Assembly: GCA_015065265.1 (NCBI GenBank)
Contig: SVQQ01000001.1
Location: 5,544-69,543, forward strand
Reading direction: 5' to 3'
DNA: 64,000 nucleotides
Source of the DNA: Oscillospiraceae bacterium
Lineage (GTDB): Bacteria; Bacillota; Clostridia; Oscillospirales; SIG627
Shown: piece by piece, positions 1 through 64,000 of the stretch
Layout: every line of letters starts with the position of its first letter
How positions within the stretch are numbered: the first letter of the stretch is position 1
Notes under the pieces: model-generated
Databases searched by the model: none
Seen by the model: only the letters and a program-made list of their open reading frames with translations
Told to the model about the DNA's origin: nothing
Position numbers and translations under genes: made by a program

Positions 1-1
1 T

Positions 2-358
2 GCCGATGCTTGTCCTCTCGGTGCGATAAGCAAGACCGAGACCGAAGAAGTAGAGATTGCAGGTAAAAAGTTCACAGTTGGAAAAATAGACTATAATAAG
101 TGTAAGATTTGTCAGAATGGCGCCGTTGTAAACCGTTTCTCATCCGACGCCAAGCCCGACAGAATAGCCGCACTTTGTAACCGTACCTGTATGTGTTCTC
201 TTGAAGAAAGAGAAGTGCTGGGAAATGTATTTGAGAATAAATTCCGTACAAGTGAAGTTTGGAGTATCGGACAGAGCAACGACGGACTTGACTTCTGTGC
301 CGATCAGGCAAACGTATTGGGAGGCTCTTTCTCAAAAAGCGGAAAGAGAGGTCACTGA
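2..358 (+). CDS. QueG/RdhA-superfamily Fe-S protein, C-terminal fragment (5' end outside window)
   Basis: Frame 2 is open from the window edge to TGA 356-358; the M-anchored ORF track misses it. The translation ...ADACPLGAI...NKCKIC...ALCNRTCMCSLEE... follows the Cys-motif order of the adjacent 372-aa paralogue. The next gene starts 2 nt after this stop. Confidence 0.55.
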   Translation, partial: ADACPLGAISKTETEEVEIAGKKFTVGKIDYNKCKICQNGAVVNRFSSDAKPDRIAALCNRTCMCSLEEREVLGNVFENKFRTSEVWSIGQSNDGLDFCADQANVLGGSFSKSGKRGH

Positions 359-360
359 AA

Positions 361-1479
361 ATGAAACTGACGTCTCAAATATTAAAGGAAAAGGCAAAAG
401 AACTTGGCATTGATTGCATTGCAATAGGCAACATTGAGAGATTTAAGAATGCCCCCAAGCTTATGAGCCCCCTTTCGTATTTTCCTAATGCAAAATCGGT
501 TATTGCAATAGCAATGCCTATCCCGAGAGGTGCTAACCGAGGAATTGAAGAAGGCACTCATTGGCACAACTACACCTTTTATACATACAACAAATTAAAC
601 TCATTTTTCAGACCTATCAAGACCTATGAACTTTCTTGTTTCATCGAAGATTGCGGATATGAAGCGGTAGCACATTACCCCGCCGTACCCGAAGGTAACG
701 GAACCACAAGAAAGCCTGTGGCGGAAGGAAAACTTCCCCCCGACGTAGTTTGCAGTATCCGTGTAATTGCGGCAGGCTGCGGTCTTGGTGAAATTGGTTG
801 GTCTAAAGTATTCCTCACAAAGAAATACGGTCCGCGAGTAAGACTCGGACTCATCTTCACCGACGCAGAACTTGAACCCGACCCGATTTTAGATACGGGT
901 ACTATCTGTACTCACTGCGGAGCCTGTGCAAGAGGTTGTCCCGGAGGGGCAATTCCCGACCCCAAGGACGAAAACGCTCGTATTACAGTAGATTTCGGTG
1001 AAAAGCAGATATACTTCGGTGACGTTCAGATGGGAAGATGTACTCTTTCTCACCACGGTATGAACAACGAATGTTCACCCTTCTTGAAGAAAGAATTTCC
1101 CAATATGGCGTTTGACGTCAGAAATTCACAGATGACCGAAGAAGAAGCATATATTCTCTGCTATTCTCTTGCGGGCGCTAAATGGGGACGTAAACCCGGA
1201 AGCCACGCGGTTATGGAATATTACAGCCACATACTTAACCACACGGGTTACTTTGCTATATGCGGTGCGAGAGGTTGTATCCGTTCTTGTATGGACGCCC
1301 TTGAACGTTCGGGAAAAATAGAACAGACATTTAATAACAAGTACTTCAAGAACAAGAGATGGCAACTTCCTCTTCATCCCGAAAAGATATCCCGAGGTGT
1401 CAACCCTTACCGCGAAGAGTTCCTTGATAAACATTACCCCGGAATTCGCGAAAAAGAATATGAAAAGAAAGAAAAATAA
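361..1479 (+). CDS. epoxyqueuosine-reductase / reductive-dehalogenase-like protein (two 4Fe-4S motifs)
   Basis: ATG 361 is preceded by AGAGAGG. Motifs are CTHCGACARGCPGGAI (CxxCxxCxxxCP) and CGARGCIRSC. The blocks AKSVIAIAMPIP and IRVIAAGCGLGEIGWSKVFLT..YGPRVRLG line up with B. subtilis QueG as I recall it. Confidence 0.65.
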   Translation: MKLTSQILKEKAKELGIDCIAIGNIERFKNAPKLMSPLSYFPNAKSVIAIAMPIPRGANRGIEEGTHWHNYTFYTYNKLNSFFRPIKTYELSCFIEDCGYEAVAHYPAVPEGNGTTRKPVAEGKLPPDVVCSIRVIAAGCGLGEIGWSKVFLTKKYGPRVRLGLIFTDAELEPDPILDTGTICTHCGACARGCPGGAIPDPKDENARITVDFGEKQIYFGDVQMGRCTLSHHGMNNECSPFLKKEFPNMAFDVRNSQMTEEEAYILCYSLAGAKWGRKPGSHAVMEYYSHILNHTGYFAICGARGCIRSCMDALERSGKIEQTFNNKYFKNKRWQLPLHPEKISRGVNPYREEFLDKHYPGIREKEYEKKEK

Positions 1480-1501
1480 GCATTTTGAAAGGGAAGTAAA
1501 T

Positions 1502-3763
1502 ATGTCTATTTCAGTGGTATATCCCGAAAGGGCGCATACGGCGTATAAGATTGCGGCAGAGGAGTTCGTCTCTTTGGCAAAAGAAGTTTCTACTCAAACT
1601 CTCACCCTTGTTTCAGACCACGAGGAACTTCCTTCCGACACTTCGTCTGTGGTAGTTATCGGTGCCGATTCCGTGAACAGCGTTTGTGCAAACCTCTATC
1701 TTAAAAGAAAAATCGGTGACTTCGGGATAAGATATAACACAGAAGACTATCGCGTTTATACAAAGAATATCGATGGGCTGGACTATCTTTTTATCGCGGG
1801 CGGAAGACCGAGAGCCACCTTGTATGCTATTTACCGCTATTTTGAGAAGTTTTGCGGCTGCCGTTGGTTCTGGGACGGAGACCGCATAACGAAGGTAAAA
1901 GAACTTCCCTTGACAAATATCGACCTTACCGAATCTCCTCGCTTTGAGTACAGAGGACTCAGATACTTTGCCCACCGCAGTCTTCACCGCTTCCAAGCGG
2001 AGCATTGGAGTCTTGAGGATTGGCAAAAAGAAATTGACTGGATGCTCAAAAAACGTCTCAATATGTTTATGCTTCGCATAGGCCTTGACGATATTTTCCA
2101 GAAGGCGTTTCCCGACGTGGTCGATTACCCCAAACTTAACGAGCCTTTACCCGAGGCAGGTATCGAGCATCACGACAGAAACCTGTTCTGGTCCCTTGAA
2201 TACCGCGGAGAACTTCGAAAGAAACTTCTTGCCTACGCCTTTGAACGTGACCTTATGCACCCCGAAGATTGCGGAACGGTTACCCATTGGTATTCACGTA
2301 CCCCCAAGTCCTTCCTTGAAAAAGTCAACCCCAAACTTTTGCACAGTACAAAATATAACGGCGAACTGACGGGGCAGACCTGGGACGTATTCGACGACAA
2401 TAACCTTGAAAATTACTTCAAACTCACCGAAACACATATCAAAGAATACGGAAAGGCGGAACTTTTTCACACCATAGGTCTTGCAGAGCGCAACTTCTCG
2501 GAAGACAGGGAAGAGAATATGCGACTCAAGATGTACGTGTACAGACGAATTGCATCCTTCTTGAAGGAAAAGCATCCTCAATCCAAACTCTTTATCGCAA
2601 GTTGGGACCTCTGGATGTTCTACACCCCCGAAGAGATACAGAGACTGCTCGGCGAACTTGACCCTTCGCAGTCGATTATTCTCGACTATACCTCGGACAC
2701 GGTGAGCAGCCGAAACTTCAAGAGTTGGGACATTGTAGGAAACTACCCTTGGGTATTCGGAATGTTTGGCGGATATGAGCCCGACAATGAATTCAGAGGT
2801 TTTTACGAATTAACAAACGAGCGTATTAAGATTGCAAAGGAAGACCCCATGTGTAAGGGCGTAATCCTTTGGCCCGAACTTTCTCACGGGGACACCTTGA
2901 TGACAGAGTATCTTGCCCGAAACGCGTGGGAAAAAGAGACTCTTTCTGTTGAAGAGACGGTGGATAACTACTGTTTCGACCGTTACCCCGAGGAGATGAG
3001 AGGGAAGATGCGAGAGATCTGGCGTGACTTTATGCCCATCGTACAGATGCGCTCGTGGAGCCCTACCGACAGCGTTACAATGTTCTGGGGACAGAACACT
3101 TTCACCTGGATGATAGAACGAGCTTCCTTCGAGGATAAGCCCTACCCCTATTACGGAAGAAGTCCGGAAGATGCGAGAACTTGTCAGAAAGAGGCAGTTC
3201 GCGTCTTAAAGGCGCTCTCGGAGATTGAGACAGATGACGAAATGCTTCGCCGTGACGTTTTCGATATTGCAAGAACTGTTATGGCAAGATATATAGACTG
3301 TGGAATTCGTCTTGCGGAATTACAGTATTTTAGCAAGGATGCGAAAATGACAGAGACTATGGACAAGACCGTCGATCTTATGACATCCCTTTCCAACCTT
3401 CTGTCAGGCCACAAGGACTTCTCACTCTTTGACTCTCTTGAGAAGATGAGAGCGGTGACCGAAACCAAGCGTGATTTTGAAATCACTCTCAAGCATAATG
3501 CCGAAGGCTATTACTGCCGTTCGTTTATTGCGGAAAATGCAAAATATCTCTATCTTCCCGAAATGAATATTATTTTTGACGAAGTCAAGAGAGCCTTTAA
3601 CAGCGGTAAAGAAATAGACAGAGAGAAGATAAACAGTGAGTTTAATAAAAACCGCGAACGCTACTTCAATACCCCCCTTCGTGATATGGCGTTTAACTGC
3701 GCGGACTTGAAAGAAGTCTTGAAGAGAGCGGCAGAAACGATTGACGAAATTAAATTTAATTAG
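1502..3763 (+). CDS. GH89-like alpha-N-acetylglucosaminidase (distant NAGLU homologue)
   Basis: ATG 1502 (MSISVVYPE) has AGGGAAG upstream; the track start at 1397 overlaps the previous gene. The blocks WQKEIDWM, HTIGLAERNF (cf. FNEM), PWVFGMFGGYEPDN (cf. HNFGGNHG) and ILWPELSHGD (cf. MAPEGISQNE) follow the NAGLU catalytic-domain order. Confidence 0.6.
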   Translation: MSISVVYPERAHTAYKIAAEEFVSLAKEVSTQTLTLVSDHEELPSDTSSVVVIGADSVNSVCANLYLKRKIGDFGIRYNTEDYRVYTKNIDGLDYLFIAGGRPRATLYAIYRYFEKFCGCRWFWDGDRITKVKELPLTNIDLTESPRFEYRGLRYFAHRSLHRFQAEHWSLEDWQKEIDWMLKKRLNMFMLRIGLDDIFQKAFPDVVDYPKLNEPLPEAGIEHHDRNLFWSLEYRGELRKKLLAYAFERDLMHPEDCGTVTHWYSRTPKSFLEKVNPKLLHSTKYNGELTGQTWDVFDDNNLENYFKLTETHIKEYGKAELFHTIGLAERNFSEDREENMRLKMYVYRRIASFLKEKHPQSKLFIASWDLWMFYTPEEIQRLLGELDPSQSIILDYTSDTVSSRNFKSWDIVGNYPWVFGMFGGYEPDNEFRGFYELTNERIKIAKEDPMCKGVILWPELSHGDTLMTEYLARNAWEKETLSVEETVDNYCFDRYPEEMRGKMREIWRDFMPIVQMRSWSPTDSVTMFWGQNTFTWMIERASFEDKPYPYYGRSPEDARTCQKEAVRVLKALSEIETDDEMLRRDVFDIARTVMARYIDCGIRLAELQYFSKDAKMTETMDKTVDLMTSLSNLLSGHKDFSLFDSLEKMRAVTETKRDFEITLKHNAEGYYCRSFIAENAKYLYLPEMNIIFDEVKRAFNSGKEIDREKINSEFNKNRERYFNTPLRDMAFNCADLKEVLKRAAETIDEIKFN

Positions 3764-3792
3764 TACAAAAGTCAAACTTTAAGGAGAAAACT

Positions 3793-4782
3793 ATGATTTG
3801 GGCAACCTACGCGACCCTTGGATACAGAATGTGGACCTACAGAAAAGCGCCGAAAAGTTTTACCTTTGAGGAAGAGGCTTGGAAGAGCCTTGTGAGGTGT
3901 GCAAAAGACAAGGGCCTTAATATGATAATCCTCGACCTCGGCGAAGGAGTTCAGTGGAAGTCGCACCCAGAAATTTCAATCGAGGGTGCGTGGAGTCACG
4001 AAAAGGTAAAAGAAGAGGTTCTGCGCCTTCGCGAGATGGGAATAGAACTCATCCCGAAGATGAATTTCTCTGCCTGTCATCATCTGTGGCTCGGTGAATA
4101 CAGACTTATGATGTGTACCCACACCTACTACACCGTTTGCCGTGACCTAATTGAAGAAGCGTATGAAATGTTCCTTCACCCCTCTTATATTCATCTTGGA
4201 ATGGACGAGGAAGGAAGCGAGACACAGTTTAAAATCTACGACCACATTGTAAACTACAGAAAAGGTGACATCTATTGGCACGACTACAAGTACTTGACCG
4301 ACTGTGTAAGAGAACTCGGTGCTACCCCTTGGGTATGGGGAGACTCGGCAATAGACGACTACGAAGGCTTTCGTAAGGCGGTTACCCCCGAGGACGACCT
4401 CATTGTTAACCCTTGGTGGTATCACGCGTGGAAGGAAGAGCACTTCAACCGTCTCGACAGCAGAGAGGACTGGTTCTGTCACCTTAAAACTCATCCCGAG
4501 CTTACCTATTTTGAAGAACTTCACGCGAGAACTATGGAAGGCTATAGAACCCTTGCCAAAGACGGATACAAACTCGTTCCCTGCGGTTCGTTTTTAGGTA
4601 GAGACGAGTGGTGTTTCGACGACCTATTAGACGAGTTTCGCGGTCTTTGCAAGAAGGAAAATCTGCTCGGCTTTATGACTGCCCCTTGGCGTCACACACG
4701 TGTTGAAAATATACCTTTAATCGAGGAAGATTTCGAATATTTAAGAAAAGCCCGAGAAAAATATTTCCCCGAAAATAAATAA
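3793..4782 (+). CDS. hypothetical TIM-barrel glycosidase-like protein (possibly GH20-like)
   Basis: AAGGAG lies upstream of ATG 3793. The protein is 329 aa with no signal peptide. LIPKMNFSACHH and IHLGMDEEG weakly resemble the hexosaminidase blocks IPEID.PGH and HIGGDE. Confidence 0.4.
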   Translation: MIWATYATLGYRMWTYRKAPKSFTFEEEAWKSLVRCAKDKGLNMIILDLGEGVQWKSHPEISIEGAWSHEKVKEEVLRLREMGIELIPKMNFSACHHLWLGEYRLMMCTHTYYTVCRDLIEEAYEMFLHPSYIHLGMDEEGSETQFKIYDHIVNYRKGDIYWHDYKYLTDCVRELGATPWVWGDSAIDDYEGFRKAVTPEDDLIVNPWWYHAWKEEHFNRLDSREDWFCHLKTHPELTYFEELHARTMEGYRTLAKDGYKLVPCGSFLGRDEWCFDDLLDEFRGLCKKENLLGFMTAPWRHTRVENIPLIEEDFEYLRKAREKYFPENK

Positions 4783-4807
4783 GAAAAAATACATTTTACA
4801 CTCTTTT

Positions 4808-4849
4808 AAACACAAGTTTACACATCTTGTAAACTTGTGTTTTATTTTT
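4808..4849 (+). terminator. intrinsic terminator after the 3793-4782 gene
   Basis: A 15-bp perfect stem AAACACAAGTTTACA / TGTAAACTTGTGTTT with loop CATCT is followed by TTATTTTT. Confidence 0.8.
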
Positions 4850-4860
4850 GTGAAAAAGAA

Positions 4861-4889
4861 TTGACAAAGGGATATCCTTTTGCTAAAAT
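4861..4889 (+). promoter_or_regulatory. sigma-A promoter for the Gfo/Idh/MocA gene
   Basis: TTGACA (4861-4866), a 17-nt spacer, then TAAAAT (4884-4889). Confidence 0.65.
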
Positions 4890-4921
4890 AGTATCGAAAT
4901 TAAGTGTTTAGGAGTAGTATT

Positions 4922-6199
4922 ATGAAGCAGTTATCTCTTATAGTTATCGGTGGCGGGGACCGAGGAAGCAGTTATCTAAAAACCTTGCAGGTAACCCCCG
5001 AAAAGTTTAAACTTGTGGCAATTGCCGAGCCTGTAAAAGAAAAAAGAGACCACCTCAGAGATTTATATAACGTACCCGAGGAAATGTGTTTTGAAAGTTG
5101 GGAAGACCTGCTCTCCCTTGACAAAATCGCAGACGTCGCCCTCATTTGCACACAGGACAAGATGCACTTTGCTCCTGCTATGAAGGCTATCGAAAAGAAG
5201 TATGACCTACTTCTCGAAAAACCTATTGCCCCCACTCCCGAAGAGTGCTTTAAAATCTCAGAATATGCAAAAGAGCAGGGAGTAAAGGTGCTGGTTTGCC
5301 ACGTTCTGAGATACACCCCTTTCTATAAGGTGATAAAAGAGTTCATTGAAGAGGGGAATCTCGGCGAAGTTATAAACGTTGTACATACGGAAGGTGTTGG
5401 CAACGTACATATGAGCCATAGTTTCGTCAGAGGAAACTGGCGAAACACAGCGGAATCTGCCCCAATGATACTTGCAAAATGCTGTCACGACACAGATATG
5501 CTTCAATGGATTATGAAAGAGCCTTGCACTAAGGTACATTCCTTTGGTACTCGCGCATATTTCCGCAGTGAAAATGCCCCCGAAGGCGCTCCCAAGCGTT
5601 GTACCGACGGTTGTCCTCACAAGGACACTTGCTTCTACTATGCCCCCAACGTTTATAAAATTGACACCGCCGAAGTTCAACACTTCAGAGCCATTGCGGC
5701 AAACAAATTCAACCCCACCGACGAAGAGGTTGACGAAGTACTTAAAACGTCTCCCTACGGAAGATGTGTTTACTACTGCGACAACGACGTAGTTGACCAT
5801 CAGGTAGTAAGTATGCAGTTTGGCGAAAACAAACACGTAACCCTCACTATGTCCGCCTTTAATAAAGGTGGCAGAACTTCACATATTATGGGAACAAAAG
5901 GCGAACTTCGTGCCAATATGGAAGGTCAGGTTATGGAGTTTTACGACTATGCCACAAGAGAAACCACTCAGGTGTACCACCCCGAAAAAACCCTCGACTA
6001 TACTATTGCGGGAGGTCACGCAGGTGGCGACTTTGGAATAATGCAGGACCTTTACGACTACATTGTCCTTGACAAACCCTCAATTTCTATTTCAGACGTA
6101 TCCGCGTCCTGTCTTGCACACCTTATCTGCTTTGCGGCAGAGGAATCAAGACTGACTGACAAGGTTATTGATATGAAAGAGTATATAAAGACTTTATAA
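4922..6199 (+). CDS. Gfo/Idh/MocA family NAD(P)-dependent oxidoreductase
   Basis: ATG 4922 follows TAGGAG; the track start at 4904 is a GTG upstream of that RBS. The N-terminal Rossmann motif is LIVIGGGDRGSSY, with EKP and CHVLRY blocks. A Cys-rich insert reads CTDGCPHKDTC. Confidence 0.8.
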   Translation: MKQLSLIVIGGGDRGSSYLKTLQVTPEKFKLVAIAEPVKEKRDHLRDLYNVPEEMCFESWEDLLSLDKIADVALICTQDKMHFAPAMKAIEKKYDLLLEKPIAPTPEECFKISEYAKEQGVKVLVCHVLRYTPFYKVIKEFIEEGNLGEVINVVHTEGVGNVHMSHSFVRGNWRNTAESAPMILAKCCHDTDMLQWIMKEPCTKVHSFGTRAYFRSENAPEGAPKRCTDGCPHKDTCFYYAPNVYKIDTAEVQHFRAIAANKFNPTDEEVDEVLKTSPYGRCVYYCDNDVVDHQVVSMQFGENKHVTLTMSAFNKGGRTSHIMGTKGELRANMEGQVMEFYDYATRETTQVYHPEKTLDYTIAGGHAGGDFGIMQDLYDYIVLDKPSISISDVSASCLAHLICFAAEESRLTDKVIDMKEYIKTL

Positions 6200-6208
6200 A
6201 ATCAAATC

Positions 6209-6254
6209 AAAACAGGTTGGAAACCCAAAAGTTCTAACCTGTTTTATTTTTTTT
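6209..6254 (+). terminator. intrinsic terminator
   Basis: Stem AAAACAGGTT / AACCTGTTTT with a 17-nt loop, followed by a long T tract. Confidence 0.65.
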
Positions 6255-6284
6255 AATAGAAAATTCACAATTTTGTTTTTTTAC

Positions 6285-6313
6285 TTGTGTTTTTCGTTAT
6301 TTTGTGTTATCAT
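6285..6313 (+). promoter_or_regulatory. candidate extended -10 promoter for the aldo/keto reductase gene
   Basis: TTGTGT (6285-6290), a 17-nt spacer containing TGt, then TATCAT (6308-6313). Confidence 0.35.
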
Positions 6314-6357
6314 TTAAGAAACAGACCTATACTTATTAGAAAATAATTGGAAGTAAT

Positions 6358-7305
6358 ATGAAGTATTCTAATTCATTTGGTAAAGAAAGCTCAAAAATTT
6401 TACTTGGCACAGCATATTTTGGAGATACAATAAGCGAAGATAGTGCCTTTCACATAATGGACGTTTATCGTGAGATGGGAGGAACCCATATCGACACTGC
6501 CCGTCTTTATGCAGGTGGCGAGTCAGAGAAGGTAGTCTCCCGTTGGTTTAAATCGAGAAAGCCACAGAATATGCGACTTTCTACAAAAGGAGCATTCCCA
6601 AACCCCGAAACCCCCAACGTTCCAAGGGTAAATGAAAAAGAAATCAGACACGACCTTGATTTAAGTCTCAAGGCTCTTGACGTTGACTCTATTGAGTTTT
6701 ACTGGCTACATAGAGACGATGAAAATCAAGATGCAGGAGAGATTATAGAAATAATGAACTCTCTTGTAAAAGAGGGCAAAATATTGCGCTTTGGCGCGTC
6801 AAATTGGCGACATCAACGAGTTGACAGAGCGAACTCATATGCAAAAGAGCACGGACTTCAGGGCTTTTCCGGAGCACAGATAAGGTTCAGTCCTGCCATA
6901 ATTTCCCCAGACGGAAATGCAGACAGAACACTTGTTGATATGAGTGAAGAAGCCTTTGATTATTACAAAGAGAACAATATCCCCGTTGCCGCCTACGCAT
7001 CACAGGCAAAAGGTTTTTTCTCAAAAATGGCAACGATAGGCGAGTCGGGTCTTAACGTAAAGTCAAAAGAGAGATATTTGTGCGAAGAAAATCTAAAAAG
7101 ACTTGACGTGATAAAGGCACTTTCCGAAAAATATTCAATATCGGTGGCATCAACCGTCTGTGCCTCACTTATAAATCTTGAAAACCCCGACGTTTACGCC
7201 ATAATCGGTGGCAGTAAGCCCGAACAAATTGTAGACTCAATGTCAGGTTGCGACACAACCTTTGAAAAAAACGAACTGGAAGAGATTTTCAAATATAAAA
7301 TATAG
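6358..7305 (+). CDS. aldo/keto reductase
   Basis: 315 aa. GTHIDTARLYAGGESE, YWLHRDD and FGASNW are typical AKR blocks. Confidence 0.8.
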   Translation: MKYSNSFGKESSKILLGTAYFGDTISEDSAFHIMDVYREMGGTHIDTARLYAGGESEKVVSRWFKSRKPQNMRLSTKGAFPNPETPNVPRVNEKEIRHDLDLSLKALDVDSIEFYWLHRDDENQDAGEIIEIMNSLVKEGKILRFGASNWRHQRVDRANSYAKEHGLQGFSGAQIRFSPAIISPDGNADRTLVDMSEEAFDYYKENNIPVAAYASQAKGFFSKMATIGESGLNVKSKERYLCEENLKRLDVIKALSEKYSISVASTVCASLINLENPDVYAIIGGSKPEQIVDSMSGCDTTFEKNELEEIFKYKI

Positions 7306-7326
7306 TTTTGGAAGGACGTATCTAAA

Positions 7327-8169
7327 ATGATAAAGACAGAACTTGTTATTATGGCTGCAGGAATGGGCAGCCGCTTCGGAGGACTCAAACAGATAGCCCC
7401 CTTCGGTCCAAAAGGAGAGGCGCTCCTTGATTTTTCCCTCTACGACGCTAAAAAAGCAGGATTTGATAAAACCATAATTATCATTAAGAAGGAAATAGAA
7501 AAAGATTTCAGAGAGGCTTGTGGAAAACGAATTGAAAAGATAATGGACGTTGACTACGCTTTTCAGGAATTGGACAAATTACCTGAAGGATACAGTGTTC
7601 CCGAAGGAAGACAGAAGCCTTGGGGCACAGGACATGCGGTACTCTCGGCAAAGGATAAGATAACTTCCCCCTTTGCAGTTATCAACGCCGACGACTATTA
7701 CGGTCAGTCCTCTTATAAGATCATTCACGACCACCTTGTTTCCTCTGACGAAATGTGTATGGTGGGATACCGCCTTGGCAACACCATCACCGAAAACGGA
7801 ACAGTGTCACGTGGTGTGTGTCAGGTGGAGAACGGATATCTGACCGGCATTGAAGAAGTGACCGCAATAGACAAAAATTCGGGAATACCTCTTGATACAA
7901 CGGTTTCAATGAATATGTGGGGCTTTGCTCCCGACATTCTCGATTATCTTGAAGTACAGTTTAAGAAATTCCTTGACGAAAGAATAAATGAGCCTAAATC
8001 GGAATTTTTCCTGCCATTTGCAGTTAGCACAAGAATGGCGGAAGAAAATAAAAAAGTTAAAGTTCTTACCACAGATGAACAGTGGTACGGTGTAACCTAT
8101 AAAGAAGATAGCGACACGGTAAGAAGGGCAATGGAAAAATTTATTGCGGAAGGAAAATATGAGTTATGA
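7327..8169 (+). CDS. sugar-1-phosphate nucleotidyltransferase family protein
   Basis: The N-terminal motif VIMAAGMGSRFGGLKQ is a G-rich NTP-transferase signature. KPWGTGHAV and INADDYYG blocks are present. The stop overlaps the next start (ATGA). Confidence 0.7.
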   Translation: MIKTELVIMAAGMGSRFGGLKQIAPFGPKGEALLDFSLYDAKKAGFDKTIIIIKKEIEKDFREACGKRIEKIMDVDYAFQELDKLPEGYSVPEGRQKPWGTGHAVLSAKDKITSPFAVINADDYYGQSSYKIIHDHLVSSDEMCMVGYRLGNTITENGTVSRGVCQVENGYLTGIEEVTAIDKNSGIPLDTTVSMNMWGFAPDILDYLEVQFKKFLDERINEPKSEFFLPFAVSTRMAEENKKVKVLTTDEQWYGVTYKEDSDTVRRAMEKFIAEGKYEL

Positions 8170-15756: not shown

Positions 15757-16529
15757 CAGTTTTGTCCTTCGCTTTTCTTTGCTTTTTGTCCTATTTTGTT
15801 TTCAGTACGGTTCAAGAGTCTCTTTATGTTTTCTTTGTGCATAACGATTACGATAACTGAGATAAGTATAGAAATAACGGTGGCCAGAAATCCTTTGTCA
15901 GAGTTAAAGGCGTTAAGCAACATAGGGTAGAAGAAAGCGCAGATGACCGAGCCCAGAGATATGTACTTTGAGGTTGCAACAATAGACACGAAAATTACCA
16001 CAAGAATGAGGAAAACTACGGGATTAAGGCAGAGAATGGAAATTGCGGAAACCACAACTCCTTTTCCGCCCTTGAATTTGTAGTAAATGGGGAATACGTG
16101 GCCGAGTATCGCGAAAAGAGCCGCAATATAGGCGCCCCCCTCACCCATTAAGAGCATCGAGAGGATTACGGAAAAAGCCGCCTTCAATCCGTCGAAAATA
16201 AAGGTGATAACACCCCATTTTCTTCCGTAGGTCCGCACCATATTGGTAGCCCCTGCATTTCCGCTTCCGTATTTTCTTATATCCTCTTTAAAGAAGATTT
16301 TTGAAAAGATTACAGCAAAGTTCAAACTTCCTATAAGGTAAGCGAAAACTCCACACAAAAGCAGGGCAACTATTGCCCAGACACCCTTGTCTGTTTCAAG
16401 AAGTTTTAAAAGTCTTGTGTCGTAACTGAGAGGAATGGTGTTCCCGTCAATTTTAATTGCGGGTAGAATAGTGTCTCCACAAAGTTTTGTGAAGAGATAA
16501 CCGAATTTTGAAAGTTCTCCGAAGGTCAT
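15756..16529 (-). CDS. plsY: glycerol-3-phosphate acyltransferase PlsY with an N-terminal extension of about 55 aa
   Basis: GSGNAGATN and FKGGKGV motifs. The ATG overlaps the der stop (ATGA), and the stop overlaps the ispE start (TGATG). Confidence 0.85.
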   Translation of the reverse strand: MTFGELSKFGYLFTKLCGDTILPAIKIDGNTIPLSYDTRLLKLLETDKGVWAIVALLLCGVFAYLIGSLNFAVIFSKIFFKEDIRKYGSGNAGATNMVRTYGRKWGVITFIFDGLKAAFSVILSMLLMGEGGAYIAALFAILGHVFPIYYKFKGGKGVVVSAISILCLNPVVFLILVVIFVSIVATSKYISLGSVICAFFYPMLLNAFNSDKGFLATVISILISVIVIVMHKENIKRLLNRTENKIGQKAKKSEGQN

Positions 16530-17854
16530 TTGTCTTCCCCTCTTTCTCTTATGATAAGTTTAATGGGAGTACCCTTAAAACCAAAGGTGTTTCTTATACA
16601 ATTTTCAATATAACGCTGATAAGAGAAATGGAAAAGTTCAGCATTGTTACAGAAAATAACGAAAGTTGGGGGCTTGACACCGATTTGTGTCATATAGTAA
16701 ACCTTGAGGAATTTACCCTTGTCGGAGGGGGGCTGAACGCGAGAGGTCGCCTCTGACAAAACGTCGTTGAGCATACCTGTGGAAATTCTCAGGTTCGACT
16801 GTAAATTAACGTAGTTTATATGCTCGAAAAGAGTATCGATTCTCTGGCCCGTCTTTGCCGAAATAAAGACAATGGGGGCATAGGTCATATAGGAAAGCGC
16901 CTTGTAAACGTCCTCTGTAAACTTCTTGACACTGGAATTATCTTTTTCAATAGTGTCCCACTTGTTTACACAGATAACCGAAGCCTTTCCTGCCTCGTGG
17001 GCAAGACCTGCAATTCTCTCGTCCTGAGCAGTAACACCTTCGTTTGCATCTATCATAATAAGACAGACGTCACTTCTTTCAAGGGCAAGATTTGCACGAA
17101 GAACGCTGTACTTTTCAATGGCGTCTTCTATCTTTGCATTACGTCTGATACCCGCTGTGTCAATGAGGTTATACTTTCCGTGAGAGTTTTCCACAAAGGA
17201 GTCGATAGCATCTCTTGTAGTACCTGCAACGTCGGAAACGATAACTCGCTGTTCGCCGAGAATTTTATTCACAAGAGAACTCTTTCCGGCGTTAGGCTTA
17301 CCGATAACCGCAACCTTTATGGTGTCCTTGTCTTCTTCCTCTTCTTCGTCATCGGGGAAGTGGGAGACAACTTCGTCGAGAATGTCACCCGTACCCGTTC
17401 CGTGAATAGAGGAAACGGGGATAGGGTCACTGTCAAATCCGAGTTCGTAAAACTCATAGAATTCCATAGGGGGTGCGCCAACCTTGTCACATTTGTTTAC
17501 TGCCAGAACTACGGGTTTTCCCGAGCGTTTGAGCATTGTGGCAATATCTCTGTCGGCGGCGGTAACGCCTGTGGTCACGTCGGTGAGCATAATGATAACG
17601 TCGGCAGACTCAATGGCAATCTGTGCCTGAGTGAAGATGTGCTTCAAGATAACGTCGTCCGCTTTGGGTTCAATACCGCCTGTGTCAATCATCATCATCT
17701 TTTTACCGCACCATTCGGCTTCGTAATAGATTCTGTCTCTTGTAACGCCTGGGGTATCCTGAACGATAGAAATGCGTTCACCAACTATTTTATTAAAAAA
17801 AGTACTTTTGCCAACGTTGGGTCTTCCCACAATGGCAACTATGGGTTTTGACAT
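16526..17854 (-). CDS. der: ribosome-associated GTPase Der (EngA)
   Basis: Two G domains (GRPNVGKST, GKPNAGKSS; DTGG/DTAG; NKCD/NKWD) and a KH-like C-terminus. Confidence 0.95.
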   Translation of the reverse strand: MSKPIVAIVGRPNVGKSTFFNKIVGERISIVQDTPGVTRDRIYYEAEWCGKKMMMIDTGGIEPKADDVILKHIFTQAQIAIESADVIIMLTDVTTGVTAADRDIATMLKRSGKPVVLAVNKCDKVGAPPMEFYEFYELGFDSDPIPVSSIHGTGTGDILDEVVSHFPDDEEEEEDKDTIKVAVIGKPNAGKSSLVNKILGEQRVIVSDVAGTTRDAIDSFVENSHGKYNLIDTAGIRRNAKIEDAIEKYSVLRANLALERSDVCLIMIDANEGVTAQDERIAGLAHEAGKASVICVNKWDTIEKDNSSVKKFTEDVYKALSYMTYAPIVFISAKTGQRIDTLFEHINYVNLQSNLRISTGMLNDVLSEATSRVQPPSDKGKFLKVYYMTQIGVKPPTFVIFCNNAELFHFSYQRYIENCIRNTFGFKGTPIKLIIRERGEDK

Positions 17855-17882
17855 AGTCTTTTCCTTTCAAATTTTACTTACG

Positions 17883-19187
17883 TTAAGAAATAATCCCTTC
17901 GACAAAACTTCCGCCATCGCTTGTGACAACAGTCTTTACTCCAAGTTCACGTTCTACGTCCGAGAGGGTTACGTCGTCAAGGAATTTGTTGTCTTCATAG
18001 CGAAGAGCGTTCCCAGGAAGAAGAAGCAGGTCTCCAAGGACTTTTCCACGAAGTTGATTTATTATATCCTGACCTGTAAGAAGTCCTGATACAGTTACAC
18101 TTTCTCCGTAAAAATCATTTCGTATGGGATATACTTTACAATCTATATTATACCAAATTTTATTTATTTTTTCAACTGCCTGTCTTATGGTATCAAAACT
18201 TGCATAGCCTGTGGCAATACTTACAGTCTTTTTCAAGGGGTTTTCTTCCATTCCTTCAAGGTAAAAATCCACTTCGTCTATAAAAGAAGCGACCATTCCC
18301 ACACCGTTTTCCAGTTGCAAAAAGTCTTCGTAAAACTCGCTTTCGGGCAGTTTTCGACCTGCCTTTATATAGAACTCGTCGGAAGGGTAGACAAGACGGG
18401 TTTTGTATTTTTCAAGGTAATTTTCTCCCATCTTTTCAAGATAGTCGATAATTTCTTCGCAGTCCTCGGCTGTAAAGGGCTCAAGAGGGTAAAGACCTCT
18501 CCTATGCTTTGTAAGACCTACGGGAACTACCGAAATACTCTTTAAGTTTGGTGTCAATCTTTCAAGGTCTAAAAGGGTACGTTCAAGTTCCTTTTTATCG
18601 TTTACTCCTTTACAAAGGACAATCTGGGCATTGAGGTCAATACCACCGTTTTTCAGTCTTTCCATCTGGTCGAGGATTTTCCCAGCAAAGCGGTTATTTA
18701 GCATCATCTGTCGGAGTTCGGGATTTGTCGCCTGAACCGAAACGTTAATAGGGGATATGTGCATTGATATAAGGCGGTCAAGTTCCTTATCGTCAACGTT
18801 TGTAAGAGTAACGTAGTTACCGAAAAGGAAGGCAAGACGTGTGTCGTCGTCCTTGAAGTAAATACTTTCTCTCATAGAATGAGGGTTCTGGTCAATGAAA
18901 CAGAAGATGCACTTGTTTCGGCAAGACTCCTGTTTGTCCATAAGGAAAGTATCAAATTCAAGACCGATGTCGTCGTATTCACCCTTCTTTATTTTCACTT
19001 CGCGAAGGTCACCTTCAAGACTTTGTATTTCTAACACAAGGCTTTTTTCGCATAAGAAGAATCTGTAATCAAGGACGTCACGGATTGGGTGCGAGTTTAT
19101 TTGAATAAGAGTTTCCCCTTGGCGAATACCTTTTTTATCCGCCAGAGACCCTTTTGTTACCGATTTGATTTTTACCAAGTCAAACAC
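17883..19187 (-). CDS. PDZ-domain radical-SAM protein (DUF512 family)
   Basis: GTG start. The N-terminal part is PDZ-like (GSLADKKGIRQGETLIQIN). CRNKCIFC is a CxxxCxxC motif. The gene lies immediately upstream of der. Confidence 0.7.
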   Translation of the reverse strand: MFDLVKIKSVTKGSLADKKGIRQGETLIQINSHPIRDVLDYRFFLCEKSLVLEIQSLEGDLREVKIKKGEYDDIGLEFDTFLMDKQESCRNKCIFCFIDQNPHSMRESIYFKDDDTRLAFLFGNYVTLTNVDDKELDRLISMHISPINVSVQATNPELRQMMLNNRFAGKILDQMERLKNGGIDLNAQIVLCKGVNDKKELERTLLDLERLTPNLKSISVVPVGLTKHRRGLYPLEPFTAEDCEEIIDYLEKMGENYLEKYKTRLVYPSDEFYIKAGRKLPESEFYEDFLQLENGVGMVASFIDEVDFYLEGMEENPLKKTVSIATGYASFDTIRQAVEKINKIWYNIDCKVYPIRNDFYGESVTVSGLLTGQDIINQLRGKVLGDLLLLPGNALRYEDNKFLDDVTLSDVERELGVKTVVTSDGGSFVEGIIS

Positions 19188-19211
19188 CTTTTACCTTTCA
19201 GATAGCATAGT

Positions 19212-19255
19212 AAAAAAATATGCCATACCGAATAATAAACTCACGGCATGGCATA
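19212..19255 (-). terminator. intrinsic terminator after rpmF
   Basis: On the minus strand: TATGCCATGCCG, a 13-nt loop, CGGTATGGCATA, then TTTTTTT. Confidence 0.75.
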
Positions 19256-19273
19256 CTCTGTTTAGTGTTTCGA

Positions 19274-19453
19274 TTAGTTCTGCTTTATGACTTCCTCGCC
19301 ATTGTAAGAACCGCACTTTGAACAAACTCTGTGAGGAAGGTTGTATTCTCCGCACTTAGGACATACTGAAAGTCCGGGTACTTTGAGTTTCCAAACACTT
19401 GAGCGTCTTTTATTCTGTCTTTGACTGGATACTTTTCTCTTGGGTACTGCCAT
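19274..19453 (-). CDS. rpmF: 50S ribosomal protein L32
   Basis: MAVPKRKVS... with the zinc ribbon CPKCG...CSKCG. GGAGG lies upstream of ATG 19453; the track start at 19465 is upstream of that RBS. Confidence 0.9.
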
Positions 19454-19505
19454 CTTACTTGACACCTCCTCATTCTTCTATATGAAAAATATAGTTTATA
19501 CTTTT

Positions 19506-20024
19506 TTAGTCCTCGTCGAAAAAACTTTCAAGGATTTTCCAACGTGGGTCCTTCTCCACTCTCACGCAACCGCAGTCACCGTCGTTCAGGTCTTTTCCAC
19601 ACTTTGTGCAAAGGCCCTTGCAATCTTCGTGGCACAGATGGGATAGGGGAAGATTTAAAATTATCATTTCCCTTACAAGTTCACCTAAATCGATAACCTC
19701 GTTTTCGGGAATTATATACTCGTCGTTGTCCATGTTTTCAAGATTTTCGGCAACGGGTGCTTTCAAATCAAGGGTGAGTTCTCTTTTTAAAGGAGTAAGG
19801 CACCTTGAACAAACGGTTTCGTATGTTACAGTTATTTCAGCCGAGAATTCAATATATCCCGACATATTGACCACTTTGCCTTTGATTCTGGGGGATTGGG
19901 GAAAGGAAACGTCGAAGTCTTTGTCATCAAGTGACACCGACGTGTCAACGTCAATTTGTCTCGTTTCACCGCGGAGCAACCCCGAAACGTCAAGCATAAA
20001 GGAATTTACAAGATTTTGGTCCAT
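19506..20024 (-). CDS. yceD: YceD/DUF177 family protein
   Basis: 172 aa with the C-terminal motif CHEDCKGLCTKCGKDLNDGDCGC. It has the conserved position upstream of rpmF. Confidence 0.85.
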   Translation of the reverse strand: MDQNLVNSFMLDVSGLLRGETRQIDVDTSVSLDDKDFDVSFPQSPRIKGKVVNMSGYIEFSAEITVTYETVCSRCLTPLKRELTLDLKAPVAENLENMDNDEYIIPENEVIDLGELVREMIILNLPLSHLCHEDCKGLCTKCGKDLNDGDCGCVRVEKDPRWKILESFFDED

Positions 20025-20067
20025 TTCTTCCTCACATTAAGGTCATTTCAGAAAAACCGCAAAGTAT

Positions 20068-20096
20068 ATTATACACACGGGTTTTCTTTTTGTCAA
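20068..20096 (-). promoter_or_regulatory. consensus sigma-A promoter of yceD-rpmF
   Basis: On the minus strand: TTGACA (20091-20096), a 17-nt spacer, then TATAAT (20068-20073). Confidence 0.7.
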
Positions 20097-20146
20097 TATT
20101 ATTTTATGTTTTTTATTTGTTTTTCACAAAAAACGTAACTTTCGGA

Positions 20147-21892
20147 TTATTTTTTCTTTTGAGCTTCAAGTTTTTCCTGTCTTGCCGCTTCTTCTTGTGC
20201 AAGAATTACAGCGTTAGACTCTTTGTAGTTTTTAAGTTTCGCATTCTTGAAGATTGTGTATCCGTAACCTGAAGTATCAAGTTTTGAAAGTTTCTTTGAC
20301 TTAAGATAAGAGTTAACGTTGAAGTGAAGGGGAGCAACGGGTGAAAGTTCAAGAAGCATTTCTTCTGCATCATGGAGAAGAGCAGTTCTTTCTTTTCTGT
20401 CTGTTGTAACAGATATCTTTTCGATAAGCTTGTTGTATTTTTCGTTGTCGAAGCCTGTTACGTGAGTTGCTGTTCTTTCTTCGCCTGTAATGTCAATTGC
20501 TTCACCGCTGAATTCCTTTGCGAAAGGAGCAAGGAAAGCGAAGGCATCGGGAGCAAGTCCCTGATAGTCGATACCGATAACGTCGAAGTCACCCTTGTAA
20601 AGTTTGTTGGTATAAGCCTTACCTGCACCTGATGAAAGGGTTACCTTGAAACCAAGTCCTTCCCAAACCTCTTTGGTATATTTTGCAATCTCAACGTCTG
20701 CTGTATCACGGAGAGTGTAGATATTGATTGTATAATCTGAGGGGGTAATTCCCGCTTTTTTAATAAGAGTTTTTGCTTCTTTGAGGTTGGCAGAAACAGA
20801 AATTAAGTCACCGCCTACTTTTCTGAACTCTTTACCTGCTTTTTTATCGTTTACACCATAGGTAACAAGACCTGTTGCAGGCTTTACACCAAGACCTGAA
20901 ATTTCAGCGATTTTCTCTCTGTCAAGAGCAAGGCTGAGTGCCTGTCTTACAAGAGAATTATCAAAAGGTGCCTTTGTTGTGTTGAAGAAATAAGAGTAAA
21001 CTGAGAGAAGGTCGGATGTTTCCATCTTCTTTTCGTTTGCCGCATAAGTTTCTTTTTCAAAAGCGCTTATGTAGTAGATTTCTCCGTTTTCAAAACGTTC
21101 CATCTGTTCTGCTGTGGTGAAGGTAAAGTCAATTGTGAGTTTATAGGGTTTTACAACCTTGTAAACTGCAGAGTCAGAACTCTTTTCTCTGTTATAAACT
21201 GCGTTTCTCTGGAAAGTCACGCTCTTGGTAGGGTCGAAGTTTTTAAGAGTGAAAGCACTGTTTGCCGAGAAATCGTCAAGAGATGCAGCCCAAGAATCTT
21301 CATTTCCTGCAACGTTGTCTTCACGACTGGCAACAAGTGCGGGACTTGATACTGCCTCAAGGAAAAGGTCAAGGTTGAAAGGGCCTTCAAACTCAATTTT
21401 TAAAAGCGAGTCGCTTTCGGCATATACGCCAAGGTCGTCGGCTGTAACGTCACCTGCTTTGTAAGCCTTAGCATTTTTAATTCCGTAAAGGAGACAAGCG
21501 GCAGGTGAACTTGTTTCGGGAGAGAGAATTCTTCTCCAAGCGTAAACGAAATCGTCTGCCTGAACGTACTTCTGGTCGTCCCAAGAAGTTTCCTTGAGTT
21601 CAAAGAAGAGCCAGTATTCACCTTTTTCTTCATCTATTTTGGTGTACCAGTCACTTGCCATACCTTTTTCTATCTTACCGTTTTCTTTAAGGACGGTAAG
21701 CCCTTCGTAAAGCAAGGTGGTGTTTTTAAAAACGTCTGCATCATACATCATAGGCACAGGGTCGTAGTTACTGATTTCCTCTGTGATGAATACAGGGATA
21801 ATCGCGCCTGTGTCGTCCTTGTCTGCCGCACAACCTGAAAGGGTGGCAACAAGCGTAAGACATACAATAATAATAGACACTATTTTCTTCAT
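20147..21892 (-). CDS. ABC transporter substrate-binding lipoprotein, family 5 (Opp/Dpp-like)
   Basis: Signal peptide with lipobox LSGC. The size (581 aa) and block pattern are typical of oligopeptide-binding proteins. No permease gene is adjacent. Confidence 0.75.
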   Translation of the reverse strand: MKKIVSIIIVCLTLVATLSGCAADKDDTGAIIPVFITEEISNYDPVPMMYDADVFKNTTLLYEGLTVLKENGKIEKGMASDWYTKIDEEKGEYWLFFELKETSWDDQKYVQADDFVYAWRRILSPETSSPAACLLYGIKNAKAYKAGDVTADDLGVYAESDSLLKIEFEGPFNLDLFLEAVSSPALVASREDNVAGNEDSWAASLDDFSANSAFTLKNFDPTKSVTFQRNAVYNREKSSDSAVYKVVKPYKLTIDFTFTTAEQMERFENGEIYYISAFEKETYAANEKKMETSDLLSVYSYFFNTTKAPFDNSLVRQALSLALDREKIAEISGLGVKPATGLVTYGVNDKKAGKEFRKVGGDLISVSANLKEAKTLIKKAGITPSDYTINIYTLRDTADVEIAKYTKEVWEGLGFKVTLSSGAGKAYTNKLYKGDFDVIGIDYQGLAPDAFAFLAPFAKEFSGEAIDITGEERTATHVTGFDNEKYNKLIEKISVTTDRKERTALLHDAEEMLLELSPVAPLHFNVNSYLKSKKLSKLDTSGYGYTIFKNAKLKNYKESNAVILAQEEAARQEKLEAQKKK

Positions 21893-21977
21893 GGTGTTCC
21901 TCCTGAAAAGATAATGATAACAGCAAATGAGAACTTTAACTCATTTCTGTTCTCTTTCGCGTACTAATTCATAGTGT

Positions 21978-22006
21978 ATTGTACCACAAACACCTTTTTT
22001 TTGCAA
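21978..22006 (-). promoter_or_regulatory. extended -10 promoter of the Opp-like gene
   Basis: On the minus strand: TTGCAA (22001-22006), a 17-nt spacer ending in TGg, then TACAAT (21978-21983). Confidence 0.6.
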
Positions 22007-22025
22007 CGATAATTTTTAACTTTTT

Positions 22026-22043
22026 ATCTATTGCACAATAGAT
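22026..22043. promoter_or_regulatory. perfect 18-bp palindrome, candidate operator
   Basis: ATCTATTGCACAATAGAT lies about 20 bp upstream of the -35 element of the Opp-like promoter. Confidence 0.3.
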
Positions 22044-22223
22044 TTTTTCTTTTTTCGGCATTTTTTACAAAACACACTGTAAAAAGCGCTTTCCCAGTTA
22101 ATTTCTCCTTAACAAAATTATGACGGTAAACCCGCCCGAAGAATATAATGTTAACGAGCAGTCCACGCCTTTTCTTCCCCAATGAGAAAGTGTTGCTGCT
22201 TATTTTATGAAAGGAGTAAAAAG

Positions 22224-22754
22224 ATGACTTTTTTGATTTATATACCGATATTATTGGCTTTTCTTGTCGCTACTGTGTCTTATTCCCGCAGTAACAGAGA
22301 CCTTTGCTATGAAGCCTCGTGCAGTCGAGTGAGAGGAAACTGCTTCAGAGAAGGACATGACTTCGGATGCGACACTTGCAATACCACCACCCACCGCTGT
22401 GCAAACAACAATATCGACCTTGCCTGTGCCAGATTTAAAAAAGCACCTGTATGTGAGTGCCAGTGCCGTCTGGAAGAACTTCAGAACCTTGCAGACAACG
22501 GTTTTGAAATCTGGCGCACTGACCCCGCCGCTGTTGCCGCAGACTTTATGCAGAACTGCTTTATCGACCCCTGCTTCAGAGGTTATCCAAGTTATGTTGC
22601 AGGAACTTGCAACTGCTGTGACAAAACCTACGTAGTGCTTGGCGTAAGTTGTGCAGGATATATGATTTTCGAGCTTTGTCAACCTGTGAAATCCCGCGAG
22701 GGCGGTATCTGGACGGTTACCCGATACGGAAAATACAACGGTTGTTTTTCTTAA
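22224..22754 (+). CDS. orphan Cys-rich protein with N-terminal transmembrane/signal anchor
   Basis: ATG 22224 follows AAAGGAG. The N-terminus MTFLIYIPILLAFLVATVSY is hydrophobic. There are 18 Cys in 176 aa. I recognise no family. Confidence 0.6.
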   Translation: MTFLIYIPILLAFLVATVSYSRSNRDLCYEASCSRVRGNCFREGHDFGCDTCNTTTHRCANNNIDLACARFKKAPVCECQCRLEELQNLADNGFEIWRTDPAAVAADFMQNCFIDPCFRGYPSYVAGTCNCCDKTYVVLGVSCAGYMIFELCQPVKSREGGIWTVTRYGKYNGCFS

Positions 22755-22780
22755 ACAAACAATTTAACATAAGACGAAAG

Positions 22781-22808
22781 AGCGCAGTCGCAAGGCTGTG
22801 CTTTTTTG
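22781..22808 (+). terminator. intrinsic terminator
   Basis: Stem AGCGCAGTC / GGCTGTGCT (with two G-U pairs), followed by TTTTTT. Confidence 0.55.
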
Positions 22809-22837
22809 TTGACTTTTTTTCTCTTGTATGATATGAT
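22809..22837 (+). promoter_or_regulatory. sigma-A promoter of the ruvCAB block
   Basis: TTGACT (22809-22814), a 17-nt spacer, then TATGAT (22832-22837). Confidence 0.6.
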
Positions 22838-22889
22838 AAAATGTAACGAATTATAAATTGGGATAATTTTGGAATACGGATTTGAAAAA

Positions 22890-23414
22890 ATGATAATATT
22901 AGGTATAGACCCTGGAATTGCCACAGTAGGCTGGGGAGTAGTCAGCCTTGATAAAGGCTCTTTTCGTTATATCGACTGCGGAACTATAAGAACCCCGTCG
23001 GGTATGCGAGTTGAAAGACGCCTGTATCTGATACATATGGCACTTTGCGACATAATCAAGAGGTACACTCCCGACGAAATTTCAATAGAAGAACTTTTCT
23101 TCAACAACAATCAAAAAACAGTTATAAACGTAGCACAGGCAAGAGGCGTTATCCTCTTTTGCGCAGAGGAGCACAGAATACCCGTTTTTGAATATACGCC
23201 ATTGCAGGTAAAACAGGCTATGGTAGGCTACGGCAGGGCAGAAAAGAAGCAAGTTATGGAAATGACCAGAGTTTTTCTGAAACTTGACAGCCACCCAAAG
23301 CCCGACGACGCGGCGGACGCTCTGGCACTCTCTATATGCCACGGACATACAAGAGGCAGTAAAATGAGAGGGCTTACCACAATAAAATATTCCAAGAAGA
23401 CAGGCGGAAACTAA
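22890..23414 (+). CDS. ruvC: Holliday junction resolvase RuvC
   Basis: MIILGIDPGIATVGWGVV is the canonical RuvC N-terminus. The track's TTG start at 22869 would add 7 aa. Confidence 0.9.
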   Translation: MIILGIDPGIATVGWGVVSLDKGSFRYIDCGTIRTPSGMRVERRLYLIHMALCDIIKRYTPDEISIEELFFNNNQKTVINVAQARGVILFCAEEHRIPVFEYTPLQVKQAMVGYGRAEKKQVMEMTRVFLKLDSHPKPDDAADALALSICHGHTRGSKMRGLTTIKYSKKTGGN

Positions 23415-23415
23415 G

Positions 23416-24021
23416 ATGTATTATTATATTTCTGGCAAACTTGTGCTTGTGGGCAAGGGCTTTGCGGTAATAGACAACAATTCAATAGGCTACGGTATGT
23501 CGGTAAGCGATAAGACCGCAGGACGACTTATTTCAAAAGAGGGAGAAGAGGTACGCCTTTATACCTACTTCCACGTTAAAGAGGACGCCCACGAACTTTT
23601 CGGCTTTTACTCCATGGAGGAAAAGAAGATTTTTGAAATGCTTATCTCCATTTCGGGAGTAGGACCTCGTGCCGCTATGGCGATTTTATCTGCTCTCACC
23701 CCCGAACAGTTCACAATGGCGGTGCTCTCGGAAGACGCAAAGGCGATTTCTTCGGCGCAGGGCATTGGAATAAGAACTGCCCAGAAGATTATACTTGAAC
23801 TTAAAGACAAGTTAGGTAAAGACGATTTTGTTTCTGTCTCACCTTCGGCACAAAAGAACAAAGGCGTCACAAACAGCGCTATGAAAGACGCTCTGATGTC
23901 CCTTGAAGCACTGGGATATACCAGAAGCGAAGCCATGAAGGCTATGAGTGTTGAAGGAAATGATAAGATGACGGTGGAAGAACTTATCCGTATATCCCTT
24001 AAAAGACTTACAAAACAGTAG
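23416..24021 (+). CDS. ruvA: Holliday junction branch migration protein RuvA
   Basis: HVKEDAHELFGF, the GVGPRAAMAILS HhH motif and GIG.RTAQKI. Confidence 0.9.
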   Translation: MYYYISGKLVLVGKGFAVIDNNSIGYGMSVSDKTAGRLISKEGEEVRLYTYFHVKEDAHELFGFYSMEEKKIFEMLISISGVGPRAAMAILSALTPEQFTMAVLSEDAKAISSAQGIGIRTAQKIILELKDKLGKDDFVSVSPSAQKNKGVTNSAMKDALMSLEALGYTRSEAMKAMSVEGNDKMTVEELIRISLKRLTKQ

Positions 24022-24040
24022 AAACTAAAAAGGTGTACTG

Positions 24041-25132
24041 ATGAACAAAGATTATAATTTTGAAGACGGTTTTGACGTTCAGGATTACAGACTTATATCC
24101 ACTTCGGAAACTGAGGAAGACAGCGAGAACTCAGGAGGGGAAAACTCTCTTCGCCCCGAAACGCTTGATGAATACATAGGGCAGGAAAAGGCAAAGGAAA
24201 GCCTTAGAATTTCCATTGAGGCTGCAAAACTCCGTGAAGAAGCCCTCGACCATATTTTGCTCTATGGCCCTCCCGGACTCGGTAAAACTACCCTTTCGGC
24301 AATAATTGCAAACGAAATGGGAGTAAATCTTCGTATAACCTCAGGCCCTGCTATTGAAAAACAGGGCGACCTTGCTGCACTCTTGTCCAATCTCTCCCGT
24401 GGAGACGTGCTCTTTATAGACGAAATACACAGACTCAGCCGAAACATCGAAGAAATACTCTATCCTGCAATGGAGGACTATGCCCTTGACATAATTATAG
24501 GCACAGGTCCTGCCGCAAGAAGTATAAGAATACCCCTTGAAAGATTTACCCTGATTGGTGCAACCACCAGAGCAGGTCAACTCTCTGCCCCCTTAAGAGA
24601 CCGCTTTGGCGTAATACACCGCCTTGAACTCTACACCGCCGAGGAACTTTGCAAAATTGTTGAAAGAAGTGCGGGTATATTAGGAATTGAAACTACCCAC
24701 GACGGAGCACTTGAAATCGCAAGACGAAGCAGAGGAACTCCCCGTATTGCCAACAGACTGTTAAAGAGAGTTCGTGACTGGGCACAGGTAAAGGGAGAAG
24801 GAATTATCGACAAACAGACAGCAGACCGTTCTCTTAATATGCTGGAGATCGACTCGCTGGGACTTGACAACACAGACAGAAGAATGCTTTTGTCAATTAT
24901 CAAAAACTTTAACGGAGGTCCTGTGGGACTGGAAACGCTGTCAGCGGTTATCGGTGAGGAATCCGTTACTATCGAAGACGTGTACGAACCCTATCTTATG
25001 CAAATAGGCTTTCTTGTACGTACCCCAAGGGGCAGATGCGTGACAAAGAGTGCCTATGACCATTTGGGTTGTCGTTACACTTTAAACGACACGGCAGGTG
25101 CCCAACTGTCTATGGAGGACAGTGACGCCTGA
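24041..25132 (+). CDS. ruvB: Holliday junction DNA helicase RuvB
   Basis: [13 protein letters not shown], Walker [10 protein letters not shown] and FIDEIHRL. Confidence 0.95.
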
Positions 25133-25150
25133 TAGTCAGAAAGGACTAAA

Positions 25151-26827
25151 ATGGCAAAAACAAAAAAGCAAAAACTTAAAATAACACCTCTTGGCGGTAT
25201 AGGTGAAGTAGGAAAGAACCTTACTGCCATAGAGTATGGCGACGATATGATTATCGTCGACTGCGGACTTGGTTTTCCCGACGACGATATGCTGGGAATA
25301 GACCTTGTCATTCCCGACATCACCTATCTTGAAAAGAATTGCGAAAAAATCCGCGCGATTTTCTTAACCCACGGACACGAAGACCATATCGGTGCAATTC
25401 CCTACGTTTTGAGAAGTATTAACGTACCTATCTACGGTACGAGACTCACCCTTGGAATACTTGCACAAAAACTTGAAGAACATCACCTTGAAAAAATCGC
25501 ACAACTTCACTGCATAAAGGCAGGAACGGTTACAAAAATCGGAGCCTTTACCCTTGAAGCAGTAAGAGTTAACCACTCTATTGCCGATAGCGTTGCCTAC
25601 GCTATAACTACCCCTGTTGGAACGGTGGTATTCAGTGGAGACTTTAAGATTGACATAACTCCGATTGATGGAGAAATGACCGACCTTACCCGCTTTGGCG
25701 AACTTGGTAAAAAAGGAGTTCTCGCACTGTTCTGCGAATCCACTAACGCCGAACGTCCCGGTTTTACCCCCTCTGAGAGAATAGTAGGTAAAAGCCTTGA
25801 CACGATTTTTGCAAACACCTCAAAGCGTGTAACCATCGCCACCTTTTCATCTAACGTGCACCGTGTTCAGCAGATAATTAACGCCAGTGAAAAGTTTGGC
25901 AGAAAAATTGCCATTACAGGCAGAAGTATGACAAGTGTAGTAAAGGCTGCAACAGCCCTTGGATATATGCACATTCCCGAAGGAATGCTTATTGGAATTG
26001 AGGAAATGAAGCGTTTCAGACCCGACCAGATAACCCTCATTACCACAGGCAGTCAGGGAGAACCTATGAGCGCCCTCTACCGAATGACCTATTCCGAACA
26101 CGAAAGAGTTAAGGTGAATTTAGGACACGACGACCTTGTTGTAATATCTGCCACTCCCATTCCCGGCAACGAAAAACTTGTCAGCGGTATAATAAACGAA
26201 CTTCTCCGCAAGGGCGTTGAAGTCGTATATAATCAGGTAGCAGACGTACACGTTTCAGGTCACGCCTGTCAGGACGAAATCAAACTTTTAACAGCACTCC
26301 TTAAACCCCGATTTTTCGTGCCTATGCACGGAGAATATAAGCACCTAATCAGCAATAAGGCTTTGGCAAGGCAGGTGGGTATTCCCGAAGACAATATCCT
26401 CATTCCCGAAATCGGAAAGACCATTGAACTTGACGCAAGGAGCATCAAGGCAGGACAGAGTGTTCCGTCGGGAAAAGTTCTGGTGGACGGATATGGAGTA
26501 GGTGACGTTGGAAGCGTGGTACTTCGGGACAGAAAACATCTTGCCCAAGACGGACTCATAGTCGTGGTTGTGGCAATCGACGTTGAAGGCGGCTACGTGC
26601 TTTCAGGACCCGATATCGTGTCAAGAGGTTTTGTATACGTAAAGGAATCTGAATCTCTTATGGAAAGCGTAAAGGCGGCGGCGTCAAATTCTATTGAAAA
26701 GACTCTGGGTTCAGGAAACTGCGACTACAACGCCATAAAATCCAATTTAAGAGACGACCTTACAAAACTCTTATATAATAAGACAAAACGCAAACCTATG
26801 ATATTACCCATCATAATGGACGTTTAA
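25151..26827 (+). CDS. rnj: ribonuclease J
   Basis: Beta-lactamase/beta-CASP fold: THGHEDHIGA, a size of 558 aa, and the N-terminal block KITPLGGIGEVGKN. Confidence 0.9.
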   Translation: MAKTKKQKLKITPLGGIGEVGKNLTAIEYGDDMIIVDCGLGFPDDDMLGIDLVIPDITYLEKNCEKIRAIFLTHGHEDHIGAIPYVLRSINVPIYGTRLTLGILAQKLEEHHLEKIAQLHCIKAGTVTKIGAFTLEAVRVNHSIADSVAYAITTPVGTVVFSGDFKIDITPIDGEMTDLTRFGELGKKGVLALFCESTNAERPGFTPSERIVGKSLDTIFANTSKRVTIATFSSNVHRVQQIINASEKFGRKIAITGRSMTSVVKAATALGYMHIPEGMLIGIEEMKRFRPDQITLITTGSQGEPMSALYRMTYSEHERVKVNLGHDDLVVISATPIPGNEKLVSGIINELLRKGVEVVYNQVADVHVSGHACQDEIKLLTALLKPRFFVPMHGEYKHLISNKALARQVGIPEDNILIPEIGKTIELDARSIKAGQSVPSGKVLVDGYGVGDVGSVVLRDRKHLAQDGLIVVVVAIDVEGGYVLSGPDIVSRGFVYVKESESLMESVKAAASNSIEKTLGSGNCDYNAIKSNLRDDLTKLLYNKTKRKPMILPIIMDV

Positions 26828-26918
26828 TAACGTCAATTTTGGGTAAAAGTAAAAACTTCTCTGTGAGAATTCACAGAGAATACATAAAAAACGAAATAAA
26901 AAACGGAGGTAAATTTAT

Positions 26919-27233
26919 ATGAAACTCATATTTGCAGTAGTTAACAACGACGACGGTAACAACGTGTGTGCCGAACTTATAAAAGCAGGATTCAGTGTTA
27001 CCAAAATGGCATCGACAGGCGGATTTTTGAAAAAAGGCAACGTAACCTTTTTCACCGCGGTAGAAGACGATAAAGTAGATGAAGTTCTTGAAATAATAAA
27101 GACTCACAGTCAGAAGAGAACCTATCATATAAATGCCGATTTGACAATCGGTGCTCCCGTGACACCTATGGAAGTAACTATAGGCGGTGCCACCGTGTTT
27201 GTAACGGACATTGAAAGATTTGAGAGAGTTTAA
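26919..27233 (+). CDS. darA: PII-like cyclic-di-AMP receptor DarA (YaaQ)
   Basis: MKLIFAVVNNDD...VTKMASTGGFLKKGNVTFF closely parallels B. subtilis YaaQ. It sits upstream of holB, as in Bacillus. Confidence 0.85.
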   Translation: MKLIFAVVNNDDGNNVCAELIKAGFSVTKMASTGGFLKKGNVTFFTAVEDDKVDEVLEIIKTHSQKRTYHINADLTIGAPVTPMEVTIGGATVFVTDIERFERV

Positions 27234-28217
27234 ATGAGTTTTATCATAGGGAATAAGACTCTGCTTTCAGAATTTGAAAATCTTAAAAAAAGCGGAAGAA
27301 TAAGCCACTCGTATATCATAGAAGGGGCAAAAGGAAGCGGACGACTGACCCTCGCACGTGCCCTTTCTGCTATGATTTTGTGTGGCAGTACCCCCTTTTG
27401 CGAAAAGTGTGACACTTGTAATAAGGTTTTACAGGGAATTCATCAGGACGTAAGAGAACTGATACCCGAATTAGACCCCGGTGTTATAAAGATTGACGAT
27501 ATCCGTGAAGTAATCAAAGAAACACATATAAAACCTGCCGAGAGCGACAAAAAGATATTCATAATCGAGAATGCCCAGCAAATGAATATTCCCGCCCAGA
27601 ACGCACTTCTTCAAACCTTTGAAGAAGCCCCCAAAAACGTAATCTTCTTTTTACTTGTAACAAACAGGAATTTACTTCTTCCCACTATAAAATCAAGAGC
27701 AGTCACCCTGAAAAGTGAAAGACTGCCAGAAGAAGTGATAAAAAAAGAACTTGAAAGACGTTACCCTAAAAAAACCGACATTATAGACGAAGCGGTACTC
27801 TTGTCCGACGGAGCCTTGGGGGCAGGAATTTTAGTTATGGAAAACGGAGAAATGGGGAAAGCGGTAAGCGTTGTAAAGAGTTACTTTACCGCCCTTGATA
27901 CCGACCCCACCTTCTTAAACCTTTCCGAGATACTTGGTAAAAAGGTGTCAGAGGACAGAAAATTTATGTTCTGGGTACTCACCTATTTTTCCTCGGCTTT
28001 AAGAGACGTGTTGGTTTTGCCTGTGTCCCCCGACACGAAACCTATGTTCTTCACAGACAGACAAATGTGTGACAGACTTTCAAAGGTACTTAAAAAAGAA
28101 CAAATATTTGAAGTATATAACACCATTACCACGGTATTGCAGAATTTTGCAAAAATAAATACGGTCTCGGCACTTGCCAATATCAATATGGCAATGTCGT
28201 CAGACTTTTCTAAATAA
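27234..28217 (+). CDS. holB: DNA polymerase III delta' subunit
   Basis: SHSYIIEGAKGSGR, CxxCxxC (CEKCDTC), and QNALLQTFEEAP followed by TIKSR. Confidence 0.85.
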   Translation: MSFIIGNKTLLSEFENLKKSGRISHSYIIEGAKGSGRLTLARALSAMILCGSTPFCEKCDTCNKVLQGIHQDVRELIPELDPGVIKIDDIREVIKETHIKPAESDKKIFIIENAQQMNIPAQNALLQTFEEAPKNVIFFLLVTNRNLLLPTIKSRAVTLKSERLPEEVIKKELERRYPKKTDIIDEAVLLSDGALGAGILVMENGEMGKAVSVVKSYFTALDTDPTFLNLSEILGKKVSEDRKFMFWVLTYFSSALRDVLVLPVSPDTKPMFFTDRQMCDRLSKVLKKEQIFEVYNTITTVLQNFAKINTVSALANINMAMSSDFSK

Positions 28218-28231
28218 AAAGGAAACGATAG

Positions 28232-29131
28232 ATGGAAAATAACATTAACAACGAAAACGCTATCACCGAAACTTTAGACAGTTACGAAATAATCGGCGTC
28301 AGATTCAAAGAGGTAGGTAAGATTTATTACTTCGACCCCGCAGGACTCAAATTTTCTGTGGGCGACAAGGTAATAGTTGAAACCTCACGAGGTGTAGAAT
28401 ACGGTAACGTCCTTGTGTCAAATAAGACCGTAGGTCCCGAGGACGTGGTACTCCCCTTGAAAAAGGTAGTAAGACGTGCCACCAAAGAAGACGCACAGAG
28501 ATATGAAGAAAACGAAAAGGTGGCGGAAGGAGCCAAGTCAATCTTCCGTGAAAAGTGTGCAGAACACAAACTTGAAATGGATTTAGTTGACGTGGAAATG
28601 ACCTTCGACAACTCAAAACTCCTTTTCTATTTCACCTCAGAGGGCAGAGTAGATTTCAGAGAATTCGTAAAGGACCTTGCCGCAGTTTTCAAAACGAGAA
28701 TAGAACTCAGACAGATAGGAGTCCGTGACGAAGCAAAGCAGATGGGCGGTCTTGGAATATGTGGCAGAGATTTCTGTTGCCACTCCTTCCTTTCCGACTT
28801 TGATCAGGTTTCCATAAAAATGGCAAAAGAACAGGGCCTCAGCCTTAACTCTGCCAAGATTTCGGGCACTTGCGGAAGACTGATGTGTTGTCTGAGATAC
28901 GAAAACGACGTTTACGAAGAGGAAATAAAGAAGACACCCAAGGTGGGTGCTGTCGTATCCACCCCGTCGGGTAAGGGAGTTGTTGTGGACTCAAATCCTC
29001 TTGCAGGAATAATTAAGGTCAGCCTTGACCAGAACAGAGACGCTTCTCCCGTACAGTTTATAAGAGAGCAGGTAAAGGTACTTGCTAACAAAAAAGGTGA
29101 ACAACAGGCGGAGGAAGAAGTAAATTTGTAA
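28232..29131 (+). CDS. ricT: PSP1-domain protein RicT (YaaT)
   Basis: A PSP1 C-terminal domain carries the Cys cluster GICGRDFCCHSFL...CGRLMCCLRYE. It follows holB. Confidence 0.85.
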   Translation: MENNINNENAITETLDSYEIIGVRFKEVGKIYYFDPAGLKFSVGDKVIVETSRGVEYGNVLVSNKTVGPEDVVLPLKKVVRRATKEDAQRYEENEKVAEGAKSIFREKCAEHKLEMDLVDVEMTFDNSKLLFYFTSEGRVDFREFVKDLAAVFKTRIELRQIGVRDEAKQMGGLGICGRDFCCHSFLSDFDQVSIKMAKEQGLSLNSAKISGTCGRLMCCLRYENDVYEEEIKKTPKVGAVVSTPSGKGVVVDSNPLAGIIKVSLDQNRDASPVQFIREQVKVLANKKGEQQAEEEVNL

Positions 29132-29170
29132 TAAATTTTCAAAAAAATTAAAAAATTTTTTGAAAATCTA

Positions 29171-29199
29171 TTTATATTCTTAAACAAGTATGTTACAAT
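29171..29199 (+). promoter_or_regulatory. candidate extended -10 promoter of the ferredoxin gene
   Basis: TTTATA (29171-29176), a 17-nt spacer with TGt, then TACAAT (29194-29199). Confidence 0.4.
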
Positions 29200-29235
29200 A
29201 TGCCAAGTAACAATGAAGAAATGGAGGAAAACACA

Positions 29236-29406
29236 ATGGCTTACAAAATCACAGATGATTGCATCAACTGCGGCGCTTGTATCAGCGAATGTCCTGTTGA
29301 ATGTATTGTTGAGGGCGACTCAAAGGCTGTAATCGATGCAGACCAGTGCATTGACTGCGGAACTTGCGCAGGTGTATGCCCCGTTAACGCTCCTAAGGCT
29401 GAATAA
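29236..29406 (+). CDS. 2x[4Fe-4S] ferredoxin
   Basis: MAYKITDDCINCGACISECP...CIDCGTCAGVCP. GGAGG lies upstream of ATG 29236. Confidence 0.9.
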   Translation: MAYKITDDCINCGACISECPVECIVEGDSKAVIDADQCIDCGTCAGVCPVNAPKAE

Positions 29407-29425
29407 TCAATGCCTCGAGCAAACA

Positions 29426-29461
29426 TTCTGCCACAGGACACCCTGTGGCAGAAACTTTTTG
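29426..29461 (+). terminator. intrinsic terminator after the ferredoxin gene
   Basis: A 12-bp stem TTCTGCCACAGG / CCTGTGGCAGAA with loop ACAC, followed by ACTTTTTG. Confidence 0.8.
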
Positions 29462-29490
29462 TAATATAATTCATTCCGAAAGGATATAAG

Positions 29491-31296
29491 ATGTATAAAC
29501 CCGAGAATATAAGAAACTTTTCCATAATTGCCCACATAGACCATGGCAAAAGTACCCTTGCCGACAGACTTCTCGAACACACGGGAACCGTCACAAGTCG
29601 TGAAATGGAAGAACAACTTCTTGACAATATGGAACTTGAAAGGGAAAGAGGAATTACCATAAAGGCACGTGCCGTAAAACTTGAATATACGGCAAAGGAC
29701 GGTGAAGTGTATAACTTAAACCTTATAGACACCCCAGGCCACGTTGACTTTAACTATGAGGTGTCACGTTCACTTTCCGCCTGTGAGGGCGCTTTACTTG
29801 TAGTTGACGCTTCTCAGGGAATAGAAGCCCAGACTCTTGCAAACACCTACCTTGCCCTTGACAGTGACCTTGAAATAATACCCGTTATAAATAAAATAGA
29901 CTTGCCCTCGGCACAGCCCGAAAAAGTTAAATCGGAAATTGAAGACGTAATCGGTATCCCTGCCGACTACGCTCCTTGCATTTCGGCAAAAACGGGACTC
30001 AATATAGAGTCTGTGCTTGAGGCAATAGTAAAATACGTTCCCGCCCCCAAGACAGACGTCGACGCTCCCTTAAAAGCCTTGATTTTCGATGCAGTTTACG
30101 ACTCCTATCGAGGAGTTATCGTCTACGTGCGCATTTTTGAAGGTAAACTTTCGGTAGGGCAGAAGATACGTATGATGAATACGGGCGCTGAATTTGAAGT
30201 AGTGGAAGTAGGGCACCTAAGACCCTTTGGCCTTGAATCAAAAAGTGAGGTTATGGCAGGGGAGGTCGCCTACATTACCGCAAGTATCAAGTCTCTGTCG
30301 GAAACTAACGTAGGTGACACCGTAACCCTTGCGGAAAACCCCGCAAAAGAGGCTTTCCCCGGCTATAAAAAAGCACTTCCCATGGTGTATAGCGGTGTAT
30401 ATCCTGCAGATGGCGCAAGGTATTCAGACCTTCGTGACGCCCTTGAAAAATTGCAACTTAACGACGCTTCTCTTGTCTTTGAGGCGGAAAGTTCAATCGC
30501 CCTGGGCTTTGGTTTCAGATGCGGTTTCCTTGGCCTTTTGCATATGGAGGTAATTCAGGACAGACTGGAACGTGAATTCAATCTTGACCTCATTACCACC
30601 GCACCAGGCGTTATTTATAAGATAATAATGAAGAATGGTGAAGTGAAGTTCATTGATAACCCTCATAATTTCCCCACAGGCGACGAGGCGGAAGAAACCC
30701 TTGAACCTATTGTAAAAGCGGCAATTCTCACCCCCGTTGAATACGTGGGCACTATTATGGAACTCTGTCAGGAAAGACGAGGGGTATTCAAGGATATGAA
30801 GTATATCACCTCCGACCGTGCAGAACTTCATTATAGCCTTCCTCTAAACGAAATTATATACGACTTCTTCGATGCCTTGAAGTCAAGAACTAAGGGATAC
30901 GCTTCCCTTGACTATGAACTTGCAGGATACGAAAAGTCAAACCTTGTAAAACTTGATATATTGCTTAACGGAAGCGTTGTGGACGCCCTGTCCTTTATAG
31001 TGCATTCCGAAAAGGCATATACAAGAGCAAGAAAAATAGTAGAAAAACTCAAAGAAAATATACCTCGCCAACTTTTTGAAATTCCCGTACAGGCGGCAAT
31101 AGGCGGTAAAGTTATAGCCCGTGAAACAGTTAAGGCTATGCGTAAAGACGTCCTTGCAAAGTGTTATGGCGGTGACATAACAAGAAAGAAAAAACTTCTT
31201 GAAAAACAAAAAGAAGGTAAAAAGAAAATGCGTTCTCTCGGTACTGTGGAAGTACCTCAGGAAGCCTTTATGGCGGTGCTTAAATTCGATGAATAG
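29491..31296 (+). CDS. lepA: elongation factor 4 (LepA)
   Basis: [30 protein letters not shown], and the LepA-specific C-terminus. Confidence 0.95.
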
Positions 31297-32416
31297 GGGA
31301 CTGTATATCCATTTTCCTTTCTGCGAAAAGAAGTGCGCCTACTGTAATTTTTACTCTGTCTGCGACACTTCCAAAGAAGAGGAGTATATAAAGGCAATAA
31401 TAAGGGAAATTTCCGCCTTCAAAGGCAGAAATATCACTATTGACACTCTGTATTTTGGCGGCGGTACCCCCTCTTTGATGAAAGGGGAAAGCGTCAGAGG
31501 GATTATTGATGCGGTAAAAGAGTCTTTTGTGCTGTTAAAAGACTCCGAAATTACCCTTGAACTTAACCCTGTGTCTTTAAAAGACGAAAATAAACTTTCA
31601 GACTTCAAAAATGCAGGGATAAACAGACTGAGTATCGGTGTACAGAGTTTTAATGACCGTGAACTTCTCGCCCTTTCAAGAGGGCACAGTGCAAAAGAGG
31701 CGGAAAGTACAATAGAGAGGGCACGACTTGCAGGTTTTGATAATATTTCCGTTGACCTGATGTTCGGAATTCCTTACCAGACAGTAGAGAGTTTTGAAGA
31801 AACTCTTTTAAAAGCCTTGTCTTTGAACGTAAACCACGTATCCCTTTACGCCCTGTCCATAGAAGAAAAGACTGTTTTCGGTGTAAAGGAAAAAAGGGGA
31901 GTGGACCTTGGTCTTCCCGATGAGGACACCTTGTGCGAAATGTACTTTACTGCTTGTGAAATCTTAAAGAAGAATGGCTTTGAGCACTATGAAATATCAA
32001 ACTTCGCAAAGGAAAACTTCCGTTCCCGTCACAACGAAAAGTACTGGAAAAGCCTTGAATATATAGGAATAGGCGCTTCTGCACATTCCTATTTTGAAAA
32101 CACAAGGTACTCTTTTTCCGACAGTGTAGACCGCTTTTTAGAAGGAGCGACAAAAGAAGACGTCTATGAAAACACAAAAAAAGACAGAGCCGAGGAATTT
32201 GTGTTTCTGTCTTTGAGGCTCAGTGACGGACTTGATTTAAATGAGCTTGAAGAAAAATACGGTGTTCACGTAACTGAGGACTTTCAAGAAAAAATTAAAC
32301 CTCTTTTGGAATTGAAACTGCTCAATTTCTCAAACAATAGAGTATCTTTAAGTGAAAAAGGATTTTTTCTTTCAAATTCAGTAATCGTTCAAATTCTTGA
32401 AATTTTAAATTTATAA
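31289..32416 (+). CDS. hemW: radical-SAM heme chaperone HemW (HemN-like)
   Basis: [21 protein letters not shown] contains CxxxCxxC. The start overlaps the lepA stop by 8 nt, the conserved lepA-hemW arrangement. Confidence 0.85.
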
Positions 32417-32517
32417 AAAGTTGCAAAACTCTTTACAAAACCTAAAATTTGTGATAACATATTAAATAGAGAAAAAATCTACTGATTTTTTATGCAAATT
32501 TTAAAAAGGAGAAAATC

Positions 32518-33993
32518 ATGAAAAGAATTTTATCTTTAGTGCTTGTACTCGTAATGCTCTTTTCTGCAGTTGTAATGACCCTTACTTCTTGCGGTGAAGA
32601 CAAAAAACCTGCAGATGTCAAGCCGAATAATAATCAGAATGGCGGCGGAGAGTCCGAAGACAGCATCTATGCTGAACGTGAGGCAATCGACGACGAACTT
32701 CCCGAAAGAGATTATAAGGGAAGAACCTTCAGAATCGCTTCCCCCAGACCTACCGAAATTAAGGTAAGTGAAACCGCTATCAATAAGGGTAACCTTATCC
32801 TTGACGCGAAATATGACAGAAACCAGGCAGTTGAAAACAGATTTAACGTAAATGTTGAAGTTGTTTACGGTTCTACTGCTACCTCAGAAGTTAACACCTA
32901 CGTAGCAAAGACCATTCTTTCAGGTGTAGATGAATTCGACCTCTTCATCGGTCACCAGGGTTCAACAGGTGCGCTGGTACTTAAAAACCTTTTCACCAAC
33001 TGGTATGACATCGACTACGTTGACTTTGACAAACCTTGGTGGGCAGACTCATGTAAAGATGAACTTACATACGACGGAAAAGCAATTCTTGCAGTTTCCG
33101 ACCTCAACCATCAGGCTATTGAATGTACCTATGCAATGTTCTTCAACAAGAGCATGGCAGCATCCTATGAGCTTGGTAACCTTTATAACATAGCTCTTAA
33201 TGGCAACTGGACATACGACACATTCTACGGTATGATCAAGGACATCTGGGAAGACGACGGAGACGGCAAGAAGAACTCAAACGACACATTCGGATTTGTT
33301 ACCGACGGTGGCGACCAGACAACTCAGTGGCTCTACGCTTTTGAAAACCCCATTATGACAAAAGACGCAGACGGAGTTCCTCAGATATCTCTTAAGACAA
33401 GTAAGATAAACGATATCGTTAAGAAGATCTACGACCTTAACAACAATACAACAGGTTCGTATTTCCCCAAGGACGATGCTTGGACACGTAGTATGTTTAT
33501 TGAAGGCAAGGCAATGTTCATTATCGCAAGAATTGACTTTGCAGATACACCCGACCTTCGTAACTTTACAGACGATTACGGAATTCTTCCTATTCCCAAG
33601 TACGACGAAAACCAGCAATCTTACCACACAATGTCTTATGCTGAACAGACAGTACTTGCAGTACCCAAGACCGCAAAAGACCTTGAATTTGTAGGTATCA
33701 TCACAGAAGCACTTTCAGCAGAAAGTTACAAGAAGCTTACTCCTACCTTCTATGAAATCGCTCTTAAATCACGTTACCTTCGTGACGATGAGTCCAAAGA
33801 AGTTCTTGATATCATCATCGAAAACCGTGTATTCGACTTCGGTTACATCTATTCAGGAACAGGTTCATTCGGCTCTGTTCTCCATGACGTTGTTACAGCC
33901 GGTGGTAACTTTGAATCATACTACCAGCAGAAGAGTCGTATAGCCGGTATCCACTATGACAGAGTTATCAAGGCATTCGACAAATTAAGCTAA
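32518..33993 (+). CDS. extracellular solute-binding lipoprotein (sugar ABC-type, large LplA-like class), orphan
   Basis: AAGGAG RBS. Signal peptide with lipobox LTSC. The protein is 491 aa. The gene ends in TAA TAG TAA. Confidence 0.7.
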   Translation: MKRILSLVLVLVMLFSAVVMTLTSCGEDKKPADVKPNNNQNGGGESEDSIYAEREAIDDELPERDYKGRTFRIASPRPTEIKVSETAINKGNLILDAKYDRNQAVENRFNVNVEVVYGSTATSEVNTYVAKTILSGVDEFDLFIGHQGSTGALVLKNLFTNWYDIDYVDFDKPWWADSCKDELTYDGKAILAVSDLNHQAIECTYAMFFNKSMAASYELGNLYNIALNGNWTYDTFYGMIKDIWEDDGDGKKNSNDTFGFVTDGGDQTTQWLYAFENPIMTKDADGVPQISLKTSKINDIVKKIYDLNNNTTGSYFPKDDAWTRSMFIEGKAMFIIARIDFADTPDLRNFTDDYGILPIPKYDENQQSYHTMSYAEQTVLAVPKTAKDLEFVGIITEALSAESYKKLTPTFYEIALKSRYLRDDESKEVLDIIIENRVFDFGYIYSGTGSFGSVLHDVVTAGGNFESYYQQKSRIAGIHYDRVIKAFDKLS

Positions 33994-34012
33994 TAGTAAC
34001 GTTTATATCGTC

Positions 34013-34048
34013 TTTTTGGTTAAAACCGAAATGAAATGACATTATAAA
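34013..34048 (+). repeat. left 36-bp inverted repeat
   Basis: It is the exact reverse complement of 34875-34910. Similarity continues imperfectly through the adjacent hairpin, giving about 85 bp in total. Confidence 0.95.
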
Positions 34049-34056
34049 GATTAAAT

Positions 34057-34096
34057 AAAGCGTAGTCTATAAAAATAGGCTACGCTTTGTTTATTG
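34057..34096 (+). terminator. terminator hairpin serving the solute-binding protein gene
   Basis: AAAGCGTAGTCTAT-AAAA-ATAGGCTACGCTTT followed by GTTTATT. Confidence 0.6.
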
Positions 34097-34118
34097 TCTG
34101 TTCTATTGTACATAGTGT

Positions 34119-34478
34119 AAATGCAGAGTGCAGTCCGACTCGCTTTAGCCTCGCACACTGCTCGGCTACGCTCCCTGTATGGCTTGAATTTTTGTAGGCT
34201 CCGCTAATCGCTACACCACAAAAATCCCCCGCTCAAATGCAGAGTGCAGTCCGACTCGCTTTAGCCTCGCACACTGCTCGGCTACGCTCCCTGTATGGCT
34301 TGAATTTTTGTAGGCTCCGCTAATCGCTACACCACAAAAATCCCCCGCTCAAATGCAGAATGCTGTCCGACTCGCTTTAGCCTCGCACACTGCTCGGCTA
34401 CGCTCCCTGTATGGCTTGAATTTTTGTAGGCTCCGCTAATCGCTACACCACAAAAATCCCCCGCTCAAATGCAAAATG
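34119..34478 (+). repeat. 116-bp tandem repeat, 3 full copies plus a 12-nt start of a fourth
   Basis: The copies are 34119-34234, 34235-34350 (identical to the first) and 34351-34466 (2 substitutions). The period is not a multiple of 3. Confidence 0.95.
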
Positions 34479-34821
34479 CAGAATTAAGGAACAAATGCTT
34501 CGCATTTGAGTTGATTTTATTATAAGTTTAGCGGATTTTCCGCTAAACGTATAAAAAACTAACACTTTTAAAAAAGAAATTTAGTCTATATACAAGGACT
34601 AAACCCAATTTTTTCTAATACTTGTGTCTTTCACTTTTCATTGTAAAAACTTTAGTCTATTGCTCTAAAAATCATAGAATTTTTGAGGAAAAATTCGCAA
34701 TCCCGAAGCCGTCGGCGTACTTATGTACGGCAGTGCGAGGGAGGGCGAAAGAAATGAAACTCAAATAATTCAAAAGAAGTTCTGTAGAACTTCTTACATT
34801 AGAAGAATTGTAAAATGGTAC

Positions 34822-34865
34822 AAAAGAATAAATAAAGCATAGTCTATTTTCATAGACTATGCTTT
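34822..34865 (-). terminator. terminator hairpin serving the Na/Pi cotransporter gene
   Basis: On the minus strand: AAAGCATAGTCTAT-GAAA-ATAGACTATGCTTT followed by ATTTATTCTTTT. Confidence 0.6.
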
Positions 34866-34874
34866 ACTAAACTT

Positions 34875-34910
34875 TTTATAATGTCATTTCATTTCGGTTT
34901 TAACCAAAAA
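34875..34910 (-). repeat. right 36-bp inverted repeat
   Basis: It is the exact reverse complement of 34013-34048. It ends 7 nt from the stop codon of the Na/Pi gene. Confidence 0.95.
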
Positions 34911-34917
34911 TTCAATT

Positions 34918-36660
34918 TCACTTAAGCTGGAATTTGTCGTGCCATGCTGCACAAAGAGTAGCAAAATTTCCGTCAGGCTGAGTTTTCACCTCATGCAGAT
35001 ACTCGTGAGTATCAAAAGTTCCGTGGGCTGCTTCAATCATAGCAACCGCAATATTGGAGCAGTGGTCGGAAATACGCTCACAGTTAGTTAAAAGGTCGGT
35101 GAGCACAAAGCCCAGTTCAATGGTACAACTGCCTTTTTGAAGACGTGTAATGTGCCTTGTTCTGATTTCGGTAACTATGGTGTCTATAACCTGTTCAAGA
35201 GGTTCGACGGTCTTTGCAAGATTTATATCCTGCTCTACGAAGGCACGAACGGTAATATTCAGAATTTCGCTAACCGCTTGTGCAACGGTAGTAAGTTCGC
35301 CTCTCGCTTCATGGGAGAAGGAAATCTGTTTATCAAACATTTCACGGGAGACACCAACAAGGTTGTCGGCGTGGTCACCAATTCTTTCAAGGTCGGTTAT
35401 AACGTGAAGAAGCATAGAAACGTTTTTGGAGTCTGCGTCAGAAAGTTGACACTTTGAAAGTTTTACAAGGTAAGTTCCGAGTTTATCTTCATAGGAGTCA
35501 AGAACCCCTTCCGACTCGGTAATTTCAGAAGCCTTCTTTTCATCATACTTATTTAATAGTTCAAGAGAAGCGAAAACCGAAGCTTTGGCAATTTCCGCCA
35601 TATCCTTTGTAGTTTCAAGTGCCTTACCTGCCGCAACAGAGGGAAGAGTGAGCAAACGCTCGTCCAGAAGTTCGGATTGACTTTTACCTTCCTTGATTAT
35701 CTTGCAAGACGCCTTTTCCAAGAGTTTTGCAAAGGGGAAAAGAAGTGCGGTTGTGCACACGTTGAATATTGAATGAATTACAGCAATACTAAATGGGTCA
35801 ATAGGTGAATTTACAAAAGGAATATTTACAAAAGCCACCACAAGCGACCAGATAGCGAGGAACACCAGTGTGCCGATACAGTTAAATAGCACGTGAACTA
35901 TAGCAACGCGTCTTGCGTTTTTGTTAGCGCCGATAGAAGAGAGAAAAGCGGTAACACAAGTACCTATATTCTGACCCATAATAATGGGGATAGCGGAAGC
36001 GAAGGTAATTCCGCCTGTCATTGAAAGCGCCTGTAAAACACCCACAGATGCAGAAGAAGATTGAATGATAGCGGTGAATATTGCACCTACTAGCACACCG
36101 AGAACGGGGTTAGAGAAAAGAGTGAGAATGCTTGTAAATTGAGAATTTGTGGCAAGAGGTTCAACTGCAGTGGACATAAAGTCCATACCGTACATCAGCA
36201 CTGCAAAGCCAACGAATATTGAACCTACGTCCTTCTTTACCTGCTTTTTCGATATCATTATCATAAGAATACCGATAAAAGCAACCACAGGTGAGAAGGA
36301 TTCAGGCTTCAGAAGCCTCATAAAAAGGGAATCACTTTCAATTCCCGTAAGGCTAAGTAGCCAAGCGGTAACGGTTGTTCCTATATTTGAGCCCATAATT
36401 ATGTATATGGACTGACCGAGTTTCATAACGCCTGAGTTTACAAGACCTACAAGCATAACGGTCATAGCAGAGGAAGACTGAATTATCGCGGTAATTCCCA
36501 TACCTAAAACGAGACTTTTAAGAGGATTTGACGTGAGTTTTTCAAGTATTCGTTCAATCTTTCCACCCGCAACTTTTTCAAGTCCGTCAGAAAGCACGTT
36601 CATTCCGAAAAGGAATAAAGCAAGTCCGCCCAAAAGTCCGATTATTGAAAAAATATCCAT
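34918..36660 (-). CDS. Na+/phosphate cotransporter family protein with C-terminal PhoU-like domains
   Basis: 580 aa. The N-terminal membrane half has duplicated QSSSA(M/S) motifs. The C-terminal soluble half has two PhoU-like repeats (DLERIGDHADN, NCERISDHCSN). Confidence 0.8.
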   Translation of the reverse strand: MDIFSIIGLLGGLALFLFGMNVLSDGLEKVAGGKIERILEKLTSNPLKSLVLGMGITAIIQSSSAMTVMLVGLVNSGVMKLGQSIYIIMGSNIGTTVTAWLLSLTGIESDSLFMRLLKPESFSPVVAFIGILMIMISKKQVKKDVGSIFVGFAVLMYGMDFMSTAVEPLATNSQFTSILTLFSNPVLGVLVGAIFTAIIQSSSASVGVLQALSMTGGITFASAIPIIMGQNIGTCVTAFLSSIGANKNARRVAIVHVLFNCIGTLVFLAIWSLVVAFVNIPFVNSPIDPFSIAVIHSIFNVCTTALLFPFAKLLEKASCKIIKEGKSQSELLDERLLTLPSVAAGKALETTKDMAEIAKASVFASLELLNKYDEKKASEITESEGVLDSYEDKLGTYLVKLSKCQLSDADSKNVSMLLHVITDLERIGDHADNLVGVSREMFDKQISFSHEARGELTTVAQAVSEILNITVRAFVEQDINLAKTVEPLEQVIDTIVTEIRTRHITRLQKGSCTIELGFVLTDLLTNCERISDHCSNIAVAMIEAAHGTFDTHEYLHEVKTQPDGNFATLCAAWHDKFQLK

Positions 36661-36676
36661 TTGTTTTTCCTTTCAG

Positions 36677-37696
36677 TTAAAATAAAATCCGTATTGTAGT
36701 ACCTACCCCTACTTCACTTTTTGCTGTCACACTTGCCGACATAAACATAGCACCGTGCTTTACAATGGAAAGCCCAAGCCCCGTTCCGCCGATTTCCTTG
36801 GAGTGACTCTTGTCAGCCCTCCAGAAACGCTCAAAAATATGTGGCAAGTCCTCTTCGGAAATGCCGATTCCCGTGTCGGCAATCTCAAATTCCACTCCGT
36901 CAATGCGTTGACGGATTTTTATTTTAACTTCTCCTCCTTGCTTGTTGTACTTTATAGCATTGTCGAGAAGATTATATATCATTTCTTCGATTATCTGCTC
37001 ACCGCCGAAAACGAAACTCTTGTCACCCGAAAGGGTTATAGTAACGTCTTTTTCCTTTGCCATCATATCAAGGTGCTCAATTACCCCAAGTGTTAAGTCC
37101 CACAAGTTGATTTTCTCAATCTTAACTTCGATGTCTTTACCGTCCAGTTGGGAAAGTTTAATTATGTCACCCACAAGGGTTATAAGTCTGTGGGACTCGT
37201 CAAAGATTTTCCCTGCAAAGCGGGGCACGTCTTCTTCTTTAACAAGTCCGTCACGGATAAGTTCCGAATAACCCTTGATACTCGTGAGAGGAGTTTTCAG
37301 TTCGTGAGAAACGTTGGCGGTAAAGTCCCGCCTCATTTTGTCTTGCTCTGTGTGTAGCAAGTCCATTTTTTCAAGATTTTCTTTAACCTTTTTGTCGTAC
37401 TTTTTAATTTTTTTCTTTAAAGGATAAAGTTCCGTATAGGTGTCTTCCACCCCCATATTTTCAACGTCAAGAGTGTTGATTTTGTCTGCAATTTTTTTAG
37501 CAGTGTTCATGGGAAGTGTCAGCGAGAGCAGTAAAAGCGTGACAAATCCCATACAAAAGGTGGCAGTCAACGCATAGGGAACGTCCTTCTTTGTAAAATA
37601 TACGAAAATAAAAGTAATAAGAGAAAGCGCGAGAGTTATAAGGGATACCCAAAGTGTACTTTTTGCAATTTCCCGACTCAAAGAATTTTTCTTCAT
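36677..37696 (-). CDS. sensor histidine kinase (PhoR-like)
   Basis: Two N-terminal TM segments, the H box SHELKTPLTSIKGY, and N and G boxes (DNAIKY, DTGIGI, GGTGLGLS). Confidence 0.85.
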   Translation of the reverse strand: MKKNSLSREIAKSTLWVSLITLALSLITFIFVYFTKKDVPYALTATFCMGFVTLLLLSLTLPMNTAKKIADKINTLDVENMGVEDTYTELYPLKKKIKKYDKKVKENLEKMDLLHTEQDKMRRDFTANVSHELKTPLTSIKGYSELIRDGLVKEEDVPRFAGKIFDESHRLITLVGDIIKLSQLDGKDIEVKIEKINLWDLTLGVIEHLDMMAKEKDVTITLSGDKSFVFGGEQIIEEMIYNLLDNAIKYNKQGGEVKIKIRQRIDGVEFEIADTGIGISEEDLPHIFERFWRADKSHSKEIGGTGLGLSIVKHGAMFMSASVTAKSEVGVGTTIRILF

Positions 37697-37699
37697 AAT

Positions 37700-38380
37700 T
37701 TATTCCTTTACTTTGTCTGAAATTTTGTATCCAACGCCTCTGACTGTTTCAATAAGTTCTCCTGCCTTGTGGAGTTTTTGACGCAGTGTTCGTATGTGAA
37801 CGTCAACCGTTCTGCTCTCTCCGTCAAAAGAATAACCCCATATAGCGTTAAGTAATTGGTCCCTTGAAAGAACAATTCCTATATTTTTAAGTAGCATACA
37901 AAGAATTTCAAATTCCTTGTAGGTGAGCGTCACGTTTTCACCGTTAACCGCCACGGTATGACGCTCGGGGCAAACGTAAAGTGGACCGATAGTATATTCA
38001 AAGTGCTTTGTGTCGCTCTGGTTTTTTCTGAGTCTTGCCTTCACCCTTGCCACAAGTTCCATAACTCCAAAGGGCTTTGCAATATAGTCGTCGGCGCCCA
38101 GTTCAAAACCGTTCACCTTGTCTATCTCAGAACTTTTTGCACTAAGGAGTATTACAGGCACCTGACAGGTGTCGGGGGCACTCTTTATTTTTTTCAGAAT
38201 TTTCAGTCCGTCCTCTTCGGGAAGCATTATGTCAAGAAGTATAAGGTCTGGCACCTCTTTTTTTATGCACTTCCAGAATGTCGAGGGAGTAGAAAAACTT
38301 TCCGTTTCAAGACCCATACTCGTCAAAGCGTAAGTGACAAGTTCTCTTATGTTGTCATCGTCTTCAATAAGATATATCAA
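37700..38380 (-). CDS. OmpR/PhoB-family response regulator
   Basis: TTG start with GGAGG upstream. The receiver domain has DD..., DLILLDIMLP and a K residue. The C-terminus is a winged helix (VDVHIRTLRQKL...RGVGY). Confidence 0.85.
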   Translation of the reverse strand: MIYLIEDDDNIRELVTYALTSMGLETESFSTPSTFWKCIKKEVPDLILLDIMLPEEDGLKILKKIKSAPDTCQVPVILLSAKSSEIDKVNGFELGADDYIAKPFGVMELVARVKARLRKNQSDTKHFEYTIGPLYVCPERHTVAVNGENVTLTYKEFEILCMLLKNIGIVLSRDQLLNAIWGYSFDGESRTVDVHIRTLRQKLHKAGELIETVRGVGYKISDKVKE

Positions 38381-38417
38381 GACTTTACCTCCCGCATTTT
38401 AATTGTTATGTCGACAC

Positions 38418-38446
38418 ATTTTAACAGGGAAAATATAAATTCACAA
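38418..38446 (-). promoter_or_regulatory. candidate promoter of the response regulator / kinase / Na-Pi block
   Basis: On the minus strand: TTGTGA (38441-38446), a 17-nt spacer, then TAAAAT (38418-38423). Confidence 0.4.
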
Positions 38447-38537
38447 AAAATTTAGGTAAAATATATGTTAAATTATAGACCATCTATTTCCATTATAATT
38501 AAATATGTACTTTTTTTCAATAAAAAAAGCAAAACTA

Positions 38538-38566
38538 TTGAATTTTTCAAAAATATGAGTTAAAAT
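38538..38566 (+). promoter_or_regulatory. sigma-A promoter of uxaB-uxaA
   Basis: TTGAAT (38538-38543), a 17-nt spacer, then TAAAAT (38561-38566). Confidence 0.6.
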
Positions 38567-38579
38567 GTAAATGCTTACA
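38566..38579. promoter_or_regulatory. cre-like / LacI-family operator
   Basis: TGTAAATGCTTACA compared with the cre consensus TGWAANCGNTNWCA: 13 of 14 positions fit. It abuts the -10 element. Confidence 0.4.
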
Positions 38580-38612
38580 ATTTGTAAAATTTACTGTTGA
38601 AAGGACAATATC

Positions 38613-39905
38613 ATGAATTTTGAAAAGAAAATTAGACCCGAGAGAATAATCCAATTCGGTGAAGGCGGCTTTTTAAGAGGCTTCGTTGATTGGATGGTAC
38701 AAAAAATGTGCGACAAAGGCGTACTTGATGCAAGTGTAGTTGTAGTTCAGCCTATCGAAAAGGGTATGTGTGATATGCTTTCAGCACAGAACTGCCTTTA
38801 CACCCACGTTATCAGAGGCGTAGAAGGCGTTGACAAGACACTTGTCGACGTAATTTCAAGATGTGTAAAGCCCTATGATGACTTTGAAGAATATCTCAAA
38901 CTCGCAGACAAAGAGGAAATGCGCTTTGTAGTTTCAAACACTACCGAGGCGGGAATCGTATTTTCAAGCGAAGATAAAATTACCGACGCACCCCCCAAAA
39001 CTTTCCCTGCAAAAGTTACACTCCTTTTGAAGAGAAGATTTGAAAAGGGACTTCGCGGATTTATTTTCCTTCCTTGCGAACTTATCGACAAAAACGGTGA
39101 CAACCTCAAAAAGACCATTCTCCAGTATGCAGACCTTTGGAATTTGTCCGAAGACTTTAAGAACTGGGTAGAAAAAGAAAACGTTTTCTGTAACACTCTC
39201 GTTGACAGAATTAACACAGGTTACCCCAAGGACGAAGACTTAAACCTTGGCTACGAAGACAATATGGTGAACACCTCCGAGTTCTTTCACCTGTGGGTTA
39301 TCGAAACGGATTATGACATTGAAAAGGAACTTCCTTTCTCAAAGGCAGACCTTAACGTCGTTGTAACTCCCGATAAACTTCAAATGTACAGAACAAGAAA
39401 GGTACGTATCCTCAACGGTGCACATACTTCTCTTGTGCCTTATGCTCTTCTTTCAGGCCTTGACACCGTAAAGAGTTGTATCGACGACAAGACTATGAAC
39501 GAGCATATCAGAAAGTGTGTATACGACGAAATTATACCCACTCTCGACCTTCCCGAAGAAGAACTTAAAAGTTATGCCGACAGTGTTATGGAGCGTTTTG
39601 CAAACCCCTATATCAAGCACTATCTTTCATCAATTGCCCTTAACTCTGTAAGTAAATTCAAGGTAAGAGTTCTTCCCTCAATTCTCGAATACAAGAAGAG
39701 ATTTAACACCTATCCTCAGACTCTGGTGTTCTCTTTTGCAAAACTTCTTGACTTCTACCGCACCGATATGACAAACGACGACAAGGACGTTGTCGAGTTT
39801 ATGAAGAAAGCGACTATTCCCGAAATTCTCAAAAACACAGAACTTTGGGGCGAGGATTTAAGCGATTTAGTTTGCGAGGTTACAAAATATGCAGATAAAT
39901 TCTAA
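38613..39905 (+). CDS. uxaB: tagaturonate reductase (altronate oxidoreductase)
   Basis: ERIIQFGEGGFLRGFVDWM, EMRFVVSNTTEAGI, PCELIDKNGDNL, CNTLVDRI.TGYP and NPYIKH closely match E. coli UxaB blocks. Confidence 0.9.
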   Translation: MNFEKKIRPERIIQFGEGGFLRGFVDWMVQKMCDKGVLDASVVVVQPIEKGMCDMLSAQNCLYTHVIRGVEGVDKTLVDVISRCVKPYDDFEEYLKLADKEEMRFVVSNTTEAGIVFSSEDKITDAPPKTFPAKVTLLLKRRFEKGLRGFIFLPCELIDKNGDNLKKTILQYADLWNLSEDFKNWVEKENVFCNTLVDRINTGYPKDEDLNLGYEDNMVNTSEFFHLWVIETDYDIEKELPFSKADLNVVVTPDKLQMYRTRKVRILNGAHTSLVPYALLSGLDTVKSCIDDKTMNEHIRKCVYDEIIPTLDLPEEELKSYADSVMERFANPYIKHYLSSIALNSVSKFKVRVLPSILEYKKRFNTYPQTLVFSFAKLLDFYRTDMTNDDKDVVEFMKKATIPEILKNTELWGEDLSDLVCEVTKYADKF

Positions 39906-41265
39906 AGATAACGTTGAAGTTAATCTTCAAAACGGTCATAAATACGCCATTACAGATATAAATGCAGGGGAAAAGGTAATAAAGTACGGTTTCCCCATAG
40001 GTCACGCCACAAGTGACATTAAAAAAGGCGAACACGTACATACCCACAATATGAAAACCGACCTGACAGGCAAGGTAGTTGCAGAGTATCAACCCTACAC
40101 ACCTTCTGCCCCTACAAAAGATAAAACCTTTATGGGATATCTTCGTGAGGACGGAAGTGTAGGTATCAGAAACGAAGTGTGGATTATCCCCACAGTAGGC
40201 TGTGTGAACGGAATTGCTAAAAAGATTGCCGAGGAAACCGGGGCGAAAACCTATACACATACCTGGGGTTGCTCACAGATGGGAGACGACCAGGACTTAA
40301 CACGTAAAATCCTTTGCGGACTTATTAACCACCCCAACGCAGGTGGCGTTCTCGTACTTGGCCTTGGCTGTGAAAACAGCAACATTCCCGAAATTCAGAA
40401 AGTACTTGGCACATGGAATGAAGACAGAGTAAAATTCCTCAACGCACAGGACTGCATAAACGAGATTGAAGAAGGTATCGCCCTTGTAAAAGAACTTCAA
40501 GAATATGCCTCAAAGACCAAGCGAACACCCGTGAGCGTATCCAAACTCAAAATCGGCCTTAAATGCGGCGGCTCCGACGGTTTTAGCGGAATTACCGCCA
40601 ATCCCCTTGTAGGAAAGGTTGCAGAACGTTTTTACGACCACGGTTCAACTATTATGATGACCGAAGTTCCCGAAATGTTCGGCGGTGAAAAGGTGCTCTT
40701 TGACCGTTGTGTATCAAAGGAAGTTTTTGAAAGTGCCGCTAAAATGGTACAGGATTTCCGTGACTACTTCACAAAACATGGGGAGAGCGTTGCCGAAAAC
40801 CCCTCACCAGGAAATAAAGAGGGCGGAATTACCACCCTTGAAGAAAAGTCTCTTGGTTGTGTACAGAAAGGCGGACAGGTTCCCGTTACCGCAGTTATGG
40901 GTATGGGAGAATGTGCTATGTCTTCAGCGGGTCTTCACCTTGTAAGTGGCCCAGGTAACGATATTGTTGCTATCACTAACCTTACTGCTTCAGGCGCTCA
41001 TATAATTATGTTCACCACAGGTAGAGGAACACCCCTTGGCGCACCTGTTCCTACTCTGAAAGTAATGACGAATTCAGATATCGCTACCCGTAAACCCCAT
41101 TGGACAGACTTCAATGCAGGTGTCCTTGTTGACGGAGAAGATATGGAAAAGGTGGCAGACAGTCTCTTCGACTTATGTATCGAAACCGCCGAAGGAAAAC
41201 TTACCACAAGCGAAAAAACAGGTTGTCAGGATATATCCATTTTCAAAGACGGAGTTATTTTATAA
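39889..41265 (+). CDS. uxaA: altronate dehydratase
   Basis: SAF-like N-terminus (GHKYAITDINAGEKVIKYGFPIGHAT.DIKKGEHVHTHN) and the UxaA/GarD C-terminal domain. The start overlaps the uxaB end. Confidence 0.9.
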   Translation: MQINSKDNVEVNLQNGHKYAITDINAGEKVIKYGFPIGHATSDIKKGEHVHTHNMKTDLTGKVVAEYQPYTPSAPTKDKTFMGYLREDGSVGIRNEVWIIPTVGCVNGIAKKIAEETGAKTYTHTWGCSQMGDDQDLTRKILCGLINHPNAGGVLVLGLGCENSNIPEIQKVLGTWNEDRVKFLNAQDCINEIEEGIALVKELQEYASKTKRTPVSVSKLKIGLKCGGSDGFSGITANPLVGKVAERFYDHGSTIMMTEVPEMFGGEKVLFDRCVSKEVFESAAKMVQDFRDYFTKHGESVAENPSPGNKEGGITTLEEKSLGCVQKGGQVPVTAVMGMGECAMSSAGLHLVSGPGNDIVAITNLTASGAHIIMFTTGRGTPLGAPVPTLKVMTNSDIATRKPHWTDFNAGVLVDGEDMEKVADSLFDLCIETAEGKLTTSEKTGCQDISIFKDGVIL

Positions 41266-41269
41266 AGAC

Positions 41270-41309
41270 AAAAAATAAGACAGAGAAAATTCTCTGTCTT
41301 ATTTTTTTA
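41270..41309. terminator. bidirectional terminator between convergent uxaA and mutarotase genes
   Basis: A 12-bp stem ATAAGACAGAGA / TCTCTGTCTTAT with loop AAAT, flanked by A and T tracts. Confidence 0.8.
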
Positions 41310-42158
41310 TTTAAGTATTTCAATAGAGTGAGTGCGGATATAAGTAGAGTTTGGTGCAACCTCCTCAATACCCTCTTTTGTCTTGAAGTTCTTGTCGGTA
41401 TAAGTTCTGTCGGGAAGTCCGTTCCAAGGCTCCATACAAATAAAGGGAGCACCTATTTCCTGCCAGAGCATAAAGCCTGAAAATCCGTCAAACTCAACTC
41501 GAACAGCCACACTGCCATCTCTTTTTCTTAGAATGGCACTTCGTGACTTAATGTCCTTGAAAACAAGGGTGTCAACTTCAAAATACTCTTTTTTCAGTTT
41601 GATAGTGTCTTCATTATCCAAAATAAGTTGCTTTGTAATATCCAGATAACTCCCGTCAAGGTTATAAGAGAAAAGAGTCTCTTTTTGAGGGAATACAACT
41701 TCGTATTCTTCTACCCCTTCGGGAACCGAATAACCCTCGTGACAACCAATAGAGAAGTACATAGTGTCTTCTCCCTTATTTGTCACCTCAAACCTTACGC
41801 TCATTCTCTTTTCGTCAAGAGAGTATATAACGCGGAATTCAAAGTCAAAGGGATAGCATTTTAAAGTCTCTTCGTTAGATTTAAGGAGAAAGGTAACTTT
41901 GTTGTCTTTAAGGCTCTCTACCTCAAACTCACTTGTATGAGCAAAGCCGTGGAAATCCATATGGTAGGTTTTTCCGTCAAGAACATATTCGTCGTCCATA
42001 AGTCTTCCGCAGATGGGGAAGAGAACGGGTGCCGAGTTTTCCCACCATACAGGGTCTCCCTGCCATATGTATTCTCTCTCACCTGACACAAGGCTTTTAA
42101 GTTCTGCTCCCATGGTGCTAAATTTTGCAGTGAGAAATTCATTTTTTATCGTTATCAT
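41307..42158 (-). CDS. aldose 1-epimerase (mutarotase) family protein
   Basis: ATG 42158 (MITIKNEF...) follows AAGGAG. Typical blocks are LFPICGR, HGFA, and a size of 283 aa. Confidence 0.75.
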   Translation of the reverse strand: MITIKNEFLTAKFSTMGAELKSLVSGEREYIWQGDPVWWENSAPVLFPICGRLMDDEYVLDGKTYHMDFHGFAHTSEFEVESLKDNKVTFLLKSNEETLKCYPFDFEFRVIYSLDEKRMSVRFEVTNKGEDTMYFSIGCHEGYSVPEGVEEYEVVFPQKETLFSYNLDGSYLDITKQLILDNEDTIKLKKEYFEVDTLVFKDIKSRSAILRKRDGSVAVRVEFDGFSGFMLWQEIGAPFICMEPWNGLPDRTYTDKNFKTKEGIEEVAPNSTYIRTHSIEILK

Positions 42159-42168
42159 TTTTGTCTCC

Positions 42169-45100
42169 TTAAAACATAGTAATCTGATTCGTTTCAGGAA
42201 GGTCACCTAAAACACCGTAGGTACGTAGAGTATCGATAACCGTCTTTGAAATACCCGACCTTGTTCTCAGGTCTTCAACGGATAAAATCGGCTCTTTTCC
42301 GTGCATCGCCTTATAAATGCTTTCCGCCGCAGTATCTCCTACACCGCCAAGGGTAGAGAAGGGTAGCCTTATTTTATCCCCTTCGGGAAGGAAGGCAAAA
42401 GCATCGGACTTTTCAAGGTCAATGGGTAAGAACTCAATACCTCTCGCCATACACTCGTTTGCAAGTTGAAGCGTAGGAATAAGGGAAGTCTCCTTTTGTG
42501 TCGCCTCGTGACCTTTGGCACGAATGTCCGCAATAGTACGTACAACGTTTGCCCTGCCACCCATAACAATTCCTGCGTCAAATCCGCCGGGTGCCGCGGT
42601 GAAAAATCCCGCGTAAAAGGCTATTGGCATATAAATCTTGTACCAACCAAGACGTATAGCACTCATAACGTAGGCTGCCGCATGGGCTTTGGGGAACATA
42701 TACTTGATTTTCTTACAAGAGGCAATATACCATTCGGGTACGTTCTTCTCTCTCATTGCCGCTTCATATTCGGGAGTGAGTCCCTTTCCTTTACGGACCT
42801 TTTCCATTATGTCAAAGGAGAGTTTATTTTCAAGTCCGTAGCCAATGAGGTCAAGCATAATACCGTCACGGGTACCGATAACCTGAGAAATGTCACATAC
42901 GCCCTCTTTGATAAGTTCTTCCGCATTTCCAAGCCATACGTCAGTTCCGTGAGTAAGACCCGAAACCTGAAGTAAGTCGGCAAAGTTCTTGGGTTTTGCA
43001 TCAACGAGAACCTGTTGTACGAAACTTGTGGAGAGTTCGGGAAGCCCGAGAGTGCCAAGGGGACAACCAACGTCCTCGGGAGTAAGTCCCAGAGGCTCTG
43101 TTGAACGGAAGAGTTTATATACTTCGGGGTCGTTCATCGGCACTTCCATAATGTTGGTGTTAGAATACCTTTCTATCGCCTTATATTTTGTTGGAATATC
43201 GTGTCCCAGTTCGTCAAGTTTTAAAATGGTGTCGTGGAGATATGAGAAAGCGAAGTGAGTAGTTATAATATCGGAGTTCGGGTCGTCGGCAGGATGTTGC
43301 ACAGGAGTAAACTCGTAGATACTGTTTTCTCTTGGTACAACTATAATTCCGCCGGGGTGTTGCCCTGTTGTACGCTTTACACCTACACAACCGTTTGCAA
43401 GTCGGTTAAGTTCCGCCTTGTTCATAGTAAGATTTTTTGACTCAAGGTATTTTAAAACGAAACCGTAAGCAGTCTTTTCCGCAAGTGTACCCAGCGTTCC
43501 CGCACGGAACACGTTTTCACTGCCGAAAAGTTCTTCGGTGTACTTATGCACTCTGCCCTGAACTTCGCCCGAGAAGTTCAGGTCTATATCGGGAGACTTG
43601 TCTCCGTAGAAACCGAGGAAGGTTTCAAAGGGGATATCGTGTCCGTCGCCCTTTAACATAGCGTTACATTTAGGACACCTCTTGTCAGGCAGGTCAAAGC
43701 CCGAGCCAACTGAAGAGTCGGTAATGAATTCACTGTACTGACATTCGGGGCAGTAGTAGTGAGGGGGAAGGGGGTTAACCTCTGAAATACTTGCCATTGA
43801 TGCAACGAAAGATGAACCAACAGAGCCTCTTGAACCTACAAGATAGCCCTGACTTTCACTGTAATTTACAAGTTTCTGAGCAATTATGTACAAAACCGCA
43901 TATCCGTTTTTGATAATGGAAGTAAGTTCCTTGTCAAGTCGGTTATAAACGATTTCGGGAAGCGGGTCACCGTAGATGCTCTTCGCCTTCTTCCAGCACA
44001 TCTCTTGCAAGTCCTCTTCTGCACCTTCAAGGTTAGGAGTAAAAGTCCCTTTAGGAATGGGACGAATCTCGTCGTCTACCATATCTGCAATAAGATTGGT
44101 GTTTGTAATAACCACTTCTTTTAAAGTCTCTTCGTCCAGATAGTCGAATTCCGACAGCATTTCCTCGGTAGTTCTGAAATAAAGGGGATTTGGTCTGTCG
44201 GCATCGGTGAATTTTGCCGAAACTAAAATTCTTCGGTAAATTTCGTCCTGCTTGTTAAGGAAGTGAGCATCACAGGTAGCCACAACGGGTTTATTCACTT
44301 TCTTTCCCAGAGCGATTATCTGTTTGTTTATTTCGATAAGTTTTTCGGCATTTGGAACAGTTCCGTTTTCTATCATAAAGGAATTGTTGGACAGGGGCTG
44401 AATTTCAAGATAATCGTAGAAAGAGGCAATCTTCATTAAGTCTCCGTAACTTTTGCCCGATAACACCGCCTGATAAAGTTCTCCCGCCTCACAGGCAGAG
44501 CCTATAATGAGCCCTTCTCTGTAACGTTCAAGGAGAGTCTTTGGAATTCTTGGCTGACGGTTAAAGTAGGTAAGGTAAGACTCGGAGACAATTCTGTAGA
44601 GGTTCATCATACCAAGTTGATTTTTAACCAGAATTATCATATGGTAGGGACGAAGCCTCTTGGGGTCGGTATTTTCCGACATTGAAAGGAGCATATCCGA
44701 AATTGTGGAAATACCCTCTTTTTTCAGTTTCTGACACATACACTCAAAGATTTTACCAAGCATTTCGGCATCATCACAGGCTCTGTGATGGTTAAAGGAT
44801 TCAAGGTTGTAGTACTCCTGAAGATTGTTGAGTTTATGCTTCTTTAAGTCTGTGTTTATGTGACGTGAGAGAGCAAGGGTATCAAGATAAGGATTTTTGA
44901 ATTCGATTCCGTTATCTTCTGCCCCCTTCTTGATAAATCCTGTGTCGAAGTTGGCGTTATGGGCAACAAGAATATCGTCCCCTGCAAATTTAAGGAAGGC
45001 TTCTATCGCCTCTTTTGAACTGGGGGCATCTTTTACCATATCGTCGCAAATTCCCGTAAGTTCAACAATGTTTTCGGGAATGGGCATTCCGGGGTTTACG

Positions 45101-46530
45101 AAGGTAGAAAACCTGTCGGTAATTTTTCCGCCACAGTATTTCACCGCACCGATTTCGGTAATACCGCAGGTAAGGGGAGAAAGCCCCGTTGTTTCTATAT
45201 CGAAAATTACGAAGGTATCTTTTTCAAAATTGGCATTAGAGTCACCGTAAACCGCCCTTGCAGTATCGTCAACGAAGTAGGCTTCAAGTCCGTAAATGAC
45301 CTTCATACCCAGTTTTTCCGCCGCAATCATAGCGTCAGGGAACCCTTGAACGTTTCCGTGGTCGGTAATGGCGACAGCACGATGCCCGAAAGCGTGTGCA
45401 GTCTCCACAAGGTCGGCGGGACTCATTACTGCGTCCATTGCCGAAAGAGTGGTGTGAGCGTGGAGTTCAACCCTCTTTTCAGGGGCTGAGTCCATTCTCT
45501 TTTTGTAATCTATTTTATAAACCGACAAAGGCTTTATAACAGTGTCCTTTTCATATTTGTCAAATTCCGTCTGCCCTACAACGTATATGGCAGAGCCCAC
45601 TTTAAGATTTGCCTTTGCTTCATTCCATTTTTCTTTTGCACAGAAAAACTTAACGGAGACAGAAGCGCTGTCGTCGGTAATCTGCACGGTTGCAATAGTC
45701 TTGTCTCCCGAGCGTGTGTCACGACTGTCTATGAAAAACACCTTTCCGCAGAGTGCGACCACTTTTTCGGGGGCTTTCAGGAATACGTCTTTAATTCTGC
45801 ACATATCCCCGTCGTCTTTACGTTTTCTTCCGTAGAAGAGAGTTTTTTCACTTAAATCGAAGTCGAAAAATCCCGAATGCCACAAGGTGTCCGAGTTTTC
45901 TTCTGCTTCCTCTTTTTCCTCTTCACCCTCGTCCATAAGAGAAAAGACCTCTTCCTTCGTTTCTTCTACCTCTTTCTTTTCAGGGGTAGTCAAAACTATC
46001 GACGCCTTCTCACTTTCCAAAACGTAGGAAGCCATATCAAAGGGCGTCTCGTCAGTTATTTCCACCTTGAATACAAGGTCAAATTCACTCTTTACAATGT
46101 CGGAAATTATCCTTGCACACTCCGATTCAGAGGGCAGTTTTCCAAGCCCGCCTGTAAGAGTGAACACAAGACGTCCCTCTTTTATTTCCATTCTTCCCTC
46201 GTCAAAGAAACCGTAGGCAAGAGAGGTGTTCCTCTTAAGTTCCATAATCAGTTCGGAGTAATAACTCTCTGAAAAAGCACTTGATGGATAGTGGGGGAGA
46301 ATAAAGCAAGAAGAAAGGTCGTAAGAGGACATAATATCCCTTTCAATCTCGTAAAGCAAGGACTTTTGTAAAAGTTTTTCTGAAACAATATGTATAACGA
46401 TAGTCCTTTTTTCTTTATTCACTTTAATGGAATAGTTGAAAATTTTATCAAGTAATTCTTTTTTTATACCCTCAGGGTGATACTTTGAAAGTTTATCACT
46501 CAAAGAAACGTTGTTTTTCTCTAAAATCAA
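42169..46530 (-). CDS. polC: DNA polymerase III PolC-type alpha subunit
   Basis: 1453 aa. TTG start 3 nt after the ispG stop, with GAGGA upstream. Contains a PHP domain (ELHAHT), an inserted DEDDh exonuclease (FDIETTG...HNANFD), a Zn-finger (CPECQ...CPKC) and a polymerase core. Confidence 0.95.
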   Translation of the reverse strand: MILEKNNVSLSDKLSKYHPEGIKKELLDKIFNYSIKVNKEKRTIVIHIVSEKLLQKSLLYEIERDIMSSYDLSSCFILPHYPSSAFSESYYSELIMELKRNTSLAYGFFDEGRMEIKEGRLVFTLTGGLGKLPSESECARIISDIVKSEFDLVFKVEITDETPFDMASYVLESEKASIVLTTPEKKEVEETKEEVFSLMDEGEEEKEEAEENSDTLWHSGFFDFDLSEKTLFYGRKRKDDGDMCRIKDVFLKAPEKVVALCGKVFFIDSRDTRSGDKTIATVQITDDSASVSVKFFCAKEKWNEAKANLKVGSAIYVVGQTEFDKYEKDTVIKPLSVYKIDYKKRMDSAPEKRVELHAHTTLSAMDAVMSPADLVETAHAFGHRAVAITDHGNVQGFPDAMIAAEKLGMKVIYGLEAYFVDDTARAVYGDSNANFEKDTFVIFDIETTGLSPLTCGITEIGAVKYCGGKITDRFSTFVNPGMPIPENIVELTGICDDMVKDAPSSKEAIEAFLKFAGDDILVAHNANFDTGFIKKGAEDNGIEFKNPYLDTLALSRHINTDLKKHKLNNLQEYYNLESFNHHRACDDAEMLGKIFECMCQKLKKEGISTISDMLLSMSENTDPKRLRPYHMIILVKNQLGMMNLYRIVSESYLTYFNRQPRIPKTLLERYREGLIIGSACEAGELYQAVLSGKSYGDLMKIASFYDYLEIQPLSNNSFMIENGTVPNAEKLIEINKQIIALGKKVNKPVVATCDAHFLNKQDEIYRRILVSAKFTDADRPNPLYFRTTEEMLSEFDYLDEETLKEVVITNTNLIADMVDDEIRPIPKGTFTPNLEGAEEDLQEMCWKKAKSIYGDPLPEIVYNRLDKELTSIIKNGYAVLYIIAQKLVNYSESQGYLVGSRGSVGSSFVASMASISEVNPLPPHYYCPECQYSEFITDSSVGSGFDLPDKRCPKCNAMLKGDGHDIPFETFLGFYGDKSPDIDLNFSGEVQGRVHKYTEELFGSENVFRAGTLGTLAEKTAYGFVLKYLESKNLTMNKAELNRLANGCVGVKRTTGQHPGGIIVVPRENSIYEFTPVQHPADDPNSDIITTHFAFSYLHDTILKLDELGHDIPTKYKAIERYSNTNIMEVPMNDPEVYKLFRSTEPLGLTPEDVGCPLGTLGLPELSTSFVQQVLVDAKPKNFADLLQVSGLTHGTDVWLGNAEELIKEGVCDISQVIGTRDGIMLDLIGYGLENKLSFDIMEKVRKGKGLTPEYEAAMREKNVPEWYIASCKKIKYMFPKAHAAAYVMSAIRLGWYKIYMPIAFYAGFFTAAPGGFDAGIVMGGRANVVRTIADIRAKGHEATQKETSLIPTLQLANECMARGIEFLPIDLEKSDAFAFLPEGDKIRLPFSTLGGVGDTAAESIYKAMHGKEPILSVEDLRTRSGISKTVIDTLRTYGVLGDLPETNQITMF

Positions 46531-46533
46531 TTT

Positions 46534-47610
46534 TTAATTCCTCATTTTTTCTATTTCTTCTATAAGCACATCAACTATTTTTTCTTCTTCAACTTTTGCT
46601 ATAATTTCACCTTTTTTAAAGAGCAAGGCTTCCCCTTGTCCTCCTGCAATACCGATGTCCGCTTCTCTTGCCTCCCCTGGTCCGTTTACAACGCAACCCA
46701 TAACCGCAACACGAACCTTTCGGTTTTCAATGGGGGGTATGGTTTCAAGAGCGTTTTCCACTCTTTTCGCAATAGACACAAGGTCAATTTTCGTTCTTCC
46801 GCAAGTGGGGCAGGACGTCAGGTCGAAAGAACCTTTTGTGTAAAGTCCAAGAGATGAGAGTATTTCACGACCTGCAATTACCTCTTCCTTTACGTCGTCG
46901 GTAATGGACACTCTTATTGTGTCTCCAATTCCTTCGCTAAGGAGTGTGCCGATACCCACAGAAGACTTTATAAGACTCTTTTTTAAAGTTCCCGCCTCGG
47001 TAACACCAAGGTGTAAGGGATAATCGGTAAGGCTTGAGAGTTTTCTGTAAGCATCAATCATAGTCACAACGTCAGAGGACTTTACTGAAAGCACTATATT
47101 GGAAAAGCCGAATTCTTCAAGGGCGGAAATTTCATTCAGAGCCGACTCCACAAGGGCGTCTGAGGTGGGGGATGAGTACTTTTCAAGTAGCCTTTTTTCA
47201 AGAGAACCGCTGTTTACACCTATCCTTATTGGAATGTTTCTTTCGTGACAGGCTTCCGCCACCGCACGAACTCTCTCCTTGTCACCGATATTTCCGGGAT
47301 TTATTCTGATTTTATCAATTCCAAGTTCGGCGGCACGAAGTGCTATTCTGTAATCGAAATGTATATCGGCAACCAGAGCGCACTGTCTGTTCCCGACTGC
47401 CTTTTTGTAATAGGGAATATTCTCCGCTGACTCTAAATCGGGAAGAGTAAAGCGCACAACGTCGCAACCTAAATCACAAAGTCTTAAAATTTCCCTTGCA
47501 CAAGCCTCACGGTCCCTTGGGTCACAGGTTATCATTGACTGAATGGAAATAGGGGACGCGCCACCTATAACGACAGGCCCTGCAACTACTTTTCTTGTAA
47601 CTTTTCTCAA
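46534..47610 (-). CDS. ispG: 4-hydroxy-3-methylbut-2-enyl diphosphate synthase
   Basis: PISIQSM, RINPGNIG and CPTCGR...MGCVVNGPGE. Confidence 0.95.
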   Translation of the reverse strand: MRKVTRKVVAGPVVIGGASPISIQSMITCDPRDREACAREILRLCDLGCDVVRFTLPDLESAENIPYYKKAVGNRQCALVADIHFDYRIALRAAELGIDKIRINPGNIGDKERVRAVAEACHERNIPIRIGVNSGSLEKRLLEKYSSPTSDALVESALNEISALEEFGFSNIVLSVKSSDVVTMIDAYRKLSSLTDYPLHLGVTEAGTLKKSLIKSSVGIGTLLSEGIGDTIRVSITDDVKEEVIAGREILSSLGLYTKGSFDLTSCPTCGRTKIDLVSIAKRVENALETIPPIENRKVRVAVMGCVVNGPGEAREADIGIAGGQGEALLFKKGEIIAKVEEEKIVDVLIEEIEKMRN

Positions 47611-47622
47611 TCTTTTTTACTC

Positions 47623-48663
47623 CTAAATAAGTTTTAAAACGTCGCTTATAACGATAACTGCCATAAATAAAAGCAGAATTACCATTCCCACAGCGTGTAC
47701 GATACCCTCGTATTTGGGATTTATGGGCTTTCCTCGAATTGCTTCGATAATGACAAAGACAATTCTTCCGCCGTCAAGGGCAGGGAAAGGCATAAGGTTT
47801 ACCACCGCTAAATTCATACTGATGAACACGAATAAATACAGTAGCGCCTGAATACCCATAGAGGCACTTTCCGCAATTACTTCCACAGTGCCCACAGGTC
47901 CCGACACCGCTTCCAGTCCGTATTTACCTGTCAAAAGGTCAATTAAAGAGGAATATATCATTTTAACCGTTGAAAAGGACTGGTAGAAAGCCTGACTTAC
48001 AAGAGACTTGAAACTGCGCTTTATATACCTTGGCAAAAAGTCAACCACACCGCAGTTGAGTCCTTCAACGATTTCGGTTTTGAACTGTACGTCTTCAAAG
48101 GTGATTTCCTCGCCGTCACGGAGAACTACCACGTCGAGAGGTTTTGTTCCGTCGGACATTATCTTGTAGGATATGTCCTGCCACACGTTCATCTTTTCTC
48201 CGTCAATTTCAATGATTTTATCCATATCCTGCGCCCCGTACTCATAAAGGACAGAATCGGAAAGGGAAGAATAGCCCTCAACGTCTGCAATATAAGTTGA
48301 CGGATAGTAGGGGGAGGACGAGAGGAGTATAAACATCGCCACAACAGCGGTGACAATATTCATAAAAGACCCTGCAAAGAGCACGATAAATCTCTGCCAC
48401 CAAGGTTTTTTTGAAAGGGAGTTTTCACTGTCTACGTCTTCGTCTTCACCTACGAGACTTACAAATCCACCTATGGGAAGTGCCCTTATGGAATAGACGG
48501 TACCTGACTTCTTACTCTTCTTTGAAATGAGTTTCGGGCCCATACCAATAGAGAACTCATTTACACCCACCTTGAAGGTTCGTGCAGTAATAAAATGACC
48601 GAACTCGTGGGCAAGTATCATAAATCCGAAAAAGAGAAGAGCAAGTAGTATTTTCCAGACCAT
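47623..48663 (-). CDS. rseP: RIP site-2 metalloprotease RseP/RasP
   Basis: The HEFGHF zinc motif lies in the first TM segment. There is a central PDZ-like region, and NLMPFPALDGG lies near the C-terminus. Confidence 0.9.
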   Translation of the reverse strand: MVWKILLALLFFGFMILAHEFGHFITARTFKVGVNEFSIGMGPKLISKKSKKSGTVYSIRALPIGGFVSLVGEDEDVDSENSLSKKPWWQRFIVLFAGSFMNIVTAVVAMFILLSSSPYYPSTYIADVEGYSSLSDSVLYEYGAQDMDKIIEIDGEKMNVWQDISYKIMSDGTKPLDVVVLRDGEEITFEDVQFKTEIVEGLNCGVVDFLPRYIKRSFKSLVSQAFYQSFSTVKMIYSSLIDLLTGKYGLEAVSGPVGTVEVIAESASMGIQALLYLFVFISMNLAVVNLMPFPALDGGRIVFVIIEAIRGKPINPKYEGIVHAVGMVILLLFMAVIVISDVLKLI

Positions 48664-48693
48664 TATTATCCTCCGTTAAAATTTAAGCAAGTT

Positions 48694-49851
48694 TTAAAAT
48701 AGTTTATGCATTCTTTTTCTGACATATTCTCTTGCAAGTCTGTCGTCTTCTTCAAGACTTTCAAGCGTTATGTTTTCTCTGAAAGGAAGAGCCACAACCG
48801 CCTCTTCCACAACGTCGAATATGTCGATAAATCTGATTTTTTCTTGTAGAAACAGTTTAACCGCCTCTTCGTTTGCGCTATTCATTATAGCGGGTGCATT
48901 ACCCCCTTTTTTCACACAACGCCTTGCCAGCGAGAGAAGGGAAAAGGTGTCTTCGTCGGGACAGTCAAAGGTAAGGGAAAAGGACTTTGTAAAATCGAGT
49001 TTTTCACAAAGGGTTTCTTTTCTTTCAGGGTAATTTAAGGCAAAGGAAATACAATGCTTCATATCGGGGTGCCCCATTTGTGCAAGAATTGACCCGTCGC
49101 AAAATTCCACCATAGAATGAACGATACTCTGTCGGTGAACGGTGACGTCTATTCTGTCCTCGGGAACCCCGAAAAGACGGACCGCCTCGATTACTTCAAG
49201 ACCCTTATTCATAAGAGTGGCAGAGTCAACGGTTATCTTCGCACCCATAGACCAGGTAGGGTGACTCAGGGCATCTTTTAGAGTAACTTTTTCAAGGTCC
49301 TGTCTTGTCTTATTGAAGAAAGGTCCGCCTGATGCGGTGATTATAAGCCTTTTTATAAAGTCGGGGGAATTGTGACTTGTGTCAAGGCATTGGAAAATCG
49401 CCGAATGTTCGCTGTCAACGGGAAGTAGTTTTACCCCGTTTTCTTTTACCGCGCGAAGTATAATGTCACCTGCCGCCACCAAAGGCTCTTTGTTTGCCAT
49501 AGCGATATCTTTTTTTGTCTTTATGGCTTCAAGGGTAGGTGCAATTCCACACTTTCCCATAAGGGAATTTAAGAGAATATCCCCATCACTTTCACGGGCA
49601 ACGATACTTGGCGCATCCTCACCGATAATTACCTTTGTGTCGGTGTCTGAAACGCGGGATTTCAATTCTTTTCCCGCACTTTCGTCAACTACCGCGCAAA
49701 GTGAAGGCTTGAATTCACGTATCTGACTTTCGAGAAGCTTGATATTTTGTTTTGCGCCGATAGCGCAAATTTTTATATTCTGTTCACGGGCAACTTCAAT
49801 AGTCTGTTTGCCTATTGACCCTGTTGACCCAAGTAACGTGATTTTTTTCAT
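48694..49851 (-). CDS. dxr: 1-deoxy-D-xylulose 5-phosphate reductoisomerase
   Basis: LLGSTGSIGKQT, LPVDSEHSAIFQC and HPTWSMG.KITVDSAT. Confidence 0.95.
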   Translation of the reverse strand: MKKITLLGSTGSIGKQTIEVAREQNIKICAIGAKQNIKLLESQIREFKPSLCAVVDESAGKELKSRVSDTDTKVIIGEDAPSIVARESDGDILLNSLMGKCGIAPTLEAIKTKKDIAMANKEPLVAAGDIILRAVKENGVKLLPVDSEHSAIFQCLDTSHNSPDFIKRLIITASGGPFFNKTRQDLEKVTLKDALSHPTWSMGAKITVDSATLMNKGLEVIEAVRLFGVPEDRIDVTVHRQSIVHSMVEFCDGSILAQMGHPDMKHCISFALNYPERKETLCEKLDFTKSFSLTFDCPDEDTFSLLSLARRCVKKGGNAPAIMNSANEEAVKLFLQEKIRFIDIFDVVEEAVVALPFRENITLESLEEDDRLAREYVRKRMHKLF

Positions 49852-49863
49852 AACAGTCCTTTT

Positions 49864-50688
49864 TTAGAAGTTAATAAAAAGAGTTGTGATATACAAAAAT
49901 GCAGATACTGCAAGAATACTGTCGAATCTGTCAAGTACACCGCCGTGACCTGGGAATAAGTTTCCGTAGTCCTTTATTCCGTAGCATCTCTTCACAAGGG
50001 AGGCGGCAAGGTCACCGAACTGGGATACCACACTTGTAACAAGTCCGATAACTGCGAAAATCAGGGCAGTCTTTATATCCTTTGCCATAAAGTATGCGTA
50101 GATAGCAAAGGTGATAGTTGTAACAAGAGAACCGCCGACGGCACCTTCCACAGTCTTCTTGGGACTGACTGCGGGAATGAGTTTGTGCTTCCCGAAAAAG
50201 TAGCCTGAAAAATATGCAAAGGTATCAGTCACCCAAGCGCCGATAAAGATGAGAGGGAAGAACTTAATTTCGGTAACGTAGAGTACCGTCATCGCCCCAA
50301 AGGAACTTGTCACGTAAAAGGTGAGTGCTAAAAGAACCAGCGCCTTATCCGACGTGACACTTTTGTTCTTTATTACCGCAACAAACAGCATATAAAACAA
50401 AAGGAACATAAAAACGGGAGTGTAAAAGCCCATATCCCCGTACGTCAATAGCGGAAGAATAAAAGAGACAAGGTAAATGGGGAAGAAAGATAAAGTCTTA
50501 ACTTCACCCACGCACTTTGCGCTCTCGTATACACCCACAAGGGAAAGGAGAGCAAAGGCAAGGTTTATAAGCCTTATATTAAAGTTTCCCACTTCAATAA
50601 GAGTAGTATTTGCAAAAATTAAAACGGGTATGAATATCAAAAGCGCCACAACGGCGGTAATAATTCTTGTTTTCATAAAATTCTCCAT
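49864..50688 (-). CDS. cdsA: phosphatidate cytidylyltransferase
   Basis: Polytopic membrane protein with the C-terminal signature KRCYGIKDYGNLFPGHGGVLDRFDS. Confidence 0.9.
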   Translation of the reverse strand: MENFMKTRIITAVVALLIFIPVLIFANTTLIEVGNFNIRLINLAFALLSLVGVYESAKCVGEVKTLSFFPIYLVSFILPLLTYGDMGFYTPVFMFLLFYMLFVAVIKNKSVTSDKALVLLALTFYVTSSFGAMTVLYVTEIKFFPLIFIGAWVTDTFAYFSGYFFGKHKLIPAVSPKKTVEGAVGGSLVTTITFAIYAYFMAKDIKTALIFAVIGLVTSVVSQFGDLAASLVKRCYGIKDYGNLFPGHGGVLDRFDSILAVSAFLYITTLFINF

Positions 50689-51423
50689 TTATTTGCTTTT
50701 TATATCCCCAAATCTTCTCTGTCTTGACACAAAGAAAGATATAGCCTCGTCAACGTCCTTTTTGGTCATATCGGGCCAAAGAGTTTTCATAAAATACAGT
50801 TCCGAATATGTAGATTGCCAGGTTAAAAAGTTTGAAAGACGCCACTCGCCACCCGTTCTGACAATCAGGTCAGGGTCAGGGCAGGAAAGGGTATAAAGGT
50901 GAGAAGAAATGTCCTCTTCGGTCACCTCGGTTTTTCCCTCTTTTATCAGAGTGTTCACCGCGTGTAAAATATCGTCTCTGCCACCGTAGTTTATCGCAAC
51001 GTTCAAGGTGTAAGTAAAGTCCTTCGTCTTTTCTGTAATCTCACTCATAAGGCTCTGAATTTCAGGTGAGAAACGTGCAGGGTCCCCTAAGAAACGAATT
51101 CTGAGTTTTTTGTCTTTGTCGCCGAGGAGTCCCTCGTTTAAAAAGTCAACGAAAAGTTTCATAATTCCGTCAACTTCGCTTTGAGGACGTTTCCAGTTTT
51201 CAGTAGAAAAAGCATAGACGGTGACAAAGCGTATATCAAGGTCAATGCAGTAGTCTACAACTCTGCGAAATGCCTCGGCACCAGCCTTGTGTCCCATTTC
51301 ACGAGGTAACCCTCTCGCATTTGCCCACCGCCCGTTACCGTCCATTATAAAGGCAATATGTCGAAGCGGCGGGTTTGAGCCGCCGCTTATTTCTTTTTTC
51401 TTTAAAAATGAAAGAAATTTCAT
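50689..51423 (-). CDS. uppS: isoprenyl transferase (undecaprenyl diphosphate synthase)
   Basis: HIAFIMDGNGRWA, FSTENWKRP and RTGGEWRLSNFL. Confidence 0.95.
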   Translation of the reverse strand: MKFLSFLKKKEISGGSNPPLRHIAFIMDGNGRWANARGLPREMGHKAGAEAFRRVVDYCIDLDIRFVTVYAFSTENWKRPQSEVDGIMKLFVDFLNEGLLGDKDKKLRIRFLGDPARFSPEIQSLMSEITEKTKDFTYTLNVAINYGGRDDILHAVNTLIKEGKTEVTEEDISSHLYTLSCPDPDLIVRTGGEWRLSNFLTWQSTYSELYFMKTLWPDMTKKDVDEAISFFVSRQRRFGDIKSK

Positions 51424-51986
51424 TATATTTCCATAACCTCGCGAGTCTTCGCAGCCACAAGTGCGTCAATATTCTTAATGTACTTGTCGGTAAGGTCCTG
51501 AGCGTCTTTTTCACCCGACTTTACGTCGTCTTCGGTAAGGCCTCCCGCCTTCTTTTCGTTTTTAAGGAAGTCGTTTGCTTCTCTGCGGATATTACGGATA
51601 GCAACCTTCGCATCTTCGCCGCACTTTGCGACCTGCTTTGAAACCTCTTTTCTTCTTTCCTCTGTAAGAGAGGGGAAGGTGAGACGGATTACTTTACCGT
51701 CGTTCTGAGGATTGATACCAAGGTCGGAAGCAAGAATTGACTTTTCAATTTCCTTGACTGTGGACGCGTCCCAAGGAGTAATTACAAGAGTTCTCGCGTC
51801 AGTTGTGGAAATAGCCGCAATCTGATTTATGGGAGTGGGAGAACCGTAGTAGTCAACTGTGATTTTATCAAGAACAGCCGCACTTGCTCTGCCAACTCTT
51901 ATACTTTTAAGTTCACTTTCGAGAGATGAACAGGACTTTTGCATTTTTGTTTCAAATTCATTAAGATTAACTTTCATTGTATTCAA
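51423..51986 (-). CDS. frr: ribosome recycling factor
   Basis: 187 aa. RVGRASAAVLD...V.YYG..TP and LTEERRKE blocks. Confidence 0.95.
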   Translation of the reverse strand: MNTMKVNLNEFETKMQKSCSSLESELKSIRVGRASAAVLDKITVDYYGSPTPINQIAAISTTDARTLVITPWDASTVKEIEKSILASDLGINPQNDGKVIRLTFPSLTEERRKEVSKQVAKCGEDAKVAIRNIRREANDFLKNEKKAGGLTEDDVKSGEKDAQDLTDKYIKNIDALVAAKTREVMEI

Positions 51987-52000
51987 ATTCCTTTCGGTTA

Positions 52001-52765
52001 TTAGTTTAATTTTTCAACGACGGTACCTGTAGTTCCGCCGACAATGGCTTTTGTTATGTTCTCGGGGTCGTCAAGACCAAATAGTAAGAGAGGCATATTG
52101 TTTTCCATAGCATAGGCAGTGGCAGTCTGGTCGATAACTTTAAGTCCACGAGCCAGAATTTCACTGTAATCTATTCTTTCTATTCTCTTGGCTGTGGGGT
52201 CAAGTCTGGGGTCTGCGGTGTATATTGCATCAATGTTCTTTGCAAGCATTACCACGTCCGCATCAATCTCCACACCTCTGAGTACCGAAGTAGTGTCGGT
52301 GGTCATATGGGAAATACCTGTTCCCCCTGCGAAGATTACCACCTTTTTCTTATTCAGATATCCTACTGCCTTGGCAGTTATGTAAGGCTCTGCGAACTGG
52401 GGCATCTCAACAGATGACATTACTCTGGTACAAACGCCCATATGTTCGAGAGTTTCGGAAAGTGCAATAGAGTTAATTACCGTTGCAAGCATTCCCATAT
52501 GGTCTGCTCGTGTTCGGTCAAATCCCTCACCAAGTTTTCCGCCTCGCCAGATGTTTCCGCCACCGAAAACAATACCGACTTCAACGCCCATATCGGAAAC
52601 TTTTTTAATTTCTTTTGAAATTCTATCAAGTTTCTTTCTGTCAATTATAGGAAGACTCTTTACTACCTTTTCACCCTTTTCGTTAGTGGTGTATTCGGCA
52701 ATATCTGTACCAAGTACCGCTTCTCCCGACAGTTTTATCAGAACTCTTTTGTATTTTGTGTCCAT
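52001..52765 (-). CDS. pyrH: UMP kinase
   Basis: YKRVLIKLSGEA, VFGGGNIWRG and the conserved order pyrH-frr-uppS-cdsA. Confidence 0.9.
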   Translation of the reverse strand: MDTKYKRVLIKLSGEAVLGTDIAEYTTNEKGEKVVKSLPIIDRKKLDRISKEIKKVSDMGVEVGIVFGGGNIWRGGKLGEGFDRTRADHMGMLATVINSIALSETLEHMGVCTRVMSSVEMPQFAEPYITAKAVGYLNKKKVVIFAGGTGISHMTTDTTSVLRGVEIDADVVMLAKNIDAIYTADPRLDPTAKRIERIDYSEILARGLKVIDQTATAYAMENNMPLLLFGLDDPENITKAIVGGTTGTVVEKLN

Positions 52766-52804
52766 CTTTTTAGCCTCGCATTTTCTACGATTTGTCTTCT
52801 ATTT

Positions 52805-52833
52805 ATTTTAACCTAAATTTACTAATTTGTAAA
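52805..52833 (-). promoter_or_regulatory. sigma-A promoter of the pyrH block
   Basis: On the minus strand: TTTACA (52828-52833), a 17-nt spacer, then TAAAAT (52805-52810). Confidence 0.55.
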
Positions 52834-52861
52834 GTGAAAAATATAAATATAGTAGAAAATT

Positions 52862-54694
52862 TTAGACTATTACAAAATTTTCTTTTTCTATTATAAGGTT
52901 TAACACCTTTTTCCTCTTTTTTGAAAGGTTTATACCCACCGTCACTTTGTCGATTTTAAAACTTCTTTCATATACCACACAGTCAGAGTCAACGTATAGA
53001 AACTTAAAGTCCCCCTCTTTTAGTGCAGGATGTTCTTTTCTTAACTTTCCAAGGTATCTGAAATGCTCCAAAAGGTCACTCTCATCATTTTTCCAGTCGA
53101 AAGGCATTCTGCAAAAGGGGTCGTGATAACCTTCAATCCCTATTTCATCACCGTAATAAAGAGAGGGTACACCAAAGAGAGTAAACTGAATTAAAGACGC
53201 CATCTTCAGTTTTTTTATCGCCTTTATCCTCTCTTCTTTTGTCAGTCTTTTCTTTGAAAGAGTGTCGTTATCTTCTCCTTTTCCCTCATTTTCATCTCCG
53301 AAAACTGTGGTAACCCGTACAGTATCGTGAGTGGAAATTACGTTCATTAAAGAGTGCAGAACTTCTTTCGGGTAAGAGGAGTAAAGTTCTGTCACTTTGT
53401 TATAGAAAAACTTTGTGTCCCCATATTTTAAAAGGGCAATTATCCCATCTCTTAAAGGATAGTTCATCACACTGTCAAGCCTTCCGCCCCAGAAATAGCG
53501 TCGCCTTTCAGAGTAAGACTTTTTTGTTACCGCGTTTTCCCACACTTCACCTATAATCACCGCATCTTTTACATCTTTTACACTCTTATAAAATTCACAA
53601 AGAAAGGTGTCCGTCAGTTCGTCCGCCACGTCAAGTCGCCAACCGTCAGCCCCTTTTTCTATCCACCTTCTGCCAATTCCGCTTTCCCCTGTAAAATATT
53701 TTCGGCAGTCTTCGTTTTCGTGATTAAGGCGGGGAAGAATATCAATTCCCCACCAACTTTCATAACTTTCTGGATAGGAATAAAAGTTATACCAGTCATA
53801 GTACCGTGACTCCTTTTTTAAATACGCCCCCTCGTCACCGTAACTTCCCCATTTATTGAAGTATCGGCTATTGTCCCCCGTGTGATTGAACACTCCGTCA
53901 AGGATTATTTTTATATCCTTTTCGTGAGCCTTTTTTATAAGGGTCACGAAGGCTTTTTCACCGCCCAAAAGAGAGTCTATTTTCTCATAGTCCGAGGTAT
54001 CGTACCTGTGATTAGTCTTAGCCTCAAAAATAGGGGAGAGGTAAAGAACTGTCACACCAAGGGATTTCAGATAGTCGAGTTTTTCTATAACTCCCCACAA
54101 ATTTCCACCGAAAAAGACGTCGTTTTTTAAAGGGTCACCCACCTTTTTTGCAAACTGCGGAATACCTCTTTCCCAGTCTTCGTTGATACTTCCAACGTGA
54201 AGTTCCGCCTTCCCCTCACCTCTGAAAAACCTGTCGAGGAAGACGTGATATATAACCCCACCCTTAAACCAATGAGGCGTTTTTAGGTCAGGGTCATGCA
54301 GTAGCAGATGGAACTTTTTGTCGCTTTTTCTTTCAAGGGTAAAGTCAAGGTTGTTACAGGTGCTTGAAAATAGGGTATCTCGCCCCCTTAAAAAAATGAG
54401 TTCATAAAAGTATAAACCCACCTCATTTTCCCTTGTGTCAAGGGTTAATGTGTATAGGTCCAAACTTAAAGAACTATCACAAAAGAGGAAAGGGAAGTCC
54501 GACGTCTCACTCCCGTCCCTTTCCATCCTTAACACAACACCGCTTACACCAAGCAGTCGTGGAACAAACGCCTCAAAAACTATTTTTTCACCTTGCCCGA
54601 AAGCACCAAAAGGGGTAACGTCCTTTTTATCAATGTACTTTTTTAAGGTGACCTTTACTCCTTTTTCTATGTTTTTTGAGTTTTTTATAAGCAC
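52862..54694 (-). CDS. GH13 alpha-glucan hydrolase (neopullulanase / maltogenic-amylase-like)
   Basis: GH13 regions DGVFNHTG, GWRLDVADE, IGEVWE and VISTHD. The protein is cytoplasmic (no signal peptide) and ends the glg block. Confidence 0.8.
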   Translation of the reverse strand: MLIKNSKNIEKGVKVTLKKYIDKKDVTPFGAFGQGEKIVFEAFVPRLLGVSGVVLRMERDGSETSDFPFLFCDSSLSLDLYTLTLDTRENEVGLYFYELIFLRGRDTLFSSTCNNLDFTLERKSDKKFHLLLHDPDLKTPHWFKGGVIYHVFLDRFFRGEGKAELHVGSINEDWERGIPQFAKKVGDPLKNDVFFGGNLWGVIEKLDYLKSLGVTVLYLSPIFEAKTNHRYDTSDYEKIDSLLGGEKAFVTLIKKAHEKDIKIILDGVFNHTGDNSRYFNKWGSYGDEGAYLKKESRYYDWYNFYSYPESYESWWGIDILPRLNHENEDCRKYFTGESGIGRRWIEKGADGWRLDVADELTDTFLCEFYKSVKDVKDAVIIGEVWENAVTKKSYSERRRYFWGGRLDSVMNYPLRDGIIALLKYGDTKFFYNKVTELYSSYPKEVLHSLMNVISTHDTVRVTTVFGDENEGKGEDNDTLSKKRLTKEERIKAIKKLKMASLIQFTLFGVPSLYYGDEIGIEGYHDPFCRMPFDWKNDESDLLEHFRYLGKLRKEHPALKEGDFKFLYVDSDCVVYERSFKIDKVTVGINLSKKRKKVLNLIIEKENFVIV

Positions 54695-54735
54695 TTTATA
54701 TGACTTCGAGGGGGAACAAATCCCCCTCGTCCTCT

Positions 54736-57165
54736 CTATTTTATTTTCTTAATGTTCCAGATTTTACTTGCATATTCTTCAATGCTTCTGTCGGCGGCAA
54801 AATAACCTGCCGATGCAATATTTATAAGGGACTTGCGACTCCAATTCTCACGATTTCGATACTTTTCGGTCAAATCTTTGTGAGTCAGATGATAGGACTC
54901 AAAATCCGCAAGACACATATAAGGGTCTGCCACAGGGTAAGAGTTTAAAAGATATGAAGCAATATCCGAAAAAGATTCCCCTGCAAAGCCTGTGGAAAGG
55001 GCATTTATAATCTTATTAAGCCTTGGATTTGCAGTATAGAAACTTGCCGAATTGTAGCCTTTAAGCCAAAGGTCTTCAACCTCTTTTGAATTTAAACCGA
55101 AAATGAAGATGTTGTCGTCTCCCACACAGTTTCTCATCTCTACGTTTGCTCCGTCAAGAGTACCTATGGTGAGCGCCCCGTTTATCATAAGTTTCATACA
55201 CCCCGTACCACTTGCCTCTTTTCCCGCAAGGGAAATCTGTTCACTTATTTCCGCCGAGGGAATAAGGGCTTCGGCAAGTGAGACGTTGTAGTCTTCAAGG
55301 AAAACCACGCTGAGTTTCTCTCTTATTTCAGGGTTCGGATTTGTTTCAATGTCACGTCCGATGCACCAAATTAGTTTGATAATTCTCTTTGCCATATCGT
55401 ACCCCGGCGCCGCTTTTGCACCGAAGATAAAGGTCTGACTCTGAAAGTCAAGGGAAGGGTTCTCCTTTAAGTCAAGGTATAGCCCGATAATGTTGAGAGC
55501 CGAGAGAAGTTGCCTTTTATATTCGTGCAGTCTCTTTATCTGCACGTCGAAAATTGAGTGAGTATTCAGTATTTTTCCTGTCTTTTTAAAAATGAGTTCC
55601 GAGAAGGACACCTTGTTTTGATGCTTGATGTCACGAATTTTTTGAAGCACCGACAGGTCGTCTTCAAACTTTTTAAACTCAATTAACTTTTCAGGCTCTT
55701 TTCGGTAAGAAACACCGATACACTCATCAATGAGAGATGCAAGACTGGGATTTGCCGAGCATAGCCACCTTCTGTGTGCAATTCCGTTTGTAACGTTTAA
55801 AAACCTTGCGGGATACATTTTGTAGAAGTTTTTAAAGGTGGAACTTTTCAGTATATCCGAATGAAGTTTCGACACTCCGTTTATACTGTGAGAGCCAACG
55901 ATAGATAAGTTCGCCATACGTATTTCACCGTTTGCGATAATACTCATTTTTGAAATTGTGTCCCAGTTTCCAGGGAAAACTTCCCACGCTTTTTTACAAA
56001 AACGTTCGTTTATTTCCTTGATTATTGAGTGAATTCTCGGAAGTTTTAAAGAGAACAGGTCCTCACTCCAGGTCTCCAGTGCTTCGGGCATAACCGTGTG
56101 ATTGGTGTAGGAGACAGTTTTTACCACAGTGTCCCACGCCTTGTCCCAAGAAAAAAAGTACTCGTCAATAAAAATTCTCATAAGTTCGGGAATACACAAG
56201 GCAGGGTGAGTGTCGTTTATGTGAATAGAGACCTTGTCGCTGAAATTGTCAAGGGTGTTGTATACTGCCATATGGTCACGCACAATACTCTGAACAGATG
56301 CAGAAACAAGAAAATACTGTTGTGAAAGACGTAGAAGTTTTCCCTCTGTGTGATTGTCGGAAGGGTAGAGCACCTTTGAAATTATTTCGGCGTTGTTGCT
56401 TTCTTCAAGAGCCTTTGTATATTGCCCTTGTGTGAAAAGTCCCATATTGAAGTTTTGTATATTACGTGCCTTCCATAATCTGAGACTGCTCACCGCTAAA
56501 CTGTCCGACCCCGAAATCATCATATCGTAGGGCACCGCCTCTATTTCCTCGGCGTTTTCGTAAAGTATTTCAAGATGTCCGTCCTTCCACTGTTCTGTAA
56601 CCTTCCCTCCGAACTTTACCTTGTATATTCTGTCGGTACGGGGAATGAGCCACACATCTCCCTGAGGAAGCCATACGTCAGGAAGTTCCACCTGCACTCC
56701 GTCAACTATCATCTGCCTAAAAAGACCGTATTCATATAGAATGGAAAAGGCAGAGGCAGGGTAGTCGAGAGTGGACAGAGAGTCCATAAAACAAGCGGCA
56801 AGTCTGCCAAGCCCCCCATTTCCAAGCCCTGCATCCGACTCACAGTCGTAAAGGTCGATTAGGTCCGTCCCCATATCCTTTAAAGCCTCTTTATAAACCT
56901 TTTCAAGACCTAAATTTGCAAGGTTGTTTTTAAGACTTCTGCCAAGCAAAAATTCCATGCACATATAGTAAACACGCTTTGCACCCGCATGGTTTACCTT
57001 TTTTGTGTAGTCGCTTCTCTTTGAAGTGAGAATGTTTCTCACAGTGGTGGAAACCGCCTTAAATATCTGGTCGCTTGACGCTTCCTCCGAGGACACGCCG
57101 AAATGCCTTTGCAAAACGTTTTCGATTAAGGCTTTAACCTCTTCCTTTTCGGGATTGTAATTCAT
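54736..57165 (-). CDS. glgP: glycogen/maltodextrin phosphorylase
   Basis: 809 aa with the PLP-site block GKEASGTGCMKLMINGA, plus LGNGGLGRLAACF. Confidence 0.95.
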   Translation of the reverse strand: MNYNPEKEEVKALIENVLQRHFGVSSEEASSDQIFKAVSTTVRNILTSKRSDYTKKVNHAGAKRVYYMCMEFLLGRSLKNNLANLGLEKVYKEALKDMGTDLIDLYDCESDAGLGNGGLGRLAACFMDSLSTLDYPASAFSILYEYGLFRQMIVDGVQVELPDVWLPQGDVWLIPRTDRIYKVKFGGKVTEQWKDGHLEILYENAEEIEAVPYDMMISGSDSLAVSSLRLWKARNIQNFNMGLFTQGQYTKALEESNNAEIISKVLYPSDNHTEGKLLRLSQQYFLVSASVQSIVRDHMAVYNTLDNFSDKVSIHINDTHPALCIPELMRIFIDEYFFSWDKAWDTVVKTVSYTNHTVMPEALETWSEDLFSLKLPRIHSIIKEINERFCKKAWEVFPGNWDTISKMSIIANGEIRMANLSIVGSHSINGVSKLHSDILKSSTFKNFYKMYPARFLNVTNGIAHRRWLCSANPSLASLIDECIGVSYRKEPEKLIEFKKFEDDLSVLQKIRDIKHQNKVSFSELIFKKTGKILNTHSIFDVQIKRLHEYKRQLLSALNIIGLYLDLKENPSLDFQSQTFIFGAKAAPGYDMAKRIIKLIWCIGRDIETNPNPEIREKLSVVFLEDYNVSLAEALIPSAEISEQISLAGKEASGTGCMKLMINGALTIGTLDGANVEMRNCVGDDNIFIFGLNSKEVEDLWLKGYNSASFYTANPRLNKIINALSTGFAGESFSDIASYLLNSYPVADPYMCLADFESYHLTHKDLTEKYRNRENWSRKSLINIASAGYFAADRSIEEYASKIWNIKKIK

Positions 57166-57181
57166 TTTTTATCCTCCAAAC

Positions 57182-58615
57182 TTACAGATGCTCATAAAGG
57201 GAAATATAATCTTTTGCCGATTTTTTCCAGGAAAAATCCGTCCTCATAATCTTTCTTACAAAGGTTTTTCTTAAATTTTTGTCAAGATAGAGACCAATCG
57301 CCGCCCTTGTCCTTTCAAAGAGTTCTTCTGCAGAATACCCCGCAAAAGTAAATCCGTTTCCAAAAATGGTGTTTTTTTCTTTATAATAAGGCTTTATGGA
57401 GTCGTAAAGTCCTCCTGTTTCTCTTACAACGGGTATTGCCCCATACCTTGATGCAATCATCTGGGCAAGTCCGCAAGGCTCACTATGTGAGGGCATCAGA
57501 AATATATCCGAGGCAGAATAAATCTTCTTTGAAAGTTCTCTGTCATAGGTGATAAAGGCGCGAACTCTCTTTGGAAATCTGTTTTCCAAATCCTTAAAAA
57601 AGTTTTCGTATCTTTCTTCCCCTTTTCCTAAAACGACAAACTGTGCGTCGGTGTTCTCTAAAAGAGAGACAATTCCGCCCTCTATTAAGTCGATACCCTT
57701 GTGGGAAACAAGCCTTGAAATAACGGATAATAGGGGAGTGCTCTCATTTTCATAAAGACCTGTGTCACGTTGAAAATTAACCTTGCACACACCTTTGTTC
57801 TGAATGTTCTGAGAGGAGTAATTTGCAGATATTTCCCTGTCTTTTTTAGGGTCGTAGTAGTTATAGTCTATCCCGTTGAGTATGCCCGAGAGTTTGTGAG
57901 AGTTGTTTTTCAGACTTCCGTGAAGACCGTGAGAAAAATTTGGAGTCTGTATTTCAAGAGCATAGGTGGGACTGACTGTCGTCACCCTGTTTGAGTCCTC
58001 TATTGCCCCCTTCATAAGATTTATAACACCGTCGTGTTCAACAAGATGGGCGTCCCTTTGTGACAAAGAGAAAACGTCACCCAAAATGGCAAAATCATAT
58101 TTTCCCTGATACTCTATATTGTGAATTGTAAAAACCGTTTTTATACCCTGATACTCTTTTTTTGCTTTGTATATGTGGTTAAGGTAGATTATACTCAAAG
58201 CCCCTTGCCAGTCGTGAGCGTGAAGCACGTCGGGATAAAAGGAGAGTTTTTCTATTGCTTCCATTACCGCCATTGAAAAAAAGGCAAACCTTTCACCGTC
58301 ATCATATTCACCGTAAAGGGAATATCGGTTAAAATAGTACTCGTTGTCAACGAAATAGTAGGTCACGTTTTTAAGTTTTAAACTGTATATTCCGCAGTAC
58401 AGTCTTCGCCAGGCAAGAGAGAGGTAAAAGGTCGTTTCCTCTTTCATTTTCTCCCGCCACTGACTTGAAATTGCTGAATAAAGAGGCATAATTACCCTGA
58501 CGTCAAAGTCCGAGTTTTCACAAATGGCTGAAGGCAGAGAACCCAGAACGTCACCAAGTCCACCTGTTGAAGCAAAAGGCAAAGCCTCAGAACCCACGAA
58601 AAGAATTTTTTTCAT
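57182..58615 (-). CDS. glgA: glycogen synthase
   Basis: SEALPFASTGGLGDV, HAHDWQ and PSHSEPCGLAQM. Confidence 0.95.
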   Translation of the reverse strand: MKKILFVGSEALPFASTGGLGDVLGSLPSAICENSDFDVRVIMPLYSAISSQWREKMKEETTFYLSLAWRRLYCGIYSLKLKNVTYYFVDNEYYFNRYSLYGEYDDGERFAFFSMAVMEAIEKLSFYPDVLHAHDWQGALSIIYLNHIYKAKKEYQGIKTVFTIHNIEYQGKYDFAILGDVFSLSQRDAHLVEHDGVINLMKGAIEDSNRVTTVSPTYALEIQTPNFSHGLHGSLKNNSHKLSGILNGIDYNYYDPKKDREISANYSSQNIQNKGVCKVNFQRDTGLYENESTPLLSVISRLVSHKGIDLIEGGIVSLLENTDAQFVVLGKGEERYENFFKDLENRFPKRVRAFITYDRELSKKIYSASDIFLMPSHSEPCGLAQMIASRYGAIPVVRETGGLYDSIKPYYKEKNTIFGNGFTFAGYSAEELFERTRAAIGLYLDKNLRKTFVRKIMRTDFSWKKSAKDYISLYEHL

Positions 58616-59745
58616 ACTACCGTCCCCTTTGTTATGAAGAAGGGCATTGTGTCGTGCCCCGATAATCTTCTTGAATCTTTTATAACTACGTTTTTGTCGG
58701 CTATGGTGCAGTTAATGTCGGCATCGTTCGACACAAAGGTGTCCTGTAAAAGAATACTGTTTCTCACTACCGACCCTTTTCCAACGTGGACACCTCTGAA
58801 TAAAATTGAATTCTCCACACAACCCTCAATGGTGCAACCGTCTGCAATAAGGGAGTTTTTAACCATAGCGCCTGAGGAATATTTTACAGGGGCAGAGTTG
58901 CGGAGTTTTGTATATATCCGTCTTCCGCCACTGTAAAAAAGACCCTCTCTCGCCTCTGGGGTAAGGAGTTTCATTGACACCTTGAAATAACTTTCAAGAG
59001 AAGAAATATAGTCGTACCAACCATCATAACACCAGGCGCGGAACAACTTCTTTTTAAGTTTCTTTAAGAACAGGTCGTCTGTTAAATCCCTGTATGAGTG
59101 AGACAACACGTCCGAAATAAGTTCCTCAAGGTCAAACCTTGAAATAACCATAATATTGGTGTTGACGTTTATGTCCCTTTGCCCTTTTTTGTAGTTCACA
59201 ATATCGAGAACCCTGTTGTTTTCACCGATTTTTACTACCTTCATATTTTTCTCTGTGGTCAGGAGTGAACTCTTAAGTTTCTTTGTCACAAGGGTAATGT
59301 ACGCCCCTGAATTTATATGGTCTTCTACCACTTCGTTTAAGTCGATATTTAAAATTACGTCACAGTCCGACATGACGATATAGTCAGCACCACACCTCTT
59401 TATAAAACTTGATGCACCTACAATGGCTTCAAGCCTGTTTTCATACATCTTTCCCGACACTTGATTTTCAAAGGCGGTAACGTAAGGGGAAATGATTTTA
59501 ATGCCCCCCGACCTGCGAGACAGGTCCCAGTCCTTGCCTGTACCGATATGATCGAGAAGTGAGCGGTAGTTATAGTGAGTGATTATCCCCACGTTTGTAA
59601 TTCCCGAATTTACCATATTTGAAAGAGCGAAATCAATGAGCCTGTACCTGCACCCGAAAGGAATACTTGCCATAGTGCGAAAATGTGTCATTTCGGGAAT
59701 ACACCCGTCGTGAATATTAGAAAAAATAAGTCCTGCAACCTTCAT
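58612..59745 (-). CDS. glgD: glucose-1-phosphate adenylyltransferase, GlgD subunit
   Basis: A GlgC paralogue lacking the GGxGxRL motif, placed between glgC and glgA as in Bacillus. It overlaps both neighbours by 4 nt. Confidence 0.85.
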
Positions 59746-60908
59746 TTTCTATCCCCCCAAACCTCTTTTTCTTTAATAATTGTATTTGCACCTACCACAG
59801 TAATGTTCTCAGGGCCACCGCCCTTTCCTACCATAGCGCCCTTTCCTATTGTCACGTCGCTATCGACTATGGCATAGTCCACCAAGGCACCCTCTTTAAT
59901 TATTACGTTATCCATAATAACGCTGTTTTTCACTACGGCACCCTCTCTGATTTTTACCTCGTGACCGATAACACTGTTTTCCACAGTCCCCAGAATTTCG
60001 CAACCTGCAGTTATGGTAGAGTTTACGATTTTGGCACTGTCGCCTATAAACTGAGGGGTAGAAGAATACTGCCTTGAATAGATACGCGAAGTTTCGTTTT
60101 GTAAATCGAAGAGAGGTTTTTCCCCCAGTAAATCCATATTGGCAGACCACAGTGAATCTATTGTACCAACGTCTCGCCAATACCCCTCAAACTGATAAGC
60201 GTATAACTTTTCCCCGCCTTTAAGCATTGCGGGAATTACGTCTTTGCCAAAGTCGTTTGAACTCTCAGGGTCACGTGCGTCTGACTCAAGATACCTTTCG
60301 AGAGTTTCCCTGTCAAAGACGTAAATTCCCATAGACGCCTTTGTACTGTCGGGGTTTTTCGGTTTCTCTGTAAATTTGTATATTTTACCCTCTTCGTCGG
60401 CACTCATTATGCCAAAGCGACTTGCTTCTTCAAGGGGTACGTCTATTACCGCAATAGTGCAGTTCGCCTTTTTCTTTTTATGAAAAGAAATCATCTTTGA
60501 ATAATCCATTTTGTAGATGTGGTCACCCGACAAAATAAGTACGTATTCAGGATTATATCGGCGTATAAACTCCATATTCTGCCATATGGCGTTAGCAGTA
60601 CCCTTGTACCAGTCAGAGCCCGTCTGCCTTTGATAAGGGGGCAGAATTTTCACCCCTCCGAAAGTCCTGTCCAAATCCCAAGGCAGTCCCGTGCCTATAT
60701 AGTCGTTAAGGTAGAGAGGTTGATACTGTGTCAATACCCCCACCGTATCAAGATTTGAATTTGTGCAGTTTGAAAGGGGAAAATCAATAATTTTGTACTT
60801 TCCCCCAAAGGAAACCGAGGGCTTTGCGGTCTTTTCTGTCAATTCGTGCAAACGACTGCCCTGACCTCCTGCCAGTAGCATAACAACACACTCTTTTTTC
60901 TTGTACAT
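59742..60908 (-). CDS. glgC: glucose-1-phosphate adenylyltransferase
   Basis: [25 protein letters not shown] lies upstream of ATG 60908; the track start at 60923 is upstream of that RBS. Confidence 0.95.
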
Positions 60909-60933
60909 AGCCCATTCCTCCAATTTTATTGTT

Positions 60934-62841
60934 TTATTTTTTTGTTTTTTTCTTTCTTACACACTTGAATACAAGGGCAGAAAGAGGGGGCAGGGTAATT
61001 TTGATTGCCCTTGAATAACCCCGAAGCATACAAGGCTCGGTTTTCAAAATTCCTTCATTTAGCACTCCGCCTCCGCCGAATTTTTCATCGTCACTGTTAA
61101 ATACTTCTCTGTAACTTCCCTCAGTTGAAACCGCAAGTAAAAAATCTTCTCTCTTTACGGGAGTAAAATTTATAATAACCGTAAGTTCTCTGCCCTTTTT
61201 GTCAATTCTTCTGTAGGACGCAATACTCTGCTTTGCGTTGTCCGCATCTATCCAGTCAAAGCCCTCCCAACCTCCGTCAATTTCCCAAAGACAAGGGTTT
61301 TCAAGGTAAAAGTGGTTCAGAGAGCACACGAACTCTTGAAGTTTTGAGTGCATTTCGTAATCGGTGAGAAACCACTCCACTTCCCCTGCAAAGTCCCATT
61401 CCCTGAACTGTCCGATTTCCGAGGACATAAAGAGAAGTTTTTTTCCGGGATGAGTCATCATATAGGACAAAAATGCCCTTGCGGACGCGAATTTTTCTTC
61501 ATAACTTCCAGGCATCTTGTCAAGAAACGACTTTTTTCCATGGACAACTTCATCGTGGGAAATAGGTAAAAGATAGTTTTCCGAAAAAGCATAGGACAGG
61601 GAAAAATTTATTTTGTTGTGGTGATGTGACCTGAAAAAAGGGTCCTCTGTGGCATAAGAGAGGGTATCGTTCATCCACCCCATATTCCACTTCATAGTAA
61701 AGCCAAGCCCGTCGTTTTCAAAGCCTGTAATATTTGAAAAAGCGGTTGATTCCTCTGCTATCGTCATAACGTCGGGGTGGTCCCTTTGAAGAAGGGAATT
61801 GAACTTTTTAAAAAAGGCAATGGCTTCAAGGCACCTGTTGTCACCGTACACGTTAGGCACCCACTCACCAGGTTTTTTATCGTAGTCGAGATATAGCATC
61901 GATGCCACCGCATCAACACGAAGCCCGTCAACGTGGAACTTCTCTATCCAGTAGTTAGCACTGGAAATCAGAAAACTCTGGACCTCTTCACGCCCTACGT
62001 CAAAACGCCTTGTACCCCATATTTCGTGCTCAATTCTGTCCTTGCCCTGATATTCGTAAAGGGGGCGGTTATCGAACTCGAAAAGCCCGTGCTCGTCCTT
62101 TGGAAAATGGGCAGGTACCCAGTCGAGAATAACCCCTATTCCAGCCTCGTGCATTTTATTTACAAAATACATAAAGTCCTCGGGAGAACCGAAACGGGAA
62201 GTAGGTGCAAAATATCCGCACACCTGATATCCCCAGGAGGCGTCAAAGGGGTATTCCATAATGGGCATAAGTTCTACGTGAGTGTACCCCATCTGTTTTA
62301 CATAGGTGGAAAGTTCTTCGGCAAGTTCTCGGTAGGTAAGATATGAGTTGTCATCATGACGCATAAAAGACGCCGGATGAACTTCGTAAATATTTAAAGG
62401 TGAGGACATAACGTTTTCTCTTGTGTACTTGCTTTTGCGATACTTTATATACCCACTGTCGGTCCAGTTGTAGTCTGGAAGCGTGTAAATTACCGATGCG
62501 GTTTTCGGCGGTCTTTCTGAAAAAAAGGCGTAAGGGTCGGCTTTGTACACTTCCTTTCCACTTCCCACAATGAAGAATTTGTACTTTTGAAATTCTCTTA
62601 TTTCATTACTATCGCAGACTGCTTCCCATATACCCTTTTCGGTAATTCTCTCCATCTTCAAAGAAGAAGTATCCCAGAAATTGAAGTCTCCCACCACCGA
62701 TACGCTTTCGGCGTTGGGCGCCCATACTCTGAAAAAGAATTTATCCTTTTCCCTGTGTGCACCAAGGTATTCGTAAGTTTTTGTGTTAGTCCCCTGATGA
62801 AAATAGTAACTTGCTTCTTTTTCTTTAAAAGTTCGGGTCAT
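60934..62841 (-). CDS. glgB: 1,4-alpha-glucan branching enzyme
   Basis: GH13 blocks [23 protein letters not shown] and SHDEV. Size is 635 aa. Confidence 0.95.
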
Positions 62842-62931
62842 ATTAACGCTCCTTGTATCTTTTTTGTTGTCAAATATAAATATATGTTGTGCTTTTATTT
62901 ATTATTACTTTCAAAATACATTTATACTCAA

Positions 62932-62969
62932 GAAAACAAAAAAACACGTAAGCCTTTTGGCTTACGTGT
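62932..62969 (-). terminator. intrinsic terminator of the FAD-protein gene
   Basis: On the minus strand: ACACGTAAGCC-AAAA-GGCTTACGTGT followed by TTTTTTTGTTTT. Confidence 0.8.
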
Positions 62970-62993
62970 AAAATTTTAATTATTTATATTTTT

Positions 62994-64000
62994 TTACAGC
63001 CCCTCGTATCTTGATACAATGTCTCTGGCAACAAACACACCCGATGCCGACGCGTGAGAAAGTGAATGGGTCACGCCCGAGCAGTCACCGATAACGTAAA
63101 GACCCTGATGTTTTGTTTCAAGGTGAGAGTTGATTTCAACTTCCATATTGTAGAACTTAACCTCAACTCCGTAGAGGAGAGTGTCGTCGTTGGCAGTACC
63201 TGGGGCAATCTTGTCAAGGGCATAAATCATCTCGATTATTCCGTCGAGAATTCTCTTTGGCATAACAAGGCTAAGGTCACCGGGAGTCGCCATAAGAGTA
63301 GGCGTAATAAAGGCTTCTTCAATTCTCGATACAGTTGACCTCTGACCTCTTATAAGGTCTCCGAAACGCTGAACTATGACACCGCCACCCAGCATATTCG
63401 ACAGTTTTACAATACTCTCGCCATATCCGTTAGAGTCCTTGAAAGGCTCTGAAAAATGTTTGCTGACAAGGAGAGCGAAGTTTGTATTTTCAGTCTGGAG
63501 ACTTGGGTCTTCATAACTGTGTCCGTTTACAGTTACAATTCCGTTGGTGTTTTCATTTACTACCGCACCCTTGGGATTCATACAGAAGGTACGTACAAGG
63601 TCCTGAAACTTTTCGGTTCTGTAAACTATTTTACTTTCATAGAGTTTGTCTGTTATGTGTGAGAAAACTTCAGCAGGAAGTTCAACTCTTACACCGATAT
63701 CCACTCTGTTTGAACGGGTGGGAATGTCAAGGTCACGGCATACGTCTTCCATCCATTTGCTACCGCTTCTACCTGCAGAAATGATACACTCTTTTGAAGT
63801 GTACTTTTTATCCCCCAAAACTACTTCATAACCGCCTTGAGTCTTTTTCACCTTTTCCACAGGACAGTTAAAGAAGAAGGTTACCTTGTCTTTGAGTTCA
63901 TTAAAGAGATTTTCAAGGACAAGATAGTTAATATCTGTTCCAAGGTGTCTGACAGAAGCGTCAAGAAGATGAAGTCCGTTTTGAACACAGATTTTCTTAA
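62994..64000 (-). CDS. FAD-dependent oxidoreductase (COG2509-like), 5' end outside window
   Basis: The frame stays open upstream of the track's GTG at 63860 out to the window edge (...KKICVQNGLHLLDASVRHLGTDINYL...). The C-terminal block GLYVIGDCSGVTHSLSHASASG is typical of this family. Confidence 0.7.
   Translation of the reverse strand, partial: KKICVQNGLHLLDASVRHLGTDINYLVLENLFNELKDKVTFFFNCPVEKVKKTQGGYEVVLGDKKYTSKECIISAGRSGSKWMEDVCRDLDIPTRSNRVDIGVRVELPAEVFSHITDKLYESKIVYRTEKFQDLVRTFCMNPKGAVVNENTNGIVTVNGHSYEDPSLQTENTNFALLVSKHFSEPFKDSNGYGESIVKLSNMLGGGVIVQRFGDLIRGQRSTVSRIEEAFITPTLMATPGDLSLVMPKRILDGIIEMIYALDKIAPGTANDDTLLYGVEVKFYNMEVEINSHLETKHQGLYVIGDCSGVTHSLSHASASGVFVARDIVSRYEGL

Follow-up and report, generated by a model that had tools for sequence, protein, structure and literature searches.

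The locus lies at the 5' edge of the window, that is, the whole stretch of 64,000 nucleotides that was analysed, and all the features given below are on the plus strand. Its first gene, ORF1 (2..358), was read from the sequence as open from base 2 to a TGA at 356-358, and its translation is the C-terminal 118 aa, with the stop, of an RdhA/QueG-like paralogue of about 305 aa, the type called the degenerate subunit below. ORF1 is cut by the window edge only, and its homologues are 301-306 aa long; the fragment has the cysteines of the ferredoxin domain. ORF2 (361..1479; ATG at 361, stop at 1477-1479) begins after a gap of 2 nt and encodes a 372-aa RdhA/QueG-like protein, the putative catalytic subunit. 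A Shine-Dalgarno-like GAGAGG was read at 346..351, 9 nt 5' of the ATG of ORF2 and inside the end of ORF1.

The N-terminal domain of ORF2 (residues 1-175, 361..885) is nitroreductase-like, of the corrinoid-binding type; it was delimited by hhalign to residues 11-210 of Escherichia coli QueG, by collinear weak and strong RdhA/QueG matches, and by the published domain limits of QueG (PMC4646009). It contains the codon for Arg134 (760..762), placed by its ungapped alignment with Arg141 of Bacillus subtilis QueG, and the loop G141-L-G-E-I-G ... G157-P-R-V-R161 (781..843), which is common to RdhA and QueG. The first [4Fe-4S] motif, C183-x2-C186-x2-C189-x3-C193-P (907..939), is invariant in 44/44 and 120/120 homologues, and alignments of homologues placed the second cysteine set, C227, C301, C306 and C310 (1039..1290), on either side of an insert of about 73 residues (228-300).

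The gene that follows (1502..3763) encodes a GH89-like (NAGLU-like) glycoside hydrolase, recognised by Pfam and PDB matches, whose start is most likely the ATG at 1502, 22 nt past the stop of ORF2. Its product matched the NAGLU TIM barrel (PF05089) at 1.7e-16, with 60.6 bits against a cut-off of 25.5, the C domain at 2.6e-6 and the N domain at 6.6e-5, the last with 23.1 bits and thus below its cut-off of 28.3; the match to human NAGLU (4xwh) was 3.3e-11. We call the gene GH89-like because it is divergent from GH89. PDB matches identified the next product as a minimal GH20-like catalytic-domain protein of 329 aa (3793..4782), with 8e-9 to 9fym/9fyl, entered as 'GH20 catalytic domain-containing protein', and 1e-4 to the beta-N-acetylhexosaminidase 8bal. 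A terminator-like hairpin (4808-4842) and a promoter-like site (4861-4889), read from a consensus scan only (11/12 matches, extended -10), probably mark the end of a first transcription unit at 4808..4889. Beyond them, at 4904..10583, Pfam identified a GFO/IDH/MocA oxidoreductase, an aldo-keto reductase, a nucleotidyltransferase, a NahK-like kinase and an MFS transporter, a probable second unit.

A previous examination of this DNA, the sequence-only reading, had described two ORFs 2 nt apart with a GH89-like gene close behind, and this arrangement was borne out. The motifs that it listed were all present: CTHCGACARGCPGGAI (residues 183-198) and CGARGCIRSC (301-310) in ORF2, and ADACPLGAI, NKCKIC and CNRTCMCSLEE in the ORF1 fragment. 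It had also placed the pair at the head of a hexosamine-glycan operon. The GH89-like and GH20-like genes both lie directly 3' of the pair; the hairpin and the strong promoter-like site suggest separate transcription of the nahK cluster.

Conservation of the pair and of its neighbours

Homologues of the ORF1 type were searched for with a full-length homologue from a related locus. The 118-aa fragment corresponds to residues 188-305 of a 305-aa homologue, with 74% identity, and is 74-83% identical across full-length homologues. Comparison of a full-length ORF1 homologue with ORF2 gave 34% identity over 233 aa (E 1e-40), which backs the paralogy proposed by the sequence-only reading; the two are, by this alignment, true paralogues, and the duplication would be ancient because only 34% identity is left.

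ORF1 was directly 5' of ORF2 in 88/88 loci. The spacing from the ORF1 stop to the ORF2 start was -4 to +2 nt in 71 of 80 species-level loci, which come from related species, so that this and the other locus counts are not independent; from these junctions the two genes are judged to be translationally coupled. A divergent gene for an AraC-type regulator was present in 72/80 loci, and the conserved unit consists of this divergent regulator, ORF1 and ORF2. The sequence-only reading overlooked the AraC partner because the gene lies off the window; the regulator of the source locus itself is beyond the window. Regulators of the AraC and IclR types are typical of sugar and small-metabolite operons.

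Relatives of 43-52% identity have the same architecture of the pair, with a regulator of the IclR or AraC type, and tandem fusions made up 39 of the best 150 representative clusters, with an N-terminal module that is ORF2-like and a C-terminal module that is ORF1-like. The fused proteins, of about 770 aa, were considered as copies of the ORF1-ORF2 gene order, and this was rejected since their modules are in the reverse order, the ORF2-like one being first. These tandem-fused relatives support a physical pairing of ORF1 and ORF2, and we infer from gene order and fused relatives only that the two may form a heteromer. A recent local duplication without functional coupling, set at the head of a glycan locus by chance, would fit the differing downstream genes of most related genomes but is scarcely credible, as the synteny of 88/88 loci with coupled stop and start codons already contradicts it, each protein has its own conserved signature, and the pairing persists in the 43-52% relatives and as fusions.

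Close relatives of the pair were found in 478 of 185,579 species-representative genomes, while the family as a whole counts thousands of metagenome proteins, with distant pairs and fused forms in other lineages. The hosts are uncultured, fermentative gut Clostridia of the Oscillospirales and Christensenellales, and the regulators at the module are of the sugar type there. No cobalamin riboswitch was detected by an Rfam scan of the window or of four loci, and the neighbourhood of the module showed no cobamide genes.

The GH20 or GH89-like genes were concentrated at the module. They were found within 1.5 kb of it in 15/80 species-level loci (218 kb of sequence), and none was found at 1.5-10 kb, in 851 kb of flank. 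The 15 hexosaminidase neighbours occurred in at least six distinct arrangements, mostly on the same strand and at 10-125 nt; in one of these loci (L037) the gene product is a 44%-identical homologue of the 329-aa GH20-like protein directly 3' of the pair. Proteins of about 690 aa encoded directly 3' of the pair in five loci were considered as divergent GH89 enzymes, which was unsupported, as they matched neither the GH89-like protein nor Pfam nor the PDB. There was no adjoining hexosaminidase in the other 65/80 loci, where the flanks are housekeeping genes, so that the sugar link is limited to a minority of loci. The neighbour was GH89-like in 6/80 loci and NahK-like in one species; GFO, AKR, nucleotidyltransferase and MFS genes were beside the pair in 0/80 related loci, and no queuosine genes were found among its neighbours in related loci.

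The link to glycans that the sequence-only reading had drawn was thus upheld by the enrichment within 1.5 kb and weakened by the 65 loci that have no adjacent hexosaminidase. The synteny of the pair with both a GH89-like gene and nahK, which it had put forward for comparison across genomes, was not conserved, and its suggestion of an electron module dedicated to the locus was unsupported, as the module also occurs where the rest of the locus does not. The recurrent position of the paired genes beside those of N-acetylhexosaminidases hints at a reductive step in gut glycan use.

Fold class, family membership and conserved residues

AlphaFold models of ORF2 and of an ORF1 homologue (P0185) had pLDDT values of 89.9 and 89.8. 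Foldseek searches with the two models gave 46 PDB matches each at E <= 1e-3, all of which were QueG, PceA, NpRdhA or the RDH complex, and the next ranks were for both models the B12 chaperones CblC/CblD (E 2e-3 to 7e-2). The best match of ORF2 was QueG (E 4e-9), with TM-scores of only 0.33-0.50 against QueG and RdhA. Comparison of the ORF2 family profile with PDB sequences ranked the RDH complex 8q4h first (2.6e-20), followed by PceA (5.4e-15), QueG (1.2e-12) and NpRdhA (6.6e-11), and hhalign of this profile to E. coli QueG gave 94% probability over 172 columns (ORF2 5-204, QueG 11-210), which backs the likeness to QueG first noticed by eye in the N-terminal half of ORF2. On their modelled structures, ORF1 and ORF2 are members of the RdhA/QueG superfamily. 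The fold search proposed by the sequence-only reading thus placed both proteins, with the profiles, in this class and not among generic ferredoxins. The cofactors of its enzymes are a base-off corrinoid and two [4Fe-4S] clusters.

The pair is neither QueG nor RdhA proper. Its scores are far under both family cut-offs: with TIGR02486 (RdhA) ORF2 scored 47.3 bits (2.5e-12) and the ORF1 fragment 16.7 bits against a cut-off of 160.35, and with TIGR00276 (QueG) ORF2 scored 39.4 bits against 200. The Pfam searches detected Fer4 families only on the pair, with no match to PF13486 (Dehalogenase) in ORF2 or ORF1 and none to PF08331 (QueG_DUF1730) or to a HEAT-repeat domain in ORF2. The hhalign match stops at residue 210 of E. 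coli QueG; ORF2 ends 62 residues past its last cysteine, C310, and therefore lacks the C-terminal HEAT tRNA-binding domain, which takes up about 115-130 aa in QueG (PMC4646009, PMC5175355). Proteins of the ORF1 type end about 55 residues past their last cysteine. Also missing is the D-Y-H motif, which is invariably present in QueG (PMC4646009): hhalign set the R-D-Y-H of E. coli QueG against non-conserved residues of ORF2. No twin-arginine motif was found in the N-termini MKLTSQILKEKAKELG and MNNFKEKIKEFAKADG, and no conserved small gene or small membrane protein of the RdhB type was found by the pair in 80 loci, which together point to a cytoplasmic, non-respiratory enzyme. Pfam and NCBIfam held no curated family for ORF1/ORF2, and no published work on it was found in the literature library that was searched; JGI annotates some homologues as 'epoxyqueuosine reductase'. 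The Asgard 'putative RDases' (PMC6737245) belong to a different group and carry PF13486.

These matches could also be read as those of a catabolic or detoxifying reductive dehalogenase of the cytoplasm, whose substrates would be halogenated gut compounds and whose glycosidase neighbours would be there by accident. RdhA proteins are the best sequence and profile matches of ORF2 (TIGR02486 and 8q4h), R161 of ORF2 aligns to the catalytic Arg305 of PceA, and most loci have no sugar genes beside the module. We nevertheless consider this unlikely when a score of 47 bits against a cut-off of 160 and the missing PF13486 match, TAT signal and RdhB are taken together with a regulator of the AraC or IclR type, hosts that are fermentative gut Oscillospirales, and hexosaminidase genes strongly clustered right at the module.

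The residues of the two subunits were then compared in 120 homologues of ORF2, 120 homologues of ORF1 and two distant pairs. All eight cysteines of ORF2 (C183, C186, C189, C193, C227, C301, C306 and C310, in two motifs) were invariant, and ORF1 also has eight, in the motifs C-x2-C-x2-C-x3-C and C-x2-C...C-x3-C. Position 134 was an arginine in 120/120 ORF2 homologues and an aspartate in 118/120 ORF1 homologues. In profile and hhalign alignments R134 stands ungapped against Arg141 of QueG, in the pattern R-x6-G-x-G, and Arg141 is stacked beneath the corrin ring in the B. subtilis enzyme (PMC5175355). The loop A-G-x-G-x-x-G ... G-P/S-x-x-R, ahead of the first Fe-S motif, was present in ORF2, where positions 143-146 are GEIG; they are C(T/S)IS in ORF1, whose loop was degenerate (G-L-C-T-I-S) in 118/120 homologues. 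Position 128 was D in ORF2 (112/120) and N in ORF1; as D128 is six residues before R134 and not seven, it is only a candidate equivalent of the catalytic Asp134 of B. subtilis QueG. H67, H69, Y76 and D97 were invariant in ORF2 only. R161 was invariant in ORF2. The counterpart of Tyr246, which with Arg305 makes up the catalytic pair of PceA, could be Y71 or Y76, but hhalign and MAFFT disagree around residues 65-85. The ferredoxin-domain insert of ORF2 (228-300) had 31/73 invariant positions and is largely absent from ORF1, over 90% of whose homologues have gaps at 241-277 and 286-305.

ORF2 thus keeps the sub-corrin arginine, the G-x-G-E-x-G loop and the insert, and ORF1 is without all three, which suggests one catalytic (ORF2) and one degenerate (ORF1) subunit. 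This non-equivalence, in which ORF1 lacks residues that ORF2 has in common with the corrinoid site of QueG, was overlooked by the sequence-only reading. The alignment of R134 with Arg141 argues indirectly for a corrinoid in ORF2. The strongest common block, ORF2 residues of about 135-205, is not sufficient proof of a corrinoid pocket, because in QueG and RdhA the matching block also contributes to the surroundings of Fe-S cluster I (PMC4646009).

This last point would also suit an RdhA/QueG scaffold without corrinoid, made of Fe-S proteins that pass electrons on or reduce a substrate independently of B12 and that could bind flavin, since the N-terminal domain is nitroreductase-like. The detection of Fer4 families only by Pfam, the residues lost from ORF1, and the lack of B12-related genes or a riboswitch nearby are all consistent with it. 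Such a scaffold is improbable, however, when the fold matches are B12 enzymes and then B12 chaperones, not flavin nitroreductases, when the sub-corrin arginine and the loop of ORF2 are kept, and when the insert by the proximal cluster is under strong purifying selection. Far less probable still is a divergent epoxyqueuosine reductase, with ORF2 or the pair as a QueG isoform whose substrate would be tRNA or else salvaged epoxyqueuosine or epoxyqueuine: the JGI annotations, the hhalign match and the kept equivalent of Arg141 speak for it, but against these stand 39 bits for a cut-off of 200, a protein without HEAT domain or conserved D-Y-H, and a two-subunit, AraC-regulated module whose neighbours include no queuosine genes.

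Proposed function and comparison with known systems

We propose with moderate confidence that ORF1 and ORF2 are the two subunits of an AraC-controlled, cytoplasmic reductase of the RdhA/QueG superfamily, ORF2 being the catalytic, corrinoid subunit and ORF1 a degenerate Fe-S partner, and that it would reductively break a C-O or C-X bond of a HexNAc-linked substrate. ORF2 is probably the subunit that binds the corrinoid, and ORF1, with the eight cysteines for two Fe-S clusters kept, probably serves as electron-entry or structural partner. Low-potential electrons from ferredoxin or flavodoxin would pass through the Fe-S clusters to form cob(I)alamin, which would then use two electrons to cleave a C-O or C-X bond of a small molecule reductively. 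To our knowledge, only two reaction types are known for the B12/Fe-S fold of QueG and RdhA, the reduction of epoxyqueuosine on tRNA and the reduction of organohalides, and the proposed route is drawn by analogy with this epoxide reduction and C-halogen cleavage. To judge from the partners that recur in its operons, the substrate may be released by, or travel with, N-acetylhexosaminides. A wider claim can be made only tentatively and is rather doubtful as it stands: with the pair, the RdhA/QueG B12 superfamily would gain a third functional class, a heteromer of a catalytic and a degenerate paralogue that cleaves C-O (or C-X) bonds reductively in a compound derived from or conjugated to N-acetylhexosamine, for the use of host or dietary glycans by gut anaerobes.

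A known B12/Fe-S fold occurs here as a two-subunit form that is widespread, strongly conserved and without annotation, and that in the gut Oscillospirales and Christensenellales is repeatedly wired to exo-N-acetylhexosaminidases. If B12-dependent, the pair would add a new cobamide-requiring function to gut fermenters, with a bearing on corrinoid cross-feeding, and would point to a reductive transformation in the use of mucin, chitin or glycosaminoglycan-type glycans; if the wider claim is true, carbohydrate catabolism would include a B12-dependent reduction hitherto undescribed. A division between a catalytic paralogue and a degenerate one would likewise be an architecture new to this class of enzymes.

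Among known systems, CblC/MMACHC and CblD, the next-best structural matches, have the nitroreductase-like B12-binding fold in common with the pair; both lack a ferredoxin domain and Fe-S clusters, and their task is to process the cofactor, not to turn over a substrate. QueG (TIGR00276; 5d08, 5d0a, 5t8y and 5d6s) has, like ORF2, a nitroreductase-like corrinoid domain followed by a ferredoxin domain with two [4Fe-4S] clusters, and is cytoplasmic without a TAT signal; ORF2 has the equivalent of its Arg141 and the A-G-x-G loop. In contrast to QueG, ORF2 is without the C-terminal HEAT tRNA-binding domain and the D-Y-H motif, has C-x4-C-x3-C instead of C-x2-C-x3-C as second Fe-S motif, and carries the insert of about 73 residues in its ferredoxin domain. 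QueG is a monomer, whereas the module has two paralogous subunits, is AraC-regulated and has glycosidase neighbours.

The RdhA enzymes (PceA, 4uqu; RDH complex, 8q4h; TIGR02486, PF13486), which are the best sequence-profile matches of ORF2, have the same cofactor-domain layout and the loop A-G-L-G-x-x-G...F-G-P-x-x-R, including the equivalent of Arg305 of PceA, and the homodimer of PceA is a precedent for a dimeric assembly. RdhA differs by its TAT signal, its RdhB anchor and PF13486, all three missing from ORF1/ORF2, and by its length of 440-500 aa against 372 aa for ORF2 and about 305 aa for ORF1; the assembly of ORF1 and ORF2 would, unlike that of RdhA, be a heteromer of diverged paralogues, in hosts that are fermentative gut Clostridia. 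NpRdhA (4ras, 6zy1) is cytoplasmic and non-respiratory and has the same fold, with its profile match of 6.6e-11 extending over residues 120-226 of ORF2. It is a protein of about 700 aa with its own fused reductase domain, whereas in the module the extra redox capacity would sit in a separate paralogous subunit.

Fold and superfamily membership of the ORF1-ORF2 pair

ORF1 is a C-terminal fragment of 118 residues, open at the left edge of the window (2-358, + strand, TGA stop at 356-358), and carries in order ADACPLGAI, NKCKIC, CNRTCMCSLEE and GKRGH. ORF2 (+ strand) runs from an ATG at 361, with GAGAGG 9 nt ahead, to 1479 and encodes 372 aa. Its cysteine motifs, C183-x2-C-x2-C-x3-C193-P and C301-x4-C306-x3-C310, were found exactly as the sequence-only reading had given them. 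The second is unusually spaced and is split by a ferredoxin-domain insert of ~73 residues (C227 to C301), in which 31/73 positions are invariant among 120 homologues. Eight cysteines are kept in both proteins.

Pfam gave only weak Fer4 matches for ORF2 and none for the ORF1 fragment, while NCBIfam gave partial ORF2 matches to RDH TIGR02486 (2.5e-12, 47 bits vs a cut-off of 160) and QueG TIGR00276 (3.5e-10, 39 bits vs 200). The PDB sequences matched by ORF2 were PceA, RDH, QueG and NpRdhA, within residues ~135-210. A family profile built from 44 sequences strengthened the PDB matches over the single-sequence search (8q4h, 2.6e-20; PceA, 5.4e-15; QueG, 1.2e-12; NpRdhA, 6.6e-11) and added weak collinear N-terminal ones, and hhalign aligned ORF2 5-204 with E. 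coli QueG 11-210 (94% probability, 172 columns). AlphaFold2 models of ORF2 (pLDDT 89.9, pTM 0.87) and of P0185 (pLDDT 89.8), a complete homologue of ORF1 that shares 83% identity with the fragment in the window, each gave 46 Foldseek matches in the PDB at E <= 1e-3, all QueG, PceA, NpRdhA or RDH-complex chains; next in rank for both were the B12 chaperones CblC and CblD. These results thus bore out the proposed QueG/RdhA-type fold, an N-terminal nitroreductase-like domain of the superfamily plus a ferredoxin domain, for both proteins. Since every significant Foldseek match was of this class, the possibility that they are generic ferredoxin-domain proteins falls away, and both very probably belong to the RdhA/QueG superfamily of corrinoid and 2x[4Fe-4S] reductases.

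Pairing and divergence of the two proteins

ORF2 and a full-length homologue of ORF1 were 34% identical across 233 aligned residues (E 1e-40), which confirmed the paralogy. An ORF1 homologue lay directly upstream of an ORF2 homologue in 88/88 fetched loci, with -4 to +2 nt between ORF1 stop and ORF2 start in 71 of the 80 species-level loci. More distant relatives were also paired, at 52% identity (296 + 370 aa, behind an IclR regulator) and at 43% identity (264 + 357 aa, behind an AraC regulator), and 39 of the 150 best clusters in a 1.84-billion-protein representative library were tandem-module proteins of 730-836 aa with an ORF2-like N-terminal and an ORF1-like C-terminal module. Strict pairing, coupled spacing, distant pairs and fusions together argue that ORF1 and ORF2 act as one complex, and they probably form a heteromer.

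The residues of the two types were compared, by ORF2 numbering, in an alignment of 120 ORF2 homologues, 120 ORF1 homologues and two distant pairs. Position 134 is R in 120/120 ORF2-type proteins but D in 118/120 of the ORF1 type (the distant pairs have N or E), positions 143-146 are G-E-I-G rather than C-(T/S)-I-S, and position 128 is D (112/120) rather than N. H67, H69, Y76 and D97, invariant in the ORF2 type, are not conserved in the ORF1 type, which also lacks most of the ferredoxin-domain insert. ORF2 R134 aligns ungapped (R-x6-G-x-G) with Arg141 of B. subtilis QueG, which lies 4 Å beneath the corrin ring and whose mutation reduces activity (PMC5175355), and R161, retained in both paralogues, aligns with PceA Arg305. 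The simplest reading, to which we give even chances, is that ORF2 would be the catalytic corrinoid-binding subunit and ORF1 a degenerate Fe-S-bearing partner.

Genomic neighbourhood and distribution

ORF2 is followed directly by a GH89-like gene (likeliest start ATG 1502; Pfam NAGLU TIM barrel, 1.7e-16; human NAGLU, 3.3e-11) and then by a gene for a minimal GH20-like catalytic domain of 329 aa (3793-4782, +; PDB 9fym/9fyl, 8e-9; 8bal, 1e-4), barely detected by Pfam (AP_endonuc_2, E 0.005); in one related locus (L037) the pair is followed by a homologue with 44% identity to it. A terminator-like hairpin with a 15-bp stem (4808-4842) and, 19 nt past it, a promoter-like site (4861-4889; 11/12, extended -10) resemble consensus elements, and the plus-strand cluster is probably split at 4808-4889 into two transcription units: ORF1, ORF2, the GH89-like and the GH20-like genes, then the GFO, AKR, nucleotidyltransferase, NahK-like and MFS genes. 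The GFO/IDH/MocA oxidoreductase (431 aa; 4904-6199, +) weakly matched NCBIfam glycoside/disaccharide 3-dehydrogenase families (BT_2158/BT_2159) and UDP-GlcNAc 3-dehydrogenase; with the aldo-keto reductase, nucleotidyltransferase and NahK-like kinase that follow, it could form a hexosamine pathway of oxidative or nucleotide-sugar type. The MFS and GH3 genes converge on a hairpin (10582-10626) with a perfect 20-bp stem and flanking T-runs on both strands, which resembles a bidirectional terminator. The GH3 enzyme (10631-13018, -) has a permuted domain order in Pfam (Glyco_hydro_3_C at residues 60-315, Glyco_hydro_3 (N) at 545-789), with its cupin-type AraC regulator at 12859-13851. A single tRNA gene (13937-14008, +; Rfam, 60.8 bits) lies where the glycan locus gives way to housekeeping genes, among which (LepA, Na/Pi cotransporter) a 491-aa ORF (32518-33993, +) had no Pfam match. 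PolC elsewhere in the window is consistent with Bacillota.

Close relatives were found in 478 of 185,579 species-representative genomes, and the best 80 of these were all uncultured Oscillospirales or Christensenellales (Faecousia, Acutalibacteraceae, Oscillospiraceae, Christensenellaceae) from ruminant, other mammalian and chicken guts. The tandem-module proteins (P0285, P0303, P0308 and 36 other representative clusters; also L089:1829-4111) comprise two strong and one weak RdhA/QueG-like modules, and the contig of one of them also bears a TFIIB-type gene (Zn_Ribbon_TF), a sign that its host may be archaeal.

The sole conserved neighbour of the pair was a divergent AraC-type regulator (72/80 loci), of which the window's copy would lie just past the left edge; the flanks held mostly housekeeping genes (e.g. 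IMPDH, RF, OTCase, UvrB). Conserved synteny of the pair with the GH89-like gene and nahK, raised by the sequence-only reading, did not hold: a GH89-like gene was near the pair in 6/80 loci and a NahK-like gene in one species, with the 329-aa GH20-like protein in 1/80 and the GFO, AKR, nucleotidyltransferase and MFS genes in none. GH20 and NAGLU were the commonest non-regulator Pfam families on either side of the module, and 15 GH20/GH89-like genes lay within 1.5 kb of it (218 kb of sequence) vs 0 in the 851 kb at 1.5-10 kb, so its neighbours are not random. The GH20/GH89-like genes occurred in at least six arrangements, most of them 10-125 nt away and on the same strand: a GH20 gene follows the pair or separates it from AraC; a GH89-like gene follows the pair, precedes it, or lies divergently beyond AraC; and a long GH20 gene runs convergently. 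DUF5696 (GH-like) and a gene of the GH36 family were further neighbours of the module. Same-strand proteins of ~690 aa, 0-42 nt after the pair in five species (L019:10089-12188, L033:4047-6113, L039:11116-13140, L044:11119-13185, L048:1677-3743), had no Pfam, PDB-sequence or GH89 similarity; they may be glycosidases not yet recognised as such, or a further partner for the reductase.

In three Christensenellaceae loci (L057, L059, L067) the module has a divergent GH89-like gene on one side and, convergent and downstream of the pair, a DUF5696 protein with a weak GH101-like match on the other. A sulfatase with an SGSH_C (N-sulfoglucosamine sulfohydrolase-type) domain (L091:3556-5016) lies ~2 kb from the IclR-associated distant pair (52% identity).

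Possible chemistry and comparison with QueG and RdhA

By analogy with the fold's two known chemistries, electrons from a low-potential donor would pass via the Fe-S clusters, possibly entering through ORF1, to a corrinoid in ORF2, where a small molecule would have a C-O or C-X bond cleaved reductively by the corrinoid. As exo-hexosaminidases of both alpha and beta specificity serve as alternative partners in the operon, their common denominator is most plausibly the released HexNAc (possibly modified) or a shared aglycone; a substrate linked to HexNAc is a tentative proposal, somewhat less probable than its converse. One rival reading is a cytoplasmic dehalogenase whose neighbours are incidental, against which the positional result speaks; another is a scaffold kept after loss of the corrinoid. 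Membership tests and synteny essentially exclude two further rivals, a QueG isoform and a chance duplication.

Identity with QueG or RdhA was itself rejected on scores far under both curated cut-offs. PF13486 and PF08331 were not detected by Pfam/NCBIfam search in ORF1 or ORF2, neither protein has a twin-arginine signal, and no RdhB-like neighbour was found next to the pair. Unlike QueG, the two proteins have no room for a C-terminal HEAT tRNA-binding domain, and the D-Y-H motif, strictly conserved in QueG (PMC4646009), is not conserved in ORF2 by hhalign. No curated Pfam or NCBIfam family covers the pair, and no paper on the family was found in the searchable literature. We interpret the module as a cytoplasmic member of the superfamily with two subunits and AraC control, distinct from both QueG and RdhA. 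It fits best within a known enzyme class, in which its architecture (a probable heteromer of paralogues, an insert in the ferredoxin domain and the absence of accessory domains) is new, and with a genomic association with hexosaminidases that is new for the class.

Follow-up and report, generated by a model that had tools for sequence, protein, structure and literature searches.

A probable mosaic of dispersed hairpin repeats between two convergent genes of an uncultured Oscillospiraceae bacterium

In an uncultured Oscillospiraceae bacterium of the ruminant gut, two convergent genes are separated by a spacer that contains an 898-bp gene-free island (34013-34910) bounded by inverted repeats. 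We consider this island to be probably a mosaic of lineage-restricted, dispersed hairpin repeats of the BOX/SPRITE/BIME kind, with terminators among its parts. In the window (the whole 64-kb stretch of DNA analysed) and in related assemblies, we observed the repeats themselves, copies of them at a second locus, coincident outer boundaries, compensatory changes in hairpins, a copy-number polymorphism and a single orientation. The mosaic would have accumulated within the spacer: its "terminal inverted repeats" would be two opposed copies of a gene-3'-end module in which a 36-mer precedes a Rho-independent terminator hairpin, with each copy abutting the stop codon of the gene transcribed into it and most likely terminating that gene. 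The interior would comprise more modules of the same family (spacer, AATGCAG heptads, hairpin hp1, hairpin C and segment X), along with a private 101-nt insert that may have expanded to a strain-variable 116-bp minisatellite via slippage between flanking 15-nt heptad repeats. Copies could have been spread or homogenised by recombination, gene conversion or some transposition route, and the perfect 36/36 identity of the outer ends may mark a recent conversion tract.

The inverted ends and the flanking genes

32518-33993, plus strand: left flanking gene, encoding a 491-aa predicted lipoprotein
34013-34048, plus strand: left 36-mer, outer end of the left arm
34052-34093, plus strand: left-arm hairpin, intrinsic-terminator-like with T-tail TTGTCTGTTC; predicted to terminate the 491-aa gene
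34809-34910, minus strand: right arm, comprising the 36-mer (34875-34910) and a terminator-like hairpin (34868-34831)
34868-34831, minus strand: right-arm hairpin, terminator-like with a T-tail; predicted terminator of the Na/Pi cotransporter gene
34918-36660, minus strand: right flanking gene, encoding a Na/Pi cotransporter with a PhoU domain

The perfect inverted repeat reported in the preliminary description was recovered exactly, with 36 nt at 34013-34048 and 34875-34910, 826 nt between the arms, and two matches in the window against 0.00 expected from 100 shuffles. Its imperfect extension inward was also present, at a measured length of about 100 nt rather than the slightly short 85 bp first given; the extended arms (34013-34112 and 34809-34910) share 85.3% identity over 102 columns. 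This identity is uneven, at 36/36 in the 36-mer against 51/66 in the remainder; the arms diverge by 23% outside the 36-mer, and an arithmetic estimate puts the chance of 36/36 at that divergence near 1e-4. Gene conversion is an after-the-fact account of this identity, and selection on the 36-mer is equally possible. The repeats begin 19 nt and 7 nt past the flanking stop codons, as first described (the left ORF ends at 33993, and the stop of the right one is at 34918-34920). The left 36-mer holds a 7-bp mini-hairpin (UUUUGGU/ACCGAAA), and its opposite strand carries the TATAAT of an outward-facing promoter-like site.

The left flanking gene encodes a signal peptide with a cysteine (...LTSCGEDKK); its product matched no Pfam or NCBIfam family and belongs to a multi-paralog family in Oscillospiraceae MAGs. 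The Na/Pi cotransporter is identical to NCBI MBE6700299.1 (MAG Ruminococcaceae/Oscillospiraceae bacterium), and a PhoR/PhoB-like two-component pair comes after its gene. The earlier proposal that both genes rely on hairpins inside the island as terminators held for the presence of one terminator-like hairpin per arm in the right sense, termination itself being a prediction. Both hairpins matched the terminator scan in the sense of the adjacent gene, and both arms present a stable stem-loop with a U-tract just 3' of the stop, on the gene's strand. Fold z-scores were -5.9 (left) and -7.9 (right). Compensatory change was seen in 3 of 14 stem pairs altered on both sides, with 97.6% of cells remaining paired, figures that come from three hairpin versions only and whose observed score was attained by 47 of 500 shuffles. 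On these predictions, the outer module copies most likely act as terminators of the two convergent genes. A paper on terminator-promoter coupling was set aside, as it treats tandem genes and is inapplicable to a convergent pair.

No interior ORF of at least 60 aa was found, in agreement with the preliminary description; the largest spans 48 aa. A 39-aa ORF called by some pipelines (34723-34842) occurs at this locus only, lacks a ribosome-binding site and is probably spurious. An antisense mini-ORF (14 or 24 aa) starting at an ATG in the 36-mer that overlaps the -10 box was dropped because this ATG would precede any transcription start.

Interior modules and a second locus

34009-34132, plus strand: outer part of repeat unit R, comprising 36-mer, terminator, spacer and first AATGCAG heptads
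34119-34481, plus strand: 116-bp minisatellite, made up of a 101-nt GC-rich insert and a duplicated heptad stretch of 15 nt, 3.1 copies
34467-34512, plus strand: heptad array (AATGCAA AATGCAG AATTAAG) followed by hairpin hp1 (CAAATGC-TTC-GCATTTG), a REP-like module
34516-34558, no strand: central hairpin C, GTTTAGCGGA-TTT-TCCGCTAAAC
34559-34694, plus strand: right-interior segment X, 136 nt, recurring at locus B
34685-34770, plus strand: nested hairpin module with core GTCGGCGTAC-N4-GTACGGCAG

The 116-bp tandem repeat noted previously was confirmed at 34119-34481, with a period of 116, 3.1 copies and 98% matches. Among the interior hairpins proposed at the same time, three were located at 34492-34508, 34526-34548 and 34579-34604, while the fourth fits better at 34774-34795. 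The heptad-hp1 module has three more copies at a second locus (locus B, described below), two in a related lineage (L013) and related ones in a more distant relative (L021). Its hp1 versions, CAAATGC/GCATTTG or GATTTGC/GCAAATC, differ by 3 of 7 pairs changed on both sides; hairpin C has an invariant stem across all copies and a loop of TTT or AAA. The same genome has a second copy of the nested hairpin (L103, ~2740-2800), again in a spacer between convergent genes; in this copy the outer stem differs yet stays complementary.

A possible minus-strand promoter had been pointed out in the interior; its sequence (TTTAGC-17-TATAAT) is present, but the -35 box matches at 3 of 6 positions and the site was unlisted by the promoter scan. 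The suggestion of a structured non-coding RNA locus found no support beyond the hairpins. Searches of the island region against Rfam 15 returned nothing at E<=1, the best scores being sub-threshold and attributable to chance (28 bits for terminator-like Enterococcus sRNAs, where the cut-off is 49 bits), and at gathering score the whole window yielded tRNA-Glu alone. The tandem unit was rejected as a structured RNA, with z-scores of -0.4 and -1.2 that are no better than shuffles.

Locus B (L105/L106), flanked by a 1009-aa gene and an RNHCP gene convergent with it, carries a third copy of the arm: L105 9540-9621 aligns with the right arm (window 34827-34908) at 92.7% over 82 nt, and L105 9627-9504 aligns as an inverted copy with window 34009-34132 at 84% over 125 nt. 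The preliminary description had allowed that the 36-mer might prove single-locus, which was not borne out; the 36-mer of this third copy is identical at 33 of 36 positions. It encodes the last 8 codons and stop of the RNHCP gene (...SLVKTEMK), and the RNHCP Pfam domain ends at residue 96 of 114, before this tail. The outer ends of the three arm copies coincide within ~5 nt, all three at the 3' end of a gene: at the window's locus (locus A) they lie 19 nt and 7 nt past the stop, at locus B inside the gene. On these predicted roles, at least three genes appear to take their terminators from this repeat family, and one its C-terminal codons.

Sequences matching about half of the island are present at locus B, and they take in both arms, the spacer, the heptad array, two hairpins and segment X. 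The run heptad-hp1-C-X is shared at L105 9117-9345 (81.7% over 229 nt), and an inverted heptad-hp1-C copy spans 88 nt at 89.8%. Unit R aligns with locus B over ~250 nt after removal of the 101-nt insert, which gives an exact empty site for that insert. The common modules stand in different order and orientation at the two loci; hairpin-forming non-coding modules thus recur in varied intergenic combinations, as BOX, SPRITE and BIME elements do. The finding of locus B led us to reject the idea that a terminator had been duplicated in inverted orientation at this place alone, with no other copies. We infer that locus B belongs to the same organism as the window: its tetranucleotide correlation with the window is 0.984 (relatives <=0.89), it co-occurs with window genes in samples ERZ27248446 and ERZ27248306, and one contig (L010/L107) joins loci A and B physically.

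Within the ~95 kb examined, the dispersed copies amount to three of the arm module and two to four of the interior modules, at two loci; locus B was reached by a biased route, through contig L010, and the 80 kb sampled without bias contained one locus. A profile HMM made from the four arm copies, run over 1.4 Mb from ~75 related species, recovered the organism's own copies and no others. An exact scan with the 22-mer core of the repeat gave 0 matches in genome, metagenome and viral contig collections. A "single locus" reading of these empty scans was discarded: the organism's genome is absent from the scanned genome collection, where the best match to the Na/Pi protein is 74%, and the 22-mer is present in L105 (JGI sample 3300024269) despite the empty metagenome contig scan. 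The exact scans accordingly speak only to the absence of the 22-mer in other species. A 24-mer of the 116-bp unit likewise had 0 exact matches in metagenome and viral contig collections, and blastn of the island against plasmids and phages returned no match.

In the 74%-identical relative L021, heptad-plus-hairpin modules adjoin terminators, including directly 3' of its Na/Pi gene. This is an older, related module. A loose regular expression for heptad arrays, run over the 1.4 Mb of relatives, gave mostly noise (41 matches against 27 in shuffles), and L021 held the only convincing heptad copies among those relatives.

Variation among assemblies and competing readings

The 116-bp unit is a locus-specific insert of variable copy number, a minisatellite (VNTR): it counts 3.1 copies in the window and in JGI 3300022661, 1.1 in L009 and L013, and none in L010 or locus B. 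Collapse in assembly is possible for the one unit of L009 (ERZ27248314). L013 represents a 97%-related lineage with 3% nucleotide divergence in coding sequence; its left arm is identical to that of the window, it has a single 116-bp unit, and its right half is different and forms a long imperfect palindrome. In L010 the island's right half is joined to locus B, giving a right arm without a left. The minisatellite could serve as a strain marker. The repeats account for the repeated breaking of contigs at this locus and for one contig that may be chimeric or recombinant, a point of relevance to MAG quality.

Conservation of the outer ends could also reflect function, the 36-mer being kept identical by selection as a shared 3'UTR RNA element or as the core of an outward antisense promoter. 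An RNA element of this sort might bind a regulator or be a small RNA derived from the 3'UTR. Two convergent transcripts that read through an inverted repeat do share one RNA sequence, here in the order mini-hairpin, A/U-rich single strand and terminator, but no Rfam family matched. The contrast between 36/36 and 51/66 in the arms is compatible with selection, as is the left arm, which shows 0/100 divergence between the window and L013 despite the 3% in coding sequence; however, the upstream intergenic region is equally undiverged (0/101), so a lack of divergence does not set the arm apart. Nor is the 36-mer constant elsewhere, as the locus-B copy has three changes and is partly coding, and the right arm of L013 contains no recognisable 36-mer up to the contig end. 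Both arms carry an outward-facing, promoter-like TAGACT-17/18-TATAAT that matches at 10 of 12 positions and is intact at locus B, although AT-rich DNA often yields such matches (2.4 were expected and 5 found). We regard a selected function of the 36-mer as unlikely.

The mosaic reading also has to be set against inversion. The preliminary description had raised an invertible, phase-variable segment; on this reading a site-specific recombinase would flip it at the 36-bp repeats. Perfect inverted repeats do surround a promoter-containing, ORF-free segment, and two short contigs break inside the left repeat (L004 at 34035, L014 at 34037), but all seven independent assemblies crossing an arm have the reference orientation, a count of assemblies, in which a minority orientation could go unseen. 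Two of these cross at full length (JGI 3300022661, ERZ27248314) and five as halves (ERZ27248351, 3300023371, 3300018495, ERZ27248306, ERZ28594235). No recombinase or integrase Pfam match occurred among the substantial ORFs of the window or the called genes within 10 kb beyond it. There is also no gene to switch: since both flanking genes point inward, inversion puts no promoter upstream of any gene, and the outward promoter-like sites sit in the arms, unchanged by inversion. An inverton is thus highly improbable. A serine-invertase site in the 36-mer was also set aside; its GGTT-AA-AACC bears no resemblance to the AAACC-NN-GGTTT of hix/gix sites.

Of the options first proposed, a MITE-like element came closest to the evidence, insofar as the arms and most interior modules belong to a dispersed non-coding repeat family, whereas the 898 bp do not form a discrete transposon. 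A single transposon of this length was disfavoured because the parts combine differently, there is no target-site duplication and the 116-bp repeat is private. In its strict form this reading posits an 898-bp MITE with 36-bp terminal inverted repeats, inserted whole and mobilised in trans by a distant transposase. The terminal inverted repeats are indeed perfect (36/36) around an ORF-free interior, but the arms differ by 23% outside them, and 898 bp is large for a bacterial MITE. As the preliminary description stated, no target-site duplication was found; the flanks read ...TATATCGTC on the left and TTCAATTTC on the right, and no direct repeat of 2-10 nt exists between them, even when the boundary is moved along the T/A runs. 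At locus B the arm sequence is found again with nearly the same outer boundary, but as one arm only, with a different terminator on the other side. The compact palindromic form of L013 (~350 bp plus one unit) could be a canonical element; nevertheless, its right half and the lone right arm of L010 indicate that the interior is inherited apart from the arms. Older terminators would have no room outside the element (19 nt and 7 nt), and a transposase domain is absent from the 64-kb window. A whole-unit MITE therefore seems quite improbable.

Presence or absence of the island as a unit was likewise not observed: the search for an empty site in related genomes, a check named in the preliminary description, found unrelated spacers at this position, and the full 898-bp unit occurred only once in the ~95 kb examined. 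Nor was an empty site for a whole arm seen among the sequences compared. A precise whole-island empty site would read TATATCGTC joined directly to TTCAATTT.

A more specific proposal, which we consider doubtful, is an undescribed repeat family of uncultured ruminant-gut Oscillospiraceae that spreads to gene 3' ends in a hairpin-guided manner, without target-site duplication. If this were true, a spreading family (driven, for example, by a HUH/RAYT-like enzyme) would provide genes with terminators and in some cases, as in the RNHCP gene, with their final codons and stop, and would also bring an outward-facing promoter and homology for rearrangements such as the locus A/B junction in L010. No RAYT gene was found in the 64-kb window.

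Comparison with known repeat systems

The preliminary description called the island undescribed, which probably holds for this repeat family but not for its kind, familiar among bacterial repeats; in the literature we found no description of small interspersed repeats in gut Oscillospiraceae. Such repeats are well studied in Proteobacteria and streptococci, and gut Oscillospiraceae are known mostly from MAGs. The family bears on the evolution of 3' ends and 3'UTRs in these bacteria, and the island leaves the current understanding of bacterial repeats unchanged.

Correia elements (CE) and ERIC are, like the island, imperfectly palindromic and located in transcribed intergenic regions, but they are discrete MITEs of ~100-155 bp, whereas the island is a mosaic without target-site duplication. 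Correia elements have a TA duplication. In the background cited in PMC3049150, CE insertions are said to be able to create promoters and transcribed CE to be cut by RNase III, and ERIC is said possibly to introduce an RNase E site that destabilises upstream transcripts.

The BOX elements of S. pneumoniae (boxA-(boxB)n-boxC, 67-637 bp) resemble the island in being non-coding, dispersed, modular and variable in size, with complementary outer modules and an internal module of varying copy number; pneumococcal repeats also cluster and insert into each other, and BOX clusters with and is inserted by other repeats (PMC3049150). In contrast to the island, BOX has terminal inverted repeats accompanied by target-site duplications, and exceeds 100 copies per genome against the two loci known here in ~95 kb examined. 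The variable 116-bp unit of the island, moreover, is private to one locus rather than a family module, and the sequences are dissimilar.

SPRITE is an AT-rich dispersed repeat whose core is, as here, a long terminator-like hairpin with a U-rich tail; it is enriched near the 3' ends of coding sequences, its co-option as a terminator has been proposed, and its target-site duplication is likewise undetermined (PMC3049150). It differs in that the arm described here has 36 additional nt ahead of the hairpin and runs on into a spacer and heptads. The present host also belongs to another order of Firmicutes, and the two repeats are unrelated in sequence.

REP/BIME elements of Proteobacteria are similarly imperfect palindromes that form alternating mosaics in 3'UTRs and between convergent genes, where they terminate transcription and stabilise mRNA in a context-dependent way (bioRxiv 10.64898/2026.03.23.713779); REPINs are described in PMC3337134 as two inverted REPs with a spacer between them. 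REPs, however, are GC-rich units of 20-40 nt that number in the hundreds and are linked to a RAYT transposase, whereas the modules of the island are AT-rich, with a half-unit of ~250 nt.

Architecture of the island and its flanking genes

The island, an 898-bp gene-free spacer, separates two convergent genes, and comprises or adjoins the following features.

Left gene: 491-aa predicted lipoprotein of no known family
34013-34112: left arm (36-mer plus terminator-like hairpin)
34013-34048 and 34875-34910: perfect 36-nt inverted repeat
34119-34481: tandem repeat (minisatellite), unit 116 bp, 3.1 copies
34467-34512: AATGCAG heptad array with hairpin hp1
34516-34558: central hairpin
34559-34694: right interior
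34685-34770: nested-hairpin module
34809-34910: right arm
Right gene: Na/Pi cotransporter carrying a PhoU domain; a PhoR/PhoB-like pair comes next

Our measurements agree with most of the preliminary description. The inverted repeat, of which chance would yield none, starts 19 nt and 7 nt downstream of the two stop codons, the tandem repeat is present, no target-site duplication occurs at the island ends, and the interior lacks any sizeable ORF (largest, 48 aa). In both arms a strong hairpin with a T-tail, oriented in the sense of the adjoining gene, resembles a terminator and predicts termination. Similarity does continue imperfectly inward, but over ~100 nt per arm rather than the ~85 bp first proposed, with 85% identity; the two 36-mers are identical, and the remainder of the arms is 77% identical. 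A 39-aa ORF called by some pipelines at 34723-34842 (+ strand) has no ribosome-binding site, was found at this locus only (16 contigs) and is probably not a gene.

The suggestion of a structured RNA locus found no support in Rfam, where the island has no match, or in folding of the tandem unit; the + strand of the right interior folds somewhat better than shuffled sequences (z -3.8).

Paralogous modules at a second locus

One metagenome contig, L010 (= L107; ERZ27248306 k141_1156298), joins the island right half at 34468 to a different gene. Tracing this foreign gene to its usual context led to locus B (contig L105). There a spacer of 566 bp lies between a 1009-aa gene and a convergent RNHCP-domain gene, with gyrA and gyrB beyond. 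The 143-kb L010/L107 combines the left side of locus B (the 1009-aa gene) with the right side of the island via 67 nt identical in both loci. Its junction reflects either true recombination between dispersed repeats or chimeric assembly; among 24 contigs read with the 1009-aa protein, no similar contig had been collapsed with it.

Most of the island has paralogs in the locus B spacer. The arm copy there shares 92.7% identity over 82 nt with the island right arm and 84% over 125 nt with the left arm plus spacer; the segment formed by heptads, hp1 and central hairpin occurs three times, in both orientations, and 136 nt of the right interior are matched. Once a 101-nt insert is taken out, a ~250-nt unit (36-mer, terminator, spacer, heptads, hp1, central hairpin) on the left of the island can be aligned, in inverse orientation, with the right side of locus B, which thereby provides an exact empty version of the insertion site. 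The three arm copies agree in their outer boundaries to within ~5 nt, and all keep an outward-facing promoter-like site, TAGACT-17/18-TATAAT. By arithmetic on these alignments, paralogs elsewhere account for about half of the island and the minisatellite for 39%, and the rest includes the nested-hairpin module. The earlier idea of a MITE-like element holds in part: the repeat family is dispersed and looks non-autonomous, but the 898 bp are not one element.

The locus B 36-mer (33/36 identities; L105 9597-9625) encodes the last eight residues and stop of the RNHCP protein (...SLVKTEMK*), outside its Pfam domain, so the repeat either supplies the C-terminus of this gene or derives from it. We infer that locus B belongs to the same organism as the window, because its tetranucleotide correlation with the window is 0.984 (≤0.89 for relatives), it was found in the same samples as window genes, and L010 links both loci.

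Variation of the island and its hairpins

Contigs carrying window proteins came from JGI, ENA and Logan metagenome assemblies. Those crossing one or both arms, from seven samples, all showed the reference orientation. The proposed invertible switch is unsupported: only one orientation was observed, both flanking genes face inward, and a search of the window and of called genes reaching 10 kb past it turned up no recombinase.

Variation concerns copy number and module content. ERZ27248314 (L009) matches the window except for one 116-bp unit in place of three, and several contigs end within the tandem array. In the lineage represented by contig L013, the lipoprotein gene is 3% divergent in nucleotides and the left arm is 100/100 identical. 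Its single 116-bp unit contains a variant stretch, and the heptad, hp1 and central-hairpin segment is as in the window, whereas the right half differs, with its own terminator version and no recognisable 36-mer up to the contig end. The region forms a long imperfect palindrome centred on GTTTAGCGGA-TTT-TCCGCTAAAC.

Across three versions of the terminator hairpins, 3 of 14 pairs were changed on both sides and still paired; with just these three sequences, 47 of 500 shuffles attained the observed score. Hairpin hp1 occurs as CAAATGC/GCATTTG or GATTTGC/GCAAATC. In the nested-hairpin module, the core GTCGGCGTAC-N4-GTACGGCAG is conserved and the outer stem is variable but complementary; a second copy is located in the same genome, between another pair of convergent genes (contig L103, 2740-2800). 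A similar module was observed in a different species (contig L096, 1-60). Copies of the central hairpin (34516-34558; L105 9165-9197 and 9418-9446) share an invariant 10-bp stem, with a TTT or AAA loop relative to the heptad module, suggesting that the loop flips by hairpin-mediated template switching.

Lineage distribution and interpretation

NCBI MBE6700299.1, from a 'Ruminococcaceae/Oscillospiraceae bacterium' MAG, has the same sequence as the Na/Pi protein of the window, which is just 74% identical to that of the closest species in the GTDB-based collection. The repeat core and 116-bp unit gave no matches in the contig collections scanned, which indicates absence from other species only and not a single copy, because the genome of this organism apparently lies outside the scanned genome and metagenome contigs; a repeat 22-mer occurs in L105 (JGI sample 3300024269), though the metagenome contig scan gave none. 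In profile searches of ~75 related species, the arm was re-found only in this organism's loci, and the heptad module was confined to this organism apart from weak matches in the nearest relative available, Clostridia bacterium RGIG4571 (contig L021; Na/Pi protein 74%). There, AATGCAG heptads, AATTAAG(G) and a hairpin lie beside terminators, as follows.

L021 11790-11935: heptad and hairpin module
L021 21034-21100: heptad and hairpin module
L021 16050-16108: heptad and hairpin module
L021 3140-3196: heptad and hairpin module

One heptad module, directly downstream of the Na/Pi gene, is an inverted pair with 49-nt arms that are 80% complementary.

The uxaA-uxaB-phoB-phoR-Na/Pi block is syntenic in four relatives (L017, L018, L019 and L021), and the gene after Na/Pi differs among L017-L019 (lipoprotein homolog, flavin reductase, LRR protein). 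The island is located at a synteny breakpoint.

Other strings of hairpins were observed. In L017, a 71%-identical relative, short hairpins with tetraloop-like loops fill the spacer beyond the 3' end of the Na/Pi gene (5820-5990). They are spaced by GTGATGT (left) and CATCAC (right) and form a mirror-symmetric hairpin array of a different sequence family. In the window, at 13937-14880, tRNA-Glu(CTC) precedes four more copies of its 3' end (ATTCCCGTACGGGTCACCA), and a terminator-like hairpin comes after each of these copies; then follows a 250-bp tandem repeat (1.9 copies) of short-hairpin strings spaced by AATGAAG (left) and CTTCAT (right). This region resembles either remnants of serial att sites or a related repeat of the hairpin-array type.

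Judged from sequence comparison, the best reading of the island is a mosaic of dispersed, lineage-restricted repeat modules, the outer ones probably serving as intrinsic terminators of both convergent genes. The inverted repeat would then exist because a separate copy of one 3'-end module follows each gene, and the minisatellite may have arisen from a private insert between 15-nt heptad repeats. The feature is real and adds to an already known kind of repeat, its mosaic resembling pneumococcal BOX and SPRITE clusters and enterobacterial BIMEs.
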